Shown here: positions 1-64,000 of the stretch, piece by piece
How the letters are laid out: each line of letters begins with the position of its first letter
Position numbering within the stretch: the stretch's first letter is position 1
Source: an uncultured Chloroflexia bacterium
GTDB taxonomy: Bacteria > Chloroflexota > Anaerolineae > B4-G1 > SLSP01
NCBI GenBank assembly: GCA_963751345.1
Contig: CAVVUS010000014.1
Coordinates: 243,394-307,393 of the forward strand
Direction of reading: 5' to 3'
Length of the DNA stretch: 64,000 nucleotides
The notes under the pieces: generated by a model
What the model was told of the DNA's origin: nothing
Seen by the model: only the letters and a program-made list of their open reading frames with translations
Databases searched by the model: none
Translations under genes and position numbers: made by a program

Positions 1-209
1 TGATGGCCTGGGGCGAACGTTATCACTACGAGCAAGGCCAACTTCTTGGTCCTGTGGCGCCTGAGGATGGTTCGAGAGTGGGTCAAGTACAGGACAGCGC
101 TCTCAAGACGGTCCAGGACTACTTACACAGATTTGACGGATAGTGGGTGGCGCTATGAGGACAGCCCAAAAGCCCCCACGGAACCCCGACGCCCCCGAGG
201 ATAGATAGA

Positions 210-1496
210 GTGGCACCACGTCATAGCCAAATAGATGGTCACATTGATATGGGGAGACTGCTGTTCCCGCTCGGACTGGGAACCGCCCTGTCGCTCATGG
301 GAGATGCGACGCTATATACCGTACTCCCCACCCACACAGCCGAGGCGGGTATCACCTTAGGAGGGGTAGGCGTCCTGCTCGGGGTCAACCGCGCCGTGCG
401 GCTGTTCCTCAACGGCCCTGCCGGCCTGGCCTACGATCGTTGGCCCCGCCGCCGGCTCTTCATCTCGGCCCTCTTCATCGGGGCGCTCTCCACCGCACTA
501 TATGCCGCGACTCACGGGTTCTGGCCTCTGCTTGTTGGGCGCATGCTCTGGGGGCTGGCATGGTCGGGCATCTGGGTCGGCGGGGCGACGATGATCCTCG
601 ATGCAGCGGCGACCCAAGAGCGAGGTCGATGGACCGGGCTCTACCAGACATGGTTCTTCGTGGGGTCGGCCCTCGGCGCGTTCGGCGGCGGGGTGCTCAC
701 GGACCTGCTGGGCTACACCCTGACCATGGCGATCGGTGCGGCGCTGACGGCTGCGGGCGGCGTGGTCGCCTTTTTCCTGTTGCCGGAGACATCCGGCGCC
801 CGAGCGCTGATGGATGCCGCCGGCGCGCGCAGCGCACCTGCCTCGAGCCCGGGCTTGAGGCCCGACAGGCCCAATCGCCTGAGCCTCAGGGCGAATGGGG
901 GGCTTTGGCTCACCATCTCCTTGCAGGGCGTCAACCGTTTCATCGTCTCGGGCGTGGTGTCAGCCACCCTCGGGCTCTTGATCCAGGACTGGGCTCAGAG
1001 AGCCGGCATAGCGATCGGCGTTGCGACCCTGACGGGCGTGGCGATGGCCGGGCGGACGCTGCTAAGTATGGTGGCAGCTCCACTCGCCGGGACGATGTCG
1101 GACCGGCAGGGCAGTCGCTGGCCGGTCGTCGCGTGGAGTCTGGGCATCGGGACGGCTGGGATGGGACTGTTGGCACTGGGCGGGCCGGTCTGGATCTTGC
1201 TGGGTGTCTCAACCGTGGCAGTTTCCGGCGGAGGTCTGCAGGCCCTGGCGACAGCGCTAACCGGCGACGCCGTCGATCCCTCACAACGAGGCCGAGCCAT
1301 CGGCCTGCTGCACACCGCGGGTGATTTCGGCAGCGCCATCGGCCCGTCGCTGGCCTATGCACTGCTGCCGGTCATTGGGCTGCGCGCAATGTACCTACTG
1401 TGCGCAGCTGTCTTTCTGGTCAGTCTGGGCCCGGTTATTCGCTTCTTCGGCAAAGAGCAAGGGCAACACACCACAGCTCAGGCTTCACACGGTTAG
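210..1496 (+). CDS. MFS transporter
   Basis: About 12 hydrophobic segments; motif A-like GLAYDRWPRRR and GTMSDRQGSRW. Confidence 0.9.
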   Translation: MAPRHSQIDGHIDMGRLLFPLGLGTALSLMGDATLYTVLPTHTAEAGITLGGVGVLLGVNRAVRLFLNGPAGLAYDRWPRRRLFISALFIGALSTALYAATHGFWPLLVGRMLWGLAWSGIWVGGATMILDAAATQERGRWTGLYQTWFFVGSALGAFGGGVLTDLLGYTLTMAIGAALTAAGGVVAFFLLPETSGARALMDAAGARSAPASSPGLRPDRPNRLSLRANGGLWLTISLQGVNRFIVSGVVSATLGLLIQDWAQRAGIAIGVATLTGVAMAGRTLLSMVAAPLAGTMSDRQGSRWPVVAWSLGIGTAGMGLLALGGPVWILLGVSTVAVSGGGLQALATALTGDAVDPSQRGRAIGLLHTAGDFGSAIGPSLAYALLPVIGLRAMYLLCAAVFLVSLGPVIRFFGKEQGQHTTAQASHG

Positions 1497-1709
1497 GGGC
1501 CCCGAGACCGAACTGGGAGGCCAAGGAGCCGGGGTATCGATACTCACGACAACGCTGCCCTGATAGCTTTCTCCCGCACGGCACCCTGTCCACCAAGAAG
1601 ACTTGCGAAGGGCGTGCGACTGCGATACGATGCAGCGAGCTCGAGAACAATGCCGGAGCCCCCGGCACCATGTCACCGATTCTCTCATGCGCTGAGTTGC
1701 TGATTTGCC

Positions 1710-2408
1710 ATGGACACTCGCTACCACATTGCGCTGACACGGATGGCTCTGAAGGACGACTTCAGCGAGGCCGCGCTCGCCGAGGTGATCGCGGCGAACC
1801 TGGGTCAGGATGCCCTACGCTATCAACTCGGCGCTTATCCGCACTTCCACTTCGACAACAACCGCATCGCAGCCTCGCTCGCCTATGTTGAAGACCAACA
1901 TGCCGCTATCGCTGCGGCGGCGTCAGAGAGAGATGGTCCGCGGATGCGGGCCGCGCTAGGCCACATCTTTCACACCGTGCAGGACTTCTACGCCCACGCC
2001 AACTACGTCGACCTCTGGCTGGAGGCCCAGGAGGGTCCGTCGCGCCCACCCCCTGAGGCCATCGACGGCCTGAACGAGCAGATCCTGGCCCATCCCAACC
2101 TGCGGACCGGCACCTTCGTGATGCTGCGGGACTTCATTTATTACGTACCCCTCATCGGACGCATTGCCCGCAGGATCTACGTCCCGCCGGGCTCACACGA
2201 GGCAATGCACCTCGATTCACCCGACCGTGGCTGGAAGTTCAACTACGCCTTCAGGGCCGCCTACCAGCGCACGTGCGCCGAATATCGGCGCGCAGGTGAT
2301 GCGGTCATCCGGGCCGGTGGCCAGGCGGCCCTCCGGTCATTGACAACCGAGGGCCAGGAATCCGGATTCAGTTCGTCGCCTTCTCCGCCACCGGCAAGAC
2401 CACTGTGA
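1710..2408 (+). CDS. Het-C / zinc-dependent phospholipase C-like protein
   Basis: N-terminal H, HFHFDN, and LGHIFHTVQDFYAHANY motif. Confidence 0.6.
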   Translation: MDTRYHIALTRMALKDDFSEAALAEVIAANLGQDALRYQLGAYPHFHFDNNRIAASLAYVEDQHAAIAAAASERDGPRMRAALGHIFHTVQDFYAHANYVDLWLEAQEGPSRPPPEAIDGLNEQILAHPNLRTGTFVMLRDFIYYVPLIGRIARRIYVPPGSHEAMHLDSPDRGWKFNYAFRAAYQRTCAEYRRAGDAVIRAGGQAALRSLTTEGQESGFSSSPSPPPARPL

Positions 2409-3885
2409 ACCGGCTGCCCTCGCCAGGACGGCTCTCCACCTCGACGCGCCCTCCGTAAGCCTCTGCCACGCCTTTTACCAGCGCGAGGCCCAAGCCGGCT
2501 CCCCCCTTCTTGCGCGCCCGCGCTTTGTCGACCCGGTAAAAGCGGTCGAAAATGCGGGGGATATCCTCCGGCGGGATCCCCGGGCCGGTGTCGATGACAG
2601 AGACCCGGACGGTCCGGTTGGTCACTTCTGCGGCAAGGGTGATGGTACCGTCAGGTGCCGTGTACTTGATCGCATTGTCCAACAGGTTGCGGATGGCCGC
2701 CTGAATCTGGTCCACGTTGGCAGAGACCGGCGGCAGATGCGGCGGAACCTCGACCTGCAGACGATGACCGGCAAGTTGTAGCAGCGGACCGAAGTCGTCG
2801 GCTACCTGATACAGCAGTGGCGCCAGGTCGATCTGCGCATAGGGCGGCAGTTCGTGGGCGTCCAGCGCCGCCAAAGCCAGCAGATGGTCAACAAGGCGGC
2901 GCAGATGCTGGATCTCGTCCGCCATCTGCCCCACGTAATGATCGACCAGTTCGGGCTGGTCCTTCCCGTGTGCCTGAGCAAGCTCAAGCCGGAGGCTCAG
3001 AGCAGTGAGCGGGGTCCGCAGCTCGTGGGCGGCATGAGCGACGAAGTCACGCTGACGGGCCAGCATATCCCGAAGACGGGCCGTCATTTGATTGAAGGCA
3101 GTTGCCAGGCGGCGGAGCTCTTCCGGGCCACCGGGCCGAACCTGGTAAGTCAGATCCCCGCCGGCAATAGCGTCAGCACCACGCGTCAAGGCGCCAATAG
3201 GATGCAGGATGAAGTGCGCCATGCCGATGCTGATGAGGATGGTCAACAGGGCCACGCCACCCCCGGCAAGGAAGAGGCCGGCCCAGGTCTCCGCAATCTG
3301 CCGGTTAACCGACGCCATTGGGAGCGAGAGCTGGACATACCCGGCGAGGGCACCGCCGGTGTTGAGCATCGGCGCGGCGACAAACAACCTGCGATCCTGC
3401 GACCACGCATCTCGACGAACATCACGGGTTTGGGTGCTGAACTCCGGCGCGGAAGCGGGAACTTCTGCCCCCAGCGGGATGGCACCGTCGGAACTGAAGA
3501 TAACACGCCGATGAGCATCGGTCAACGTCACGCGCCCGCCGGTACTCGCCGCCGCAGACATCACCAGGTGTGTGAGCGTCTCGTCCGGGGCAATGACCTG
3601 GACCGAACCGTCGTGGTCATCATCATCCGTCTCCAGCGCGTGTTCCGATTCCACACGGCGCACCAGCGGCTCCTCCAGCCCGTTGGCGACGAGGCGAGCC
3701 TGCAGCTCAAGGTCGTTCCCGGCCTGCGTCAAGGCAGCGGATTGCATCCGCAGCCCAAACCAGAGGATCAGGCCGCCAACGCTCAACACGACCAATGCCA
3801 GATAGGTAGCGGGCAGCAGAAAACGCAACCTCTGGGGCTTGATGCCCCGGAGCACTGGGAACCTGCGCGACTTACGTGACGACAT
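2368..3885 (-). CDS. HAMP-domain sensor histidine kinase
   Basis: Two TM helices, HAMP, H-box AAHELRTPL, N-box NLLDNAIKY, G-boxes DTGPGI and GAGLGL; start taken at MSSRK. Confidence 0.93.
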   Translation of the reverse strand: MSSRKSRRFPVLRGIKPQRLRFLLPATYLALVVLSVGGLILWFGLRMQSAALTQAGNDLELQARLVANGLEEPLVRRVESEHALETDDDDHDGSVQVIAPDETLTHLVMSAAASTGGRVTLTDAHRRVIFSSDGAIPLGAEVPASAPEFSTQTRDVRRDAWSQDRRLFVAAPMLNTGGALAGYVQLSLPMASVNRQIAETWAGLFLAGGGVALLTILISIGMAHFILHPIGALTRGADAIAGGDLTYQVRPGGPEELRRLATAFNQMTARLRDMLARQRDFVAHAAHELRTPLTALSLRLELAQAHGKDQPELVDHYVGQMADEIQHLRRLVDHLLALAALDAHELPPYAQIDLAPLLYQVADDFGPLLQLAGHRLQVEVPPHLPPVSANVDQIQAAIRNLLDNAIKYTAPDGTITLAAEVTNRTVRVSVIDTGPGIPPEDIPRIFDRFYRVDKARARKKGGAGLGLALVKGVAEAYGGRVEVESRPGEGSRFTVVLPVAEKATN

Positions 3886-4597
3886 CGGGGTCCGCGAAGC
3901 GGTAGCCATAGCCGCGCACCGTCTCAATGAAGCGTGGGGAGGAAGGATCATCCTCCACTTTCTCTCGAAGCCAGCGAATATGCACGTCCAACGTGCGGAC
4001 ATCGCCGATCCAATCTTCACCCCACACCGTGTCCAATAGGGTCTGCCGCGCGACGGCGTGCCCGGCCTCTGCCATCAGGGCATAGAGCAAATCAAACTCC
4101 CGCTGAGTGAGCTCAACGGAGCGCTCTCCACGCCAGGCCAGGCGGGCCGTACGATCCAGTACCAAGTCTCCCACCTTGAGGCGCTCGTGCGGCTCATCGA
4201 TGCCGCGGTCGAGCTCGCGGCGACGCAGAATCGCACGCACGCGGGCCAACAGCTCGCGGAAACTGAACGGCTTGACGATGTAGTCATCCGCGCCCAGCTC
4301 CAGCCCCATCACGCGGTCCATCTCCTGGCCACGTGCGGTAAGCATTAGGATGGGGACCGCCGAAGATTTGCGCAGCGCCCGGCAGACAGCGTAGCCGTCC
4401 ATCGTGGGCAACATCACGTCGAGCAGGACCAAATCGGGGTCATGATCGAGCGCTTGGGTCAATCCATCTCGACCATCGGTGCTGTGAAGCACGCGAAATC
4501 CGGCATCCTGGAGACCGAAGATCAACGGCTCGGCAATCAGCTCATCATCTTCAATCAGCAGGATCATGACCGGCGTAGGGCCTTGTGATACGGACAT
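3872..4597 (-). CDS. OmpR/PhoB-family response regulator
   Basis: Receiver motifs LIEDD, LLDVMLP, GADDYIVKPF; winged-helix ETVRGYGYRF. Confidence 0.95.
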   Translation of the reverse strand: MSVSQGPTPVMILLIEDDELIAEPLIFGLQDAGFRVLHSTDGRDGLTQALDHDPDLVLLDVMLPTMDGYAVCRALRKSSAVPILMLTARGQEMDRVMGLELGADDYIVKPFSFRELLARVRAILRRRELDRGIDEPHERLKVGDLVLDRTARLAWRGERSVELTQREFDLLYALMAEAGHAVARQTLLDTVWGEDWIGDVRTLDVHIRWLREKVEDDPSSPRFIETVRGYGYRFADPDVVT

Positions 4598-5264
4598 GCA
4601 CCTCCTCAGGCGCGCCTGCCCTGGAAGACACGGAGATCAGGATCCGGTAGACGGTCAATGCATAGGTAACCAGCCCAGTACTCAGATAGAGCGCCAACGC
4701 CCAGGGAGTCTGCGCATCCGTCCCTGCGAGCAGACCGTGTGCGAGTGCCAGATAGAATAGGATGAACGTGGTGTAATGCAAAGCGCGCCAGACCCTGGTG
4801 CCGATGCGGCGGCGCACGTAGGAACTAAGCGCGACCATGGCCAACAGGTAGGCCGCGACCTGCCCCAAGCCCACCCAGAACGGCCGGTATGCCGTAGTCG
4901 CGAAAGGCACCAGCAGCGAAATGAGGCTGAATCCAATGTAGCGATCCCCCAGCAGAATCAGCATATGAAAGACAATATAGACCAGCGCCAACACGCTGAG
5001 GCTGCGGTGTATGCTAGCGGCCTGTCCCGCACCGGGCCAGGCACGAGCGACCTTGCTCGTGAGAAGCAGGCCAAAAGTCACCGATAGCCACACCAAGACG
5101 TAGGCTACGAAGCCACCCACACGGGCCAGATACCAAAAGGCCGTCTCCTGGGAGATGGAGGTGCCCAGGGCCGGGAACGCTCCCGGCAGCAGGGCTATGA
5201 CTAACGCAATGCTCAGGACCCCCACAGCCACTATTCCCCACGATATAGCATCGCGACCCTTCAC
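4551..5264 (-). CDS. Ferric reductase-like (MsrQ-like) heme b transmembrane protein
   Basis: WYLARVGG, IHRSLS, FHMLILL, WRALHY, LAHGLLAGTD His pattern; GTG start after GGAGG. Confidence 0.85.
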   Translation of the reverse strand: MKGRDAISWGIVAVGVLSIALVIALLPGAFPALGTSISQETAFWYLARVGGFVAYVLVWLSVTFGLLLTSKVARAWPGAGQAASIHRSLSVLALVYIVFHMLILLGDRYIGFSLISLLVPFATTAYRPFWVGLGQVAAYLLAMVALSSYVRRRIGTRVWRALHYTTFILFYLALAHGLLAGTDAQTPWALALYLSTGLVTYALTVYRILISVSSRAGAPEEVHVRITRPYAGHDPAD

Positions 5265-5268
5265 AGTA

Positions 5269-6381
5269 TCACCTCCACGCATGATCGTCGCGCACTCTGC
5301 CTGGCAGGTAGGCTCCCATCCCCTGCGTCCGCCACTGACGCCCGTCCTGATCCACAAGCACGCCCTCGAGCTCGGGGTGTGCCTCCAATAGGGTCAGCCC
5401 AGCCGAGCGGCCCAGAACCATCACCACGAGAGCATAGAGATCAGCCCTGGCCGCATCCGGAGCGATCACGGTAGCCGTAAGCAGGTCAGTGGCAGCCGGC
5501 TGACCGGTGCGTGGATCGATGATGTGATGCTGCACAGCACCATTTGAGACCCAGCGGCGGTAGTCTACACCGGAGGTGGCCACGCCGCGGTCATGCACCA
5601 CAATCGTCGCAATCGGAAGTACGTCGTTGTTGGGGTCGGCGATACCGATTGGCCACCCACGTACACCGGGCAAGCTCCCACGCACTGCCAGATCGCCACC
5701 CGCGTCCACCAGACACGGGCCCAGCGATGTCAGCATATCGGCAGCACGTGCCGCGGCCCAACCCTTTGCCGTTCCGCTCAAGTCGAGACGAAGGCCGGGC
5801 GGCAGGATCACCGTACGATGCATCGCATCACGTTCAATCGTCCGCCAGTGCCCACCGTTCCCCTGCCACCCACTGATCTGATGGCTTCCATCTGTCTGCT
5901 GGCGCTCGCCGGTCTGCTGGCGCTCGCCGGTCTGCTGGCGCTCGCCGGTCTGCCGGCGCATGGCCCTTGAACTTGGGGCACCAGCACCGCCCCCGCGGCG
6001 GATCTCGTCGAAATCCCTCTCGTATCCTGCAGCAACCAGAGCGTCCAGCATCGTGGGATTATAGAGCCCACCGGTCTCCTGTGCTGCCTTCAGTGCCCAG
6101 GCCAGTGCATCCCATAGTAGCGAGCTGACAGCTACCTGCCGGCCGGGAGAGACATTCAGACGACCGAGCTCGCTATCCGGTTGGAAGCGGGTGAGTCTGG
6201 CATCCACCAGCATCATCCACATTTGCACCAGGTCGAGCCGCTCCTCGGCAGCGGCCCTATCACGCGCCAACACCCACGCACCCATTTCGCAGCCCATGGC
6301 GCGGAACGCCACGTGGTAGAGCTTGGCATCAAGCTCTACCGGGTCGGCGAACCGCACCGGGGCCGTCATCGTGGTCATCAT
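5269..6381 (-). CDS. apbE: FAD:protein FMN transferase
   Basis: FRAMG, LDLSGTAKGW, DAGGD, ATSG, HHIIDPRTG, ATV..ARAD motifs. Confidence 0.92.
   Translation of the reverse strand: MMTTMTAPVRFADPVELDAKLYHVAFRAMGCEMGAWVLARDRAAAEERLDLVQMWMMLVDARLTRFQPDSELGRLNVSPGRQVAVSSLLWDALAWALKAAQETGGLYNPTMLDALVAAGYERDFDEIRRGGGAGAPSSRAMRRQTGERQQTGERQQTGERQQTDGSHQISGWQGNGGHWRTIERDAMHRTVILPPGLRLDLSGTAKGWAAARAADMLTSLGPCLVDAGGDLAVRGSLPGVRGWPIGIADPNNDVLPIATIVVHDRGVATSGVDYRRWVSNGAVQHHIIDPRTGQPAATDLLTATVIAPDAARADLYALVVMVLGRSAGLTLLEAHPELEGVLVDQDGRQWRTQGMGAYLPGRVRDDHAWR
5894..5959. repeat. 18-bp tandem repeat GTCTGCTGGCGCTCGCCG x3.5 inside apbE (QQTGER)
   Basis: Seen directly in the sequence. Confidence 0.9.
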
Positions 6382-6725
6382 CTGGACGAGCGCGTTGTCA
6401 CAAACGGCCGCGCAGGCAACGGGGCCGAGGCTGATGGCGCCTGGGTCTGTGGACGCGACGCGGGCGCCGCCACTTGCGGCACCGGGGGAAGGTCCACCTG
6501 AGATCCGGATGGCGACGCCGGCGCGGCATAGGCCTGCAGTGCCTGAACAGTAGGGATTGGCGGCAGCTCGACCGTCACCGATTGCGTTGCACCAGATGTT
6601 GCCGGCGCAACTTGCGGCGTGGAATCTGTGGCCTGGCGGGCCAGGAACACCCACCCACCTACCGTAGCGCCAAGCGACAGCGCAACCATCCAGGGCTTGA
6701 GCACCGAATTGCGTGGTTTAGTCAT
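6378..6725 (-). CDS. Membrane-anchored Pro/Ala-rich protein, candidate flavinylation substrate
   Basis: N-terminal TM, internal TSGAT, C-terminal TTRSSR; overlaps the apbE start. Confidence 0.7.
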   Translation of the reverse strand: MTKPRNSVLKPWMVALSLGATVGGWVFLARQATDSTPQVAPATSGATQSVTVELPPIPTVQALQAYAAPASPSGSQVDLPPVPQVAAPASRPQTQAPSASAPLPARPFVTTRSSR

Positions 6726-7173
6726 CGTCCCCCTCCCGATTGTGTGACTCAAAGGCCCCATCGTCAGAATAGGGTTGCCCATAGGCAGGGGCCGCGGGGG
6801 CAGGCGACGCCTGTCGTGCCGCCTGTTGCTGCAGTAGGGCGTTAGCGCGTTGGAGCGTCTGTTGGTAGGCAGCCTCACGCGCCAGTAACGTCTGGTTCTG
6901 AGTGACCAGCGCCGCCTGTTCTTGCTGCAGTTGCGCGATCGTGGCATTTGCCTGCTGGATCTCTTGATTAGCCTTCTGTAGCCGAGCTTGGTATTCCGCC
7001 TCACGAGCTAACAGAATATCGACCGTTGCAGGATCCGATGGGGACACGACGGCAGCTTCTACCGGAGCAGGGCCCCTCTGCCCGTGCATCAACGACAGCG
7101 CTATCAAGCTACCGGCGCCCAGCACAAAGACCGTCAGCACCGCCGTGATCCACAAAGCCCTCCGCTGCCTCAT
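6718..7173 (-). CDS. Membrane-anchored coiled-coil protein with acidic C-terminal tail
   Basis: RBS GGAGG; N-terminal TM; repeated LLAREAxYQ coiled coil; DDGAFESHNREGDDD tail. Confidence 0.75.
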   Translation of the reverse strand: MRQRRALWITAVLTVFVLGAGSLIALSLMHGQRGPAPVEAAVVSPSDPATVDILLAREAEYQARLQKANQEIQQANATIAQLQQEQAALVTQNQTLLAREAAYQQTLQRANALLQQQAARQASPAPAAPAYGQPYSDDGAFESHNREGDDD

Positions 7174-7203
7174 CGCATGCCTCCTGTGTGTGGGGATGCA
7201 ATG

Positions 7204-7269
7204 AGTATAACGGGTTAGCGGTGACCTGAGGTTAAGCAGGACTTAAGCGAAGTTTAAGGGGAGGTTATG
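7204..7269 (-). promoter_or_regulatory. Promoter (-10 TATACT) with four 11-bp-spaced TTAAG direct repeats (OmpR/PhoB-type box)
   Basis: AGTATA at 7204-7209; TTAAG at 7232, 7243 and 7254; TTATG at 7265. Confidence 0.65.
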
Positions 7270-7446
7270 TCGCGGAATCCTGATCCCATGCGCCGTTTTG
7301 TGACTCACGTAAATCTCCAGAGCGTGCTGGGGCAGCACATCCCGCACGCTCTGGAGAAGATCACTGTCACTGTCGTAGGGCATGATCTTGCCCTCACTTC
7401 CGATCAACTACCCGCTATTTTCCTCGCTCGCTCCCTCAGTGACTTG

Positions 7447-8412
7447 TTAGTTCACCGAGTTGCCCACCGGGGGCAGGAGCTCGGGCGGCGTGGGTGTTGC
7501 CGGCTGTGCCTCCAATTGCTGCTCAACCTTACGCGCACCCTCACGCCAGCGCAGCCAGAGGCTGAACAGACCGGCCGCACCGATAAAAGCCTGAGCGATG
7601 AATATGTCCAGGCCGGAGGCAACATAGTTGGACAGCAGCCCGGGAAGCCCATCCCACAGACCATGCAGGGCTACGACCCAAAGATAGGCGCCGATCACCT
7701 TCAGGTTGATCCGGAAGTGCCCCTCCCTGCTCTCGCGAAACAGCACTGCAGCCAATATCGCGGTCCACGTACCGTGGCCCAAGGGCGAGAGAAAGCCACG
7801 GAGAAGGGTCACGCCCACCGTCGCCGACAGGCTTCCCTGGCTGCTCAGGAACGCCGTGAAGGCGTAACCGGTGCTCTCAAGCGCGGCAAACCCCATCCCT
7901 GCAGCGGCGCCCAATATGAGGCCGTCGATTTCCGAGTCATGACCTCGACGGCGGGCGACGATCAAGACGCCCAGGATCTTCACGAACTCCTCGATGAAGC
8001 CGATGACGAAGGCGGTGACGAAGTCCAGACGACGGACGAAAAGCGGCTCCAGGATTGAGGCAGCAATGACGCCCAACACACCGCCATAGACCATAGCCAT
8101 GGCCGTGGTTGGCATCGTTAGTTTGCTGTAGTGGCGGTGCTCGTAAAAGAAGGCCACGTAGGTGATAGGCACCAAGAAGTTTCCTACCATGACCACCGTC
8201 GGAAACAGATTCGGGTTGCCGGTGAGAACAAGGGCGGCCAGGCCCAGGAAGTAGAACACAATGCCGAGCACCAAGACCTTCCACCATGACCAGGAAGGCT
8301 TTTTCTTGTCTTTTGCCGATTTGCCCACTCCCGCAGGCGCTGCTGTTCCGACGGGCGTACCTGTTCCGACAGGCGTACCCGTTCCGACGGGCGTTAGTTC
8401 GCTTTCAGCCAT
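7447..8412 (-). CDS. prsW: PrsW-family glutamic intramembrane protease
   Basis: GFIEEFVK, GMGFAALES, HGTWTA and LHGLWD motifs. Confidence 0.88.
   Translation of the reverse strand: MAESELTPVGTGTPVGTGTPVGTAAPAGVGKSAKDKKKPSWSWWKVLVLGIVFYFLGLAALVLTGNPNLFPTVVMVGNFLVPITYVAFFYEHRHYSKLTMPTTAMAMVYGGVLGVIAASILEPLFVRRLDFVTAFVIGFIEEFVKILGVLIVARRRGHDSEIDGLILGAAAGMGFAALESTGYAFTAFLSSQGSLSATVGVTLLRGFLSPLGHGTWTAILAAVLFRESREGHFRINLKVIGAYLWVVALHGLWDGLPGLLSNYVASGLDIFIAQAFIGAAGLFSLWLRWREGARKVEQQLEAQPATPTPPELLPPVGNSVN
8345..8394. repeat. 18-bp tandem repeat GTTCCGACRGGCGTACCY x3 (PVGTGT)
   Basis: Seen directly in the sequence. Confidence 0.85.
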
Positions 8413-8643
8413 CGTTCATCCTCCTCTGGACAAGACTTTCTTGCGGCAAAGCTCTCGAAGATGAGACATTCCACACTTTGGTCCGGAGCTACCGACCGAA
8501 AACAAAAGTGCCTTCTCATCAGAATACCACATGAACGATAGACACTCTATTCGGAGTCGGGTTGGATTTGGTTTGCCACGGTTGGGATAGTTGGAGATAG
8601 ACAGGGCTTCCTCAATGCGATGCCGAGGATCGGCGATGGCAAC

Positions 8644-8687
8644 AAAAAGGGCGGCGCCACCCCTGATTACTGTAGGGTGGCGCCGCC
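8644..8687 (-). terminator. Intrinsic terminator after rny
   Basis: GGCGGCGCCACCC/GGGTGGCGCCGCC stem followed by a U-tract on the minus strand. Confidence 0.85.
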
Positions 8688-8720
8688 ACAGGCAGCGTAA
8701 CGTTTGATCGTTCCGACGGT

Positions 8721-10251
8721 TTACTTGGCGTATTCGACCGCGCGGGTCTCCCGGATCACGGTCACCTTGATCTGACCGGGATACTCCATCGTCTCCTCGA
8801 TCTTGTGCGCTACTTCACGCGACAGCTTGAGCGATGCCAGATCGTCGATCTCACCGGGGCGGACGATAATCCGAATCTCGCGCCCGGCCTGAATCGCGTA
8901 GGACTCCTCCACACCATCGAAGGAGCGCGCAATCTCCTCAAGACCCCGAATGCGCTTGATGTAGTGCTCCAGGCTCTCCCGACGGGCACCCGGGCGCGCG
9001 CCGGAGATCGCATCCGCGGCCTCAACCAGAACGGACTCGAGCGACTGCTGCTCGACCTCGTGGTGGTGCGACTCAATGCAGTTGATCACTGCCTTGGGGA
9101 CCCCGTAGCGGCGGGCCAACTCGGCCCCGATCGTCGCGTGCGTGCCCTCAATCTCGAAATCGACCGCCTTGCCGATGTCGTGGAGCAACCCACCCATCCG
9201 CGCGATCTCGGGATTGCCTCCTACCTCGGCAGCTAACAAGCTGGACAGCTTGGCGACCTCGACAGCGTGTCCCAGTTGGTTCTGGCCATAGCTGGTTCTG
9301 AAGTATAGCCGACCCAGCAGCTTCATCAGCTCCGGATGCAGGTTCGGGACCTCAGCCTCGTAGACGGCCCGGTCAGCCTGCTCCTTCATGATCTGGTCCA
9401 CTTCCTTGGTCGCCTTCTCCAGCACCTTCTCGATGCGGGCCGGGTGGATTCGCCCGTCCGCGACCAGGTAGTGCATGGCCCGTCGCCGCGATCTCCCTGC
9501 GAATAGGATTGAATGATGAGATCGTGATCAACTCCGGCGTGTCATCGACGATGACATCCACGGCAGCCTTCTGCTCGAAGACACGGATATTGCGCCCACC
9601 ACGACCAATGATACGCCCCTTGAGTTCATCGTTGGGGATTTCGAGCGTCTTGGTGGTCAGCTCGGCAACCTGCTCCGAAGCGAGTCGCTGGATCGATGTG
9701 GTGATGATGTCGCGCGCTCGTTCGTCCGACTCCTGCCGCGCCCGCATCTCCTCCTCGCGCATCACCCGCGCCATATCCTGGCGTGTTTCCTGCGCGACCT
9801 GATCCAGGAGTACATTCCGGGCATCCTCAACCGTGAGATTTGCGATGCGCTGCAACTCCTCCAGGCGCTGCTCTTCCACCTTCTGCAGATCGTTGTGGCG
9901 CTTATCAAGTGCGCTCTGGCGCTTACTCAACTGCTGCTCACGCTGATCGACGCGTTCCTGTCGGGTGTCCAGCTGCTCACGGCGCTTCTGTAAGCGATCT
10001 TCCTCACGCCGTAACTGCTGATTCCGTGCATCGAGCTCGGCCTCCATCTCTTGCCGAGTCTTGAGGGTCTCATCCCTCGCGTTAAGCACGATGTCCCGAG
10101 CCTGTTTCTCTGCTTCCTCAAGCAAGCGGGCCCGCATCGCCTCCAGATTACCGAGCTCTTGCTGGAAACGCTGCTGGCGGACGAAGTATCCTGCTGCTCC
10201 GCCGGCGGCCAGTCCGATGATTAGTGCAATGACACCAATAAGCCACTCCAT
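8721..10251 (-). CDS. rny: Ribonuclease Y (frameshift near 9478, probably an assembly error)
   Basis: TM plus coiled coil; KH motif [13 protein letters not shown]; HD motif LLHDIGKA; C-terminus [20 protein letters not shown]. Confidence 0.95.
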
Positions 10252-10321
10252 TCAGTCCTCCTCGCTGTTTTCATCATGTAATTGGGGGAAGTCTTGAGTA
10301 GCCAGCGTATCCTGGATAAGG

Positions 10322-10897
10322 TCATAGGAGAATCCGCGACGGGCCAGTCGACCAACGAGGCGACGTCGGAACTCGTCGGGCGGCTAAGTTGCTCAAGCGC
10401 CGTGCCTGTTCCTGCGCCACTTTTGTGATAGCAGCGACCTCGTCGTAGTCTTCAAGGGCAACCTCTATCGCATCCGAAGCGATGCCCTTCTGGCCCAACT
10501 CATATCTTAGCATCCTACTTCCCCGAGGGCGGAAACTAGCCCGGTTGTCGCGCCAATAGCGGGCGAAAGCTTCATCGTCAACCAGCCCAACGCGCTTCAA
10601 ACGGACGATCACTTCTTCGATAACGTTCTCCGAAGAACCCTTATCTGCCAGGTACTCCCGCAACTCAGCTTCGCTGCGCGGTCGGTATGTGAGATAGTCC
10701 AACGCTCTGCTGTGGGCTTTCTCGATCACGTCGGCCACGTCAAGCTCGGCGATGACCTCATCGGATAACCACGAACCCACCTTCAGATGCGCGGCAACAG
10801 AAACCGCCAAGCCAAAAGCAAACTCACCATCCAGGTAGACATTCACCCGGTCCTTGGAACGTTTCTGAGGCTCCAGCGCCGTGATTCTTCCGGCCAT
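10322..10897 (-). CDS. recX: Regulatory protein RecX (C-terminus probably frameshifted)
   Basis: ITALEPQKRSKDRVNVYLDGEFAFG, ALDYLTYRPRSEAE, LVDDEAFA, ELGQKGI. Confidence 0.9.
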   Translation of the reverse strand: MAGRITALEPQKRSKDRVNVYLDGEFAFGLAVSVAAHLKVGSWLSDEVIAELDVADVIEKAHSRALDYLTYRPRSEAELREYLADKGSSENVIEEVIVRLKRVGLVDDEAFARYWRDNRASFRPRGSRMLRYELGQKGIASDAIEVALEDYDEVAAITKVAQEQARRLSNLAARRVPTSPRWSTGPSRILL

Positions 10898-10955
10898 ACC
10901 TATCCTAACGGCTGAACGTCGAAACATGTGGACGTGAGCACGTCTACAGAAACAC

Positions 10956-10988
10956 AAAAACGGCTATGGCAGACTTACCATAGCCGTT
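10956..10988 (-). terminator. Intrinsic terminator/attenuator upstream of recX
   Basis: AACGGCTATGG...CCATAGCCGTT stem plus U-tract on the minus strand. Confidence 0.85.
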
Positions 10989-11405
10989 GAGCACGCGGGC
11001 CGCCCCCGCCCTGAAAGGCAAACCTGGCTAAGACATACGAATGTCGTCGGAGACATCCATGCCGCTCGGGTCACAAATCTTCCTACGAGCGACCGCCTCC
11101 GAAAACACTCCCCTCGAAAACGTTCAAACACCTCGACGTTCTAACGTCAAAACGCTTGAACGTCCGAACGTCTCAACGTTCCCTGTCAGAGCCATCCACA
11201 TTCCAGACTGAACCATGGGCGTTCCCACAGCTTGCGATTTCCACAACAGCTAGACTCGTCTACCACACGGATCCAGTCCCGACTTCGATGTCCCGGTGCA
11301 CAGGCCGCGAACTCAGGCACATACCCTGTTCACACGCAAACACTTTACAGCGGTAAAGTCACCAAAACATCGTGACGCGTCGGGTTGCTCCATCACCTCA
11401 TCCGC
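10956..11405 (-). ncRNA. Candidate large structured RNA or leader of unknown family
   Basis: No credible ORF; many nested helices with minus-strand G-U pairs; TAGAAT hexamers at 11406-11420; ends in a terminator. Confidence 0.5.
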
Positions 11406-11504
11406 ATTCTATCTATTCTACACTAGTCTTGGATAAAAGGAAGACCCGCACGCAACACGCGCGCGGCGACCTGCCGCACTCCGCATGAGGTGCGTCGCGT
11501 CGTC

Positions 11505-11532
11505 TTGCCAATATCGACGATCTGGGTATAAT
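11505..11532 (+). promoter_or_regulatory. sigma70-type promoter of tRNA-Thr
   Basis: TTGCCA-16 bp-TATAAT. Confidence 0.75.
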
Positions 11533-11545
11533 GTTCGGGCTAAGC

Positions 11546-11618
11546 GCCACCCTAGCTCAATCGGCAGAGCAGACGCTTCGTAAGCGCCAGGTTCTGGGTT
11601 CAATTCCCAGGGGTGGCT
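11546..11618 (+). tRNA. tRNA-Thr (anticodon CGT)
   Basis: Acceptor stem GCCACCC/GGGTGGC, D-arm GCTC/GAGC, anticodon loop TTCGTAA, T-arm CTGGG-TTCAATT-CCCAG; CCA not encoded. Confidence 0.95.
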
Positions 11619-11620
11619 CT

Positions 11621-11650
11621 AAAGCCCCGGCAGCATTCGGGGCTTTTTTC
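11621..11650 (+). terminator. Intrinsic terminator after tRNA
   Basis: AAAGCCCCG...CGGGGCTTTTTT. Confidence 0.85.
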
Positions 11651-11672
11651 TTATAGGGGAATCGTGCAACCA

Positions 11673-12686
11673 ATGCGGATCAGGCGGCTGGCGAACCAGC
11701 TATGGGGAGGGTTGGGTGACCAAAGGCTTGCCCTTCTGGCCCTGGTCCTCCTGTCAATCACCCAGATTGCCGCCTTCATCCTTCCCCAGATCCCCGTCTC
11801 GTCGGACCAGAGCGTGCTGTTCAATCGCTGGCTGGCCGAGTTTCGTCCACGATTGGGCGAGGCCGCCCGCCCCCTCGCAGCGTTGGGCCTTCTGACAATC
11901 CGTGCTTCATACCTTCTCCGGGCGATCCTGGCGTTTTTCGGCCTGCTCGTCGCGGCCAACTTGGACCGGCTGCGTGAGATCCGGCGCGCTCGGACCCCGA
12001 TGCCCAGGCAGATCGGGCGAATCTTGATCTGCATAGGTGGCCTGCTGATCATCGGTGGTTGGGCGGGCCAAATGAGTGCGGGTTGGCGCGACCCGGAGGT
12101 CATCGCGTGGCCCGGCGCGGAGATCGCCGTTCCGGACCACAATCTGTCGCTCCCGCAACCCTCCGGCCCGCTCGGTGTTTGGCGCGGGGGCTATGGCTAC
12201 TATGTCATCTCCCGAGGCCAACGCATCGGGCTCGAGATCCAGGCCGCCGACGATGCAGGCGACAGCCTCCCGCTCCTACCGGCGGTGGGCGAAGCCCCAC
12301 AGCCAAGCTTGCGGCTGGCTTTCACGACGGCAGAGCCCGAGGCATTCTTCGCCATTCAGGAAGCCGGCCTGATCTTTCGGCTGAACCAGATTGCTGACAA
12401 CATCCAGGTGCAAGCGTACCGCAGCGCCAGCGGTGAGTTACTCACCGAAGTTCAGCTCGACGGCAACGCGACATCCACGCTGCAGCTTGACGGGACCAAA
12501 GTGACCATCGTCCAGACCCTTCTCCCACGCTATGAAGTGATCTATAATCCAGGTGCCGCTCTTGAGGGCAGTGGGATGGTGCTCTTCGCCGTGGGCGCGG
12601 TGCTTGGTACATTGCACAGCGCTCGGCGGCACGTGAGACGAAGCTTGCTGGACGAAGCGTCAGAGCAGCACGAGACGACGGGGTAG
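11673..12686 (+). CDS. Membrane protein with topology resembling a ResB-like cytochrome c biogenesis protein
   Basis: Three N-terminal TMs with a LPQ motif, an extracytoplasmic beta region, and YNPG before the last TM. Confidence 0.45.
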   Translation: MRIRRLANQLWGGLGDQRLALLALVLLSITQIAAFILPQIPVSSDQSVLFNRWLAEFRPRLGEAARPLAALGLLTIRASYLLRAILAFFGLLVAANLDRLREIRRARTPMPRQIGRILICIGGLLIIGGWAGQMSAGWRDPEVIAWPGAEIAVPDHNLSLPQPSGPLGVWRGGYGYYVISRGQRIGLEIQAADDAGDSLPLLPAVGEAPQPSLRLAFTTAEPEAFFAIQEAGLIFRLNQIADNIQVQAYRSASGELLTEVQLDGNATSTLQLDGTKVTIVQTLLPRYEVIYNPGAALEGSGMVLFAVGAVLGTLHSARRHVRRSLLDEASEQHETTG

Positions 12687-12701
12687 GGAGTCAGAGCCGG
12701 C

Positions 12702-13320
<619 letters not shown>

Positions 13321-13419
13321 GTGCCGCTTCGAGGGCGCGCCGATGTATGCAGTGGGGACTGACCATTACCTGATCCGAGGCTACAGCGAGACCCATCACA
13401 GCCCCTCGCAGGTCTAGCT

Positions 13420-14865
13420 ATGCAGGAGAGCCTGGCCAAACGTGCCATCTCCTCGACGCTCTGGCAGAGCAGCGCCAGCCTCATCACTACCGCCATTGTC
13501 TTTGTGCGCTCGGTTCTCCTCGCTCGCTGGGTACCCGTCGAAGCATTCGGCATCTATGGGTATGCGGGCGCTATCATCGGCTTCAGCTCGATCCTCGCGG
13601 ATTTCGGCATGGGTGCGGCCTTCATCCACCAGACCCAGGAAACGGAAGACGAATCTGAGGCTGCCGCCAACTATCTCGCCGTCAAGGCCATCTTGGCCAT
13701 CGTTTGGGCAGCCCTGGTCATCGCCTGCAGTCGGATCTTCATCGCGCCACAATACCGCCCGGCCCTGGTTATCCTGACCCTGATCCAAGCTGGGACGAGC
13801 CTCACGGCTGTTCCACGGCTGATTCTGCAGCGGCGTGTTGTTCACAGGCGGCTCTCGCTGCTCAGTACTCTGGATATCGTCGTAGGCAGCGCCGCCGCTC
13901 TGAGTCTTGCGCTGCTAAGGCAGCCTCTCTGGGCGTTGATGGTCACAAACCTCGCCGGGCTCGTCGTTAACGTCATCGGGCTGTACGTTTGGCGTCCCGT
14001 CTGGCGCCCGAAATTACGCTGGTCCCCACCCGTCGTGCGCTATCTATTGGGATTTGGTGCCCGCAGTTTTGTGGCAGGTCTGCTCGCCCGAGCTTTGGAT
14101 CAACTGGATGACATCTGGACGGGGAGCGTGCTTGGCAGTGTGGCCGTTGGCTTCTATAGTAAGGCTTATTCCTTTGCCACCTACCCCAGGAAGGTCGTCG
14201 CGGCTCCCCTCATAGCGGTGTCGACCGGGAGTTATGCTGCTCTCAAGGGCGACCGGCAGCGGCTGTCCGAAGCCTTCTTCCGTGTGAATGCAGCGCTGGT
14301 GAGATCAAGCTTTCTGTTCGGTGGGCTGTTGGCGCTAATCGCCCCGGAGTTCATCCGCATCCTCTTAGGTGCCCAATGGCTACCCATGTTGAATGCTTAC
14401 CGCCTCATGCTGGTCTTTACGTTACTCGATCCGATCAAGGTCACGATTGCCAATCTTTTCACCGCGGTTGGCAAACCCGAGCACGTGATCACGGCACGGG
14501 TTGTACAATTGCTGGTCCTGGTCGTTGGTCTCGCTGCGCTGGGCCCCCGGTTTGGTATCGCGGGCGTAGCCATCGCAGTTGACGTGATGCTCTTCATCGG
14601 TATAGTACTCTTGCTTTGGCGGGCACGGGCATACGTCGACTTCTCTCCTGTCCGCCTCTTCGGCATCCCCACCGTGGCACTGGCGCTCGGCATGGCGGTC
14701 GCCCGTGGGACACTGGCCCTCCCGGGGATCCTGGGCTCTGACTGGCGCACGGCAGGTGTAAAGATCTGTGCTTATGGTGTCGTCTACGCCGGCATGTTGC
14801 TGCTTATGGAGCGCCACGAGACAGCAAGAATGGTGAGGTGGACAGTCGCCACGCTGCGGTCCTAA
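13420..14865 (+). CDS. Polysaccharide flippase (Wzx/WzxC-like)
   Basis: Multi-TM MOP-family protein with LARW..FG, DFGMGAA and GFYSKAY. Confidence 0.88.
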   Translation: MQESLAKRAISSTLWQSSASLITTAIVFVRSVLLARWVPVEAFGIYGYAGAIIGFSSILADFGMGAAFIHQTQETEDESEAAANYLAVKAILAIVWAALVIACSRIFIAPQYRPALVILTLIQAGTSLTAVPRLILQRRVVHRRLSLLSTLDIVVGSAAALSLALLRQPLWALMVTNLAGLVVNVIGLYVWRPVWRPKLRWSPPVVRYLLGFGARSFVAGLLARALDQLDDIWTGSVLGSVAVGFYSKAYSFATYPRKVVAAPLIAVSTGSYAALKGDRQRLSEAFFRVNAALVRSSFLFGGLLALIAPEFIRILLGAQWLPMLNAYRLMLVFTLLDPIKVTIANLFTAVGKPEHVITARVVQLLVLVVGLAALGPRFGIAGVAIAVDVMLFIGIVLLLWRARAYVDFSPVRLFGIPTVALALGMAVARGTLALPGILGSDWRTAGVKICAYGVVYAGMLLLMERHETARMVRWTVATLRS

Positions 14866-14980
14866 CGACCGGCAACGAAAAGGCTTTGCTCTGCAATCAT
14901 TCCTGGTAGAATCCGGCTAATGCAGGATCTGAAGTAGGAGAGACCGCGGTTCGGACATTGAGGATCATCGTAAGAACCCT

Positions 14981-15826
14981 ATGACAACGACGGTGGAACA
15001 GCTTGACCTGCCGGTCACCATCATCAAGCCCAAACGAGGCTGGATCTCACTCGACTTGCGTGAGCTGTGGGAATATCGCGAATTGCTCTTCTTCCTCTCG
15101 TGGCGCGACATCAAGGTACGATATACGCAGACCGCCTTAGGGATCGCGTGGGCGATTCTCCAGCCCGTTTTCACGATGGTGATATTCAGTGTCTTCTTGG
15201 GCCGGCTGGCGAAGATCCCCTCCGAGAACATTCCGTATCCCATCTTTAGCTTTGCTGCTCTCGTGCCCTGGCAGTTCTTCGCCAATGGACTGAGCGCCTC
15301 GGCGGACAGCCTGGTGGCTAGCGCCAATCTCCTGAAAAAAGTCTATTTCCCGCGGCTCGTGATTCCCATTTCAGCCGTGCTCTCGGGTGCACTGGACTTT
15401 GCCATCGCCTTTGTTGTACTACTCGGGATGATGCTGGCCTACGGCATTGTGCCAACCTGGAACGTTCTGTGGCTTCCACTGCTGATATTGCTGGCACTGG
15501 TGACGTCGTTAGGCGTGGGACTATGGCTAACCGCGATGAACGTGCAATTTCGCGATGTCCGCTATGCCATCCCCTTTCTGGTTCAAGCCTGGATGTATGC
15601 CTCGCCCATCGTTTATCCCAGCACCATCTTGAGTGAGCCCTGGCGGACCGTCTACGGTATCAACCCCATGGTCGGTGTCGTCGAAGGCTTCCGTTGGGCG
15701 CTGCTGGGCACAGACACGGCGCCCGGCCCGATGGTCCTGGTCTCGTCGCTGGTCGCGATTGCACTTCTGTTCAGCGGTGCTTACTACTTCCGGAGAATGG
15801 AGAAGAGCTTCGCGGATGTGGTCTGA
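14981..15826 (+). CDS. wzm: Polysaccharide ABC exporter permease
   Basis: RDIKVRY.QT.LG.AW, KKVYFPR, YASPIVYP, NPM. Confidence 0.92.
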   Translation: MTTTVEQLDLPVTIIKPKRGWISLDLRELWEYRELLFFLSWRDIKVRYTQTALGIAWAILQPVFTMVIFSVFLGRLAKIPSENIPYPIFSFAALVPWQFFANGLSASADSLVASANLLKKVYFPRLVIPISAVLSGALDFAIAFVVLLGMMLAYGIVPTWNVLWLPLLILLALVTSLGVGLWLTAMNVQFRDVRYAIPFLVQAWMYASPIVYPSTILSEPWRTVYGINPMVGVVEGFRWALLGTDTAPGPMVLVSSLVAIALLFSGAYYFRRMEKSFADVV

Positions 15827-15867
15827 ACGCTTACACATGCCAACCTTGAGGCGTTGAAACGAGCATA

Positions 15868-17154
15868 ATGTCTGATATTGCGATCCGAGTCGAAGGCTTA
15901 TCAAAGCAATACCGCATCGGTGGCCCGCAAGCGCACTACAAGACGCTGCGGGAATCGCTGATGGCCGCGGCGAAAGTCCCACTGCAACGGCTCCGTTCTA
16001 CCTTCGGACGGTCTGGCGGCGCACACCCCAACGACACGATCTGGGCCCTGAAGGACGTCTCCTTCGATATCAACCGCGGGGAGGTCGTCGGCATCATTGG
16101 GCGAAACGGAGCGGGGAAAAGCACACTACTCAAGATCCTCAGCCGTATCACTGAGCCGACCGACGGGTACGCTGAGCTTCACGGGCGGGTTGGTTCGCTG
16201 CTCGAGGTCGGGACCGGCTTTCATCCGGAACTGACCGGGCGGGACAACATCTACCTGAATGGCGCCATCCTCGGGATGAAGCGCGACGAGATCGAGCGCA
16301 AGTTTGACGAGATCGTAGACTTCGCCGAGATTGAGAAGTTCTTGGACACCCCGGTCAAGCACTATTCGAGCGGGATGTACGTGCGTCTCGCCTTTGCCGT
16401 CGCGGCACATCTCGAACCGGAGATTCTGCTGGTCGATGAAGTGCTCGCGGTGGGGGATGCTGCGTTCCAGAAGAAGTGCTTGGGGAAAATGGGAGACGTG
16501 GCGAAGAGTGGACGGACAGTGCTGTTTGTGAGTCACAATATGGCCGCGATCCTAAACCTATGTAGGAGAGGCATTCTGCTAAGACATGGGCATTTGGCCA
16601 TGTCCGGCGCTCCGCGCGAGGCGGCGGAACCGTATCTAGCAGAAGATGCAGAAACAACCGGAGAGGCATTGTTGTCAGCAGAGCCGGGAAAAGTCGCTGA
16701 CGGATTCTGCTTTAGGGGCATTCGAACACGAAGACCGGGCGGTGGGGTAATTGGCCAAATTCCCCTGGAAACGGGAGTTGATATCGAAATCACATACGAG
16801 CTTGCACATCCAGTGGGTGGGATGAATGTGGCGTTTCATCTCTTCGATAGCACAGGGATCTGCATCCTATCCAGTACAGATGTCGATCAGGATCCCTCAT
16901 CCATCGCCAAGCATCGTGAGCCCGGAAGGTATCAGGCTACATGCCATATTCCGTCGGAATACTTACGCCCCGGTAGATACTACCTTAGTCTGTCATCAAG
17001 TATTCCTCGTGTCAAGGTCCTAGCCAATCTAACACATGCGCTTTCTTTCGATATCGTGGACACAGGCAGCGTGGAGTCAACGATCGCTCAAGGGCGACAA
17101 GGCGTGATCTCGCCAATCCTCGAATGGTCCACACTACATATTGATGAACCATGA
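15868..17154 (+). CDS. wzt: Polysaccharide ABC exporter ATPase with Wzt_C domain
   Basis: GRNGAGKST, YSSGM, LLVDEVLAVGD; C-terminal LRPGRY domain. Confidence 0.92.
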   Translation: MSDIAIRVEGLSKQYRIGGPQAHYKTLRESLMAAAKVPLQRLRSTFGRSGGAHPNDTIWALKDVSFDINRGEVVGIIGRNGAGKSTLLKILSRITEPTDGYAELHGRVGSLLEVGTGFHPELTGRDNIYLNGAILGMKRDEIERKFDEIVDFAEIEKFLDTPVKHYSSGMYVRLAFAVAAHLEPEILLVDEVLAVGDAAFQKKCLGKMGDVAKSGRTVLFVSHNMAAILNLCRRGILLRHGHLAMSGAPREAAEPYLAEDAETTGEALLSAEPGKVADGFCFRGIRTRRPGGGVIGQIPLETGVDIEITYELAHPVGGMNVAFHLFDSTGICILSSTDVDQDPSSIAKHREPGRYQATCHIPSEYLRPGRYYLSLSSSIPRVKVLANLTHALSFDIVDTGSVESTIAQGRQGVISPILEWSTLHIDEP

Positions 17155-17271
17155 AGATTGGCAAAGAGTCATTGCGGCGATTGCCTGAACGAAATGCCCT
17201 CTTGCGTTTGTGTCACCGGGTAAGATCTGCTCTCAAGAATAGGCTATTACCTCCAGAACGATTGGGCAACC

Positions 17272-18387
17272 TTGACCTTCGAAAGGAGAAGACCACGACC
17301 GCTCACTAAGAGAGCACTGCTCTCTTACATAGTGCATCCGTTTGCCACTTCGCCGGATACTACTCGCTTCCCGCCTCACATCAATATCTGGCACGCCTGG
17401 GAAATGGTCAGAGTACTGAATCAACTGGGCTTTATTGTCGATGTCGTCGATTACAGAGATGAAGGTTTTGCGCCAAGTCAGAGATATGACCTATTTATCG
17501 GTCACGGGGGTATCAATTACGTGAAGATCGCTGGCCGGCTGCATGCGAGCGCAACGAAGATCTACTTCTCGACCGGATGCTACTGGAAGTTCCACAACGA
17601 GCAGGAATTGGCCCGCTTTTCCGCGCTTAGAGAACGGCGAGGCGTTACCCTACCACCGGATCGGCTTATCACCACCAGCGAAGAGGAAGCCTTGCTGGCA
17701 GCTGATGGCATCGTCGGAATAGGCAACGATTTCACGAAAAACACATATGTGGGCTACTCACCCATCACTATGATCAACGGTACCTCACTGTTTGATGATC
17801 ACTATGATCAGCACGACAAGAATTTCGATAAGGGTAGAGAGCATTTCCTCTATTTTGCTCGTTCAGGCAACGTACACAAAGGCCTGGACCTATTGCTAGA
17901 GGCATTTGCAGATCTAAGACAACATCTATGGATCTGTTCCAAAATCGATCAGGGATTCGCAGACGTTTACTCAAAGGAACTGCACGACCTACCAAATATC
18001 CATCTAGTGAGTTGGGTGCAGGAACGTTTTGCCAAGTTCTATGAAATGATGGATACATGTAACTTTGTCATCTTGCCTTCCTGCAGTGAAGGACAGGCTC
18101 AGTCTGTAGTAAAATGCATGAATCAAGGGCTAATTCCTATCGTCAGTTCAGCATGTGGACTGGCGGTCGGCGGCTACGGAGTCTCACTAACACCCTGTAC
18201 CATCGAGCAGATCGCGAGAGTTCTCCCGATGCTCGCCTCCACTTCGGCCACATCATGCAGAAAGATGTCCCTAGAAGTACGTAAAGTTGCTGCCCTAGAC
18301 TTCTCGGAGAGTGCGTTTACCTACAGCTTTACCGAGGCAATTCGCTACTACATCGCTCAGACAGAGCCCAGTAAGCGACGGCAGTAG
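17272..18387 (+). CDS. GT4-family glycosyltransferase (true start probably further upstream)
   Basis: HKGLDLLLEAF, PSCSEG, CMNQGLIPIVS. Confidence 0.8.
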   Translation: MTFERRRPRPLTKRALLSYIVHPFATSPDTTRFPPHINIWHAWEMVRVLNQLGFIVDVVDYRDEGFAPSQRYDLFIGHGGINYVKIAGRLHASATKIYFSTGCYWKFHNEQELARFSALRERRGVTLPPDRLITTSEEEALLAADGIVGIGNDFTKNTYVGYSPITMINGTSLFDDHYDQHDKNFDKGREHFLYFARSGNVHKGLDLLLEAFADLRQHLWICSKIDQGFADVYSKELHDLPNIHLVSWVQERFAKFYEMMDTCNFVILPSCSEGQAQSVVKCMNQGLIPIVSSACGLAVGGYGVSLTPCTIEQIARVLPMLASTSATSCRKMSLEVRKVAALDFSESAFTYSFTEAIRYYIAQTEPSKRRQ

Positions 18388-18599
18388 GGAAAGGTTGGAG
18401 TGCCTTAAGCTGACTCTGTAAAGCGACTAGGTAACTTACTTTCGCACGTTCGCAGGCAGATTGAAAGCCGCAGCCCTACGCACAATAGGCCGATCGAGAG
18501 CTCAGGGAGGCTCCCACTCACAAGGGCCCTTACTCTTGATACCTGCTTTAGTGGAACGAATTCGGCAACCTCTCCACTGGTCGAGAAGCCGCAGCACAA

Positions 18600-19335
18600 C
18601 TTGCACCATAAAGATGGACATCAGATGATCCAGGAAGAGCACGGGGTATCACCGAGGTGGATGTGGTACGCTGGGAAGAAGCGCAACGCTACGAACATCG
18701 GGTATGGATGGGGGAAAGTGGGCTCAACGCCGGGGAGGACCGCAATAAGGCACACGAACGAGCCTTCAGTAACTACGCAGTCATCCGTGGAGAGCGCTTC
18801 GAGAACGCTATCGAGATCGGGTGTGGTCCATTCACGAGACATGATCCGCATTCTGAAGTACGTTCGATGCAAAGATTACCCTCCTCGATCCGCTCATGAA
18901 GATATGACTATCTCCTCCACCCCAATTGCACGTACAGACGCAAACGGCTCGGAGGGTGGCCGGGCGTGAATGTCCAGACCATTGCCATGCCGATCGAGAA
19001 CTTCGCCACTAGTCAGAGCTATGATCTAGTGGTGGTTGTCAATGTGCTGGAACACTGTTTTTCGGCATCGAAGTTCTTTGACCAAATCCTTTCTCTCACA
19101 GCGCCACACGGCACTTTCTGGTATTCTATGACAAGCTTATCCCAGCCACGATGATCCATACCTTCGTTGAGAACATCTTACGATGCTGGCCATCCACTGC
19201 GTATAGCTGGAGATCTGATTCTGAGATTTCTGAGCGGAAACTACAACCAAGTCTACAACGAACATGAGTCAATACCCTCCCCCATTGGTCAGTTTGATTC
19301 TGTCTACTTTATCGGCAAGAAGAGAGGGTAACTCG
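18600..19335 (+). pseudogene. Class I SAM methyltransferase with multiple frameshifts
   Basis: Fragments EIGCGP and YDLVVVVNVLEH in different frames; boundaries approximate. Confidence 0.55.
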
Positions 19336-19344
19336 TAATGCGGA

Positions 19345-20019
19345 TTGCATGGAAGTTGCCCAGAGGCTTCGGATGATCATCGCAAGGACGTTCCCTGGAC
19401 GCTTTCCAGACCTGTACTCAACCCTAGATCACCCTATGGTCGGCTACCGTACAGGCCGCAGCATACCAGCTCGCTGTCAGTGACTACATCCATCCAGGCG
19501 ATCGGATCCTGGATGTTGGGTTCGGCTAGGCTATGGACTCAGAATGATGGCACATGAAGCCGAGGAGTTGTGCGGCATTGAGATTGATCGTAGGGCGTCT
19601 CTAGGGGAGTAAGATTCCTTCGGGGGATTCCAGCAATTCGCGAACTTCAGCAATACGATGGATGTACAATTCCCTATCAGAGCGCTGCCTTTGATGTTGT
19701 TACCTGTATAGACGTTCTAGAGCACGTCCACGACTATGTAGGACTAATCAGGGAGCTTCTTCGAACATCAAAGCGGGTGGTTCTAATCTCTACGCCAAAC
19801 CGCCGTCCTGAATACACGATGCCCGATGGAAGGCCTCGGAACCGCTGGCATTTGCGTGAATGGTCCTTTGAAGAACTGGATACCATCTTACGAGCAGTTC
19901 CCCATATCGATATAGAGTGGAATTTCTTGAGCGGCCCGTGGGAAGGGCCTTGCGAGCGCACATCAACCATATCTTCGGAAACCTTGGCCCTGACGCCAGC
20001 TCTCCTAATGCGAAGATGA
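19345..20019 (+). pseudogene. Class I SAM methyltransferase, fragmented
   Basis: ILDVGFG, FDVVTCIDVLEHV and LISTPN...HLREW fragments. Confidence 0.6.
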
Positions 20020-20026
20020 GCCTTGC

Positions 20027-21100
20027 ATGGGGGACAGACTGAGACTGACCGTTGATGGTGTCATCTTCCAGCTACAGACATACGGAGGGATCTCGCGTCT
20101 ATTCAGTGAGATACTACCCCGAATGTGCGATCAATTCCCGCGCCTGTACATCACTCTGCTGACGGAAGGCAAACTCCAGCAGGATCCACCGCTTCACGAA
20201 CGTATCTCCAACCGCGCGATTCCCGATGTTGGACGCTACCTACACCCCGACGGATATGGCAGCCTGCCGCACAGATCGTCCGACGCCTTGTAAGAGAGCG
20301 GTATGTGGAACTTGGAGAAGACCGGATCTGGCACTCCACATACTACACGATGCCAACTCGGTGGGATGGTAAACAGGTTGTTACAGTAATGGACATGATC
20401 CACGAGCACTATGCTGGGTTGTTCACCGGACAAACAAACGACAACTTCCGGGCACGAAAGGAAGAATGTGTCTCAAGGGCTGATGCAGTCATTTGTATAT
20501 CACAGACCACACGCCTGGACGTAGAAAGGTACTATGGCATCAATGGCGGTGCCCGCTATGTTGTGCCCTTGGGTTACAGCCCTGTTTTCAGGCAGATGGG
20601 ACGAAATCAGGAGCAATCAAATCCACCGTACCCACAACCCTTCATGCTTTACGTTGGCAGGCGTTCACATTACAAGAACTTCAGCACACTGCTTCAGGCT
20701 TACAGTGTGTGGAAACACAGAAATGAAATCACCCTCGCCGCCGTTGGCCCTCCCTGGTCTCGTGTCGAGGAACAGCAATTAGCGAAGCTGGGAATCCACG
20801 ATCAGTGCACTACCTGACGAATGTAAACGACGAGGAACTGTGTCTGCTGTACAACGAGGCCATTGCTTTTGTCTATCCTTCTTTATACGAAGGCTTCGGG
20901 GTTCCTACTATAGGCGATGGCGAGCGGTTGTCTCATTGACCGCTTCCCGCATTTCTGCAACGATTCAAGTAGAATAGGAGAATGCCCAGTGTACTTTGAA
21001 GCTACCGCAACCGGGTTGCGGCTGAAGGCGTTAGACGTCTCACATTCTGGAGGGCAGAGACTTGAAACAAGTGTAGCTGGGACTTGAGCAGGCTGTCTCA
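20027..21100 (+). pseudogene. GT4 glycosyltransferase (WbaZ/MtfB-like), fragmented
   Basis: QTYGGISR, HSTYY, DMIHE, LYVGRRSHYKNF, YPSLYEGFG across frames. Confidence 0.7.
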
Positions 21101-21149
21101 ACATATCGGGGATCGGACTAATTAAAAACTGGAGGACTATCAAACGCCG

Positions 21150-22064
21150 TCCACTCTTGAGCGCACTCCCTCCCTCCGCTGGGCAAGACAGGCTGGCCTT
21201 GGATGGCAGAGCGGGCCACAACCTCGGGGCCAGGTCGTCGATGGCGCTCTCTGGCCCTGAATAAGCATCGTCACGCCGTCGTACAACCAGGGACAATTCC
21301 TTGAAGAGACCATCCGCTCGGTGTTGTCACAAAATACCCAAATCTCGAATACATCGTCATGGACGGTGGAAGCACCGACGGAAGCGCGGACATCATCCGA
21401 CAGTACGAGCCATGGCTTAGCTATGTACGAATCGGGCCTGATGACGGTCAGGCAGCAGCCATTGCCGAGGGATTTCGCCACGCTACCGGAGACATCCTCG
21501 CCTGGCTCAATTCCGACGACCGCTACCGGTCCGGGACATTGCAACGGGTGGGGCGCTTCTTCACAATGCACAAGGATGTGGTCTTCGCCAACGGAGACGT
21601 GAACTACATCGATGTCGACGGGAATTTCGTCCTCCGTAGTTACGCGGTTCGGCCGAATCGTCTCCTTGGCCGCTAACATCGCCGTTCACGGCTGGCCGCA
21701 GCCTGGCTGTTTTTGGCGCCGTGAAGCCTACGAACAGGTGGGGGGGATAGATCCATCTCTGCAGTTCTCTATGGATCGCGACCTGTTTATACGACTGATC
21801 TCGGTCGGTGACAGCAGAACTATTCCTGGCCCTCCACTCGCCGACTTCCGGACCCACGGTAAAGCGAAGAGTTCCACACTACGGACTGTGCAGGCCAGGG
21901 AGGATCAAACGGTAATCGCCAGATATGAAGACCCACGCTATCGTTCACTGAAATGGTTGCTCCGCTTCCTCTGGTGGCTGTGGTGCAAACCAAAGGGCTT
22001 ACAGGCAAGACTGAACAAGGTCCTCACAAACGAGACCCGATGGAACCGATTGTTAGCGTCATAG
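21150..22064 (+). pseudogene. GT2 glycosyltransferase, fragmented
   Basis: SIVTPSYNQGQFLEETIRSV, MDGGSTD, WLNSDD, QPGCFWRR. Confidence 0.75.
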
Positions 22065-23022
22065 TTCCCACATATAACAGGGCCAACTACCTTGGAGAAG
22101 CACTCGACAGCATTCTGGGTCAAACGTATGCCGGGAATGAAATCATCGTTGTCGATGACGGTTCCACTGACTGCACCGCCGAATTGGTCAGATCGGTGCC
22201 GGATCCGCGTATTCGCTATGTATACCAGGAAAACCAAGGAGTGAGCAGTGCCCGCAACAGAGGGATCCGGGAAGCTCGGGGGAGCTACATCGCCTTCCTG
22301 GATTCAGATGACCTCTGGCTGCCAGAATTACTCGAGACTGCCACAAAAGTGCTGGGTTCAGATTCCACCATCGGATTGGTCTATGCCAGAGCGCAAGCCT
22401 TTCACTCCAAGGGGAACCCATTACCTTACACAAGTGGAGCTCCCCCGAGATTTGCGGACGACCTACTCAAGAGTGCTTTGTGGGGCGACTTCGTTTGCAC
22501 GATCACATCTGTGGTGAGACGTGAGGTCCTTGACCGGGCGGGCCTTTCGACGAAACTATGAAAGGCAATGAGGACTGGGACATGTGGATCCGGCTCTCGC
22601 GGGTAACGGGTTTCCGATTCGTCGACCGAGTCCTCGCGCTATTCAGAGTTCACAGTGGACGTATGACCCTCAGCGCCTCCGAACACTTCGAAACTATCAC
22701 TGAGGGGCGGTTCCAGCCCCTCAACAAGGTCTTCGATGATCCCGGGGCGTCCGAGCACATCCTGAGCCTGAAACCGTTGGCGTACCGCAACGCCCACATC
22801 GATGTGGCTTGCAGATGGATGACTGCTGGGAAAGTCAGCAAGGGACTAACACACGTACGTAAGGCAATCGCAGTTGGTCCATCCCCCATCGCAACTCTTG
22901 CACGCGTCGCACAGAGCATACTTTTCTCTCAGGTGCTTGTGAAGCATACCTGGGGATTCCAGCTCTTACAGAAGGGAGCTGCAGCCAGGCGTAAGTTGCA
23001 TTGGCTCGCTAGACGCTCGTAG
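22040..23022 (+). CDS. GT2 glycosyltransferase (frameshift near 22545)
   Basis: VSVIVPTYNR, DDGSTD, FLDSDD; second frame EDWDMW. Confidence 0.85.
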
Positions 23023-23142
23023 CGTCTTGATCAGAATGAGTCCAGGTGTTCGTCATCCGACTTGGAATCGCCAGGCCACAACTTTTCGGCTTATGCAGGG
23101 CCGAGCGGGCCAGTTCACCAGTGTGTTCTTTGTGGGAGATCT

Positions 23143-23859
23143 ATGCCTAGCAATATGCTGAGAGTAAAGTCCTACGCGAAGAAGTGGTTGGGCCGACTCG
23201 GTCTGCTTGAACGCCTTAGGCACCTGCATAGACCGCAGATGACCTGTCCTATCCAGCATCTGGGCAGTGCATACGGTGGATGGGCGGTGTGTCCCCTCAC
23301 CCTTTCCGCGAACAGCATAGTCTATTCATTTGGCATAGGAGAAGACGCATCCTTCGATCAGGATGTGATAGAGCGATACGGCGCACAGGTGTTTGCCTTC
23401 GACCCCACACCGGATTCTATCAATTGGGTAGCCCATCAAGAGTGGCCTGCGAACTTCAGTTTCTTTCCGTGGGGACTAGCCGGTGGAGACGGCAAACGTT
23501 ACCTGTACCCGCCGTCTGATCCCAGCCATATCTCTCACACTGTACTGACCCGACGGCACATGGTTGGCGATCCCATTGAAGTGAGCATGTATCAGTTGAG
23601 TACGATAGCTAGGACTTTAGGGCATCGGCACATTGATGTGCTGAAGATGGACATAGAAGGTGCCGAATACGAAGTCATAGATAACATCGTTGCGCTAGAA
23701 CGGGTCGAAATTGACCAGATTCTGGTGGAATTCCATCATTTCTTCCCAAACGTGAGGCACCGGCAAACGCGAAAAGCGGTCCGCCTGCTAAATGCGGCTG
23801 GATACCGGATATTCTACATATCGCCCAGTGGCCACGAGTACAGTCTTGTCAAGCTCTGA
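23143..23859 (+). CDS. FkbM-family methyltransferase
   Basis: YGGW, VYSFGIGED.SFD, AFDPTP, LKMDIEGAE, VEFH. Confidence 0.85.
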   Translation: MPSNMLRVKSYAKKWLGRLGLLERLRHLHRPQMTCPIQHLGSAYGGWAVCPLTLSANSIVYSFGIGEDASFDQDVIERYGAQVFAFDPTPDSINWVAHQEWPANFSFFPWGLAGGDGKRYLYPPSDPSHISHTVLTRRHMVGDPIEVSMYQLSTIARTLGHRHIDVLKMDIEGAEYEVIDNIVALERVEIDQILVEFHHFFPNVRHRQTRKAVRLLNAAGYRIFYISPSGHEYSLVKL

Positions 23860-25057
23860 GCAGCACCTTAGAATCGCATGCCTGACTCGCATCACATTGG
23901 CCCACAAGGTCAAAGGGGGAATGGAGCAACACCTGCGAGTTTTGGCAGAAGGCCTGACGGACTTGGGACACGAGGTGGAGGTCTACACAACTGCTAGTCC
24001 AACCGGTGAAGCCGATATCACTCTTAACGGTATTCCATACCACTTTTTGGCCTCTCCAGCAGGTCGATACAGACCAGCGTGGACGCGGGAGAGCCAGATA
24101 GTAGCTAAGCAGATGGGCCACGACCACACAGTTGATGTTCTATGGGGCCAAGGGGCGGGAGCCGAAGCAGCTTCGAGACTATCACGGCGCAGTCGTCCTC
24201 CTCTGGTAACAGTGCTTCATGGTACCTTCCTTGGTGAGTTCCGAACCAATATCCGGAATCTCGGCGGGGTGCGAAGTGCAGCACTGGCCCTCCTAATGAT
24301 CTGGAGATTTGCGGCATGGCGCGGTCACATAAAGAAAGCGGACCATCTTGTAGTTCTCACGCATTCAGAGGAACAGAGCCTGCGCCGATGGTTTCGTGAT
24401 CTTCCACCGATGACGGTGATTCCAAATGGAATAGATGTCGGTCTCTTCGCTCCAGACCCAATCGCGGGAAGTCACATCAGAGAGCAACTCAGTATCCCAC
24501 GAAGTACACCTCTGTTGATCGCCGTTGGGCGATTAGTACATGAAAAGGGGACTCACCTCGCTATCGCCGCTCTACAGGGCCTCAAAAACCGAAACGCGCA
24601 TCTCGTGATTGTCGGAGATGGCCCAGATCGGGAGGCCCTTCGAAATATGTCACAAACACTCGGCGTGTCGCAGCGTGTTCGTTTCGTCGGGCATGTGGAC
24701 CGAGCCCAACTTCCGGCCTATTACAGCTCCGCCGATGCCTTCATTATGCCTACTCTCCGCCACGAAGGCCTTCCGCTCACACTGATCGAGGCAATGGCAT
24801 CTGGCTTGCCCACGGTGGCGACGAACGTCAGTGGAATCTCTGCTGCCATCACGCAGCATCGGGAGGGACTACTTATCCCTATGGGAGACAAGGCTGCTCT
24901 GGTCAGGGCCATTGATCAACTTCTCGATAGTCCCACCATTGCCCTTCAGCTCGGCCGGAATGCAAGAGCCAAGGCTGTAGACCAATTCAGTGTCAAGCGT
25001 ATGATCACTGACACCGAGAAAGTATTCAGACAGGTTGTGGCGGAACACGTTGGATGA
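23792..25057 (+). CDS. GT4 glycosyltransferase (true start uncertain, near 23860)
   Basis: GGME, IPNGID, GRLVHEKG, EGLPLTLIEAMASG. Confidence 0.9.
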   Translation: MRLDTGYSTYRPVATSTVLSSSEQHLRIACLTRITLAHKVKGGMEQHLRVLAEGLTDLGHEVEVYTTASPTGEADITLNGIPYHFLASPAGRYRPAWTRESQIVAKQMGHDHTVDVLWGQGAGAEAASRLSRRSRPPLVTVLHGTFLGEFRTNIRNLGGVRSAALALLMIWRFAAWRGHIKKADHLVVLTHSEEQSLRRWFRDLPPMTVIPNGIDVGLFAPDPIAGSHIREQLSIPRSTPLLIAVGRLVHEKGTHLAIAALQGLKNRNAHLVIVGDGPDREALRNMSQTLGVSQRVRFVGHVDRAQLPAYYSSADAFIMPTLRHEGLPLTLIEAMASGLPTVATNVSGISAAITQHREGLLIPMGDKAALVRAIDQLLDSPTIALQLGRNARAKAVDQFSVKRMITDTEKVFRQVVAEHVG

Positions 25058-25107
25058 ACACATAAGCATCTCAAACGCCGTTCGCACCGGACAGGAGAGT
25101 CCCAGCA

Positions 25108-25959
25108 TTGGGCGGACCGGATAGCCTCTCAGTGATAATTCCTTCCTTGCGTGGAGTTCCGCAGGAGCTGTTACACAGTATTGAAGGTCAGTCTCTTGTT
25201 CCAGGTGAGACTGAGATTGTCGTCGGTGTGAGCCCAAATGGACGAGCACGCAATGTAGGTGTGGCCCGCACAACAGGAAGCGTCTTGTTCTTCATCGATG
25301 ATGATGCTGTGTTGGCACATAGTCGCGTGATAGAGACAATGGTCTCCCTCCTCGAAGACCCTGAAGTTGGTGTCGTTGGGGCATCAAGGTTGGTGCCGCC
25401 CGAATCGTCCCCCTTCCAACAACGTGTGGCGCGCCAGGTAGCCCGGATCAACAATCCCGTGGTCCACGTACCCCTGGAGACAAATCCCGATCCGCCGTTG
25501 TACAGCACCCAAGTCACGACGACTTGTGCAGCTATGAGAAGAGAGGTCTTTGAGCGGGCGGGCGGATTCAGCGAGGTGCTTGTCCGCAGCGTTGATCCGG
25601 AGTTCTTCCATCGTGTGCGGGCACTTGGCTACCGGTTTTTTCTTGCGCCGGACGTATGGGCTTGGCACCCTGCTCCGCCAACGCTCCGGAAGCTGGTAAT
25701 CAAGCATTTCAACTATGGCCTCGGACATGCCCAAGCTGCGCATATACATCCGGAACTAGCTCGTGGGCCGGAGCGCTATCCTTTGCCATACTTCATCCTG
25801 AGAACCCTTCTGGCGCCTCTGCAGATCTTCACGTCGTATTCATTTGGCGATCCAGACTTTCGCCTCACATTTGCGCCACTCAAAGCCGTGGCGAGCTACG
25901 CTAGTGCCGTGGGCTACGTCTATGGTTGCCTGGCAAATGTCGACCAGAAGTATGTGTGA
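25108..25959 (+). CDS. GT2 glycosyltransferase
   Basis: SVIIPS, ARNVG, FIDDD, GGF. Confidence 0.85.
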   Translation: MGGPDSLSVIIPSLRGVPQELLHSIEGQSLVPGETEIVVGVSPNGRARNVGVARTTGSVLFFIDDDAVLAHSRVIETMVSLLEDPEVGVVGASRLVPPESSPFQQRVARQVARINNPVVHVPLETNPDPPLYSTQVTTTCAAMRREVFERAGGFSEVLVRSVDPEFFHRVRALGYRFFLAPDVWAWHPAPPTLRKLVIKHFNYGLGHAQAAHIHPELARGPERYPLPYFILRTLLAPLQIFTSYSFGDPDFRLTFAPLKAVASYASAVGYVYGCLANVDQKYV

Positions 25960-26002
25960 CCATAAGACATCGAGCGGGGACAGATAGGCGGAGGAACGTA
26001 GG

Positions 26003-26770
26003 GTGGACAGAGTTGTTAGGACGCATTACGATGCCGTAATCTCAGAATTGGCGAGGTCCTATCCGAAAGACCCGAGTCTGTCCCAATTCCAGAACCTGGT
26101 GTCCGCACATCAATACTTCCGCCTGTATGACACCATCGCCAAATACTTGCTCCCGGGCAAGACAGTCTTGGACTGGGGTTCGGGCAATGGCCACTTCTCC
26201 TATTACCTGGTGCGCTCGGGATACCTCACTTGCGGATATGGGTTCAATGACGTACCTCAGATCTGCCGAGACCTGCCGGACAAGGCCTACGTCTATCGAC
26301 AAGGCAGCACGGATGACCCGGTCAGGATCCCTTATGAAGACCAGAGCTTCGACGCTGTGGTTTCGGTGGGGGTTCTCGAGCACGTACGCGAGTCAGGTGG
26401 TGACGAGATCAGCAGCCTCAGGGAGATCCATCGACTGCTCAAACCGGGCGGCGTTTTCATCTGCTATCATCTGCCGAACCAATACAGTTTGATAGAGTGG
26501 GGCCTGCGCCGGGTCGGGCGGTGGTCTCACAAATACCGCTATACCCAGCGCGACATCCTCTCACTCGCATCTTCAGCGGATCTGCGGGTGGTCGAGACCA
26601 TGCGCTATGCAATCTTGCCCAGGAACATCTGGTTTTGGGCCAACAAAAACGAAGTGAGCTTGTCTAGGAGACTGGCGCGCGTGTATGACCGTCTGGATGA
26701 TGCGCTGTCTCTCCTGGCCTCGCCGATCTGCCAGAACTACCTCTTTGTCGCCGAAAGGGCTCGCTCATAG
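26003..26770 (+). CDS. Class I SAM-dependent methyltransferase
   Basis: VLDWGSGNG, FDAVVSVGVLEH, LKPGG. Confidence 0.88.
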   Translation: MDRVVRTHYDAVISELARSYPKDPSLSQFQNLVSAHQYFRLYDTIAKYLLPGKTVLDWGSGNGHFSYYLVRSGYLTCGYGFNDVPQICRDLPDKAYVYRQGSTDDPVRIPYEDQSFDAVVSVGVLEHVRESGGDEISSLREIHRLLKPGGVFICYHLPNQYSLIEWGLRRVGRWSHKYRYTQRDILSLASSADLRVVETMRYAILPRNIWFWANKNEVSLSRRLARVYDRLDDALSLLASPICQNYLFVAERARS

Positions 26771-26932
26771 TCCGCGTAAGCGGGTGCCCGTGGGATGGCT
26801 TGCTCACGCCTCAGAATCTGCTATCGTTCACAGGATTCCAACAGAGGCGGACCCAAATGTCCACCAAGGAGCCTGACGTTCGTCCAACAATGTAGGCCGT
26901 TAACACCAGCACATCTTGTGAGATTAGAGCCC

Positions 26933-27671
26933 TTGACCACCCGCATCATCATCCCAACCTATAACGAACGAGAGAACATCGCGCCGCTCGTCGAGCGGCT
27001 GCTCGCCCAACCCGTAGACATCGGCGTGATCGTCGTCGACGACGCCTCCCCCGACGGCACCGGCGAGATCGCCGACCGGCTGGCGGCGCAGCACGACGGG
27101 CGCGTCCAGGTGATCCACCGCGAGGGCAAGCTCGGCCTCGGCACCGCCTACATCGCCGGGTTCCGCCGAGCGATTGCGGAGGGCGCCGACTTCGCCATCA
27201 CGATGGACGCCGACTTCTCCCACCCGCCCGAGAAGGTCCCCGAGCTGCTCGCCAAAGCCCGGGACGGCTACGACCTGGTCATCGGCAGCCGCTACGTGCC
27301 GGGGGGTCGCGCGGTCGAGTGCACCCTGCCTCGCAAGATGCTGAGTTGGGGCGCCAACGCCTTCGCGCGCGATCTTGTTGGGCCTCAAGGCCCACGACAC
27401 CACCGCCGGCTTCCGCTGCTACCGCGGCGAGGTCCTGGCCTCCATTGCGCTCGAACAGATCTTCTCCGATGGCTACTCCTTTCTGATGGAGATGCTCTAC
27501 AAGGTGCAGCGAGCGGGCTGGCGCGTCGGCGAGGTCCCCATCGTCTTTCATAACCGCCAGCAGGGCGTCTCCAAGATCTCGCGAACCGAAGTATATAAGG
27601 CGCTCTACACCGTCTTGCGTCTCTTCAAGTCGCGGGTGTTCCCCACGTCGAGCGCCCCCCCACCCGCATGA
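26933..27671 (+). CDS. Polyprenol-monophosphomannose synthase (Dpm1/Ppm1-like; frameshift near 27373)
   Basis: [34 protein letters not shown]; second frame DTTAGFRCY...EVPI.F..R..G.SK. Confidence 0.88.
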
Positions 27672-28645
27672 TGTACACCCGCTGCAACCTCTGCGGTGCC
27701 GACGATGCCGTGGAGATCATTCCCTCCACCCTGGATCCGGAGGGAAAGAGCGAAAGTCCTCCTCGTGACCGCGCCAGACAGGGCAATTGGTCCGCCTACG
27801 CCTGCACGAGCGGCGGCTATGGCCTGCACGGCCCCATCGTCAAGTGCCGGCGGTGTGGTCTCGTCTACGTGGCGCCGCGGCCCAACCACGACGACGTGGT
27901 CGGTATCTACACCGCCGTCAAGGACCCCCTCTACGTCGCCGAGCGCGCCGGGCGTGTGCTGACCTTCGAACACCACCTGAGACCTATGGAACGCTTCACC
28001 GGCCCTGCGGATGGACGCCGGCTGCTGGACGTCGGGGCCTATACCGGCGTCTTCGTCGAGATCGCATCCGACCACGGATGGAACGCGTGGGGCGTCGAGC
28101 CCAGCGCGTGGGCCGTGGCCGAGGCTCGCAGTCAAGGGTTACAGATGGTGCTCGGCACCCTGGAGGATGCGGACGTCGGCGAGGGCGGACCCCTCGCACA
28201 CGGTAGCTTCAGCGTCGTGACGATGTGGGACGTGATCGAGCACGTCGCCGATCCCCTGGCCACGCTGCAAGCAGCCTGGCATGCGCTCAAGCCGGGGGGC
28301 TATCTGGTGGTGCACACGATGGATCTCGATAGCTTCTTCGCGCGACTGATGGGCAGTCGCTGGCCGTGGTTCATGGAGATGCACCTCACGTACTTTACGC
28401 GAAGCACCTTGCGGCACATGCTGGAAGCGGCGGGATTCACCGTCTTCTGGATGGGCGCCCAGGGCCGCTATCTACATGCGGGCTACCTGGCAAGCAGGGT
28501 CACCGCGCTGTTTCGCCGGTCCCCCGTCACCCGCCTCCTCGGCCCCTCGCTGGAGTGGGCCGTCAACATGACGAAGCTATCCAACCTGCCCCTGCGCGTC
28601 AACCTGGGCGACCTCTTCACGACCTACGCACGCAAACCAACCTGA
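27668..28645 (+). CDS. Class I SAM methyltransferase with N-terminal CxxC...CxxC zinc-binding region
   Basis: CNLC, CRRC, LDVGAYTG, WDVIEH, LKPGG. Confidence 0.85.
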   Translation: MMYTRCNLCGADDAVEIIPSTLDPEGKSESPPRDRARQGNWSAYACTSGGYGLHGPIVKCRRCGLVYVAPRPNHDDVVGIYTAVKDPLYVAERAGRVLTFEHHLRPMERFTGPADGRRLLDVGAYTGVFVEIASDHGWNAWGVEPSAWAVAEARSQGLQMVLGTLEDADVGEGGPLAHGSFSVVTMWDVIEHVADPLATLQAAWHALKPGGYLVVHTMDLDSFFARLMGSRWPWFMEMHLTYFTRSTLRHMLEAAGFTVFWMGAQGRYLHAGYLASRVTALFRRSPVTRLLGPSLEWAVNMTKLSNLPLRVNLGDLFTTYARKPT

Positions 28646-28756
28646 ATTCCAACGCGAACCACCGATTCCGGCTCGCCCGGCCTGCTATGCTGAGAGTGAG
28701 GAAGTCTAGGGCAAGATCATCCGCTGCTTGCAGGCGACAGGGAAGCGGAGAGGACT

Positions 28757-29167
28757 ATGGATAAGGTCATTGTTCAGCAAAACCGAGAGTTTCAGGTAGC
28801 ATTCCGGGCGCAGAGTGAGGAGGAAGAGGAGCTTCACGAGGTCGCGCATATCTACGAGCTTTCCCCCTACACGATGATGCTGGCGAGCTTGGGCGTGTGC
28901 ACGACCATTGTGATGCACACATATGCGCAGCACCACGGGGTCGATCTCGACCTGGTGCAGGCAACCGTCACCTATCATCGCAAAGAGCACGAGGACGCGC
29001 AGGGAGACCAACCCTTCGATGAATGGATCGAGGAGGAGCTCTCAATGGAGGGCGACCTGACCGATGCTCAATACGAACGCCTGGGACACGTTGGCCACGC
29101 CTGTTCCATCCGCAAGATGCTGGAATCGGGCATCGAGGTGAGATCCAGGCTCGCAGAACCCGCGTGA
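28757..29167 (+). CDS. OsmC/Ohr-family (YhfA-like) protein
   Basis: SPYTMMLASLGVCT...CSIRKML. Confidence 0.8.
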   Translation: MDKVIVQQNREFQVAFRAQSEEEEELHEVAHIYELSPYTMMLASLGVCTTIVMHTYAQHHGVDLDLVQATVTYHRKEHEDAQGDQPFDEWIEEELSMEGDLTDAQYERLGHVGHACSIRKMLESGIEVRSRLAEPA

Positions 29168-29172
29168 GAAGG

Positions 29173-29272
29173 AAACCTTGCGAAGATGACGAAGGCTCGT
29201 GCTAGCGAAGGTAGCGTTCGTAAGCGAACGACACCTAGTTTCTGACGAAGCCGCGCTAACCTGCGCAAGGTT
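29173..29272. repeat. REP-like AACCTT(C)GC(G/A)AGGTT palindromes
   Basis: Copies at 29173 and 29258; related copies at 30512, 30567, 32767, 32804 and 56891-56923. Confidence 0.6.
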
Positions 29273-29388
29273 CGCCCGGTTTGGCGAAATCGCCAGAGGC
29301 TGGTAGAATAGTGACGGCTCCAGTAGGAGCCGTCTTTCTTGTTAGGCTCCACAGGAGTCCCAATAACGTTACAGAGGGGGAAATGTAG

Positions 29389-30504
29389 ATGATCTACCGT
29401 ACATTAGGGCGGACTGGACTTAAGGTCTCACAGTTGGGCTTTGGCGCTATGCGCCTGCCGATGACCGAGGTGGACGGCAAGAAAGTCGTCGATCGCGAGT
29501 TATCCACGCCCATGATCCACCGGGCCTTCGAGGCCGGCCTCAACTACATCGACACCGCCGTGGGCTACTGCGACGAGGATAGCCAGCGGGCCGTCGGCGC
29601 CGCCCTCAAGGGCTGGCGTGACAAGATCGTGGTTTCGACCAAGAACCATTACTACGGTGAGGACGAAAGCGAGTGGTGGGCCCACCTGGAGCATAGCCTG
29701 GAGCGTCTTGACGTCGACTACATCGACATCTACAACCATCATGGCATCAACTGGGAGCGCTACGAGAACAACGTCGAGCCCCGGGTCAGCAAGTGGATGC
29801 TGAAAGCCAAGGACCAGGGACTCATCAGGCACATCTGCACCTCGTTCCACGACAGCAACGAGGCCCTGATGAAGCTGGTGGATACCGGATATGTCGAGTC
29901 CATCACGCTGCAGTACAACCTGCTCTACCGCGACCTCGAAGAAGGCATCGCCTACGCCAAGGAGAATAACGTCGGCGTGGTCGTGATGGGCCCCGTCGCC
30001 GGCGGCCGCCTGGCCGGACCTTCCGACGTGCTGACCGGCCTCGTCCCGGGCATCGAGCGCGTGCCTGAGCTGGCGCTGCGTTTCGTGCTGTCCAACCCCA
30101 ACGTCACCGTTGCCCTGTCCGGCATGGGCACCATGCAGATGGTGGAGGAGAATACGGCCATCGCAGCAGACGCGATCAGCCTGACCGCAGACGAGCGCGC
30201 AAACATCGAGACGCACGTCCAGCGGCTGGTGGAGATGGAGAAGCTCTACTGCACAGGCTGCAAGTACTGCCAACCGTGTCCCCAGGAGGTCAATATCCCC
30301 CACATCTTCGAGCAGTACAACCTGGGCAAAGTCTACGGACTGTGGACCGTGGCCAAGGACAACTACGCCAAGTTCCCCGACCAGCGATGGATTGGCGGCA
30401 AGCAGGCCGACGCGTGTATCGAATGCGGCGAGTGCGAGGACAAGTGCCCGCAGCACATCGAGATCCGCGAGCAGCTCAAGGCAGCCCACGCCGCTCTAGC
30501 ATAA
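29389..30504 (+). CDS. Aldo/keto reductase with C-terminal 4Fe-4S dicluster domain
   Basis: YRTLGRTGLKVSQLGFGAMR, IDTA..Y; CTGCKYCQPC and CIECGECEDKC. Confidence 0.92.
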   Translation: MIYRTLGRTGLKVSQLGFGAMRLPMTEVDGKKVVDRELSTPMIHRAFEAGLNYIDTAVGYCDEDSQRAVGAALKGWRDKIVVSTKNHYYGEDESEWWAHLEHSLERLDVDYIDIYNHHGINWERYENNVEPRVSKWMLKAKDQGLIRHICTSFHDSNEALMKLVDTGYVESITLQYNLLYRDLEEGIAYAKENNVGVVVMGPVAGGRLAGPSDVLTGLVPGIERVPELALRFVLSNPNVTVALSGMGTMQMVEENTAIAADAISLTADERANIETHVQRLVEMEKLYCTGCKYCQPCPQEVNIPHIFEQYNLGKVYGLWTVAKDNYAKFPDQRWIGGKQADACIECGECEDKCPQHIEIREQLKAAHAALA

Positions 30505-30511
30505 TTCCCGC

Positions 30512-30582
30512 AACCTTGCGAAGGTGGCCCGAGCCCCGACAGACGACCGTCGGGGACTCGGGCTTGAACCTTCGCGAGGTTT
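30512..30582. repeat. REP-like doublet flanking a GC hairpin
   Basis: AACCTTGCGAAGGT...CCCCGAC/GTCGGGG...AACCTTCGCGAGGTT. Confidence 0.6.
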
Positions 30583-30639
30583 AGCACCTTCCTAGTGCAT
30601 TAGCATAGTACCTCTTCGTGATAAGCGCCTGAGGCGCAT

Positions 30640-30703
30640 GTTCCAGGCGGATCTGTGATCCGCCGTCTGCACGGAGACGACGGATCACAGATCCGCCTGG
30701 AAC
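30640..30703. repeat. Long inverted repeat between convergent genes
   Basis: GTTCCAGGCGGATCTGTGATCCG ... CGGATCACAGATCCGCCTGGAAC, 23-bp perfect arms. Confidence 0.8.
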
Positions 30704-30743
30704 GAGGTCAGGATCTCTCCCGAAAAGCTCCCTTGACTTTGCA

Positions 30744-32045
30744 CTAGTCGAAAAACATCACCTTCACGTGCGCCCCGGCCGGAGCGTTGGACCAATCTTC
30801 TGGGATGATTGCCAGGCCATTCGCTCTGACCATCGAGTTGAGAATGCCCGACCCCTGCTCACCCGTCAGGCTCGCGTGATAGATCCCGTCCCCAGCAACC
30901 TGGGCCCCAGGCTGCTGGCGCTCGCCAGGCTGCTGGCGCTCGATCCGCACGCGCACGTAGTGGCGGCGGTCGTCCTTGGATAGGATCGGGTCGTCAAGGA
31001 TAGCGTCGAACATCGGCCGGCTCAAGTCCTTGTAGCCGAGCATCGTCAGGATCGCGGGCCGGACGAAGAGCTCAAACGAGACCATCGCCGAGACGGGATT
31101 CCCCGGCATGCCCAGCACCGGGACGGTACGGGTGACACCACCGACATCTGCCGTAATCTTGCCGAACGCCAGGGGCTTGCCCGGCTTCATCCGCACGCGC
31201 CAGAACGTCATCTCGCCCTCGGCGATCAGCACCTGCTTCACTACGTCAAAATCACCTACCGACACGCCGCCGGAGGTGAGCAGCAGGTCAGCCCCCATCT
31301 CCAACCCCTGTCGGATCTTGTCTGTAAGGTCGCCGATGCTATCCTGCGCGATGCCCAGCATCAGTGGCTCCCCACCGTACTTCAACACCTGCGCTGCATT
31401 CGAGTAGCCGTTGGCATTGCGGATCTTCCCGGGCGTCAGCGGCGCATCGATGTCGACAAGCTCATCTCCCGTGGCCAAAATCGCCACGCGAGGCCGCCGG
31501 ATCGCCTTGATCTGCGAATAGCCCAGCGCCGCCAGCATTCCGATCTCCTGGGGTCGCAAGCGCGCACCCGCGGAGAGCACCTGTGTCCCCTCGCGCACAT
31601 CCTCCCCTGCGAAGCGCACGTTCTTCCCCACGGCCATCTCGGCGAAGAGTGCCACCTGGTCCCCTTCTTGCTGCGTCTCCTCGAAAGGTATCACCGCATC
31701 GGCCCCGTCAGGCATCGGCGCGCCCGTCATGATACGGATCGCCGTTCCCGAGGTTACCTCCGCCTCGGCCATATAGCCTGCGGCCAGGTTCTCTATGACG
31801 CGCAGCGTTCTGGGAGAGTCGGACGTGGCACCGGCGGTATCTGCGGCGATGACGGCATAGCCATCCATCGCGGTGTTTGCATGAGGGGGGATGTCCCCCC
31901 GGGCATAGGCGTCCTCGGCCAGTACACGCCCCAGGGCCTCCAAGATCGGCACCTGTTCCGCCTCCAGCGGGTGAAACGCGCCCAGCACCCGCTCCAACGC
32001 CCGCTCAACGCTCAACATCGGGTACAACTCGTGGTGGTGTCTCAT
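30744..32045 (-). CDS. moeA: Molybdopterin molybdotransferase
   Basis: [49 protein letters not shown]. Confidence 0.95.
30907..30942. repeat. 18-bp tandem repeat CCAGGCTGCTGGCGCTCG x2 inside moeA (ERQQPG)
   Basis: Seen directly in the sequence. Confidence 0.85.
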
Positions 32046-32049
32046 AGCT

Positions 32050-32512
32050 CGCTTTTCCACTCCGCCTCCAGTTGGCCCGCCTTCACCGACCCAGACTTCC
32101 TTCTTCCAGATGGGGGCGATCTCCTTCAAACGATCGATCGCATAGCGCAGCGCGTCGAACGTGTCCCGCCGGTGCGCCGCCGCCAATGCAATCACGACGG
32201 CCGTCTCGCCAATCTCCAGATCGACCCACCCGATGGAGGATGGCCGCATCCCGGATGTCGGGCCACCGCTCACGCACCTCATCTGCGATCTGCCGTCAAC
32301 ACTTGCACCGCCATCTCCGGATAGGCCTCGTACTCCAGGTAACGCACTTCGCGCCCGTCCGTTTCGCCGCGCACCACGCCCACAAACGTAACCACGGCAC
32401 CAACGGCAGGGACGACGAGCCGCGAGATGACCTCGTCGACGGTGAGCACCTGGTCCGTGACCGCGAACCTTCGATCCCGTACATCCCCTCCGGCCATCAC
32501 TTTACCCACCAC
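32050..32512 (-). CDS. moaE: Molybdopterin synthase catalytic subunit (frameshifted; 3' end uncertain)
   Basis: [44 protein letters not shown] over several frames. Confidence 0.88.
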
Positions 32513-32741
32513 CCACCGGAGGGATCACAGCGACCTCGTCCGACTCGTGGAGACGCTGCTCCAGTGGCGCGTACGCCGCATTCACTGCAAAGCGCAACTT
32601 CAGGGCCTCCAAACTCGGGTAATGCCGGAAAAGGGCATCCTGCAGGTCCGCCAACGTATCCCCGTCGGTGAGATCGTGTTCGATCTCCGAGGCGCCTGCC
32701 AACTCCCTGGAAAACGCGAAGAATCGCACTTTAACCTTCAT
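32502..32741 (-). CDS. moaD: Molybdopterin synthase sulfur carrier
   Basis: [22 protein letters not shown]. Confidence 0.92.
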   Translation of the reverse strand: MKVKVRFFAFSRELAGASEIEHDLTDGDTLADLQDALFRHYPSLEALKLRFAVNAAYAPLEQRLHESDEVAVIPPVGGG

Positions 32742-32780
32742 GTTGTACTCCATCCTCGTTGTGGAAAACCTTGCCAAGGT

Positions 32781-33320
32781 TCAAGCCCCAGTCTGCTCGG
32801 ACGCCTTCGCAAGGTCAATAGCCCACGTCCCGCTCTTGCCGCCTTCCTTGCGAACGAGGCGTATGTTTGTGATTTGCATCGTCTTCTCGACGGCCTTTGC
32901 CATATCGTAGATCGTCAGTGCCGCCACGCTGACCGCGGTCAAGGCCTCCATCTCCACCCCGGTCTTGCCCCGCGTGCGTACAGTCGCCGTGATCCCGATG
33001 CGTGCACGCCCAGTCTGCTGGGCGCGCCGTCCGAGGCGCGAGGCCTCCTCGTCAATCTCAAAAGTGACATCGATCTTGGTGAGTGCCAGCGGATGGCAGA
33101 GCGGGATCAGATCGGCCGTATGCTTGGCCGCCATTATCCCCGCAATCTGGGCAGTCGTCAGGACGTCGCCTTTCGGCACACCCTCGGTCGCGATAAGGTG
33201 CAGCGTTTCGGGCAGCATCATGACCTCACCCTTCGCCACCGCCAGCCGCTCGGTATCCTCCTTGTCGCCGACATCCACCATCCGGACGCTGCCCGTCTCA
33301 TCTACGTGCGTCAGATCCAT
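32781..33320 (-). CDS. moaC: Cyclic pyranopterin monophosphate synthase
   Basis: [47 protein letters not shown]. Confidence 0.96.
33003..33039. repeat. 36-bp micro-element inserted in-frame in moaC
   Basis: CACGCCCAGTCTGCTGGGCGCGCCGTCCGAGGCG, near-identical to the tandem unit at 58146-58250. Confidence 0.85.
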
Positions 33321-33324
33321 GCGC

Positions 33325-34374
33325 TCAACCTCCGATCTGGGCCATTGCTCGTTTTTCCGCGCGCTCATCCATATTGAGACGGTGTCCCAGGGGTTTGGCC
33401 TGGATGGCGCTCATGAGCAGCGCCTTAAGGTCCTCCTCGTCCGCCCCACTCCGCAGAGGCGTTCTCAGATCGATCTCATCGTCTGCGAGAAGACACGGGC
33501 GCAGCTTACCATCAGAAGTCAGCCGCAGACGGTTGCAGAGGTCACAGAAGTGCGCGCTGACCGGCGTGATAAAGCCCAGGGTGCCACCTGCGCCAGGCAG
33601 TCGATAGCTCCGTGCCGGACCAGCACCCACAGGTCCTTCGACCTGCGTCAAGTGTCCCAGGGAGGCTTCCACGCGGGCGCGGATTTCCACCGCCGGCACT
33701 ACGTGCGTACGCCAGTTCTCGTCGAGAGCCCCCACGTCGCCAACAGGCATCCACTCGATGAAGCGCAGATGCCACCCGTCGCTGATCGTCTTTCGTGCCA
33801 GATCGACAACCTCGTCGTCATTGAGATCGCGGATCACCACCGCGTTGATCTTCACGGGTCCCAGTCCCGCCGCTTCAGCAGCATCGATCCCCGCCAGCAC
33901 GTCTCCGAGCCGGCCGCGTCGCGTCATTGTCGTGAACCGCTCGGGGCGCAGTGTGTCGAGGCTGATATTGATCCTATCTAGCCCCGCCTCGGCCAGGTCC
34001 GCAGCAAACCGGCTCAACAGCACGCCGTTGCTCGTCATCGAGAGATCCTCGATCCCCGGAACGTTCGCCAGGGCGCGCACGAGATCGACAATGCCCAATC
34101 TGACCAACGGTTCGCCCCCGGTCAGACGTACCTTACGCACACCGAGCGCAACCGCCGCGCGGACCACGGCCTCAATCTCCTCGAACCGCAGGATCTCGTC
34201 GTGGCCGCAGAGCGACACACCCTCTTCCGGCATACAATAGACGCAGCGAAGGTTGCAGCGGTCCGTCACCGAGATGCGGAGGTAGTCAATCGAGCGCATA
34301 TACCTATCGTACGCAACCATAGTGGCTCCCACTCTACTCATAGATCCAGGCACTTTATCTTCCAACTTGCTCAC
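33325..34374 (-). CDS. moaA: GTP 3',8-cyclase
   Basis: [41 protein letters not shown]-terminal QIGG. Confidence 0.97.
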
Positions 34375-34377
34375 GTG

Positions 34378-34926
34378 CTATCGACGCTCGGCGAGATAGG
34401 CAAAAAACCCGGCTTTGCGCAGCGCCCGCAGCGTCAAAGCCCCGAGGACGCCGCCGAGCGCACCGAATATGGCATAAGTCAGGAACGACCACGCCAGCCC
34501 CAAGGCCACGAACCCCAGCGGCGCGCCGGTCAGCACGCCCAAGATCCACTTTACCAGGAACTTGCCCAGATGCCCGAGCATCCCCGCCAACCCCGCAGCG
34601 ACGAAGTTCTCCGGGCTTCCCAACAGCCATAGCGCCAGGTCCGCGGCGATTCCGACCACCGTATAAGAGAGAAAGGTGTTGAGGGCACCGAGATCGCCCA
34701 TGCCCAGGAACGCCGCAAGTACCCCCGACGAGACCCCGACCAGGCTGGCCGCGCCCCGCTTGGGGACGATACCCGCAGCCGCGATGACAATCGCCAACCA
34801 GAAAAGACCGGAGTGCCCCGGAACCTGTATGGGGAACCGGAGCGCGATCTTGGCGACCACGACCAATGCCGCGAATAGCGCCAGCAGGACCAACTCAAAG
34901 GTGGAGAAATACGCCTTCTTGTCCAT
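34378..34926 (-). CDS. ECF transporter substrate-specific (S) component
   Basis: About 180 aa with 5-6 TMs; N-terminal FSTFELVLLALFAAL (AxxxA-like); PGHSG loop; VPKRGAA; lies next to the ECF A/T gene. Confidence 0.75.
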   Translation of the reverse strand: MDKKAYFSTFELVLLALFAALVVVAKIALRFPIQVPGHSGLFWLAIVIAAAGIVPKRGAASLVGVSSGVLAAFLGMGDLGALNTFLSYTVVGIAADLALWLLGSPENFVAAGLAGMLGHLGKFLVKWILGVLTGAPLGFVALGLAWSFLTYAIFGALGGVLGALTLRALRKAGFFAYLAERR

Positions 34927-35405
34927 CAATTCACGTCGATCCGGTCGACATCCTGAACCCATTCGTCGCGGGTGGCAAGCCCCGGCATTCTTGAAGCAAG
35001 CTTCAGAGTTCCACGCCCCGAGAGATCGAACATGATCATATTGTCGACGTCGCCGATCTCCCCCCAGGTCAGGTCAACGGACCTTTCCCGGCTGCTGCTG
35101 CTCACGATGATCTCGGTATCCGCCGTCAAGTCATCGGCCGGGAGAATCTGAAGGAGAACGTCCTTCAGCAGCCACCCCTCCTGGGTCTTGCCCTCTTCAT
35201 CGTCCACGAAACTGACCTTCTCAAGCGATGCCAGATCGTCAGGTGTGAAAGCGCCGGCCAGCTGGCCGTTGACGTAAACAGGAATGCTGCCGGGTACCAG
35301 TCCCGCCACTGTGTTGCGCCGGCGAATCAATTCGCCTACGAGCACAACGCCCGCCACCAACGCTACAACCACAAGTACAATGACGATCCGCGTACTCTGC
35401 TTCAT
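34926..35405 (-). CDS. Membrane-anchored protein resembling a minimal sulfite-oxidase-type molybdopterin-binding domain
   Basis: N-terminal TM; FTPDDLASL, GWLLKDVL, LKLA and WVQDVDRIDV pattern; no Cys. Confidence 0.55.
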   Translation of the reverse strand: MKQSTRIVIVLVVVALVAGVVLVGELIRRRNTVAGLVPGSIPVYVNGQLAGAFTPDDLASLEKVSFVDDEEGKTQEGWLLKDVLLQILPADDLTADTEIIVSSSSRERSVDLTWGEIGDVDNMIMFDLSGRGTLKLASRMPGLATRDEWVQDVDRIDVN

Positions 35406-37705
35406 ACAGTTCCTCTATATGCCAACACCAAAAGACCCATCGCAGCCAGGGTCGCCCCGATCAAGACCCAATCAGCCCAGCGCATCCGGAGAACGTGATA
35501 CGGAGCGCGATGCGGCGACTCGAATCCCCGGGCATAGGCAGCTTCGGTCATCGTCCACGCCCGCCGCGTCGCCATGACGATAGCCGGCACGGTCAATGTG
35601 ATGAGATCTCGGGGCCGCCATCCGAGCGCCCTCCTCAGCCCTTCCCCCGATTTGGCCCGGAATATGCCGCTGGAGAAGAACGGGAAATGCGCCCCCGCCG
35701 TCCGAGGCGCATCCGCCGTCTGAGGCGCATCCGCCGTCCGAGGCGCCCCCACTCCCCGCGCCATCTGCGCCTCGCGGATTGAGCGCCACTCGCCACGCAG
35801 CAGCTCGACACTCTGGAACGCCAAGCTGAGGCTGAAGGCATACCGGTACGGGAGACCCAGGCGCTCCAGGCCCAGCCCGAACTCCTCCGGTGTCGTCGTA
35901 CTGACCAGCAGGGCGAAGACACTCGCCAGGAGCGCCACGCGCAGCGTGATCACCACGGCCAGGTCCAGACCGATGAAGATCCAATCTACCGCGAACAGAG
36001 CCACCAAGAGCCACCTGAGCCGCCAGATCTGGCGACCGGCAACCTTCAGCAGCTGCGCCCACAGGAGCAGCGCACCATACAAGGCGATGAACACCAGCAT
36101 TCGCTCCAGCGGCAGCATCACAGCCAGTGAGGTCACCACGCTCAAGGCCAGTTTCGCCCGCGGGTCCACGTGACGCAGGGGTGATTGCGTCACCAACTGG
36201 GCGGAGCGGTGGGGAGGCAGAGGAGCCGGGGAGCCAAGGAGCCGAGGAGTTACCTCACATTCCCTCGCGCCTCCGTTGCTTTGCACGGGACATACCCAGT
36301 CAGGGACGCGAAGGCCGATCCGACGCCAGGCGGAATCCTCGGAGAAGACCACATCCGGGGGCCCGTCTGCCACGAGCCCGTCTCGGCCCAACAACAGAAC
36401 ACGATCGGCCTGCGCCGCCAATGCCAGATCGTGGGTCGTCATCATCACGATGCGCCCTCGCTCAGCCAGGGCCCGCGCCACGCGCATCAGACGCGCCTTG
36501 TGACCGGCATCCTGACCCAACGATGGCTCGTCCAACAGCACCCCATGCCTCGGCGCACGCATCAACGCCGTGGCCAGGGCAACGCGTTTCTTCTCACCCT
36601 CGCTCAAGAGCAGCGGTGACAGTCCCTCATAGCGTGCCAGACCCAGATTCTCCATGAGCCAGCGAAACCGCCCTGGATCGGGCGTGTCCAGGCGGAATAG
36701 CACTTCGTCACGCACGGTGGGGTTGAAGAGCTGCACGTCCGGATTTTGGAAGACCATCGCGAGATCCGGTCGTCCGCCATCCACTCGAACCGATCCGGTG
36801 TGACCTTGCAGCCCCATCAATGCACGCAGCAGCGTCGTCTTGCCGACACCATTGGGCCCGACGACGGCGACGATCTGGCCACCGGGGATAACAAGATCCA
36901 GGCCATGCAGAATCCTGCGCCCTCCCAGATCCACACCCAGGCCGGCGATCTCCAGCGCGAAGGGTGCAAACGAGGGCGAAGGGAACTCACGCACCGGGTA
37001 TGGCGCATCGGAGGGTATGTCGGCCTTATGCAGGCCCAGAGCCAAGGTATACAAGCCCGACAGCGGCTGCAGGGGTTCCTGCCGGTGCTCGCAAATCACG
37101 ACCGCGGTACCCCGGCGCCCAAGCGATTCGAGGCGCGCAACTAGATCGGCACTTGCCGTGCTGTCGAGCATCGACAGGGGCTCGTCGAGGACCAAGACCG
37201 GCGGACGCCGGGCCATCACCGCGGCCAATGCCAATCGCTGCTGTTCTCCGCCCGACAACGTCTGGGGCGACCGGTCTACGAGGTGATCCAACCCAAAGGA
37301 GTCAAGGGCCTCGTCAAGGCGCCCTGCGATCTCACATGATGACAGTCCGAGGTTCTCCAGGCCAAAGACGATCTCGGCCTCGACCGAAGAGCCCAGCATC
37401 TGGGCCGCCGCGTTCTGGAGTACAAACCCGACCCGCTCCGATAGATGCCACAGCGGCGTGTCCACCGTTCTCACCGCATGGGTCGGCCCCGCACCATCCA
37501 GCCACACCTCACCGGTGAGTTCCCCCCGATAGAGATGGGGGATCAGTCCGGTCAAACAACGTGCCAACGTGCTCTTTCCGCACCCCGAAGGGCCCGTGAC
37601 CAGGAGCACATCCCCGGCCTCCACCGCCAAGGACACAGGCCTCAGCCCGTGGGAATGCTGCGGGTACCGGTAGGCAACGTCGTCAGCTCTGAGAAGAGGA
37701 GACAT
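35402..37705 (-). CDS. ECF transporter ATPase-ATPase-T component fusion
   Basis: Two Walker A motifs (GPSGCGKST, GPNGVGKTT), LSGGEQQR and LSEGEKKR; C-terminal CbiQ-like VDPRAKL, EAQMARG, AYARGF. Confidence 0.9.
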   Translation of the reverse strand: MSPLLRADDVAYRYPQHSHGLRPVSLAVEAGDVLLVTGPSGCGKSTLARCLTGLIPHLYRGELTGEVWLDGAGPTHAVRTVDTPLWHLSERVGFVLQNAAAQMLGSSVEAEIVFGLENLGLSSCEIAGRLDEALDSFGLDHLVDRSPQTLSGGEQQRLALAAVMARRPPVLVLDEPLSMLDSTASADLVARLESLGRRGTAVVICEHRQEPLQPLSGLYTLALGLHKADIPSDAPYPVREFPSPSFAPFALEIAGLGVDLGGRRILHGLDLVIPGGQIVAVVGPNGVGKTTLLRALMGLQGHTGSVRVDGGRPDLAMVFQNPDVQLFNPTVRDEVLFRLDTPDPGRFRWLMENLGLARYEGLSPLLLSEGEKKRVALATALMRAPRHGVLLDEPSLGQDAGHKARLMRVARALAERGRIVMMTTHDLALAAQADRVLLLGRDGLVADGPPDVVFSEDSAWRRIGLRVPDWVCPVQSNGGARECEVTPRLLGSPAPLPPHRSAQLVTQSPLRHVDPRAKLALSVVTSLAVMLPLERMLVFIALYGALLLWAQLLKVAGRQIWRLRWLLVALFAVDWIFIGLDLAVVITLRVALLASVFALLVSTTTPEEFGLGLERLGLPYRYAFSLSLAFQSVELLRGEWRSIREAQMARGVGAPRTADAPQTADAPRTAGAHFPFFSSGIFRAKSGEGLRRALGWRPRDLITLTVPAIVMATRRAWTMTEAAYARGFESPHRAPYHVLRMRWADWVLIGATLAAMGLLVLAYRGTV
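35696..35746. repeat. 18-bp tandem repeat CGCCGTCYGAGGCGCATC x3 (TADAPQ) inside the ECF T domain
   Basis: Seen directly in the sequence. Confidence 0.9.
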
Positions 37706-38391
37706 CAGTCAAGTTTCAGCGGCATCCAATATCCATCGGCCTGCTCCACAACAGCAATCGGCCTTCCACCGCGACGCGCGGGACGCAGCCGATCGGTCTG
37801 TACCAGACCCTCGCTTACGATTTCCCCATCCATCGTCTGCACGGCGGCGATACCGGCACCGAGAACCGCTGAGATAGGCTGGAGCCCCTGTAGATCACGC
37901 ATCGTGCCGACGAGCACGTAGCGCCCGTCCTCGCCGCTGGCGGCCAAACCAACCGCCGCCAGGGCACCGATAACACCATCTTCGTCGCCTCCGAGCCCAA
38001 GCAGAGGCAGGCCCAATTCCCTGGCCAGATCGCGAGCCTCGGCCCGCGTGACCAATTCCTGCTGTACGCGGTGCCCGAATGCGGTAGCCTCCGGCGGTAC
38101 GTCCACCGCGATGCACAATCCAGGATCGCTGCCCGGCACGTTCTCGGCTACCATCAAGTCACGCACACGCGCCAGAAGCTCATCGACATCGATGCCGGTG
38201 GAGGGTTCCAGCAGGATCGCCGCGCTGCTGTTATTCTTCGTACATGGAACGCGGGGGTCGCGCAGCAGTTGGTGGCGCGTCACGCCCAACACCGTGTAGT
38301 CCTCGGCCAAGTTCGCGGCGATTTCCCGGGCCAGATGCCCCGTTCCGCGCGATTCCAGAACATCCGTGTCATCGAGTCCGATATAGATCAT
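37705..38391 (-). CDS. TiaS N-terminal-like (DUF1743/Mmp11-related) protein of unknown function
   Basis: IYIGLDDTD..GTG, RHQL, TKNNS, SDPG and GVIGALAAVG motifs; no OB or zinc-ribbon tRNA-binding domains. Confidence 0.7.
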   Translation of the reverse strand: MIYIGLDDTDVLESRGTGHLAREIAANLAEDYTVLGVTRHQLLRDPRVPCTKNNSSAAILLEPSTGIDVDELLARVRDLMVAENVPGSDPGLCIAVDVPPEATAFGHRVQQELVTRAEARDLARELGLPLLGLGGDEDGVIGALAAVGLAASGEDGRYVLVGTMRDLQGLQPISAVLGAGIAAVQTMDGEIVSEGLVQTDRLRPARRGGRPIAVVEQADGYWMPLKLD

Positions 38392-38420
38392 AGTGGGCCC
38401 TGTCCTCATCTGATGGCAAC

Positions 38421-38447
38421 AAAAAAGGCGTCTCACAAGGAGACGCC
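38421..38447 (-). terminator. Intrinsic terminator (riboswitch expression platform)
   Basis: Minus strand GGCGTCTC-CTTGT-GAGACGCC-TTTTTT, between aptamer and first gene. Confidence 0.85.
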
Positions 38448-38502
38448 GCACCCCACAACCACATACCAGGCAGGACGATCGACCTGCACTGTGGGCTGGT
38501 GC

Positions 38503-38616
38503 ATCTCCTTTCCAAACACGGGAGGCGTCGCCGTTTCCGACGAAACCCTATTGCCCAACGTCCATGGACCGTCCGCACAGATCGTGCTCAGCCTGTAGGC
38601 GCATTGGGTCGGAGAT
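38503..38616 (-). promoter_or_regulatory. Moco-class riboswitch aptamer lacking P3
   Basis: P1 ATCTCC/GGAGAT; P2 CCCAATG/CGTTGGG; AGGG; P4 with GAAA loop; GCCTCCCGTGTTTGGAAAGGAG signature; upstream of the moa operon. Confidence 0.88.
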
Positions 38617-38637
38617 TGACCGTAATCCGCACCCGGG

Positions 38638-38665
38638 ATTATACCCGGCGCGCCTCTAGCGACAA
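38638..38665 (-). promoter_or_regulatory. sigma70-type promoter of the riboswitch operon
   Basis: Minus strand TTGTCG-16 bp-TATAAT. Confidence 0.7.
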
Positions 38666-38847
38666 GGCGGCCTCCCGCAACGCAGTACATATCTTCCGGC
38701 AGTGGCAGGGCGTACACATCGCGAGCCGGATCGGCCCACGAACCGAGTGGCGCCCACCGGTGTCGGTCTTCTCCGCCGTAGAGACGGGGCGGCGCCCCGT
38801 CTTCTGCCCGCGCGACACACGGCGCGGAGCCGGAAGACGCCCCGCCG

Positions 38848-38900
38848 ACGCGTTCCGACGCGCCAACGCGTTCCGACGCGCCAACGCGTTCCGACACGCG
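38848..38900. repeat. 18-bp tandem repeat ACGCGTTCCGACGCGCCA x3, intergenic
   Basis: Seen directly in the sequence. Confidence 0.85.
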
Positions 38901-39036
38901 TCGTGTGCACAAGGACACGCAGGCCGAGATGCGTTCGCCCTGTTGGCAGAGCTGTGGGCTCTCTACGCAGGATGGCTATGTTATAATGGCGCAGAGATGC
39001 GCACGCCGATCATCAAGGAGCCACAAGGACGGTGAC

Positions 39037-39528
39037 ATGAGCTTTACAGATCCCACGATTCACGTCTATGCCAACGGACACGGGTTTGTCGTGGTTCCGG
39101 TACTGATCGATGCCGCGGGGCACGAGGTGGAGGGAACCCCGGCGAACCTCGCCGCGCTGACCTTAGGACGTCCCACCACGTTGGCCCTCACGAAGGCCCT
39201 CAGAAGCGCCCGCGAGCAGAGCGCAGCCGGCCAAAGCGACACCTGGATCGCATGGGATGGTGACAACGGCAAATGGTGGGCCCATCACCTTTTCAGGGCG
39301 ACGATCGTGTGGCACGCCGATGCCGTGGTCATCACATCAGAGCCTCGCGGGAAAGCTCTGACGCAATCTTGCCGAGGCCCAAACAAGCCGGCCTCGCGCA
39401 GGACGACCAATTGGAGCCCACAAGGTTTCCGAGCTTCCCGCGGACGCCCCGGCATCCGAGATCGCCGAGTGGCTGATTCGCCACCTCGGAGAGTGCTTGG
39501 GCTAAGGTGTCCCTCTGCGACCCGCTAG
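39037..39528 (+). CDS. Hypothetical protein (C-terminus probably frameshifted)
   Basis: TATAAT near 38982; ATG after GGACGGTGAC; protein-like N-terminal 110 aa. Confidence 0.5.
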   Translation: MSFTDPTIHVYANGHGFVVVPVLIDAAGHEVEGTPANLAALTLGRPTTLALTKALRSAREQSAAGQSDTWIAWDGDNGKWWAHHLFRATIVWHADAVVITSEPRGKALTQSCRGPNKPASRRTTNWSPQGFRASRGRPGIRDRRVADSPPRRVLGLRCPSATR

Positions 39529-39533
39529 CACCC

Positions 39534-40889
39534 CTATTGCGACTCGGGCGCAGCCTGCTGGTCCAGGTAGGCCTTGATCGTGGGCATAGCGTTCAGCTTC
39601 TCATAGAAGAAGTTATTCACGATATTCAGCACCTCCGCACGCGCTGCCTCCGCCTCGGTGTTGAGTTCATCCCCTTCCTGTGGCCTGGAGAGGCTGTCGC
39701 GCAAACGAAGGAGCCGGCGCACGATTTCTGTCTCTTGCTCGCCTTCCAACGCATCAATCACGGAGAGGATCAGCGCGTCGATCTGCTGGAAGACATTCTC
39801 GCGCGAGATCGCAGAACCCGACCGTACGGTGTCGTCCACGGTCCGGATGAGGCTGTGCACCTGGTAAAGCATCGTCGTGGGCTCGTCGAAGAGTTCGCGG
39901 AGGAAGGCCGCTTCCTCGTAGCGACCCGTCAAACGGAAGATGTTGTACATCCGCTTGGCGGCCTTGCCGTAGTTCAGAGGATCCTTCGCGATGTACTTCT
40001 GTACCTCATGCTCCAGTCCGGCCACATAGTCGCCCAGCGCATCCGAGGATACATGCTTGACCAGCTTCGAGAAGATCGGCACAGACTCGGCCTGCAGATA
40101 GACTTCCTGGAAGTACGGGTCCAGATAGCCATCTAATGGCGTGATCGTACCATCTGGCGCTTCCCAGGTCACATCAAGCATATTGCTTGCGTTGGCGAGG
40201 GTGCCACGCACGGGATCCGCCACTACCCAGTCGAGTTTGCACCAACCCGGGTCTTGCGCCGCCTCGTCCCAACCGATTGTCATCGGCGTGCCGTCCGAAT
40301 GCGTGCCTCGGATCTCGCCGGCCTCGACGTCCGCCGCTGACCATGAGATGGGCGTCCCCGCCTTCATCGTGCGGCCATCCCGGACCATTTCCCGCGGATA
40401 TGAGCCTAACTTGGCCTCAATGAACTGGTACGTGTCCCCACGCATCGTCTTGAGAGCCTTCTCGCGCATGACCTCACCCAGTATCCGGCAGCTATGCTCG
40501 CGGCTGTCGGCAATGATGTTGACGCGCTCGAAGTAATCGGCATCGCCCGGATAAGTCTGGATCTTCGATTGGGCGGCTGAGCCGGACAGGGCCAGGGCCG
40601 TCTCCACCTTGCCGGGGACGTCATCGAACTCAACCAGCCGGCCGATTTCGCGAAAACGCGCGAGCTCCGCAGGGCTGAAGTCCAGCATTGTGACCCGGTG
40701 CCCGTAGACGCCACTCTCCACATCCATCACGACGTTGGCCTCGGCCTGCATAGCTGCGATCGACGTGAGCCACTGCAGCGCTTCTTCCTCGTCCATTTCC
40801 ACACCCAGACGCTTCGCGGACTCAATGATACTGTGCAGATTGGCTTCGCCATCGACTGTTCCCGCTCGGTCCGTGATTTCACCCATCAT
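39534..40889 (-). CDS. Uncharacterised protein with Pol-beta-type nucleotidyltransferase motif
   Basis: LSGSAAQSKIQTYPGDADYFERV (GS...DxD), later CKLDWVV, helical C-terminus; RBS AGGAGG. Confidence 0.6.
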   Translation of the reverse strand: MMGEITDRAGTVDGEANLHSIIESAKRLGVEMDEEEALQWLTSIAAMQAEANVVMDVESGVYGHRVTMLDFSPAELARFREIGRLVEFDDVPGKVETALALSGSAAQSKIQTYPGDADYFERVNIIADSREHSCRILGEVMREKALKTMRGDTYQFIEAKLGSYPREMVRDGRTMKAGTPISWSAADVEAGEIRGTHSDGTPMTIGWDEAAQDPGWCKLDWVVADPVRGTLANASNMLDVTWEAPDGTITPLDGYLDPYFQEVYLQAESVPIFSKLVKHVSSDALGDYVAGLEHEVQKYIAKDPLNYGKAAKRMYNIFRLTGRYEEAAFLRELFDEPTTMLYQVHSLIRTVDDTVRSGSAISRENVFQQIDALILSVIDALEGEQETEIVRRLLRLRDSLSRPQEGDELNTEAEAARAEVLNIVNNFFYEKLNAMPTIKAYLDQQAAPESQ

Positions 40890-40917
40890 AAGCCTCCTTA
40901 CTACCTCGCTTCGCGCG

Positions 40918-41530
40918 CTACCGCCCGGAGCCCATCGCTCCGAATCGAGCTCTTGCTTCCGCCAGGATGTGGAAGAAGATCTCTGCTTGATCTTTGGCAT
41001 CTTGCAGCGCATTGTGGGTCAGTTTCCGCCCACCCAGATAACGTCCGGCGAGCGCTCGCATCGAGGTCTGAGCCCAATGCGCACCGGTCAGCCCCATATA
41101 GAACGCCTTGATATCCAACGCGCTGTGGCCGAAGGGGTTCCGTTGCAGACAGCGGTGGAAGTAATCGTTGACAAACATCCAGTCGAAAGGCGCATTGAGC
41201 GCCACAAAGACGGGTCGATGGGCGGGAGGCACCGTGCGGTCGAGCCAATCCTCGAATAGGGCCATCGCCCTCGTCGGGGGTGTGCCGGTTTCGGCCAATG
41301 CCTGCATCGACAACCCGGAAATGGCCAGCGCACCCGGAATCGCCCGCCCTGTGACGGGCTGGAGCTCGATGTAGAACGCCTCACCGGTCCGAAATTCGGA
41401 CTTCTGTGTCATCAACCCGGCATGCGCCGATGGACAGAAGATCATAGTCACCGGGGTTCGGACCGGAGGTCTCCACATCAACGGAGATGTAGGCCTCGCG
41501 TTGTATGCCCGGATGCGAGACGAATCCCAT
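40918..41530 (-). CDS. DEDDh 3'-5' exonuclease (frameshift near 41400)
   Basis: [11 protein letters not shown] (alternate frame), [15 protein letters not shown]. Confidence 0.85.
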
Positions 41531-41547
41531 AGAATCCTTTCAGGCAA

Positions 41548-43918
41548 CTACCGCTCGGCCCGTATTAGCCCGAGTGTCACGATGCTTTGCGATGCGGCCG
41601 TGAAATTCGCGCGGCGCTCTCGGATGGCCAGCTTGTGCTGAGGACGCTCGAGGGCATCACATACCTCCGCGGCCACAAAGCCGTCGGGTAGCTTGACCGA
41701 GCCGGAGATCGGCCGATCGAGTGCGTTCCACAGCCGCAGGATCAACCTCGCACCATCCTCCGCAACCTTGAGAGTCGTCACCGGGCCGCCACCGAAGTCG
41801 ACGTCGAGCGCATCCAGCGACGCCACGGTCGGCCTCCCGCCCGGCACCTGCAGGTAAGGAGGAACGCCGAACTGCTGTGCTTCCCGTATAGGCTGAAGCG
41901 GATCGTAGGCACCGGAAAGCACGAGACGGTAGCGAAAACGCCATCGACGCTGTCCGCCTTGGTTGAACTGCCAGTCATTGCGGGTCAGGTTCATCATCGG
42001 CATCGAGGTGATATTGGTGGTCAGTGGCGCGGCCGGAGCTCCCTCCCGCACGACCGCTGCTTCCCCAAACTGTACCAACAGGGCATCCGGTGTGAGCAGA
42101 TACGCGCCAATCTCGTCTCCGTGCACGGCGGCAAAGGTCTGCGCCGCACAGAGGCTTGGGTTGGCACCCGGCAGATCGTTCCCCCCATCGGCAATGGCGC
42201 CGGCGATCACTATGGCGCCCGCCATGATCGTAGCGGTAGCTGGGGTTGGAGATGGCCAGCGGAAAACAGAACTGGACCGATTGCTGGGGCTCGGACCATC
42301 CCCTCTCCAGGTCGTAGGCGACATCGATCCAGGGTCGACCGGCATGAAAGAACCAGTGCGTAGACCACTGAAACCCCCATCGTTCGCCGGTCGTCTCTAC
42401 GGAGACGCCCTCCGGCCCACGCTTGCAGCGGATGTCGTGCACGACCGGGGCTGCGGCGGCGTGAGGCAATACCTCGGGGAAGACCTCCCCCGGTATGGGC
42501 TCGCCATATCGGGTATGTACGAACTCGCCCAGTCCGATTGCGGCATCCTGGGGCACCCATTCCCGACCCTCACCGTCGACAAGTGACGCGACAACACAGC
42601 GGCGACCGTCAAAGGACACCCGCCCGCCGCGCCAGGCAAAGGACAAGGACTCGTCAGCAGGCTGAGTCAGAGTCTGCCAGGGAACGCCATCAGGTTCCGG
42701 ACTCAAGCCTCGGCCAATGGACAACGCCTCGGTCGCCGCAGCCGCACGCACCCCGGCTGAGATAGCAGCTCGAGCGCGATCTACCCCACCGAAGTCGTGC
42801 TCCGCAAAACGGAGCAGGGCATCGTACCCCTGCCGAATCGCGGCAGCTCGCTTCTCATCGCTGGGACCGCTGCTGGTTTCCAGCGCGTGGACTGCTTCAA
42901 CCTGTCGAAGCAGACGCTCGGCCTCCCGGAAGTCCGCTGTCGGTCCCGCCAGGTGGGCAGCCCATTCCTCCCAGCAGATGCCAAAGGTACCCTCCTGCGT
43001 AGGAAGGGCCAGCCCCCGGGCCTCAACCTCCTGCGACACTGCCTCGAAGTACTCCTCATATCGCGCGTCAACCAGCCGCACGTCGCCGTCAGAGGCGTTG
43101 AACCGCCGAATGAAGGCCGCGATGTCATCCGTGCGTGTCCAATTGTCCCACCCGGTGCCCAGCAGCAGAATGCTGGAGACAGGATAGGCATCGCCATAAG
43201 CCTCATACCGCTCGATCGTCGCTTCGATGAAGGCTACACGCCGGCGGTAGACCTCCTCTGTGTTGCGATCCCCGAAGTCCCGGATGTGGAGGGCATCCCA
43301 CGTCTCCCCTGCCAGTCGCGCCAACTCGAAGGCCTCGGCATAACCGCCCCAACTGCCGGTGTCGCTGTAGAGATCCCAATGCACCAACAGTCGTTGTCCG
43401 CCGGGCCCAACCCACCAGAACAGCGGATATGGCTCGCGCTCGGCATAGTAGCTCTCCGCGCGAAGCGAGTAGATTCCCCGGCCCAGGTAGAGGAAGCCAC
43501 CCTCAGCCACGATGCCGGCAATGCCCCAGGGCAGACCCGCATTTTCCATGATGAGGGCGGTGCGGCAAGGACGGCCTGCAGCCTCCTCGATGGGCAATGC
43601 GCCGTAACAGGCTCGGATCGCGAGTTCCGAGCTCAACAGCCCCCAGAGCAGTACGGCGCGATTTCCCGCGTAACCGATCCGCCCCTCGTGGATGGCCCGC
43701 AGCAAGCAGCCGGCCGCTGCGTCGCCACGCTGCCGGCGATAGACCTCCAGCCATAGCGTGCCGTCCAGATTCCAGCGACCGTCAGTCCTCCGGGTGAGAT
43801 CGAGGTAGTAGTCGACCAATGCCGCCATCCGCGTCTCGACTTCGACCGGCGAGCCGCACCAGTTGTAATCGAGATGTTTGTCCTGAGCGAGATAGATCGT
43901 CCACTGCCGTGATTTCAT
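41548..43918 (-). CDS. GH38 alpha-mannosidase-like glycoside hydrolase (frameshift near 42230)
   Basis: KHLDYNW, FWWVGPGG, FAEHDFG; C-terminal LKVAEDG..LILRLWN domain. Confidence 0.7.
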
Positions 43919-44036
43919 TGGCTATTCCCCTATCGACTGGAGTCAAGGTCCGATTCTACGCCGTCCCCTCGACGGTGCAACCTTGACGAGACCCCCGGAA
44001 TTGCGGAATCTGCGAAGTGCTGATAAGATCCCGGCT

Positions 44037-45951
44037 ATGACGACCCTATGGGACCCACCCCGCGAGTTCAGTCTGTCGCCGTTCTGGTTCTGGAACGATG
44101 CCCTGGACGAGGATGAGATCGTGCGCCAGATCGCCGACTTCGAGGCCCACGGCGTCTACGGCTTTGTCATCCACCCGCGCGTCGGCCTGCCACGCGACAT
44201 TGGCTGGATGTCCGACCGCATGATGCACTTCATGCGCGTCGCGGTCGAGGAAGCCGCGCGGCGGGAGATGACCGTCATCCTCTATGACGAAGGGATGTAC
44301 CCCTCCGGCTCTTCCTCGGGACAGGTGGTCGCCGCCAATCCCGCCTACGCCTGCCGCTGTCTGGCCCGCATCGAACTCGACGAGGAAGAGGCGCCCTCAC
44401 TCCCGGCGGGACAGAACCTTGTCGCCGTGGTCGAACGCACGAACGGCCGCCGCATCGCCGTCATCGATCGCCCGGTCGACGCCGTCATCCGGGGCCTCCA
44501 TTACATCGGCGAGGGGCCGGCGGAGGATCTGCCACCTGCGGCCGATCTGCTCAACCCTGCGTCGGTCGCCACGTTCATCCACCTGGTCTACGACCGCTAT
44601 GCCGACGTTCTCGGCGATCACTTCGGCACGACCGTCCGCGCCATCTTCACCGACGAACCGGGCGTCCTCGGGCGCTGTCGCGAACGGGACGTGCTGCCGG
44701 GCACAACGGGCATTCTCGAACACGTCAACCGCTTCCTGGGCTACGACTTCACCCCTCACCTGCCCGCGCTGTGGTACGAGGACGAGCCGGATGCGGCACG
44801 CTATCGTGAGGCCTACGAGCTCGCTATCGTCCACCGGCTCGAAGAAACCTACTACCGACAGCTCTACGAATGGTGCGAGGCCCAACGCCGTCTGAGGCGC
44901 AACATTTCGCTCACGGGTCACCCGGCGCGTGGCGACGAGATCGGTGCTCCTCCGCTATTTCCACATCCCCGGACAGGACCTCGTCTGGCGCTGGGTACTG
45001 CCGGGGCCTACGGCCCTCGAAGGCGCGGAATCCACCCAGGGCAAATGCAGTGCCTCGGCGGCCCTTCACCTGGGCCGGCGCCGCAACACCAACGAATGCT
45101 TCGGCGCCTATGGGCACGAGTTCACGTGGGAGGAGATGAAGTGGCTGGTGGACTGGTGCTTCGTCCGCGGCGTCAACCAACTCACCCCGCACGCCTTCTA
45201 CTATTCGGTGCGGGGGCCCCGCAGGGACGAGCGCCCACCCCAGGTCGGGCCACACAGTCCCTGGTGGGACACCTATAAGGCGTTCGCCGACTACTGCCGC
45301 CGGCTGAGCTGGCTCAACACCGACAGCACGCACATCTGCCACGTCGCCATTCTCACCGAATCGGCAGGGCTCCCGTGGCCGGCGGCGAAGATCTGTTTCG
45401 AACGCCAGCGCGACTTCAACTACCTGGAGCTGCGCCATCTGTGGGAGGACGCCAACGTGTCGGACGGCGGCGTGCGCATCGCTGGCATGCACTACCGGGC
45501 AATCATCGTGGACGGTCTGGGCGCGGTTCCCGACGAAGCAACCGGGGCTCTGAACCGGCTCAACGACGCCGGACGCCTGATCGCGTGGGGTGACAAGGAG
45601 ATCGCCGGTCTGGCGAACCCCGTGTGTAGGCCCACCACGCCCGATGCGCTGGTCGAGGCCATCGATCGGCTGACCTCACCGGATCTCACGGTGAGTTCCG
45701 ACGTGCCCGACCTGCGCTACCGGCACGTCACAAAAGACGACGTACACTACTATATGCTATGGAACGAGGGCACGGTCCCTCTGCAGACGCAGATCACGGT
45801 TGCCACGTTGGGCAGCGCGTGGTGGGTCGACCCTTACGCGGGTACCGAGACTCAGATTATCACGCCCGCGGGCTATAACGCCTACGATCTCGATCTTCCA
45901 TCGTACACCACCGGAGCGCCGCAGATGCTGCGTCTCCTACGCATCACCTGA
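44037..45951 (+). CDS. GH106/GH2-related glycoside hydrolase (frameshift near 44945)
   Basis: SPFWFWND, HPRVGL, LYDEGMYPSG, FTDEP, ECFGAYG, RGVNQL.PHAFYYS. Confidence 0.75.
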
Positions 45952-45994
45952 GCCAATTAAGCCCGAGCAATCTCGGGCCGAGAACGGAGAAGTT

Positions 45995-48151
45995 ATGCCC
46001 ACCCGAGGCTATCTCGAGTACCTTCACGACGTGAGCGACACCTCGGACGTGCGTCCGGGCTCGCCACAGCCGCTCGGCGTCGAGCTGACGAGCGGCGGTG
46101 CCAATTTCGCCGTCTTCAGCCGACACGCGACCCGGATCTGGCTCGAGCTGTACGACCCCGACGAGGAGCAACCCACGCGCGTCCGCCGTCCGAGGCGCAC
46201 GATCGAGCTGACCGACCCTCGCCACCACACCGGCGACGTGTGGCACGTCTGGGTCCGTGGCGTAGATATGGGGCAAAAATACGCGTATCGCGTCGCCGGC
46301 CCCTATGCTCCTGACGAAGGCCACCGGTTCGACGCCCGCTGCCTGCTGCTGGACCCGTTCACGACGTCCGTCGACGGCCATCCCTGGTCCTTCGACGACG
46401 CGGTAGGCACGGGAGGAGGGTCGGGGATCGTCGACGGATTGCCCGAGGACGGTAACGCGGGCAGGATGCCCAAGTGCGTCATCGCCCACGATCACTTTCG
46501 CTGGCGTGGCGACCTCCCCCCTGTTCCTTGGCGGGACACCGTGATCTACGAGACGCACGTGCGCGGTGCCACGATCCACCCGAGCTCCGGCGTGGATCAT
46601 CCGGGCACCTACCGCGGACTGATCGAGAAGCTACCCTACTTCGTCGATCTGGGTATTACGGCGCTGGAGTTGATGCCGATACAAGAGTTCAACGAGCGCA
46701 CGGTCCTGCGGCACAACCCGAAGACCGGCGAATCGCTGCACAACTACTGGGGGTACGACCCCGTCGCCTTCATCGCCCCCGAAGGCAGCTACTGCAGCCG
46801 TGGTCGAGATGGGCACCAGATGCCGGAATTCCTCGAGATGGTCGACGCCTACCACCAGGAGGGCATAGAGATCATCGTCGATCTCGTACTGAACCACACC
46901 GCGGAGGGTGATGCGTCGGGACCCACCTTCTCACTGCGCGGGCTCGACAACGACATCTACTACATACTCGATCGGAACGACCTCAGCACCTACAAGGATT
47001 ACACCGGCACGGGCAACACGCTCAACACCAACCATCCCGTCGTGCGTCGATTCATCATGGACGTCCTGCGCACCTGGGTGATCGAAATGCGCATCGACGG
47101 CGTTCGCTTCGACCTGGCCTCAGTGCTGGGACGCGATCCACACGGCAACCTGTTGTCCAACCCCCCGCTGCTGGAAGAGATCGCGGAGGACCCCGTCCTT
47201 CGCGACATCAAGATCATCGCTGAGGCATGGGATGCGGGCGGCGCCTACCAAGTCGGCAGCTTCTCTGAGCGCCGCTGGGCGGAATGGAATGGTCGCTTCA
47301 GGGACGATGTGCGGAGGTTCTGGCGCGGAGACGACGGCATGCTCGGGACCTTCGCGAGCCGCATCTGCGGCAGCGAGGATTTGTATCAGAGGGCCGGTAA
47401 GGGTCCGCAAAACAGCGTCAACTTCATCACCAGCCACGATGGCTTCACGCTGAACGATCTGGTGAGCTACGCTCGAAAGCACAACGAGGCCAACGGTGAG
47501 GCGAACCTCGACGGCCTCAACGAAAACTACAGCGCCAACTACGGGGACGAGGGCCCCACGGAAAATCCGCAGATAGAGGACGTGCGGCGCCGTCAGATCA
47601 AGAATCTGCTGCTGACGCTCTTTGTCTCCCGTGGCGTGCCGATGATGCTGGGAGGCGATGAGTTCCGCCGCACGCAGCAGGGCAACAACAACGCCTACTG
47701 CCAGGACAATGAGATCAGTTGGGTCGACTGGACGCTCAAGGATCGCCACGAGGAGATTTACCATTTCACCCGCGGGATCATGGCCTTCCGGCGCGACCAT
47801 TCCGTTCTTCGAGCAGACGTATTCTATACCCCCGACGATATCCACTGGCACGGTCCCAACGGGGACCCACCCGATTGGAATGACTCACGGGTGAAGATGT
47901 TGGGCTGTCACATCCTCGGGGATGGCGCGACATCGCCGGCACTTTACCTTATGTTCAACGCAGAAGCTACATCGGCTTCGTTTGTCCTGCCGCAGCTATC
48001 CGATGGACATCGCTGGTGCAGGGCTGTTGACACCGCCCTGCGCACGCCTGACGACCTGGTCGATCCCGGCGATGAAGTCATCCTCGACCGCCAGGCAGCC
48101 TACGAGGTCCAGTCGCGCAGCAGCGTGATTCTGATCGCGCGTAACACGTGA
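45995..48151 (+). CDS. glgX: Glycogen debranching enzyme
   Basis: GANFAVFS, IYETHVRG, NYWGY, NHTAEG, DGVRFDL, IAEAWD, HDGFTL, QQGNNNAYCQDNE. Confidence 0.96.
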   Translation: MPTRGYLEYLHDVSDTSDVRPGSPQPLGVELTSGGANFAVFSRHATRIWLELYDPDEEQPTRVRRPRRTIELTDPRHHTGDVWHVWVRGVDMGQKYAYRVAGPYAPDEGHRFDARCLLLDPFTTSVDGHPWSFDDAVGTGGGSGIVDGLPEDGNAGRMPKCVIAHDHFRWRGDLPPVPWRDTVIYETHVRGATIHPSSGVDHPGTYRGLIEKLPYFVDLGITALELMPIQEFNERTVLRHNPKTGESLHNYWGYDPVAFIAPEGSYCSRGRDGHQMPEFLEMVDAYHQEGIEIIVDLVLNHTAEGDASGPTFSLRGLDNDIYYILDRNDLSTYKDYTGTGNTLNTNHPVVRRFIMDVLRTWVIEMRIDGVRFDLASVLGRDPHGNLLSNPPLLEEIAEDPVLRDIKIIAEAWDAGGAYQVGSFSERRWAEWNGRFRDDVRRFWRGDDGMLGTFASRICGSEDLYQRAGKGPQNSVNFITSHDGFTLNDLVSYARKHNEANGEANLDGLNENYSANYGDEGPTENPQIEDVRRRQIKNLLLTLFVSRGVPMMLGGDEFRRTQQGNNNAYCQDNEISWVDWTLKDRHEEIYHFTRGIMAFRRDHSVLRADVFYTPDDIHWHGPNGDPPDWNDSRVKMLGCHILGDGATSPALYLMFNAEATSASFVLPQLSDGHRWCRAVDTALRTPDDLVDPGDEVILDRQAAYEVQSRSSVILIARNT

Positions 48152-48343
48152 ATCCCCCCGCAGACCCTCCGTCCCCAACGGAGCCCCAACAATACAAACG
48201 CTTCTCCGCTTCATCGCTAACTCACTCCGAAGTCAAGCGAAGATCGTGGCACCTATAATGATAGTAGCAAGGCATCTCAGATGCCGCACTGGGTGCATGC
48301 CATGCAGAGCCTTGACAATAAGAGAGAGGATGGACAAGAACCA

Positions 48344-49093
48344 ATGAAACGCCTAACGAAATACGTCCCGCTGATGCTCGTGCTGTTGGTCGCCGTCGTG
48401 GGGCTGCAGACCGGCTGTACCGGCGCGACAGCCGCTCTTACGCAAGCGACGACAACCAACACGACCGGCCGAACTGTGCAGGTGACCGGCACCGGCAAAG
48501 TAGACGCGGTGCCGGATGTGGCCAACATCACAATGGGCGTCGAAACCCAGAATCAAGACGCCAACACTGCGATGGAGCAGAACAACCAACAGATGCAGGC
48601 TCTCATCACCACGCTGACCGATAACGGCGTTCCCGAGAGCAACATCCAAACGCAGACCCTGCAACTCTACCCCCAGTATCAGCAGACCAACCAGACAAAC
48701 CCGAATGTTGAGCCCACGATCGTAGGCTACCAGGCCACTAACACCGTGAACGTACGGGTTACCGACCTTTCGAAGCTCGGGGATCTCATCAGCGCTGCCG
48801 TCGGCGCCGGCGGTAACACCATACAGCAGATCAGCTTCGAGGTAAGCGATCCCTCAACGTATCTCACGCAGGCGCGTCAGGCGGCCTGGGCTGACGCTCA
48901 GCAAAAAGCCGATCAGTTGGCGCAGCTAGGCGGCGCTACGCTCGGTCAGGTCATGACCATCAATGAGGCCAGCAGTAGCCCGGTCCCCGTGTTGCGCATG
49001 CAACCGGTAGCCCAGGCAGCCGCCGCTGTGCCGATTCAACCCGGCAGTCAGACCATTGAAGTAGACATCGACGTGACCTGGCAGCTCCAGTAA
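48344..49093 (+). CDS. SIMPL (DUF541) domain lipoprotein
   Basis: Signal peptide with lipobox-like QTGC; VTGTGKVDAVPD.A; GGN.I; PIQPG. Confidence 0.85.
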   Translation: MKRLTKYVPLMLVLLVAVVGLQTGCTGATAALTQATTTNTTGRTVQVTGTGKVDAVPDVANITMGVETQNQDANTAMEQNNQQMQALITTLTDNGVPESNIQTQTLQLYPQYQQTNQTNPNVEPTIVGYQATNTVNVRVTDLSKLGDLISAAVGAGGNTIQQISFEVSDPSTYLTQARQAAWADAQQKADQLAQLGGATLGQVMTINEASSSPVPVLRMQPVAQAAAAVPIQPGSQTIEVDIDVTWQLQ

Positions 49094-49145
49094 TAGAGAA
49101 ACCAAGAAGCTCTGACGTACGTACGACCAAGGAAAGGATACAAAT

Positions 49146-49598
49146 ATGGCCGCTACCAAGCGAAGGACGGCAGACGCACGATGGGAAGGGAATCTACGCA
49201 AGGGGACGGGTTGGATCAGCACCGCAAGTGGAGCGCTGAAGAAAAAGGAGTATAGCTTTGGAACGCGCTTCGAGGACGATCCGGGGACCAATCCCGAGGA
49301 GCTTATCGCCGGCGCCCACGCCGCCTGCTATAGCATGGCCTTCGCCGGCATGCTGAGCGCCCAGGGCCACGAGCCGGAATACATAGCTACGCATGCGACA
49401 TGCGTGCTGGTACCCCTGAAGGAAGGGGGCTTCAAGATCACGGAGATGCACCTGGCGGTCGAGGGTGCTGTCCCCGGTATGGACGCTGCGACCTTCAAGA
49501 AGGCGGCTGAAGAGGCAGACAAGCAGTGTCCTGTCTCCAATCTTCTGCACCCGGGACTCGAGATTCACATCGAGGCGACGCTGAAACCGTCTGCGTAA
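49146..49598 (+). CDS. osmC: OsmC peroxiredoxin
   Basis: WEGNL..G.G, GTNPEELIAGAHAACYSM, CPVS. Confidence 0.92.
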   Translation: MAATKRRTADARWEGNLRKGTGWISTASGALKKKEYSFGTRFEDDPGTNPEELIAGAHAACYSMAFAGMLSAQGHEPEYIATHATCVLVPLKEGGFKITEMHLAVEGAVPGMDAATFKKAAEEADKQCPVSNLLHPGLEIHIEATLKPSA

Positions 49599-49601
49599 CC
49601 T

Positions 49602-50855
49602 CTAGGCGCCAAACTTCTCCAGGCGATTGGCATTCGCCATAGCGATGGGCATTAGGTCTACGGCAGGAATCCGTGGACCTAATGCCCCGCTGAGGCATGC
49701 TTGTTCACCGAATTGGGTCACAGCGTCCGCGCGGCACAGCTTCGACCACAGCACGACAGGCACCGGATGCCAGCTATGATATTTCATCGCGGCGGGCGTT
49801 GAATGATCACCCGTCACCAGGAGCACATCCGGTTTGAGATCGAGGATACGGGGCAATCGCGCGTCGGTCCCCTCGATCTCGTGCACCTTGCGGTCGAAAT
49901 CACCATCCTCACCGGCGCTGTCCGTGTGCTTCACATGGACGAAAAAGAAGTCGTAATCCGCCCAATTGGCCTCGAGGGCGTCGATTTCGTCATCGGGAGA
50001 CTGGCGCGCGGGCAGGACGTCCATGCCGACGAGCTTGGCGACCCCGCGGTACATAGGGTACATCGCGATGGCGAGTGCACGCATCCCGGTAACGTCGGGA
50101 AATCGCGGCCAGTCGGGTCGCTGGGAAAAGCCGCGCAGGAGAAGCATATTTGCCGGGCTCGATCCGGCCAGGGCTTCGCCGGCCTGCGAGACAAAGTCAC
50201 GTACAAGGCCAGCCGTCCTCTCCGCTCCTGCCGACTGTGCGCTTGCCTCCGCCCGGATCGGGGTCGCTCCTACCTCCTGCGGATCGGTGTCGACGACGTC
50301 CGCCGCCAGCCCATCGCCCCGCAAGACGAAGAGGAACCGGTACTCCTTCACGGGCTGCAGGAATAGCTCCGCCCCTGACAGGTGAACCTTATCCCGTAAC
50401 TGGTCAAGCAGCTCCTCATTCTTCTCCGTAGGGATCCGGCCCGCGCGCCGGTCGGTGACACGGCCCGCATCGTCAACCGTGCAGAAATTACCGCGTGCCG
50501 CGACGTCACCAGGCTGGAGGTCGAAATCGACGCCCAGCGCCGAAAGCACGCCCCGCCCGATCTCGTAGTGCAAGGGATCGTAGCCAAAGAGCGCCAGATG
50601 TGCCGGGCCGCTGCCCGACGTGATACCCGGACCCACCGGCACGTGCAAGCCGCAAGAGCCCGCCGCCGCCAGCCTGTCCAGGTTCGGCGTCGCGGCGGCT
50701 TCCAGTGCCGTTCCCGCGCTTCCACCCTCCACACGGGCACCCCCAGCGGCTGCGCGCGAGGGACGTGGCAATCCGCCCAGCCCATCCATCACCAACAGGA
50801 CGATCTTGCTGGTCTGATCTCGCTTGGCCAGCTTTCGAATCAGATCGAAATCCAT
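49602..50855 (-). CDS. apgM: 2,3-bisphosphoglycerate-independent phosphoglycerate mutase (archaeal type)
   Basis: MDGLGG, TPNLD, LFGYDP, DRRAGRI, KHTDSAGEDG, TGDHSTP, HSWHPVP. Confidence 0.93.
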   Translation of the reverse strand: MDFDLIRKLAKRDQTSKIVLLVMDGLGGLPRPSRAAAGGARVEGGSAGTALEAAATPNLDRLAAAGSCGLHVPVGPGITSGSGPAHLALFGYDPLHYEIGRGVLSALGVDFDLQPGDVAARGNFCTVDDAGRVTDRRAGRIPTEKNEELLDQLRDKVHLSGAELFLQPVKEYRFLFVLRGDGLAADVVDTDPQEVGATPIRAEASAQSAGAERTAGLVRDFVSQAGEALAGSSPANMLLLRGFSQRPDWPRFPDVTGMRALAIAMYPMYRGVAKLVGMDVLPARQSPDDEIDALEANWADYDFFFVHVKHTDSAGEDGDFDRKVHEIEGTDARLPRILDLKPDVLLVTGDHSTPAAMKYHSWHPVPVVLWSKLCRADAVTQFGEQACLSGALGPRIPAVDLMPIAMANANRLEKFGA

Positions 50856-50889
50856 CTTACCCTCCCACGCTTCTTGCTGACGATGCCAA

Positions 50890-51093
50890 GGGCTTACATC
50901 GTCGATCTGAGACTCGGCGGCCTTCTCCAGCTTTTGGATCTCGGTCTCCGCACTCTCACGCAGCTCGGATGCACGTTTGCTGATCATCGTCTGCGTCTCT
51001 TCTCCAGACTGGGGCGCCAGAGAGCAGAGCCACTGCGCCACCGGTCAGACAACCAACGACAAACCCCATCGCAAAGTCACTTAAGTTTTTCAT
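50890..51093 (-). CDS. YtxH-domain protein (frameshifted; end uncertain)
   Basis: FAMGFVVGCLTGGAVALL, then LAPQSGEET in another frame. Confidence 0.7.
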
Positions 51094-51131
51094 CTTTGCA
51101 TCTCCTTCCATACTCTGTCTCAAGCACCGGG

Positions 51132-51650
51132 CTACATAATCTCCCGTCGCGATGTTCCGGCCATCACGCGCGCCTGGACGACGATACCGACCACCGCGGC
51201 TACGACGAATACCAGTAGCATTACCGGCTGAGAAAGATCGAAGGTCCGAGCGATGATTGAGGCGCCCACCAGCGAAGAGAGCACGATGAGCGCCCAATCG
51301 AAGAGGCCCAGAGCCAATATCGCGCCCACAATCGCGCCCACAAAGGCAAGCACCCAGATCAGGGTTGACACGGGCATGCCCAACAGCTCGAGAACATGGA
51401 GCACGATATAGCCTCCGGCCAGGAACCCTGCTATCCCGACGGCGACCTCCTGGAGAAGGATCGCCAACAGGGCCCCAACCAGGCCGGCAGCCAGCGCCAC
51501 GACCAGCATGAGCCAGATCGGCCACGGCGTCGCCAGCCGGCTCACCAGATCAATCGCGGCGACGAACCCCACACCCCCAACAAAGAGCCAGAAGATCCGG
51601 CGACCCAGGAACAGCAGCAGGATTGCCACAAGCAAATTCAGAATGTCCAC
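51132..51650 (-). CDS. DUF4203/TM7S3-like membrane protein
   Basis: LFLGRRIFWLFVG..GF, GFLAGG, SSLVGA, GIVVQ. Confidence 0.75.
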   Translation of the reverse strand: MDILNLLVAILLLFLGRRIFWLFVGGVGFVAAIDLVSRLATPWPIWLMLVVALAAGLVGALLAILLQEVAVGIAGFLAGGYIVLHVLELLGMPVSTLIWVLAFVGAIVGAILALGLFDWALIVLSSLVGASIIARTFDLSQPVMLLVFVVAAVVGIVVQARVMAGTSRREIM

Positions 51651-51663
51651 GTCCACCACCTCC

Positions 51664-54600
51664 TCATCCTTCGCTGGGGCCAACGCCCATGCGCACTTGC
51701 ACGTCATGGTCGTCCCCGTCACTCACCAGTGGAACAACAGGCTCTGACAGCAACTGACCATCCATCTCGATCGTGGCCACGCCTCGACTGACTCCGTCAG
51801 GATTGGCCACCTTGACGCGATAGACGCTCTCACCGTAGCGGTACGTGAAACCAAATCCCTCCCAATCGTGGGGAATCACCGGGTCGATCCGCAACGTCTC
51901 GCCCTCGCGGTGGATACCCAAGATGGCCTCGACGCCGAGCCTGTACATACCAGCCGGAGGACCCCGTATACCAGGTCCAGCCACCGCGACCGATGAAAGG
52001 CGGCTCGCTGTAGACGTCCGCGGCGACTACGTAAGGCTCAACGCGATAGATGTCGGCGGACTCCCGACTGCGGCTGTGGGTAATCGGATTGAGCATTCGG
52101 AAGAGTGCTGCGGCGTGATCTCCCTGCCCCAACTCGGCAAAGGCCCACACTGCCCAGATGGCTGCGTGCGTGTACTGCCCGCCGTTCTCGCGAATTCCGG
52201 GGGGGTACCCCTTGATATAGCCCGGGTCATGCGCCTCAGACGGCGGTTGCGCCTCGGACGGCGGTTGCGCCTCGGACGGTCGGACGATGCCTGAACAAAG
52301 GGCGGTGTAAAGAGCAGCAACAGTCTGTCGTCCTCGCGGACCAGGTACTCGTCAACCGCATCCATCGCCTGCTTCGCACGCTCAGCCTCTGCCGCACCGG
52401 AGAGCACGGCCCAGGATTGCGCAAGGGAGTCGATTTTGCACGCCTCGTTCTGGGCGGACCCCAAGGGCGTACCGTCGTCGTAGTAGGCCCGGCGGTACCA
52501 CCGCCCGTCCCAACATCTCGGATCCCAGGGCCTCACGTAACGTCTCCGCATGGGCTCGCAAGGTCTCTGCCTGTCCGGCATCATCGTGCCGCTCGCACAA
52601 GGTCGCGAAGCGGGTCAGCGTCGCATAGAGAAACCAACCCAGCCAGACGCTTTCACCACGCCCTTCGATGCCGACGCGGTTCATCCCGTCATTCCAATCG
52701 CCGGCCCCCATAAGCGGCAGACCGTGAGTGCCCGAAGTCGTGCCCTTCTTCAGGGCTCGCAGGCAGTGCTCGTAAAGCGTGTAGGTCTCCTCCGTCAAGT
52801 CGTAGTGGCCGTAACGTTCGTCTTCATCCGACCCCAGCTGCGCCCCCTGAAGGAATGGGACGCGTTCGTCGAGGATGGTCTCGTCGCCGGTGACCATCAC
52901 ATAATCCGCGGTGACGTAGGGCAGCCACAACAGGTCATCCGAGATACGGGTACGAACGCCTCGGCCTGAAGGCGGATGCCACCAATGCAGCACGTCCCCA
53001 GCCTCGAACTGATGCGCTGCTGCACGCAGAATATGCGCCCGCGTCAGATCCGGCCGCGCGTGGTGGAGCGACATCACGTCCTGGAGCTGATCGCGGAAGC
53101 CAAACGCACCGCTCGATTGGTAGAGACCCGAGCGTCCCCAGACCCGGCATGAAAGCGCCTCGTAGAGAACCCAGCGCAACACGACGTTCATCGACTCATC
53201 AGGTGTATCCACCGTGATCGTATCCAGAACGCCGTCCCAGAACGCGGTCACCGCATCTGATGCCGCTGCCACCTCAGCGCTATTCTGGAAGCGCTTGACC
53301 AACGCCAAGGCTGCATCCCGGTCAGCCCCTTGGCCAAGGAGGAAGGTCACCTCGGTTGCTGCGCCTACTTCCAGGTCCAGGTGCACCTGAAGCGCCCCAC
53401 AGGGATCGGCTCCCGGGCTGACGTTGCCCGAGAGTCCGATCCGATTGAGTGCTGCCGGGCGGCGCAGGTCGCCGCCCCGTCCCAAGAACTCAGTCCGGTC
53501 AGCGGTCAGCCCGTGAGGTCGATGGTTGGATGCCAGGAACGCTACCCTGGATCCGAACTCCGCATTGTAGGCGGTTCAGGGCCAACAACGCACCCGTCTC
53601 ATCATCATATTCCGGGACGATGTACTGCTGCATCGTGTCACGATCGACACCCAGCACCCAGGCTGCATAGTACGTCGCCGTGATGCGGCGCGGGCGGTCC
53701 GAGACATTCTCCAGGCGCAGGCGCACGATCTTGACCGGAGCATCGGGCGCAGCAAAGAGCTGCATCTCCTGGATCAGGCCGTGGCTGTGGTGGGTGAACG
53801 TCGTGCGGCCTGCCTCGTGGCGAATCAGATACGGCATCGCGTCACCTGCCGGCTGCGGCGTCGGAGTCCAAACCTCGGCCGACGCCTCATCGCGCAGATA
53901 GAGGACTTCACCGGGCGGATCGGAGACGGGGTCGTTGCTCCAGGGCGTCAGACGATTCTCGCCGCTGTTCACGGCCCAGGTATTGCCTCCTCCGGTCTCG
54001 GAAACGATGAAGCCGAAGTCCTCGTTCGCGATAACGTTGATCCACGGCGCCGGCGTTGAATGCGGGGGCTGCGACTTCTCAGCAGCGTCACTTCCGGCCA
54101 GGTAAATCACGTAAGCGTGGCCGTCCTCAGTGAAACCACCATAGCCGTTGTCAAAGCGCAGATTTTCCGGCCGCGTGAGCGGCGGCAGGTTGCCGGCATG
54201 TTCCCGTGGTACCTCTGAAGGAACCAGGGCCGGCAGCCATGTACGTTGTCGCTTGAGGGCCTGCAACTGTGCAGAGAGTGTTCCGGCTTCCCCCAAGAGC
54301 ACGACCCGAGCTGCCGTGAGCAAGAGCGTGCGAGAGGATGAGTCCATCTGCCCGGCTGTTACGATAAAGATCCCGCCCCGCGTGTTCACCCACGTATCGC
54401 TTCCGGTCATACGCAGCACCCGCATCAACTGCTGATTGAGCTCTTGTTCATAGCCCACGTCCTTTTCATTCAGAAGGACGACGTCGATCATCAGGTCGCG
54501 ATGTCGCCAGTACGTATGCGCGCGCATGACCTCGCGAACCAGTGGCAACTCCTCCTGTTGCTTCACACGGACCAGAAGGATCGGATAATCGCCGGAGATG

Positions 54601-57600
54601 GCATGAGGCCAAAGACCGGACTGCCCCATTCGGTTCGCGGCCAGCACTTCCGAGTTCGCACGCATGTCCGGATAGGGATAGAGTAGTGCCGACAAAAGCA
54701 ACTGCAGATCGTCGAGATCGCTGCCGTCGAGATTCAAATTACGGAGTTCCGACTCGCTCTGCGACCGAGCCATCTCAAATGCTCGCTCCACTCGCTCCAG
54801 CGTCCGGTATCGAGCCAACAGGCTCAGCACCGCGGCACGGGTTCCCCGGCCTTCCTCCGCCTGGGACGAGAGGCCTGAGAGTGCACCGCTTTCTTGACCT
54901 TGCGCCTCCGCAGGCGAGTCCTGTGCGAAGTTGACAGATCGGACAGCCTGGGGGCGGCCGTCGACTGCCACCGTCAGATAGACCAACGTTACCGTAGCGC
55001 GGGGGGCCACGGTGATCTCCTGTCCCAATGCCATGATAGGGTCGAGCGTCGCACCCGTGCGCGGGGCCGACGGGTTGGAGGCGCGGCTCTTCCCATCGCC
55101 TGTGCCCCCGCTATCAGCACTCAATGCCTGTGGAGTACGATAGTCATGCCCGCGCCCGAGGAAACGTGCTCGATCGGTGTCGTAGGTGGTAGAGGACGAT
55201 GATCCCGATCGGAGTGCCGGCTCATCCATCACGAGGGCGTGGCCCATAAAATGGGCTACCTCATCGGCCGAGCGCAGCCTGCGCCGGAAGATCAACGCAG
55301 GCATTCTCCGGGCCGCTTCCCCCTCCCCGCCCCTCTCCGCGGGGGAGGAAGAGGACGATATCTCGGACGCCACATCCGGCACATACTCGCTTTCGATAAA
55401 CATCTTGTTGAAGGCCGGATGGCGTCGGTCCACGTTCTGGGCCGCCAGGACAACCTCGCCATAGCTCGTCAATCGTAGATGGTGTGGCGTATCACCACGG
55501 TTAGTGATAACGACACGCCGCATCTCAACCGGGTCATTTGGCGCGACAGCAATATCGAGTCGGAACAGGAGATCATCCACATGGCGGCTGAACTCAGCTT
55601 GGTGGGGATAGAAGCGCACCTGGCACGCCGTGCCGGCGGGCGCAAACGGATGATCCGTCAGCGACCACAGCGCACCGGAATCCAAATCCTGCACGTAGAT
55701 CCAGGTCCCCCAGTGATCACGGGTGGTATCAGCTCTCCATCGGGTCAGTGCCAATTCGCGCCAATGGCTATACCCACTGCCGCCGGCGGTGATCAGGACA
55801 CCATAGTCGCCGTTGGAGAGATAATGCACCTGCGGAAGCGGCGTGCCCATCGTGGGTGTCCACGGCGACAGCGCCACCGGCTCCGAGCCTTCGCGTTCAG
55901 CACCCGTCACTTCCTCGGGCGTTTCCTCTATCGGCACACCCGTTGGGATGCGCTCCTGAAGCAACAATTCCACGGTCTGAATCCGCGGGTCGGAGTGGAA
56001 GCGCTCGACGTGAACGTTATCGTCCAGGACGTTGGCTAACGCCAACATGATCATGCCCTGATGGTGCACCATGTAGGACTTAACGATGGCGTGATCCCGT
56101 CCCAGGGGAAGGCGAGAGCCGGTGAAATCCACCGACTCATAGAAGCCGAAATGCCCCAGCATGCCCAGATCGATCAGGGCATCCATATTGGTCAGCACAG
56201 CCTGTGGTGCGATGCCCACGGCCAATAGAGAGGCATAGGGCGAGATCACCAGATCCTCCCCCAGGCCACGCTTTCGGCCAATGCCTGGCACGCCGAAGCC
56301 CCGATATTGATAATTCTTTGCAGCGTCAAAACGATAGTAGCCGGATTCTGACATCCCCCAAGGCACGCCCTGTTCGCGACCATAGGCAATCTGACGCTGC
56401 ACCACTGCGCGGTTGGTCTGAGCGAGCAGCGTCCCCTCATACGAGCGGGAGAACAAATCGGGCATGAGATACTCGAACATGCTACCGTTCCAGGACAAGA
56501 GCGCCTGCGCTCCCGATATCTCAGCGAGGGGTCGCGCAAGATGCAACCAATGACTCTGGGGAACGTCACCCTTGGCAATGGCAATCAGACTTGCTGTGCG
56601 GGCCTCGGAGGCGAGCAAGTCATAGTGATTCGTATCGAGCTGCTCAGTATCCACGCGATAGCCAAGATAGAAGACCTCGCGCTGCGGATCGAAGAGGAAC
56701 TGAAAGTCCATCTCGTCACCGAGCGTCTCGGCGTAGTCGGCCAGGCCCCGGATACCGATGAGCAAGCTCCGCGAGCTCTGCCGGCTTTGGTCAAGCTCCT
56801 CCATCAGGTTGCGACACCACGTGCGCGCCTCCGCCATCTGAGGCGCCTCCGCCGTCCCAGGCGCCTCCGCCGTCCCAGGCGCCTCCGCCGACCTTCGCAA
56901 GGTTTCGGAACCTTGCGAAGATTTCTCATCACCCAGAAGTGATAACAGGTGCTCCACCCTGTCACGCCCCTCGTGGCAGATATCGGGAATATCCCGAAGC
57001 ACCGACGTAGCCGGCAGCGCATCCAGAACCGCCCGCCAAGCCTCACCGAGGGCCGAATCAGGGGCAGCATTAACCAAGAGGGTGGGTGGAGACTCGAGCG
57101 GCAGGCGCCAAGGCACCAGCAATTCCATCTCTTCGCGCATGTTCCGCAGATGATAGTGCAGTCGCTCAGACCAGAGCCGCAATCCCTGAAGTGTATCGAC
57201 ATGCAACACGTCCGCTCCACGCTCCAGCAAGGACGTCATCAAGCGATGCAGCTCTGCCAATCCTTCGCTGCTCAGGGTATCGAGCATCGTTGGAAGACGC
57301 TCAGGCGCCTCTCGCACCGCTCGAACCTGGCGGCGTATGTGGGTCAGGTGTGCTTCTAGGGCGTCAACGGCTTCCTGAAAGGCATCCGACCGTACGGGCG
57401 TCGTGCCGGAACCTCCTTGTGCCGCCTGAGGCGCCTGAGAGGTAAGGCCGGCGGACTCCAGGATCTCTGTGAGCACCCCCAGGGTATCCCGCAGACCCTC
57501 CCATCCCTCCCAGCGCATCACGGGCTCCTCCGGTATGTGGCGGAGACCTTCCTTCAGCGTCAGCAGCGCGGCAACGAGGTTTCCACTGTCAACCGTAGAG

Positions 57601-60600
57601 ACGTAACGCGGATTCAACGTGCCCAGATCGCGGGTCTCATACCAGTTAAGGAAATGCCCCCGGTAGCGCTCCAAGCTGCTCCATACTATCAAACGTCGAG
57701 CGCAGGCGCACGGCGAGCGTGAGTGGACCGACGTAGCCCAGGTCGTAGGCAGAGAGGGTAGCGACCAACATCAGGCCGATGTTGGTCGGCGACGTGCTGT
57801 GCGCCGCAAGTCCACGGGGATCCTCCTGGAAATGATCCGGTGGAAGCCAATGATCCTCAGGGCCGATGAATCGCTCGAAGTAGAGCCACGTACGGCGTGC
57901 CAACCGACGCAGCCTAATTCGTTCATCCGGCGTGAGAGACTTCTCGTCGGTGGTGACCGGCGCACTGACCGATAGCGCCACCTGAGGCGACACAAGCCAC
58001 AGCAGAAGCAAGGGTAATGCAGGCAGCAGCACCCACGGGTTCACCCACACCACGACCACGCCAAACAACAGTGCCAAGAGGGGCGCCGCCAACATCCGCC
58101 GCCAAACTAGGGCAGCCCTCCGTTGCCTTGGACTGTCCGAGGCGCCCACGCCCAGTCTGCTGGGCGCGCCGTCTGAGGCGCCCACGCCGTCTGCTGGGCG
58201 CGCCGTCCGAGGCGCCCACGCCCAGTCTGCTGGGCGCGCCGTCTGAGGCGCTTAGGCTGCGAAGGGCGTGCGCGGCTGTGACCCATTGCAGGAGCCGCCT
58301 GTGCGTCACAAAAACGCGCACAAGGGTGGTGGCGATCGCATCCCCTATCAGAACGGCCTCATAGAGCAAGAAGGTCAGTGAGAGGAGCCAGCGCAACGCC
58401 TGGGTTTTCAGCGGTGCAAGCGAATTGCTAAGGCCCAGCTCCGGATCGACACGGGTCAGCGCGGTGAGCAGCCCCGTAAGCACCGGCGTCGCCGAGATGA
58501 GCACGGTCACCAGGGTCCAAAGCCACGGGGAGCCGGGCAGAAACAACCAACCCGCCAAGAAGAGCACTACCAATGCAGGTGCGCGCAGGCTGCGCCGCAG
58601 ATTGTCGATGATCTTCCAACGGTCCAGTGCGGAGAGTTGATTGCGGATCGTCCGCACCCCTTCCGCATCCCGGCCCTCTCTCTCCCGAGGCATATCCTGA
58701 GGCAGGTCGGAGGAGGCGCGTGCCGGCACACGGGGGAGAAGCCACGGCAGCAACTGCCAATCGCCACGCACCCAACGGTGCTGACGAGACGCGTAGGTCA
58801 GATACCCCGGGGGGTAATCCTCGTAGAGAACGATGTCGGTCACCAGGCCGGCACGTCCGTGAATGCCCTCAAAGAGATCGTGGCTCAGCAGCGTATTGTC
58901 CGGCACGCGATTCTCAAGGCTTCGATGGAACGCTCCCACGTCGTAAATGCCCTTACCCACAAACGTGCCTTCATCGAATAGGTCTTGATACACGTCAGAG
59001 ACGGCAAGTGTGTAAAGGTCGAGCCCGGTATCACCGGCAAAGACGCGGGTAAAGAGTGTGGCATTCACACTGGTGGGCCTGACCTCGGTGCGCGGCTGGA
59101 GCACAGTGTAGCCGGCGATGACCCGGCCGGTTTCCTCGTCGAATTCGGCCCGATTGAGGGGATGCGCCAGCGTCGCAATGAGGCGGGAGGTGCTACCTTG
59201 CGGCAGCACTGTATCGGCATCGAGCGTGATGACGTAGCGGCTGCCTTCCAGAGCCTGTACGTCACCTATCTGCGTCGTATACGTTGTGTCGTGATCACCG
59301 AGAATCAGACGGTTGAACTCCATGAGCTTGCCCCGTTTGCGTTCCCAGCCCATCCAGGTGTTTTCCTTCGGATTCCACAGACGGCTTCGATGGAGAAGGC
59401 AGAAAGATGAAGACGGGCCCGTAGCGACGATTGAGCTCCTCGATCCCTGCCTGAGCATAAGCCAGCAACGCCTCATCCTCAGGCATCTGTTCCGCCGGAG
59501 CATCTGCAAAGTCGGTCAGCAAAGCAAAGCGAAGGTTCGGGGACGGGACAACTGTAGCATTGCTCAGGTAGTGACGTTCCAACTGACCAATCAGGAAATC
59601 CACTTCGTCTGGAGCCGTAAGCATCGCGGGGATCACCACGACGGTTCTGCAGTCGTCGGGTATGCCGGCGCTGAAGTCGAGTTTGGGAAGTGTTGAGGGT
59701 GGAACAAGTCGGGTAACGACTGCGTTGATGCCGTTCACCGCTACAACTGAGGCAGGGACGACCATCAGAAGCGCCGTGATCGCAAGAAGCCACCAGGGGC
59801 CGCCGGTTGCGGCAGCATACCCTACCATCAGAGCCATCACAAAGAGCGTGAGCAGGACGATGGAACCCAGGTAGACCGGGGTGGCATGATCGAAGAACCA
59901 ACGTCGCAGAGTCTCACCCAGGTTGAAATGGCAACCCAGAGCGGCCTCAAGCTGCCGACGTCCCCTGCCCAGAAGATACGTGCCGACGTGCGCCTGGCGT
60001 CCGCTGCCGGGAGAAGCTTCCGCCAGCGTGACCGCCTGGCGGGCGACCTCAGCCTCACTGCGTTCCGAGTGCAGTGCCAGTTCCTCAACAACTTTGCGGT
60101 ACTGGTCACGCGACTTGAAGGTCATGCGCCGGTAGACGTCGGCGGGATCCTCGCGCAGCACGACCTCTACCTGGCTGACCTGCTCGAAGAAATCCTCCCA
60201 GTCCTGATTCGCAACGACGCGCAGACTGCGAATGCAGTGTGCTGCGATCGTATCCGGGGAGACACCCTCGCTCAAACGTATAGGATCGGGGGCCTCTCGC
60301 GCCGCAGGCGTCGTGGGCACCGCCAGGTGAGTGACGGTAGCCACTGCATCAATGAGGAGCTCCAGGAGCCCGGTACGAAGCATCGTCGGGATGGCCCATA
60401 ACTCACCCATCGTCAGAGAGACGTCACTTATGCGGGATTCGGGCGCCGTCTGAGGGTCTTCCGGCGTCTCTTGATACCGCTGCACGAGACTGACGACCTG
60501 CGCCATATCTACTAGCGCGTCCCCGTCCTTGATGGCCTCCCGCATAAGCGCATAGACACGAGGATAGTCTTTGAGCGGACCCTCATCGAGCTTGGGAAGC

Positions 60601-61007
60601 TCCCCGTAATATTGGTCCGGCAGATCCTCGCGGATCTCTCGGAGCGCCTCCTGAACCATGTAGAAGTTGTCCAGCAGCCACTCAGCCGCAGGGGAAAGGA
60701 GTGGTTCATCCTCGGAACGTTGGCTGAAGAACTCGTAGGCGTCGCGCAGTAATGAGGCGTGGTCCTGCACAAGCTGGACCGGCGAGGGCTCTGCGCCTCG
60801 CCGTCGCGATACAGCATAATGCTCCGCCGCGGGTGTTTCGTTAGGGATGTCGGAGGCTACGCCGGCGTGCTGGGCAGTTGCTGCCTCAGGCGCATCCGCC
60901 GTCTGAGGCGCATCCGCCGTCCCAGGCGCATCCGCCGTCCCAGGCGCATCCGCCGGCTGAGGATCTGAGGGGACCCGACGGCATACCTCAGTGCCCCCTC
61001 GACTCAC
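51664..61007 (-). CDS. ndvB: Cyclic beta-1,2-glucan synthase/NdvB-like protein (GT84 + glucoamylase-like + GH94), split by several frameshifts
   Basis: EWLLDN, WMGWERKRGKL, ITLDADT, SHDLFEG, RWVRGDW, PPDHFQE, YDLLASEAR, QSSGAFGFRDQLQD, GDWNDGMN, YRVEPYV, GWTWYTGS. Confidence 0.9.
52231..52284. repeat. 18-bp tandem repeat GCGCCTCRGACGGCGGTT x3 (reverse orientation of the CGCCGTCYGAGGCGC family)
   Basis: Seen directly in the sequence. Confidence 0.88.
56825..56923. repeat. 18-bp tandem repeat (AEAPGT) x3.5 abutting a REP-like palindrome doublet
   Basis: GCGCCTCCGCCGTCCCAG units followed by ACCTTCGCAAGGTTTCGGAACCTTGCGAAG. Confidence 0.88.
58135..58251. repeat. 36-bp tandem repeat CCCACGCCCAGTCTGCTGGGCGCGCCGTCYGAGGCG x3
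   Basis: Seen directly; the middle copy is 2 bp short and causes the local frameshift. Confidence 0.9.
60886..60957. repeat. 18-bp tandem repeat (TADAPG/Q) x4 at the ndvB N-terminus
   Basis: AGGCGCATCCGCCGTC(TG/CC) units. Confidence 0.9.
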
Positions 61008-61950
61008 TGGCAGCCTCTTCGGCCACGGATGGACTTATCTCCGCTGCTGACAGATCCTGCATCACCAGGAGTGGCGTGTCGCCAAAGGCGACGAAGTTGA
61101 GCGCAACACTGCCGTGAGGCCATTGGGGCGCCCCCGAGTATCCATGAGCGCTTAGAAGAATCAGGTCGATGGACGCCTCTCTGGCCAACTGATGAAGCGC
61201 AGCAGCCGGGCTTTCCGCGACAAGTAACCGCGTCTCGACATCCCCGGACAGTCGGGCGCTCAAGCCGTCCAGATACCTCATCGCTTCGTCCCGGTTGAGC
61301 TCGATGAACCGATCGACGAGGTGGCGTTCTTCATCGTTGAGTGGCCGCCAGCGTGGCATTTCCGGACGACGCACAACCTGCACCGCCAATAGCGTGGCAC
61401 CATGGCCCTGCGCGATCATTGAGGCCAGGGGTAATACACACTCAGCGCGCTGGGAGCCGTCCAGCGGCACCATTAGCCTCTCATAGCGCAATCCGTCGAG
61501 ACTCACATCTTGGGCCCGATAGGCACGGACGATGAGGGCCGGAGCGTAAACACGAAGCAGGACTTTCTGGACCACACTGCTGATATTCCATTCACTAAGG
61601 CCACTGCGTCCGTGACTACTCAGAACCACCAAGCCTGCGTCGATCTCGGTCGCGCACGTCACAATCCGTTCGGCCGCCAGGCCTTCGGCAATCGACGTTG
61701 CGACCTCGAGGTCGAGACCCCGCAGCCGGGTGGCGATCTCCGCGAGGTACGCTTCAGCCTCGGACCTGCGGATCTGCCAGCTCAATGGATCGACGGCTCG
61801 GCTCCCCTCGTAGTCAGACTGCTCTCCGACAACACGCAACAGCGTGATGGGTGCCTCAAAGATCCGTGACAGGGCGACCACATGCGGCAAGACACACTCG
61901 GCCAACGAGGATCCATCGAGGGGCACGAGAATGCGGCTGTGACTCTTCAT
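60988..61950 (-). CDS. Tandem-domain universal stress protein
   Basis: Two ILVPLDGS-type motifs, SSHGRSG, SAHGYSG, GSV. Confidence 0.92.
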   Translation of the reverse strand: MKSHSRILVPLDGSSLAECVLPHVVALSRIFEAPITLLRVVGEQSDYEGSRAVDPLSWQIRRSEAEAYLAEIATRLRGLDLEVATSIAEGLAAERIVTCATEIDAGLVVLSSHGRSGLSEWNISSVVQKVLLRVYAPALIVRAYRAQDVSLDGLRYERLMVPLDGSQRAECVLPLASMIAQGHGATLLAVQVVRRPEMPRWRPLNDEERHLVDRFIELNRDEAMRYLDGLSARLSGDVETRLLVAESPAAALHQLAREASIDLILLSAHGYSGAPQWPHGSVALNFVAFGDTPLLVMQDLSAAEISPSVAEEAASESRGH

Positions 61951-62234
61951 TATGAAATCCTCCTGATCCAAACAAGTGAGGACCACCCGCCCATTACGCC
62001 TCTCTCCCTTATCTGTGTAGCCTATCATCACTGTAGTGCGAATGAGCTTGTAGAGTCGTCGAATACGGTTGGACTTTGGTTGGGTTAGGTTGCCAGAGTT
62101 GGAGTTGTCCAGGGCGGACAGGGGCAGCACCGGAGTCAGAGAGGGGAAATCCAGAGACCCAGGCCCTAGAGCTTACAGGCGCATGGATCTCGGACGTTTG
62201 GCGCTGGAGCTGTTCTTGTATCGTAGTCAATTCC

Positions 62235-63971
62235 TCACGCGTTTCTCCCCAGCGCTGCTGTTGGGAGCGGATGAACTGACTGTAGGGCGCAATCGCAGAC
62301 TGTTATCTCGCGCAGACTTCGGGCAACTTCGGCCTCAAACTGCGCCGTCAGCGTCTCCACCAAGTTGGTGCGTACATCGCTGATCTTCTGACGCAGCTCA
62401 TCCTTGAGCCGTCGCCTTCGACTTGGAATGACGAAGAGTCCCAAGACCGCCATCGTCCCGGCTGCGACGACACCGGTCACGTCAAGAAGCGTGCTTGAAG
62501 CGAGCACCGTGATCAGAGTGCCCAAACCTACTGCGCCGACCTCGACGAGCGCCGTGTTCGCGACCGCCCGTTGCAAGGACTGGGCGATGCGCTGGGCCTC
62601 TTGATTCCGATCGTAGGTCTGAAACGCTTGCTGCGCCGATACGCTCACGCTATCGATGAGATCCCTGCGATTCACGTCAAACGAACTGGGGATCTCACCC
62701 ATCAGTTGGTCCGCGTGCACGTCCTTGCGCCGGCGAACGTGCTCCACCACTGCCTGCCACTGGGACAGATTGCGTGCAACCAACCACTCGGTGATCTCCT
62801 CGACCCTTGTCTCGATGGCTTCGGGCACCTTGGCGACCACCTCTTCTCTAAACTGTGTCTCCAGTTTCCGGCGATCCAGGAGATCAAAGAAACGCCCCAG
62901 CCGCATCGTCTCATCAAAGAACGCAATCCCGCGGTTCTCGAAGGCCTGGAGTTGGCGCTCCACATCGGAGAGCCGCAGTCGGAACTCCCCGGCCATATCC
63001 GATTCGTAGATCCGTAATTGCTCCGTGACATTGTCCATCACGGCGAAGTCATCCCGCAGCAGCGTCATCCGCCCGTTGATCACATGGAGGTACTTGTCTG
63101 CCAGATGCAATCCCACGCCAAGCGGGTTGAGGAGCTTCAACCGCACGCGCTCCTTCTCATCGAGCCGTTGGCTGATGTACGATTCAAGGGCCTCGATGCG
63201 ACTTTCGGCGAGGGCATTGTCGTCGTGCGCCTGTTTCGCCCGCAGTGCCAGCCGTGCCGATACCGGGAGCACTTCGGGCGTGAAGCTCAGCAAAGACTGG
63301 GCACTCTCGGCTATGAAGCGCTCGATGTTCTCGAGCTCCTCGGGCGCCTCAAGGATGTCGATCTTGTTGACGACGATCACCACCTTCTTGCCCCACTCCC
63401 TGATCAGTTCAAGGAAGGCGCGCTCACTCTCCGTAAAGGGCCGGTCGACCGAAGTGACGAAGAGGACCAGATCGGAGCGAGGGAGAAACTCCCGTGTCAT
63501 TGCCTCGTGTTCCCGATAGATCGCGTTAGTGCCGGGGGTGTCCACGATCACGATCTCCTCCAGCACCGGCGATGGCAGCGTGAGCACATCCACGATGCCG
63601 GTCGCCAATTCTGCGTTAGCTGTCCCCCCTGCCCCTGTTTCACCGATGGCAGGCGAGTCCACAGCGTGAGAACGCGTTTCCGGACGTTCCCCAAACTTCA
63701 GAAGGTGGATGTTCCGGGTTGTAGGCGTGACGCCCATCTCGAGCAATGGCTCACCGAAGATGGCATTGATCAAAGCGCTCTTGCCGGCATTGAACTCGCC
63801 CACCACCACGAGCAAGAACAGTTCATCGAGCTGTCGCACCGAGCGCTCCAGCGCCGCTCGATCGTCATCGGTCGCCGGAAACTGCGCGAGCGCGATCTGC
63901 AGGCGTGTCAGCCAGCGACGCTCGCTCGCCAGGATAGCTTCTTCAGCTTGACTCAGGATCTTTGGTTGCAT
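62235..63971 (-). CDS. Bacterial dynamin-family GTPase (C-terminus probably frameshifted)
   Basis: GEFNAGKS, GVTPTT, DTPG, NKID; helical stalk; hydrophobic hairpin near the C-terminus. Confidence 0.9.
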   Translation of the reverse strand: MQPKILSQAEEAILASERRWLTRLQIALAQFPATDDDRAALERSVRQLDELFLLVVVGEFNAGKSALINAIFGEPLLEMGVTPTTRNIHLLKFGERPETRSHAVDSPAIGETGAGGTANAELATGIVDVLTLPSPVLEEIVIVDTPGTNAIYREHEAMTREFLPRSDLVLFVTSVDRPFTESERAFLELIREWGKKVVIVVNKIDILEAPEELENIERFIAESAQSLLSFTPEVLPVSARLALRAKQAHDDNALAESRIEALESYISQRLDEKERVRLKLLNPLGVGLHLADKYLHVINGRMTLLRDDFAVMDNVTEQLRIYESDMAGEFRLRLSDVERQLQAFENRGIAFFDETMRLGRFFDLLDRRKLETQFREEVVAKVPEAIETRVEEITEWLVARNLSQWQAVVEHVRRRKDVHADQLMGEIPSSFDVNRRDLIDSVSVSAQQAFQTYDRNQEAQRIAQSLQRAVANTALVEVGAVGLGTLITVLASSTLLDVTGVVAAGTMAVLGLFVIPSRRRRLKDELRQKISDVRTNLVETLTAQFEAEVARSLREITVCDCALQSVHPLPTAALGRNA

Positions 63972-64000
63972 GTCACCCCCAGGATGGGCTTAAGTATGCT

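Follow-up and report, generated by a model that had tools for sequence, protein, structure and literature searches.

An uncatalogued structured RNA upstream of recX and rny, most likely an attenuating leader built around a hairpin recognisable across the Anaerolineae

The protein-gene-free region between tRNA-Thr(CGU) (plus strand, 11546-11619) and recX (minus strand) in an uncultured Chloroflexia bacterium encodes a real, folded and uncatalogued RNA of ~450 bases. This RNA is most likely an attenuating leader of the recX-rny operon, built around a hairpin that is recognisable across the Anaerolineae. The studied DNA, a 64-kb window, is part of contig C14 of the 5.4-Mb source genome (G000). 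In many bacteria RNase Y, encoded by rny, initiates the decay of most mRNAs, and RecX acts as a restraint on RecA; both proteins therefore need careful dosing. To our knowledge, the control of RNase Y and RecX outside Bacillus and Escherichia coli is largely unknown, and we know of no RNA regulator described in Anaerolineae. The promoter-to-terminator RNA described here probably sets the amount of transcription that reaches recX and rny, and it offers a concrete handle on the control of the two genes: a promoter, a class-wide terminator and a candidate long-range antiterminator that is open to compensatory mutation.

The RNA lies on the coding strand directly upstream of recX, and two genes follow it:

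10322-10897 (minus strand): recX, with its ATG at 10897, the first gene downstream of the RNA (Pfam RecX_HTH1, 3.3e-20; RecX_HTH2, 1.5e-12)
8721-10251 (minus strand): rny, encoding RNase Y, the second gene, 70 nt after recX (Pfam RNase_Y_N, KH and HD)

The order recX then rny is found in all 15 loci examined. We found no promoter-like or terminator-like site in the gap between the two genes, and a consensus scan of the minus strand from the promoter of the RNA to the end of rny revealed no other promoter-like site. The next terminator after the leader's own is at 8664-8647, past the end of rny. In the assembly, rny is present as two overlapping open reading frames (9373-10251 and 8721-9476), and near position 9480 the source genome carries one base more than its closest relative, G002. 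This 1-nt indel may be a genuine frameshift, but in a metagenome-assembled genome an assembly error is more likely. The element is single-copy in the genome. It does not occupy a recA-recX intergenic position here: recA is on a separate contig (C26), and a divergent tRNA-Thr gene lies upstream of the leader.

The tRNA-Thr(CGU) unit (11505-11646, plus strand) has a near-consensus promoter, TTGCCA-16-TATAAT, which matches at 11 of 12 positions, and ends in a terminator of its own (11621-11646); the gene is divergent from the leader's promoter. The same tRNA-Thr gene lies upstream of the leader in most genus members. A G+C-rich hairpin with the conserved U-rich tail CUUCCUUUU sits immediately upstream of the leader promoter (11446-11466, minus strand) and could end minus-strand transcripts arriving from upstream; G002 has a different hairpin at the matching site. 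On the plus strand, a 357-codon open reading frame without a Pfam match is listed at 11613-12686. As listed, the frame begins within the last bases of the tRNA gene, and translation therefore probably initiates further downstream.

Folding of the 465-nt region gives -197.0 kcal/mol on the minus strand (z -5.77), a value that none of 100 shuffled sequences equals, compared to -131.3 kcal/mol on the plus strand (z -3.51). A preliminary description, made from the letters of the DNA, had proposed a large structured RNA at this position that would be new to Rfam, and conservation, covariation and strand asymmetry all support that proposal. Its statement that the region holds no credible open reading frame is borne out as well: the seven small ones present are without Pfam matches. 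At gathering scores, Rfam 15 reports just the tRNA-Thr gene and a Moco (molybdenum/tungsten cofactor) riboswitch in the 64-kb window. The latter is a side observation, an aptamer at 38489-38626 on the minus strand that scores 63.8 bits against a gathering score of 36. When the search is relaxed to E<=10, two chance-level 15-bit matches, far below threshold, appear in the region. No Rfam family, including 6S, OLE and raiA, thus matches it, in line with the earlier reading that signatures of RNase P RNA, tmRNA and T-box are missing. Across 40 related loci, Rfam finds nothing but tRNAs. A divergent RNase P RNA, tmRNA or 6S RNA was considered and rejected, since all three occur elsewhere in the source genome at scores above the cut-off (contig C22, 257.5 bits; C30, 152 bits; and C10, 68.4 bits, respectively).

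Among 19 distinct sequences from the genus, the RNA measures 343-630 nt from its predicted start to the terminator. Four parts are kept within the genus: a helix that closes the 5' end (P1), a short box, a covarying hairpin (hairpin B) and a helix that encloses a variable domain. In the source genome, the promoter, the RNA and its terminator are laid out as follows, from 5' to 3' along the transcript:

11415-11444 (minus strand): promoter, consisting of TCTTCCTTTT at 11444-11435 and a -10-like TAGAAT at 11420-11415
11400-11407 (minus strand): P1 5' strand, AUGCGGAU, at the extreme 5' end of the predicted transcript, pairing with 11272-11265
11273-11399 (minus strand): variable 5' domain inside P1, ~100-330 nt in relatives, with length and sequence depending on the species
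11265-11272 (minus strand): P1 3' strand, AUCCGUGU, the partner of 11400-11407
11244-11252 (minus strand): box, UAGCUGUUG, complementary to the terminator 5' strand at 10989-10981; candidate antiterminator
11213-11230 (minus strand): hairpin B, CUGUGGG-AACG-CCCAUGG, seven pairs with a variable loop
11185-11195 (minus strand): 5' strand of the enclosing helix, AUGGCUCUGAC, which surrounds the variable 3' domain and pairs with 11034-11026
11105-11184 (minus strand): ACGUU-rich insert with a long G-U-rich stem, in G000 and G002 only
11047-11102 (minus strand): nested helices UCGGAGGC/GUCUCCGA and GUCGCUCG/CGAGCGGC of the variable 3' domain, present in G000
11026-11034 (minus strand): 3' strand of the enclosing helix, GUCUUAGCC, pairing with AUGGCUCUGAC
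10951-10989 (minus strand): intrinsic terminator, AACGGCUAUGGUA/UGCCAUAGCCGUU plus U-tract, with a stem that is invariant in the 19 genus sequences

The promoter blocks, TCTTCCTTTT and a -10-like TAnAAT, are invariant or nearly so in comparisons of 8 and of 19 genus sequences, and transcription is predicted to start near 11408. By eye, a homologous promoter, TTGTCA-16/17-TAAACT, is present in several other genera of the family. P1 is formed by nucleotides 2-10 of the predicted transcript and a segment 0-18 nt upstream of the box. Its sequence differs by lineage, with variants that include GCGGAU/AUCCGU, GUAGGCU/AGCCUGC, GUAGAC/GUCUGC, GCCGUG/CACGGC and GGUUGUC/GACAAC. Because the 5' ends scatter in a whole-length MAFFT alignment, P1 pairs are not countable there, and we instead compared cognate with non-cognate duplexes. 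Cognate strands bind with a mean of -10.3 kcal/mol versus -7.6 kcal/mol for non-cognate ones, and in 12 of 19 sequences at most one of the 15-18 non-cognate partners binds as well as the true one. P1 was not found in four of the 19 genus sequences.

Hairpin B is 100% paired in the 19 genus sequences, with four pairs changed on both sides, and it reaches -10.9 kcal/mol when two extra closing pairs are counted. Its sequence resembles that of the class-wide recX hairpin described below. The enclosing helix is paired in 92.1% (GGCU/AGCC) and 96.0% (GAC/GUC) of cells in the genus alignment, where its changes are one-sided only; by eye, GAU/AUC in three species is a compensatory version. The terminator consists of a 13-bp stem (10988-10959; -20.6 kcal/mol, z -5.9) followed by UUUUUGUGUU. 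It ends ~55 nt before the recX ATG, which confirms the strong terminator previously placed about 60 nt before the gene.

All ten helices named in the preliminary description are present on the minus strand at their expected places, yet they differ in how well they hold up. The hairpin UUGUG-GAAAU-CGCAA exists but is weak (-3.0 kcal/mol, with 74 of 200 shuffles as good), and the helix GACUGGAU/GUUCAGUC, present in the source genome, shows two uncompensated mismatches by eye in G002. The stem of 20 bp with many G-U pairs (~11168-11112) is strand-specific as claimed, folding at -30.3 kcal/mol on the minus strand versus -15.6 kcal/mol on the plus strand. This stem and the nested TCGGAGGC/GTCGCTCG are indeed there, but in a stretch confined to G000 and G002. 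The insert is missing from the 17 other genus sequences, and the stretch that carries the nested helices aligns poorly outside the same two genomes. Part of the anatomy first described is therefore lineage-specific ornament. By eye, some eight ACGUU motifs recur in the insert at intervals of ~8 nt, and G002 has further AACGUU-like motifs between the terminator and recX. Tandem Repeats Finder reported nothing in the insert at score 30, and a tandem-repeat reading was rejected as no array was reported.

The recX/rny upstream regions of relatives display both conservation and, in hairpin B, covariation, as one would look for in a functional RNA of the kind first proposed. BLAST finds the region in 12 of 21 other genus genomes and in none of 19 genomes outside the genus; an exact-pattern scan adds nine genome and four metagenome loci, mostly duplicates of known ones. 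An RNA model built on the conserved core (R1) matches 17 of the 21 genus genomes, 16 of them genuinely. Two R1 matches, L039 (G021:C22) and L040 (a second match in G004), were discarded as coding sequence; the former is a long coding array of GGCTTCGACAGTTGGGCGGAT-like repeat units. Under stricter filters, R1 has no match in the 49 genomes that represent 19 other genera of the family. As far as sequence searches of this kind reach, the conserved core of ~100 nt is confined to one genus. Every genuine genus locus displays the same order of promoter, RNA, terminator and recX.

The terminator hairpin is far more widespread than the core. We sampled DNA upstream of recX from four more genus genomes, 16 other genera of the family and 48 genomes of other Anaerolineae families. 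All 41 family-level sequences have a hairpin of the form CGGCUAUGG-loop-CCAUAGCCG 15-65 nt ahead of the recX start, at a spacing that usually leaves space for a ribosome-binding site only. A homologous hairpin, (A/G)GCUGUGGC-loop-GCCACAGC(U/C), occurs in the rest of the class and is usually followed by a U-tract. A search for 7-bp stems within 135 nt of recX, with a 5' strand fitting G[CG]YRYRR, recovered the GCYRYGG form in 37 of 48 Anaerolineae genomes outside the family, a few of these automatic picks being other stems, and in merely 2 of 20 genomes of other Chloroflexota classes. An 8-bp version selects 70 of 89 sequences, among which at least nine picks are not the recX-proximal stem. In this 8-bp set the pair types covary: U-A 49, C-G 10 and U-G 11 at position 3; A-U 31, G-C 34 and G-U 5 at position 4; and U-A 53, C-G 9 and U-G 8 at position 5. 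By eye, the U-tract is absent after the hairpin in G008, G017, G005, G014, G083 and G023, which speaks against attenuation.

The exact pattern GGCTATGG-N3-10-CCATAGCC was also sought in 401 class genomes. It matched 13, nine of them outside family f1 with one of the nine matches adjoining recX, and a reversed-pattern control matched about as many genomes. A k-mer search between the box and the hairpin gave TAGCCTG as its top 7-mer, in 6 of 18 representatives, a count that does not exceed the shuffle maximum. An open-frame scan for noncoding span upstream of recX in other families was uninformative in these G+C-rich genomes.

The neighbours upstream of the leader vary between genera, and the leader remains beside recX. 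The upstream gene is recA in 13 of 48 loci from other families, as assigned by a tblastx cluster with a Pfam RecA match on two members. These loci point to recA, hairpin, recX, rny as the likely ancestral gene order. We also considered the leader as a decayed recA remnant and rejected this idea: tblastx with recA 3' regions matched none of 40 family-f1 leaders at E<=0.01. The only match was to locus L068 of family f35, where recA truly lies upstream.

In many genera a copy of the hairpin 3' strand is found 140-330 nt upstream, complementary to the hairpin 5' strand and sometimes extending into the loop. This is the box, the candidate antiterminator. To count it, we took the longest Watson-Crick complement to the hairpin 5' strand 60-330 nt upstream in the 77 sequences with a usable hairpin, using the hairpin 3' strand and both reversed strands as control probes. 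Complements of at least 8 nt occur in 14 of 77 sequences versus 1, 2 and 1 of 77 for the controls, and those of at least 9 nt in 8 of 77 versus 0, 1 and 0. The 14 box-bearing sequences span nine families, and the box tracks the local hairpin variant (CCACAGC, CUGCAGC, CCAUAGCC and CUGUAGCC). Within the genus, box and terminator are paired in 90.4% of cells across the 19 sequences, with no two-sided changes and a G-G mismatch in three sequences.

Energetic comparisons speak partly against a switch built on this pairing. The box duplex is better than shuffles at p<=0.05 in just 14 of 41 family and 6 of 37 class sequences. In the source genome it reaches -12.3 kcal/mol, which is no better than shuffles (p 0.63) and much weaker than the terminator at -20.6 kcal/mol. 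In favour of a switch, minimum-free-energy folds of transcripts cut after the terminator 5' strand join this strand to the box in 8 of 19 sequences, including the source genome. Against it, the strand pairs elsewhere or not at all in the other 11, with the 5' end being the partner in six. In a single case, locus L080 (G091, family f8, ~281-298), the box overlaps the last codons and stop of recA, so translation of recA could mask it and couple the two.

We favour, with moderate confidence, the reading in which the region is a structured 5' leader of the recX-rny operon that acts by transcription attenuation. Of the two options left in the preliminary description, a large noncoding RNA or an attenuating leader, genomic context favours the latter: the terminator lies right next to the ribosome-binding site of recX, the promoter scan gave no second candidate, and this hairpin recurs in front of recX-rny across the class. 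The source genome has an intrinsic terminator in the form of a stable hairpin and U-tract. Transcription would start near 11408 from the conserved promoter, and the 5' end would be tucked into P1. After ~450 nt, polymerase would meet the terminator ~55 nt before recX. Given its strength, the majority of transcripts are expected to stop there as free folded RNA and a minority to read through, and recX and rny would be carried by these read-through transcripts only. The box (11252-11244), near-identical to the terminator 3' strand, could pair with the emerging 5' strand, prevent the hairpin from forming and so permit read-through. The read-through level would then depend on how far local structure holds the box or leaves it free. 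Of this model, the conservation of the RNA, its helices, the terminator, the lack of another detectable promoter and the recurrence of hairpin and box are observed, and the start site, the actual termination, the switch and what flips it are inferred.

By analogy with rny of Bacillus subtilis, our preferred guess for the signal is RNase Y feedback, in which the enzyme would cut or remodel the leader. The data agree equally well with a control of RecX dosage that descends from an ancestral recA-recX attenuator; the likely original place of the hairpin, between these two genes, hints that regulation may be directed at the amount of RecX no less than at RNase Y. A motif search between the box and the terminator reveals no sensor domain beyond the genus. 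With no sequence conserved between box and hairpin at this range, a protein, an RNase or a kinetic mechanism is a better candidate than a small-molecule aptamer. A bolder and more speculative version, which we consider doubtful, makes the hairpin and box a class-wide riboregulator of recA, recX and rny. Cleavage of the nascent leader by RNase Y between box and terminator would take away the antiterminator, so that termination would rise with the level of RNase Y. In the genus the module would have expanded to a 350-630-nt RNA that also accumulates and serves in trans, for instance as a decoy or adaptor for RNase Y.

The RNA is physically the 5' part of any transcript that reaches recX-rny, but a stand-alone RNA would equally well have a promoter of its own, a closed 5' end and a strong terminator. 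It could be a stable noncoding RNA with a role in trans, for instance in recombination or on RNase Y, with a terminator that incidentally insulates recX-rny and permits incidental read-through only. The conserved strong promoter, the P1-closed 5' end, the strong terminator and the very stable fold all accord with such an RNA, as does the way in which peripheral domains vary around a conserved core (343-630 nt in all), an architecture shared by many stable RNAs. Metatranscriptome contigs confined to the RNA point the same way. Two of these, one from each of two studies, fall wholly inside it: one covers 11025-11200 (176 nt, 95% identity) and the other 11148-11386 (248 nt, ~89% identity). The two metatranscriptome runs contained no contig of comparable identity on recX, and none of the sequencing runs contained half or more of the stretch. 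The contigs come from relatives, show neither ends nor levels, and RNA libraries may contain DNA, which makes them, for the leader and the stand-alone reading alike, a hint of transcription only. Gaps in contig cover over other parts of the stretch carry no information. We nevertheless think a stand-alone RNA unlikely, as the element is always attached to recX while its upstream neighbours change, and recX-rny would be left without another detectable promoter. The core, moreover, is absent from the other 19 genera searched with R1 (0 of 49 genomes, stricter filters), and just the promoter, box and hairpin persist more widely.

The attenuator could alternatively be passive, a constitutive terminator that descends from the recA-recX junction and holds both RecX and RNase Y at low levels, with a leader body that is largely neutral spacer grown by duplication of hairpin pieces and by inserts. 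Such a history would suit the unconserved middle of the leader beyond the genus, the restriction of the insert to G000 and G002, and the appearance of hairpin B and the box as copies of class-wide hairpin parts. The stem also keeps a purine/pyrimidine pattern, as would be expected for G-U drift under selection for stability alone. We find this account improbable given that P1 pairing is lineage-specific, that the promoter and core blocks are invariant in the genus, and that enrichment of the box is limited to the orientation able to pair with the 5' strand (14/77 versus 1/77 for the opposite-strand control). A DNA-level operator, an inverted repeat before recX bound by a dimeric repressor such as LexA, is very improbable. 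recX belongs to the SOS regulon in several bacteria and the repeat is conserved in sequence, but its arms change by compensatory and G-U-compatible substitutions and a U-tract follows most copies. The arms are 3 to ~80 nt apart, a range of loop lengths that favours an RNA hairpin over a protein operator. With one mismatch allowed, no conserved LexA (Cheo-type) box, GAAC-N4-GTTC, was found in 41 family and 48 class sequences. Scarcely credible is a hidden small-protein gene. Open reading frames of 40-66 codons exist on both strands of the region, but none has a Pfam match, one runs through the terminator, and the conserved blocks are broken by indels of 1-4 nt between species.

A literature search on RNase Y autoregulation, on recX and terminators, and on structured RNAs of Anaerolineae or Chloroflexi returned nothing on this element. 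The main texts of three large motif surveys (PMC5737381, PMC11109978 and PMC2864571), whose full motif lists are in the supplements, do not name recX, rny, RNase Y or Anaerolineae. For Chloroflexi, the last of these names just Chloroflexi-1 and pan. With 343-630 nt, many helices and no assigned biochemical role, the RNA is similar to OLE, raiA, ROOL, GOLLD and HEARO. Unlike those RNAs, whose Rfam models it does not match, it has a conserved core of ~100 nt limited to one genus, and it is fixed to one operon.

The attenuating-leader reading places the RNA beside terminator/antiterminator leaders such as riboswitch platforms, T-boxes and protein-dependent attenuators. Like them, it is a coding-strand 5' leader with an intrinsic terminator placed immediately ahead of the first gene, and a candidate upstream segment may pair with the terminator 5' strand. 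It differs in that the candidate antiterminator lies 140-330 nt upstream instead of being adjacent, and in having neither an Rfam match nor a sensor domain conserved beyond the genus.

The 5' UTR of E. coli rne is an autoregulatory leader of a ribonuclease gene. The recX-rny RNA resembles it and the leader of B. subtilis rny in being a long leader that precedes the gene for a main decay-initiating endoribonuclease. In B. subtilis, RNase Y is described as controlling its own mRNA through cuts in the rny 5' UTR and early coding region (PMC10303841). As presented there, that control works by cleavage and mRNA decay and not by termination (PMC10303841). In addition, recX intervenes between the leader and rny in the locus described here, and no sequence relation was found.

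The junction of recA and recX in E. coli is reportedly occupied by a terminator hairpin that lets a minor fraction of recA transcripts reach recX. The homologous hairpin between recA and recX in 13 of 48 Anaerolineae loci corresponds to this arrangement. The source genome departs from it: its recA is carried by a different contig, the leader comes with a separate promoter and a structured body of 450 nt, and the operon includes rny.
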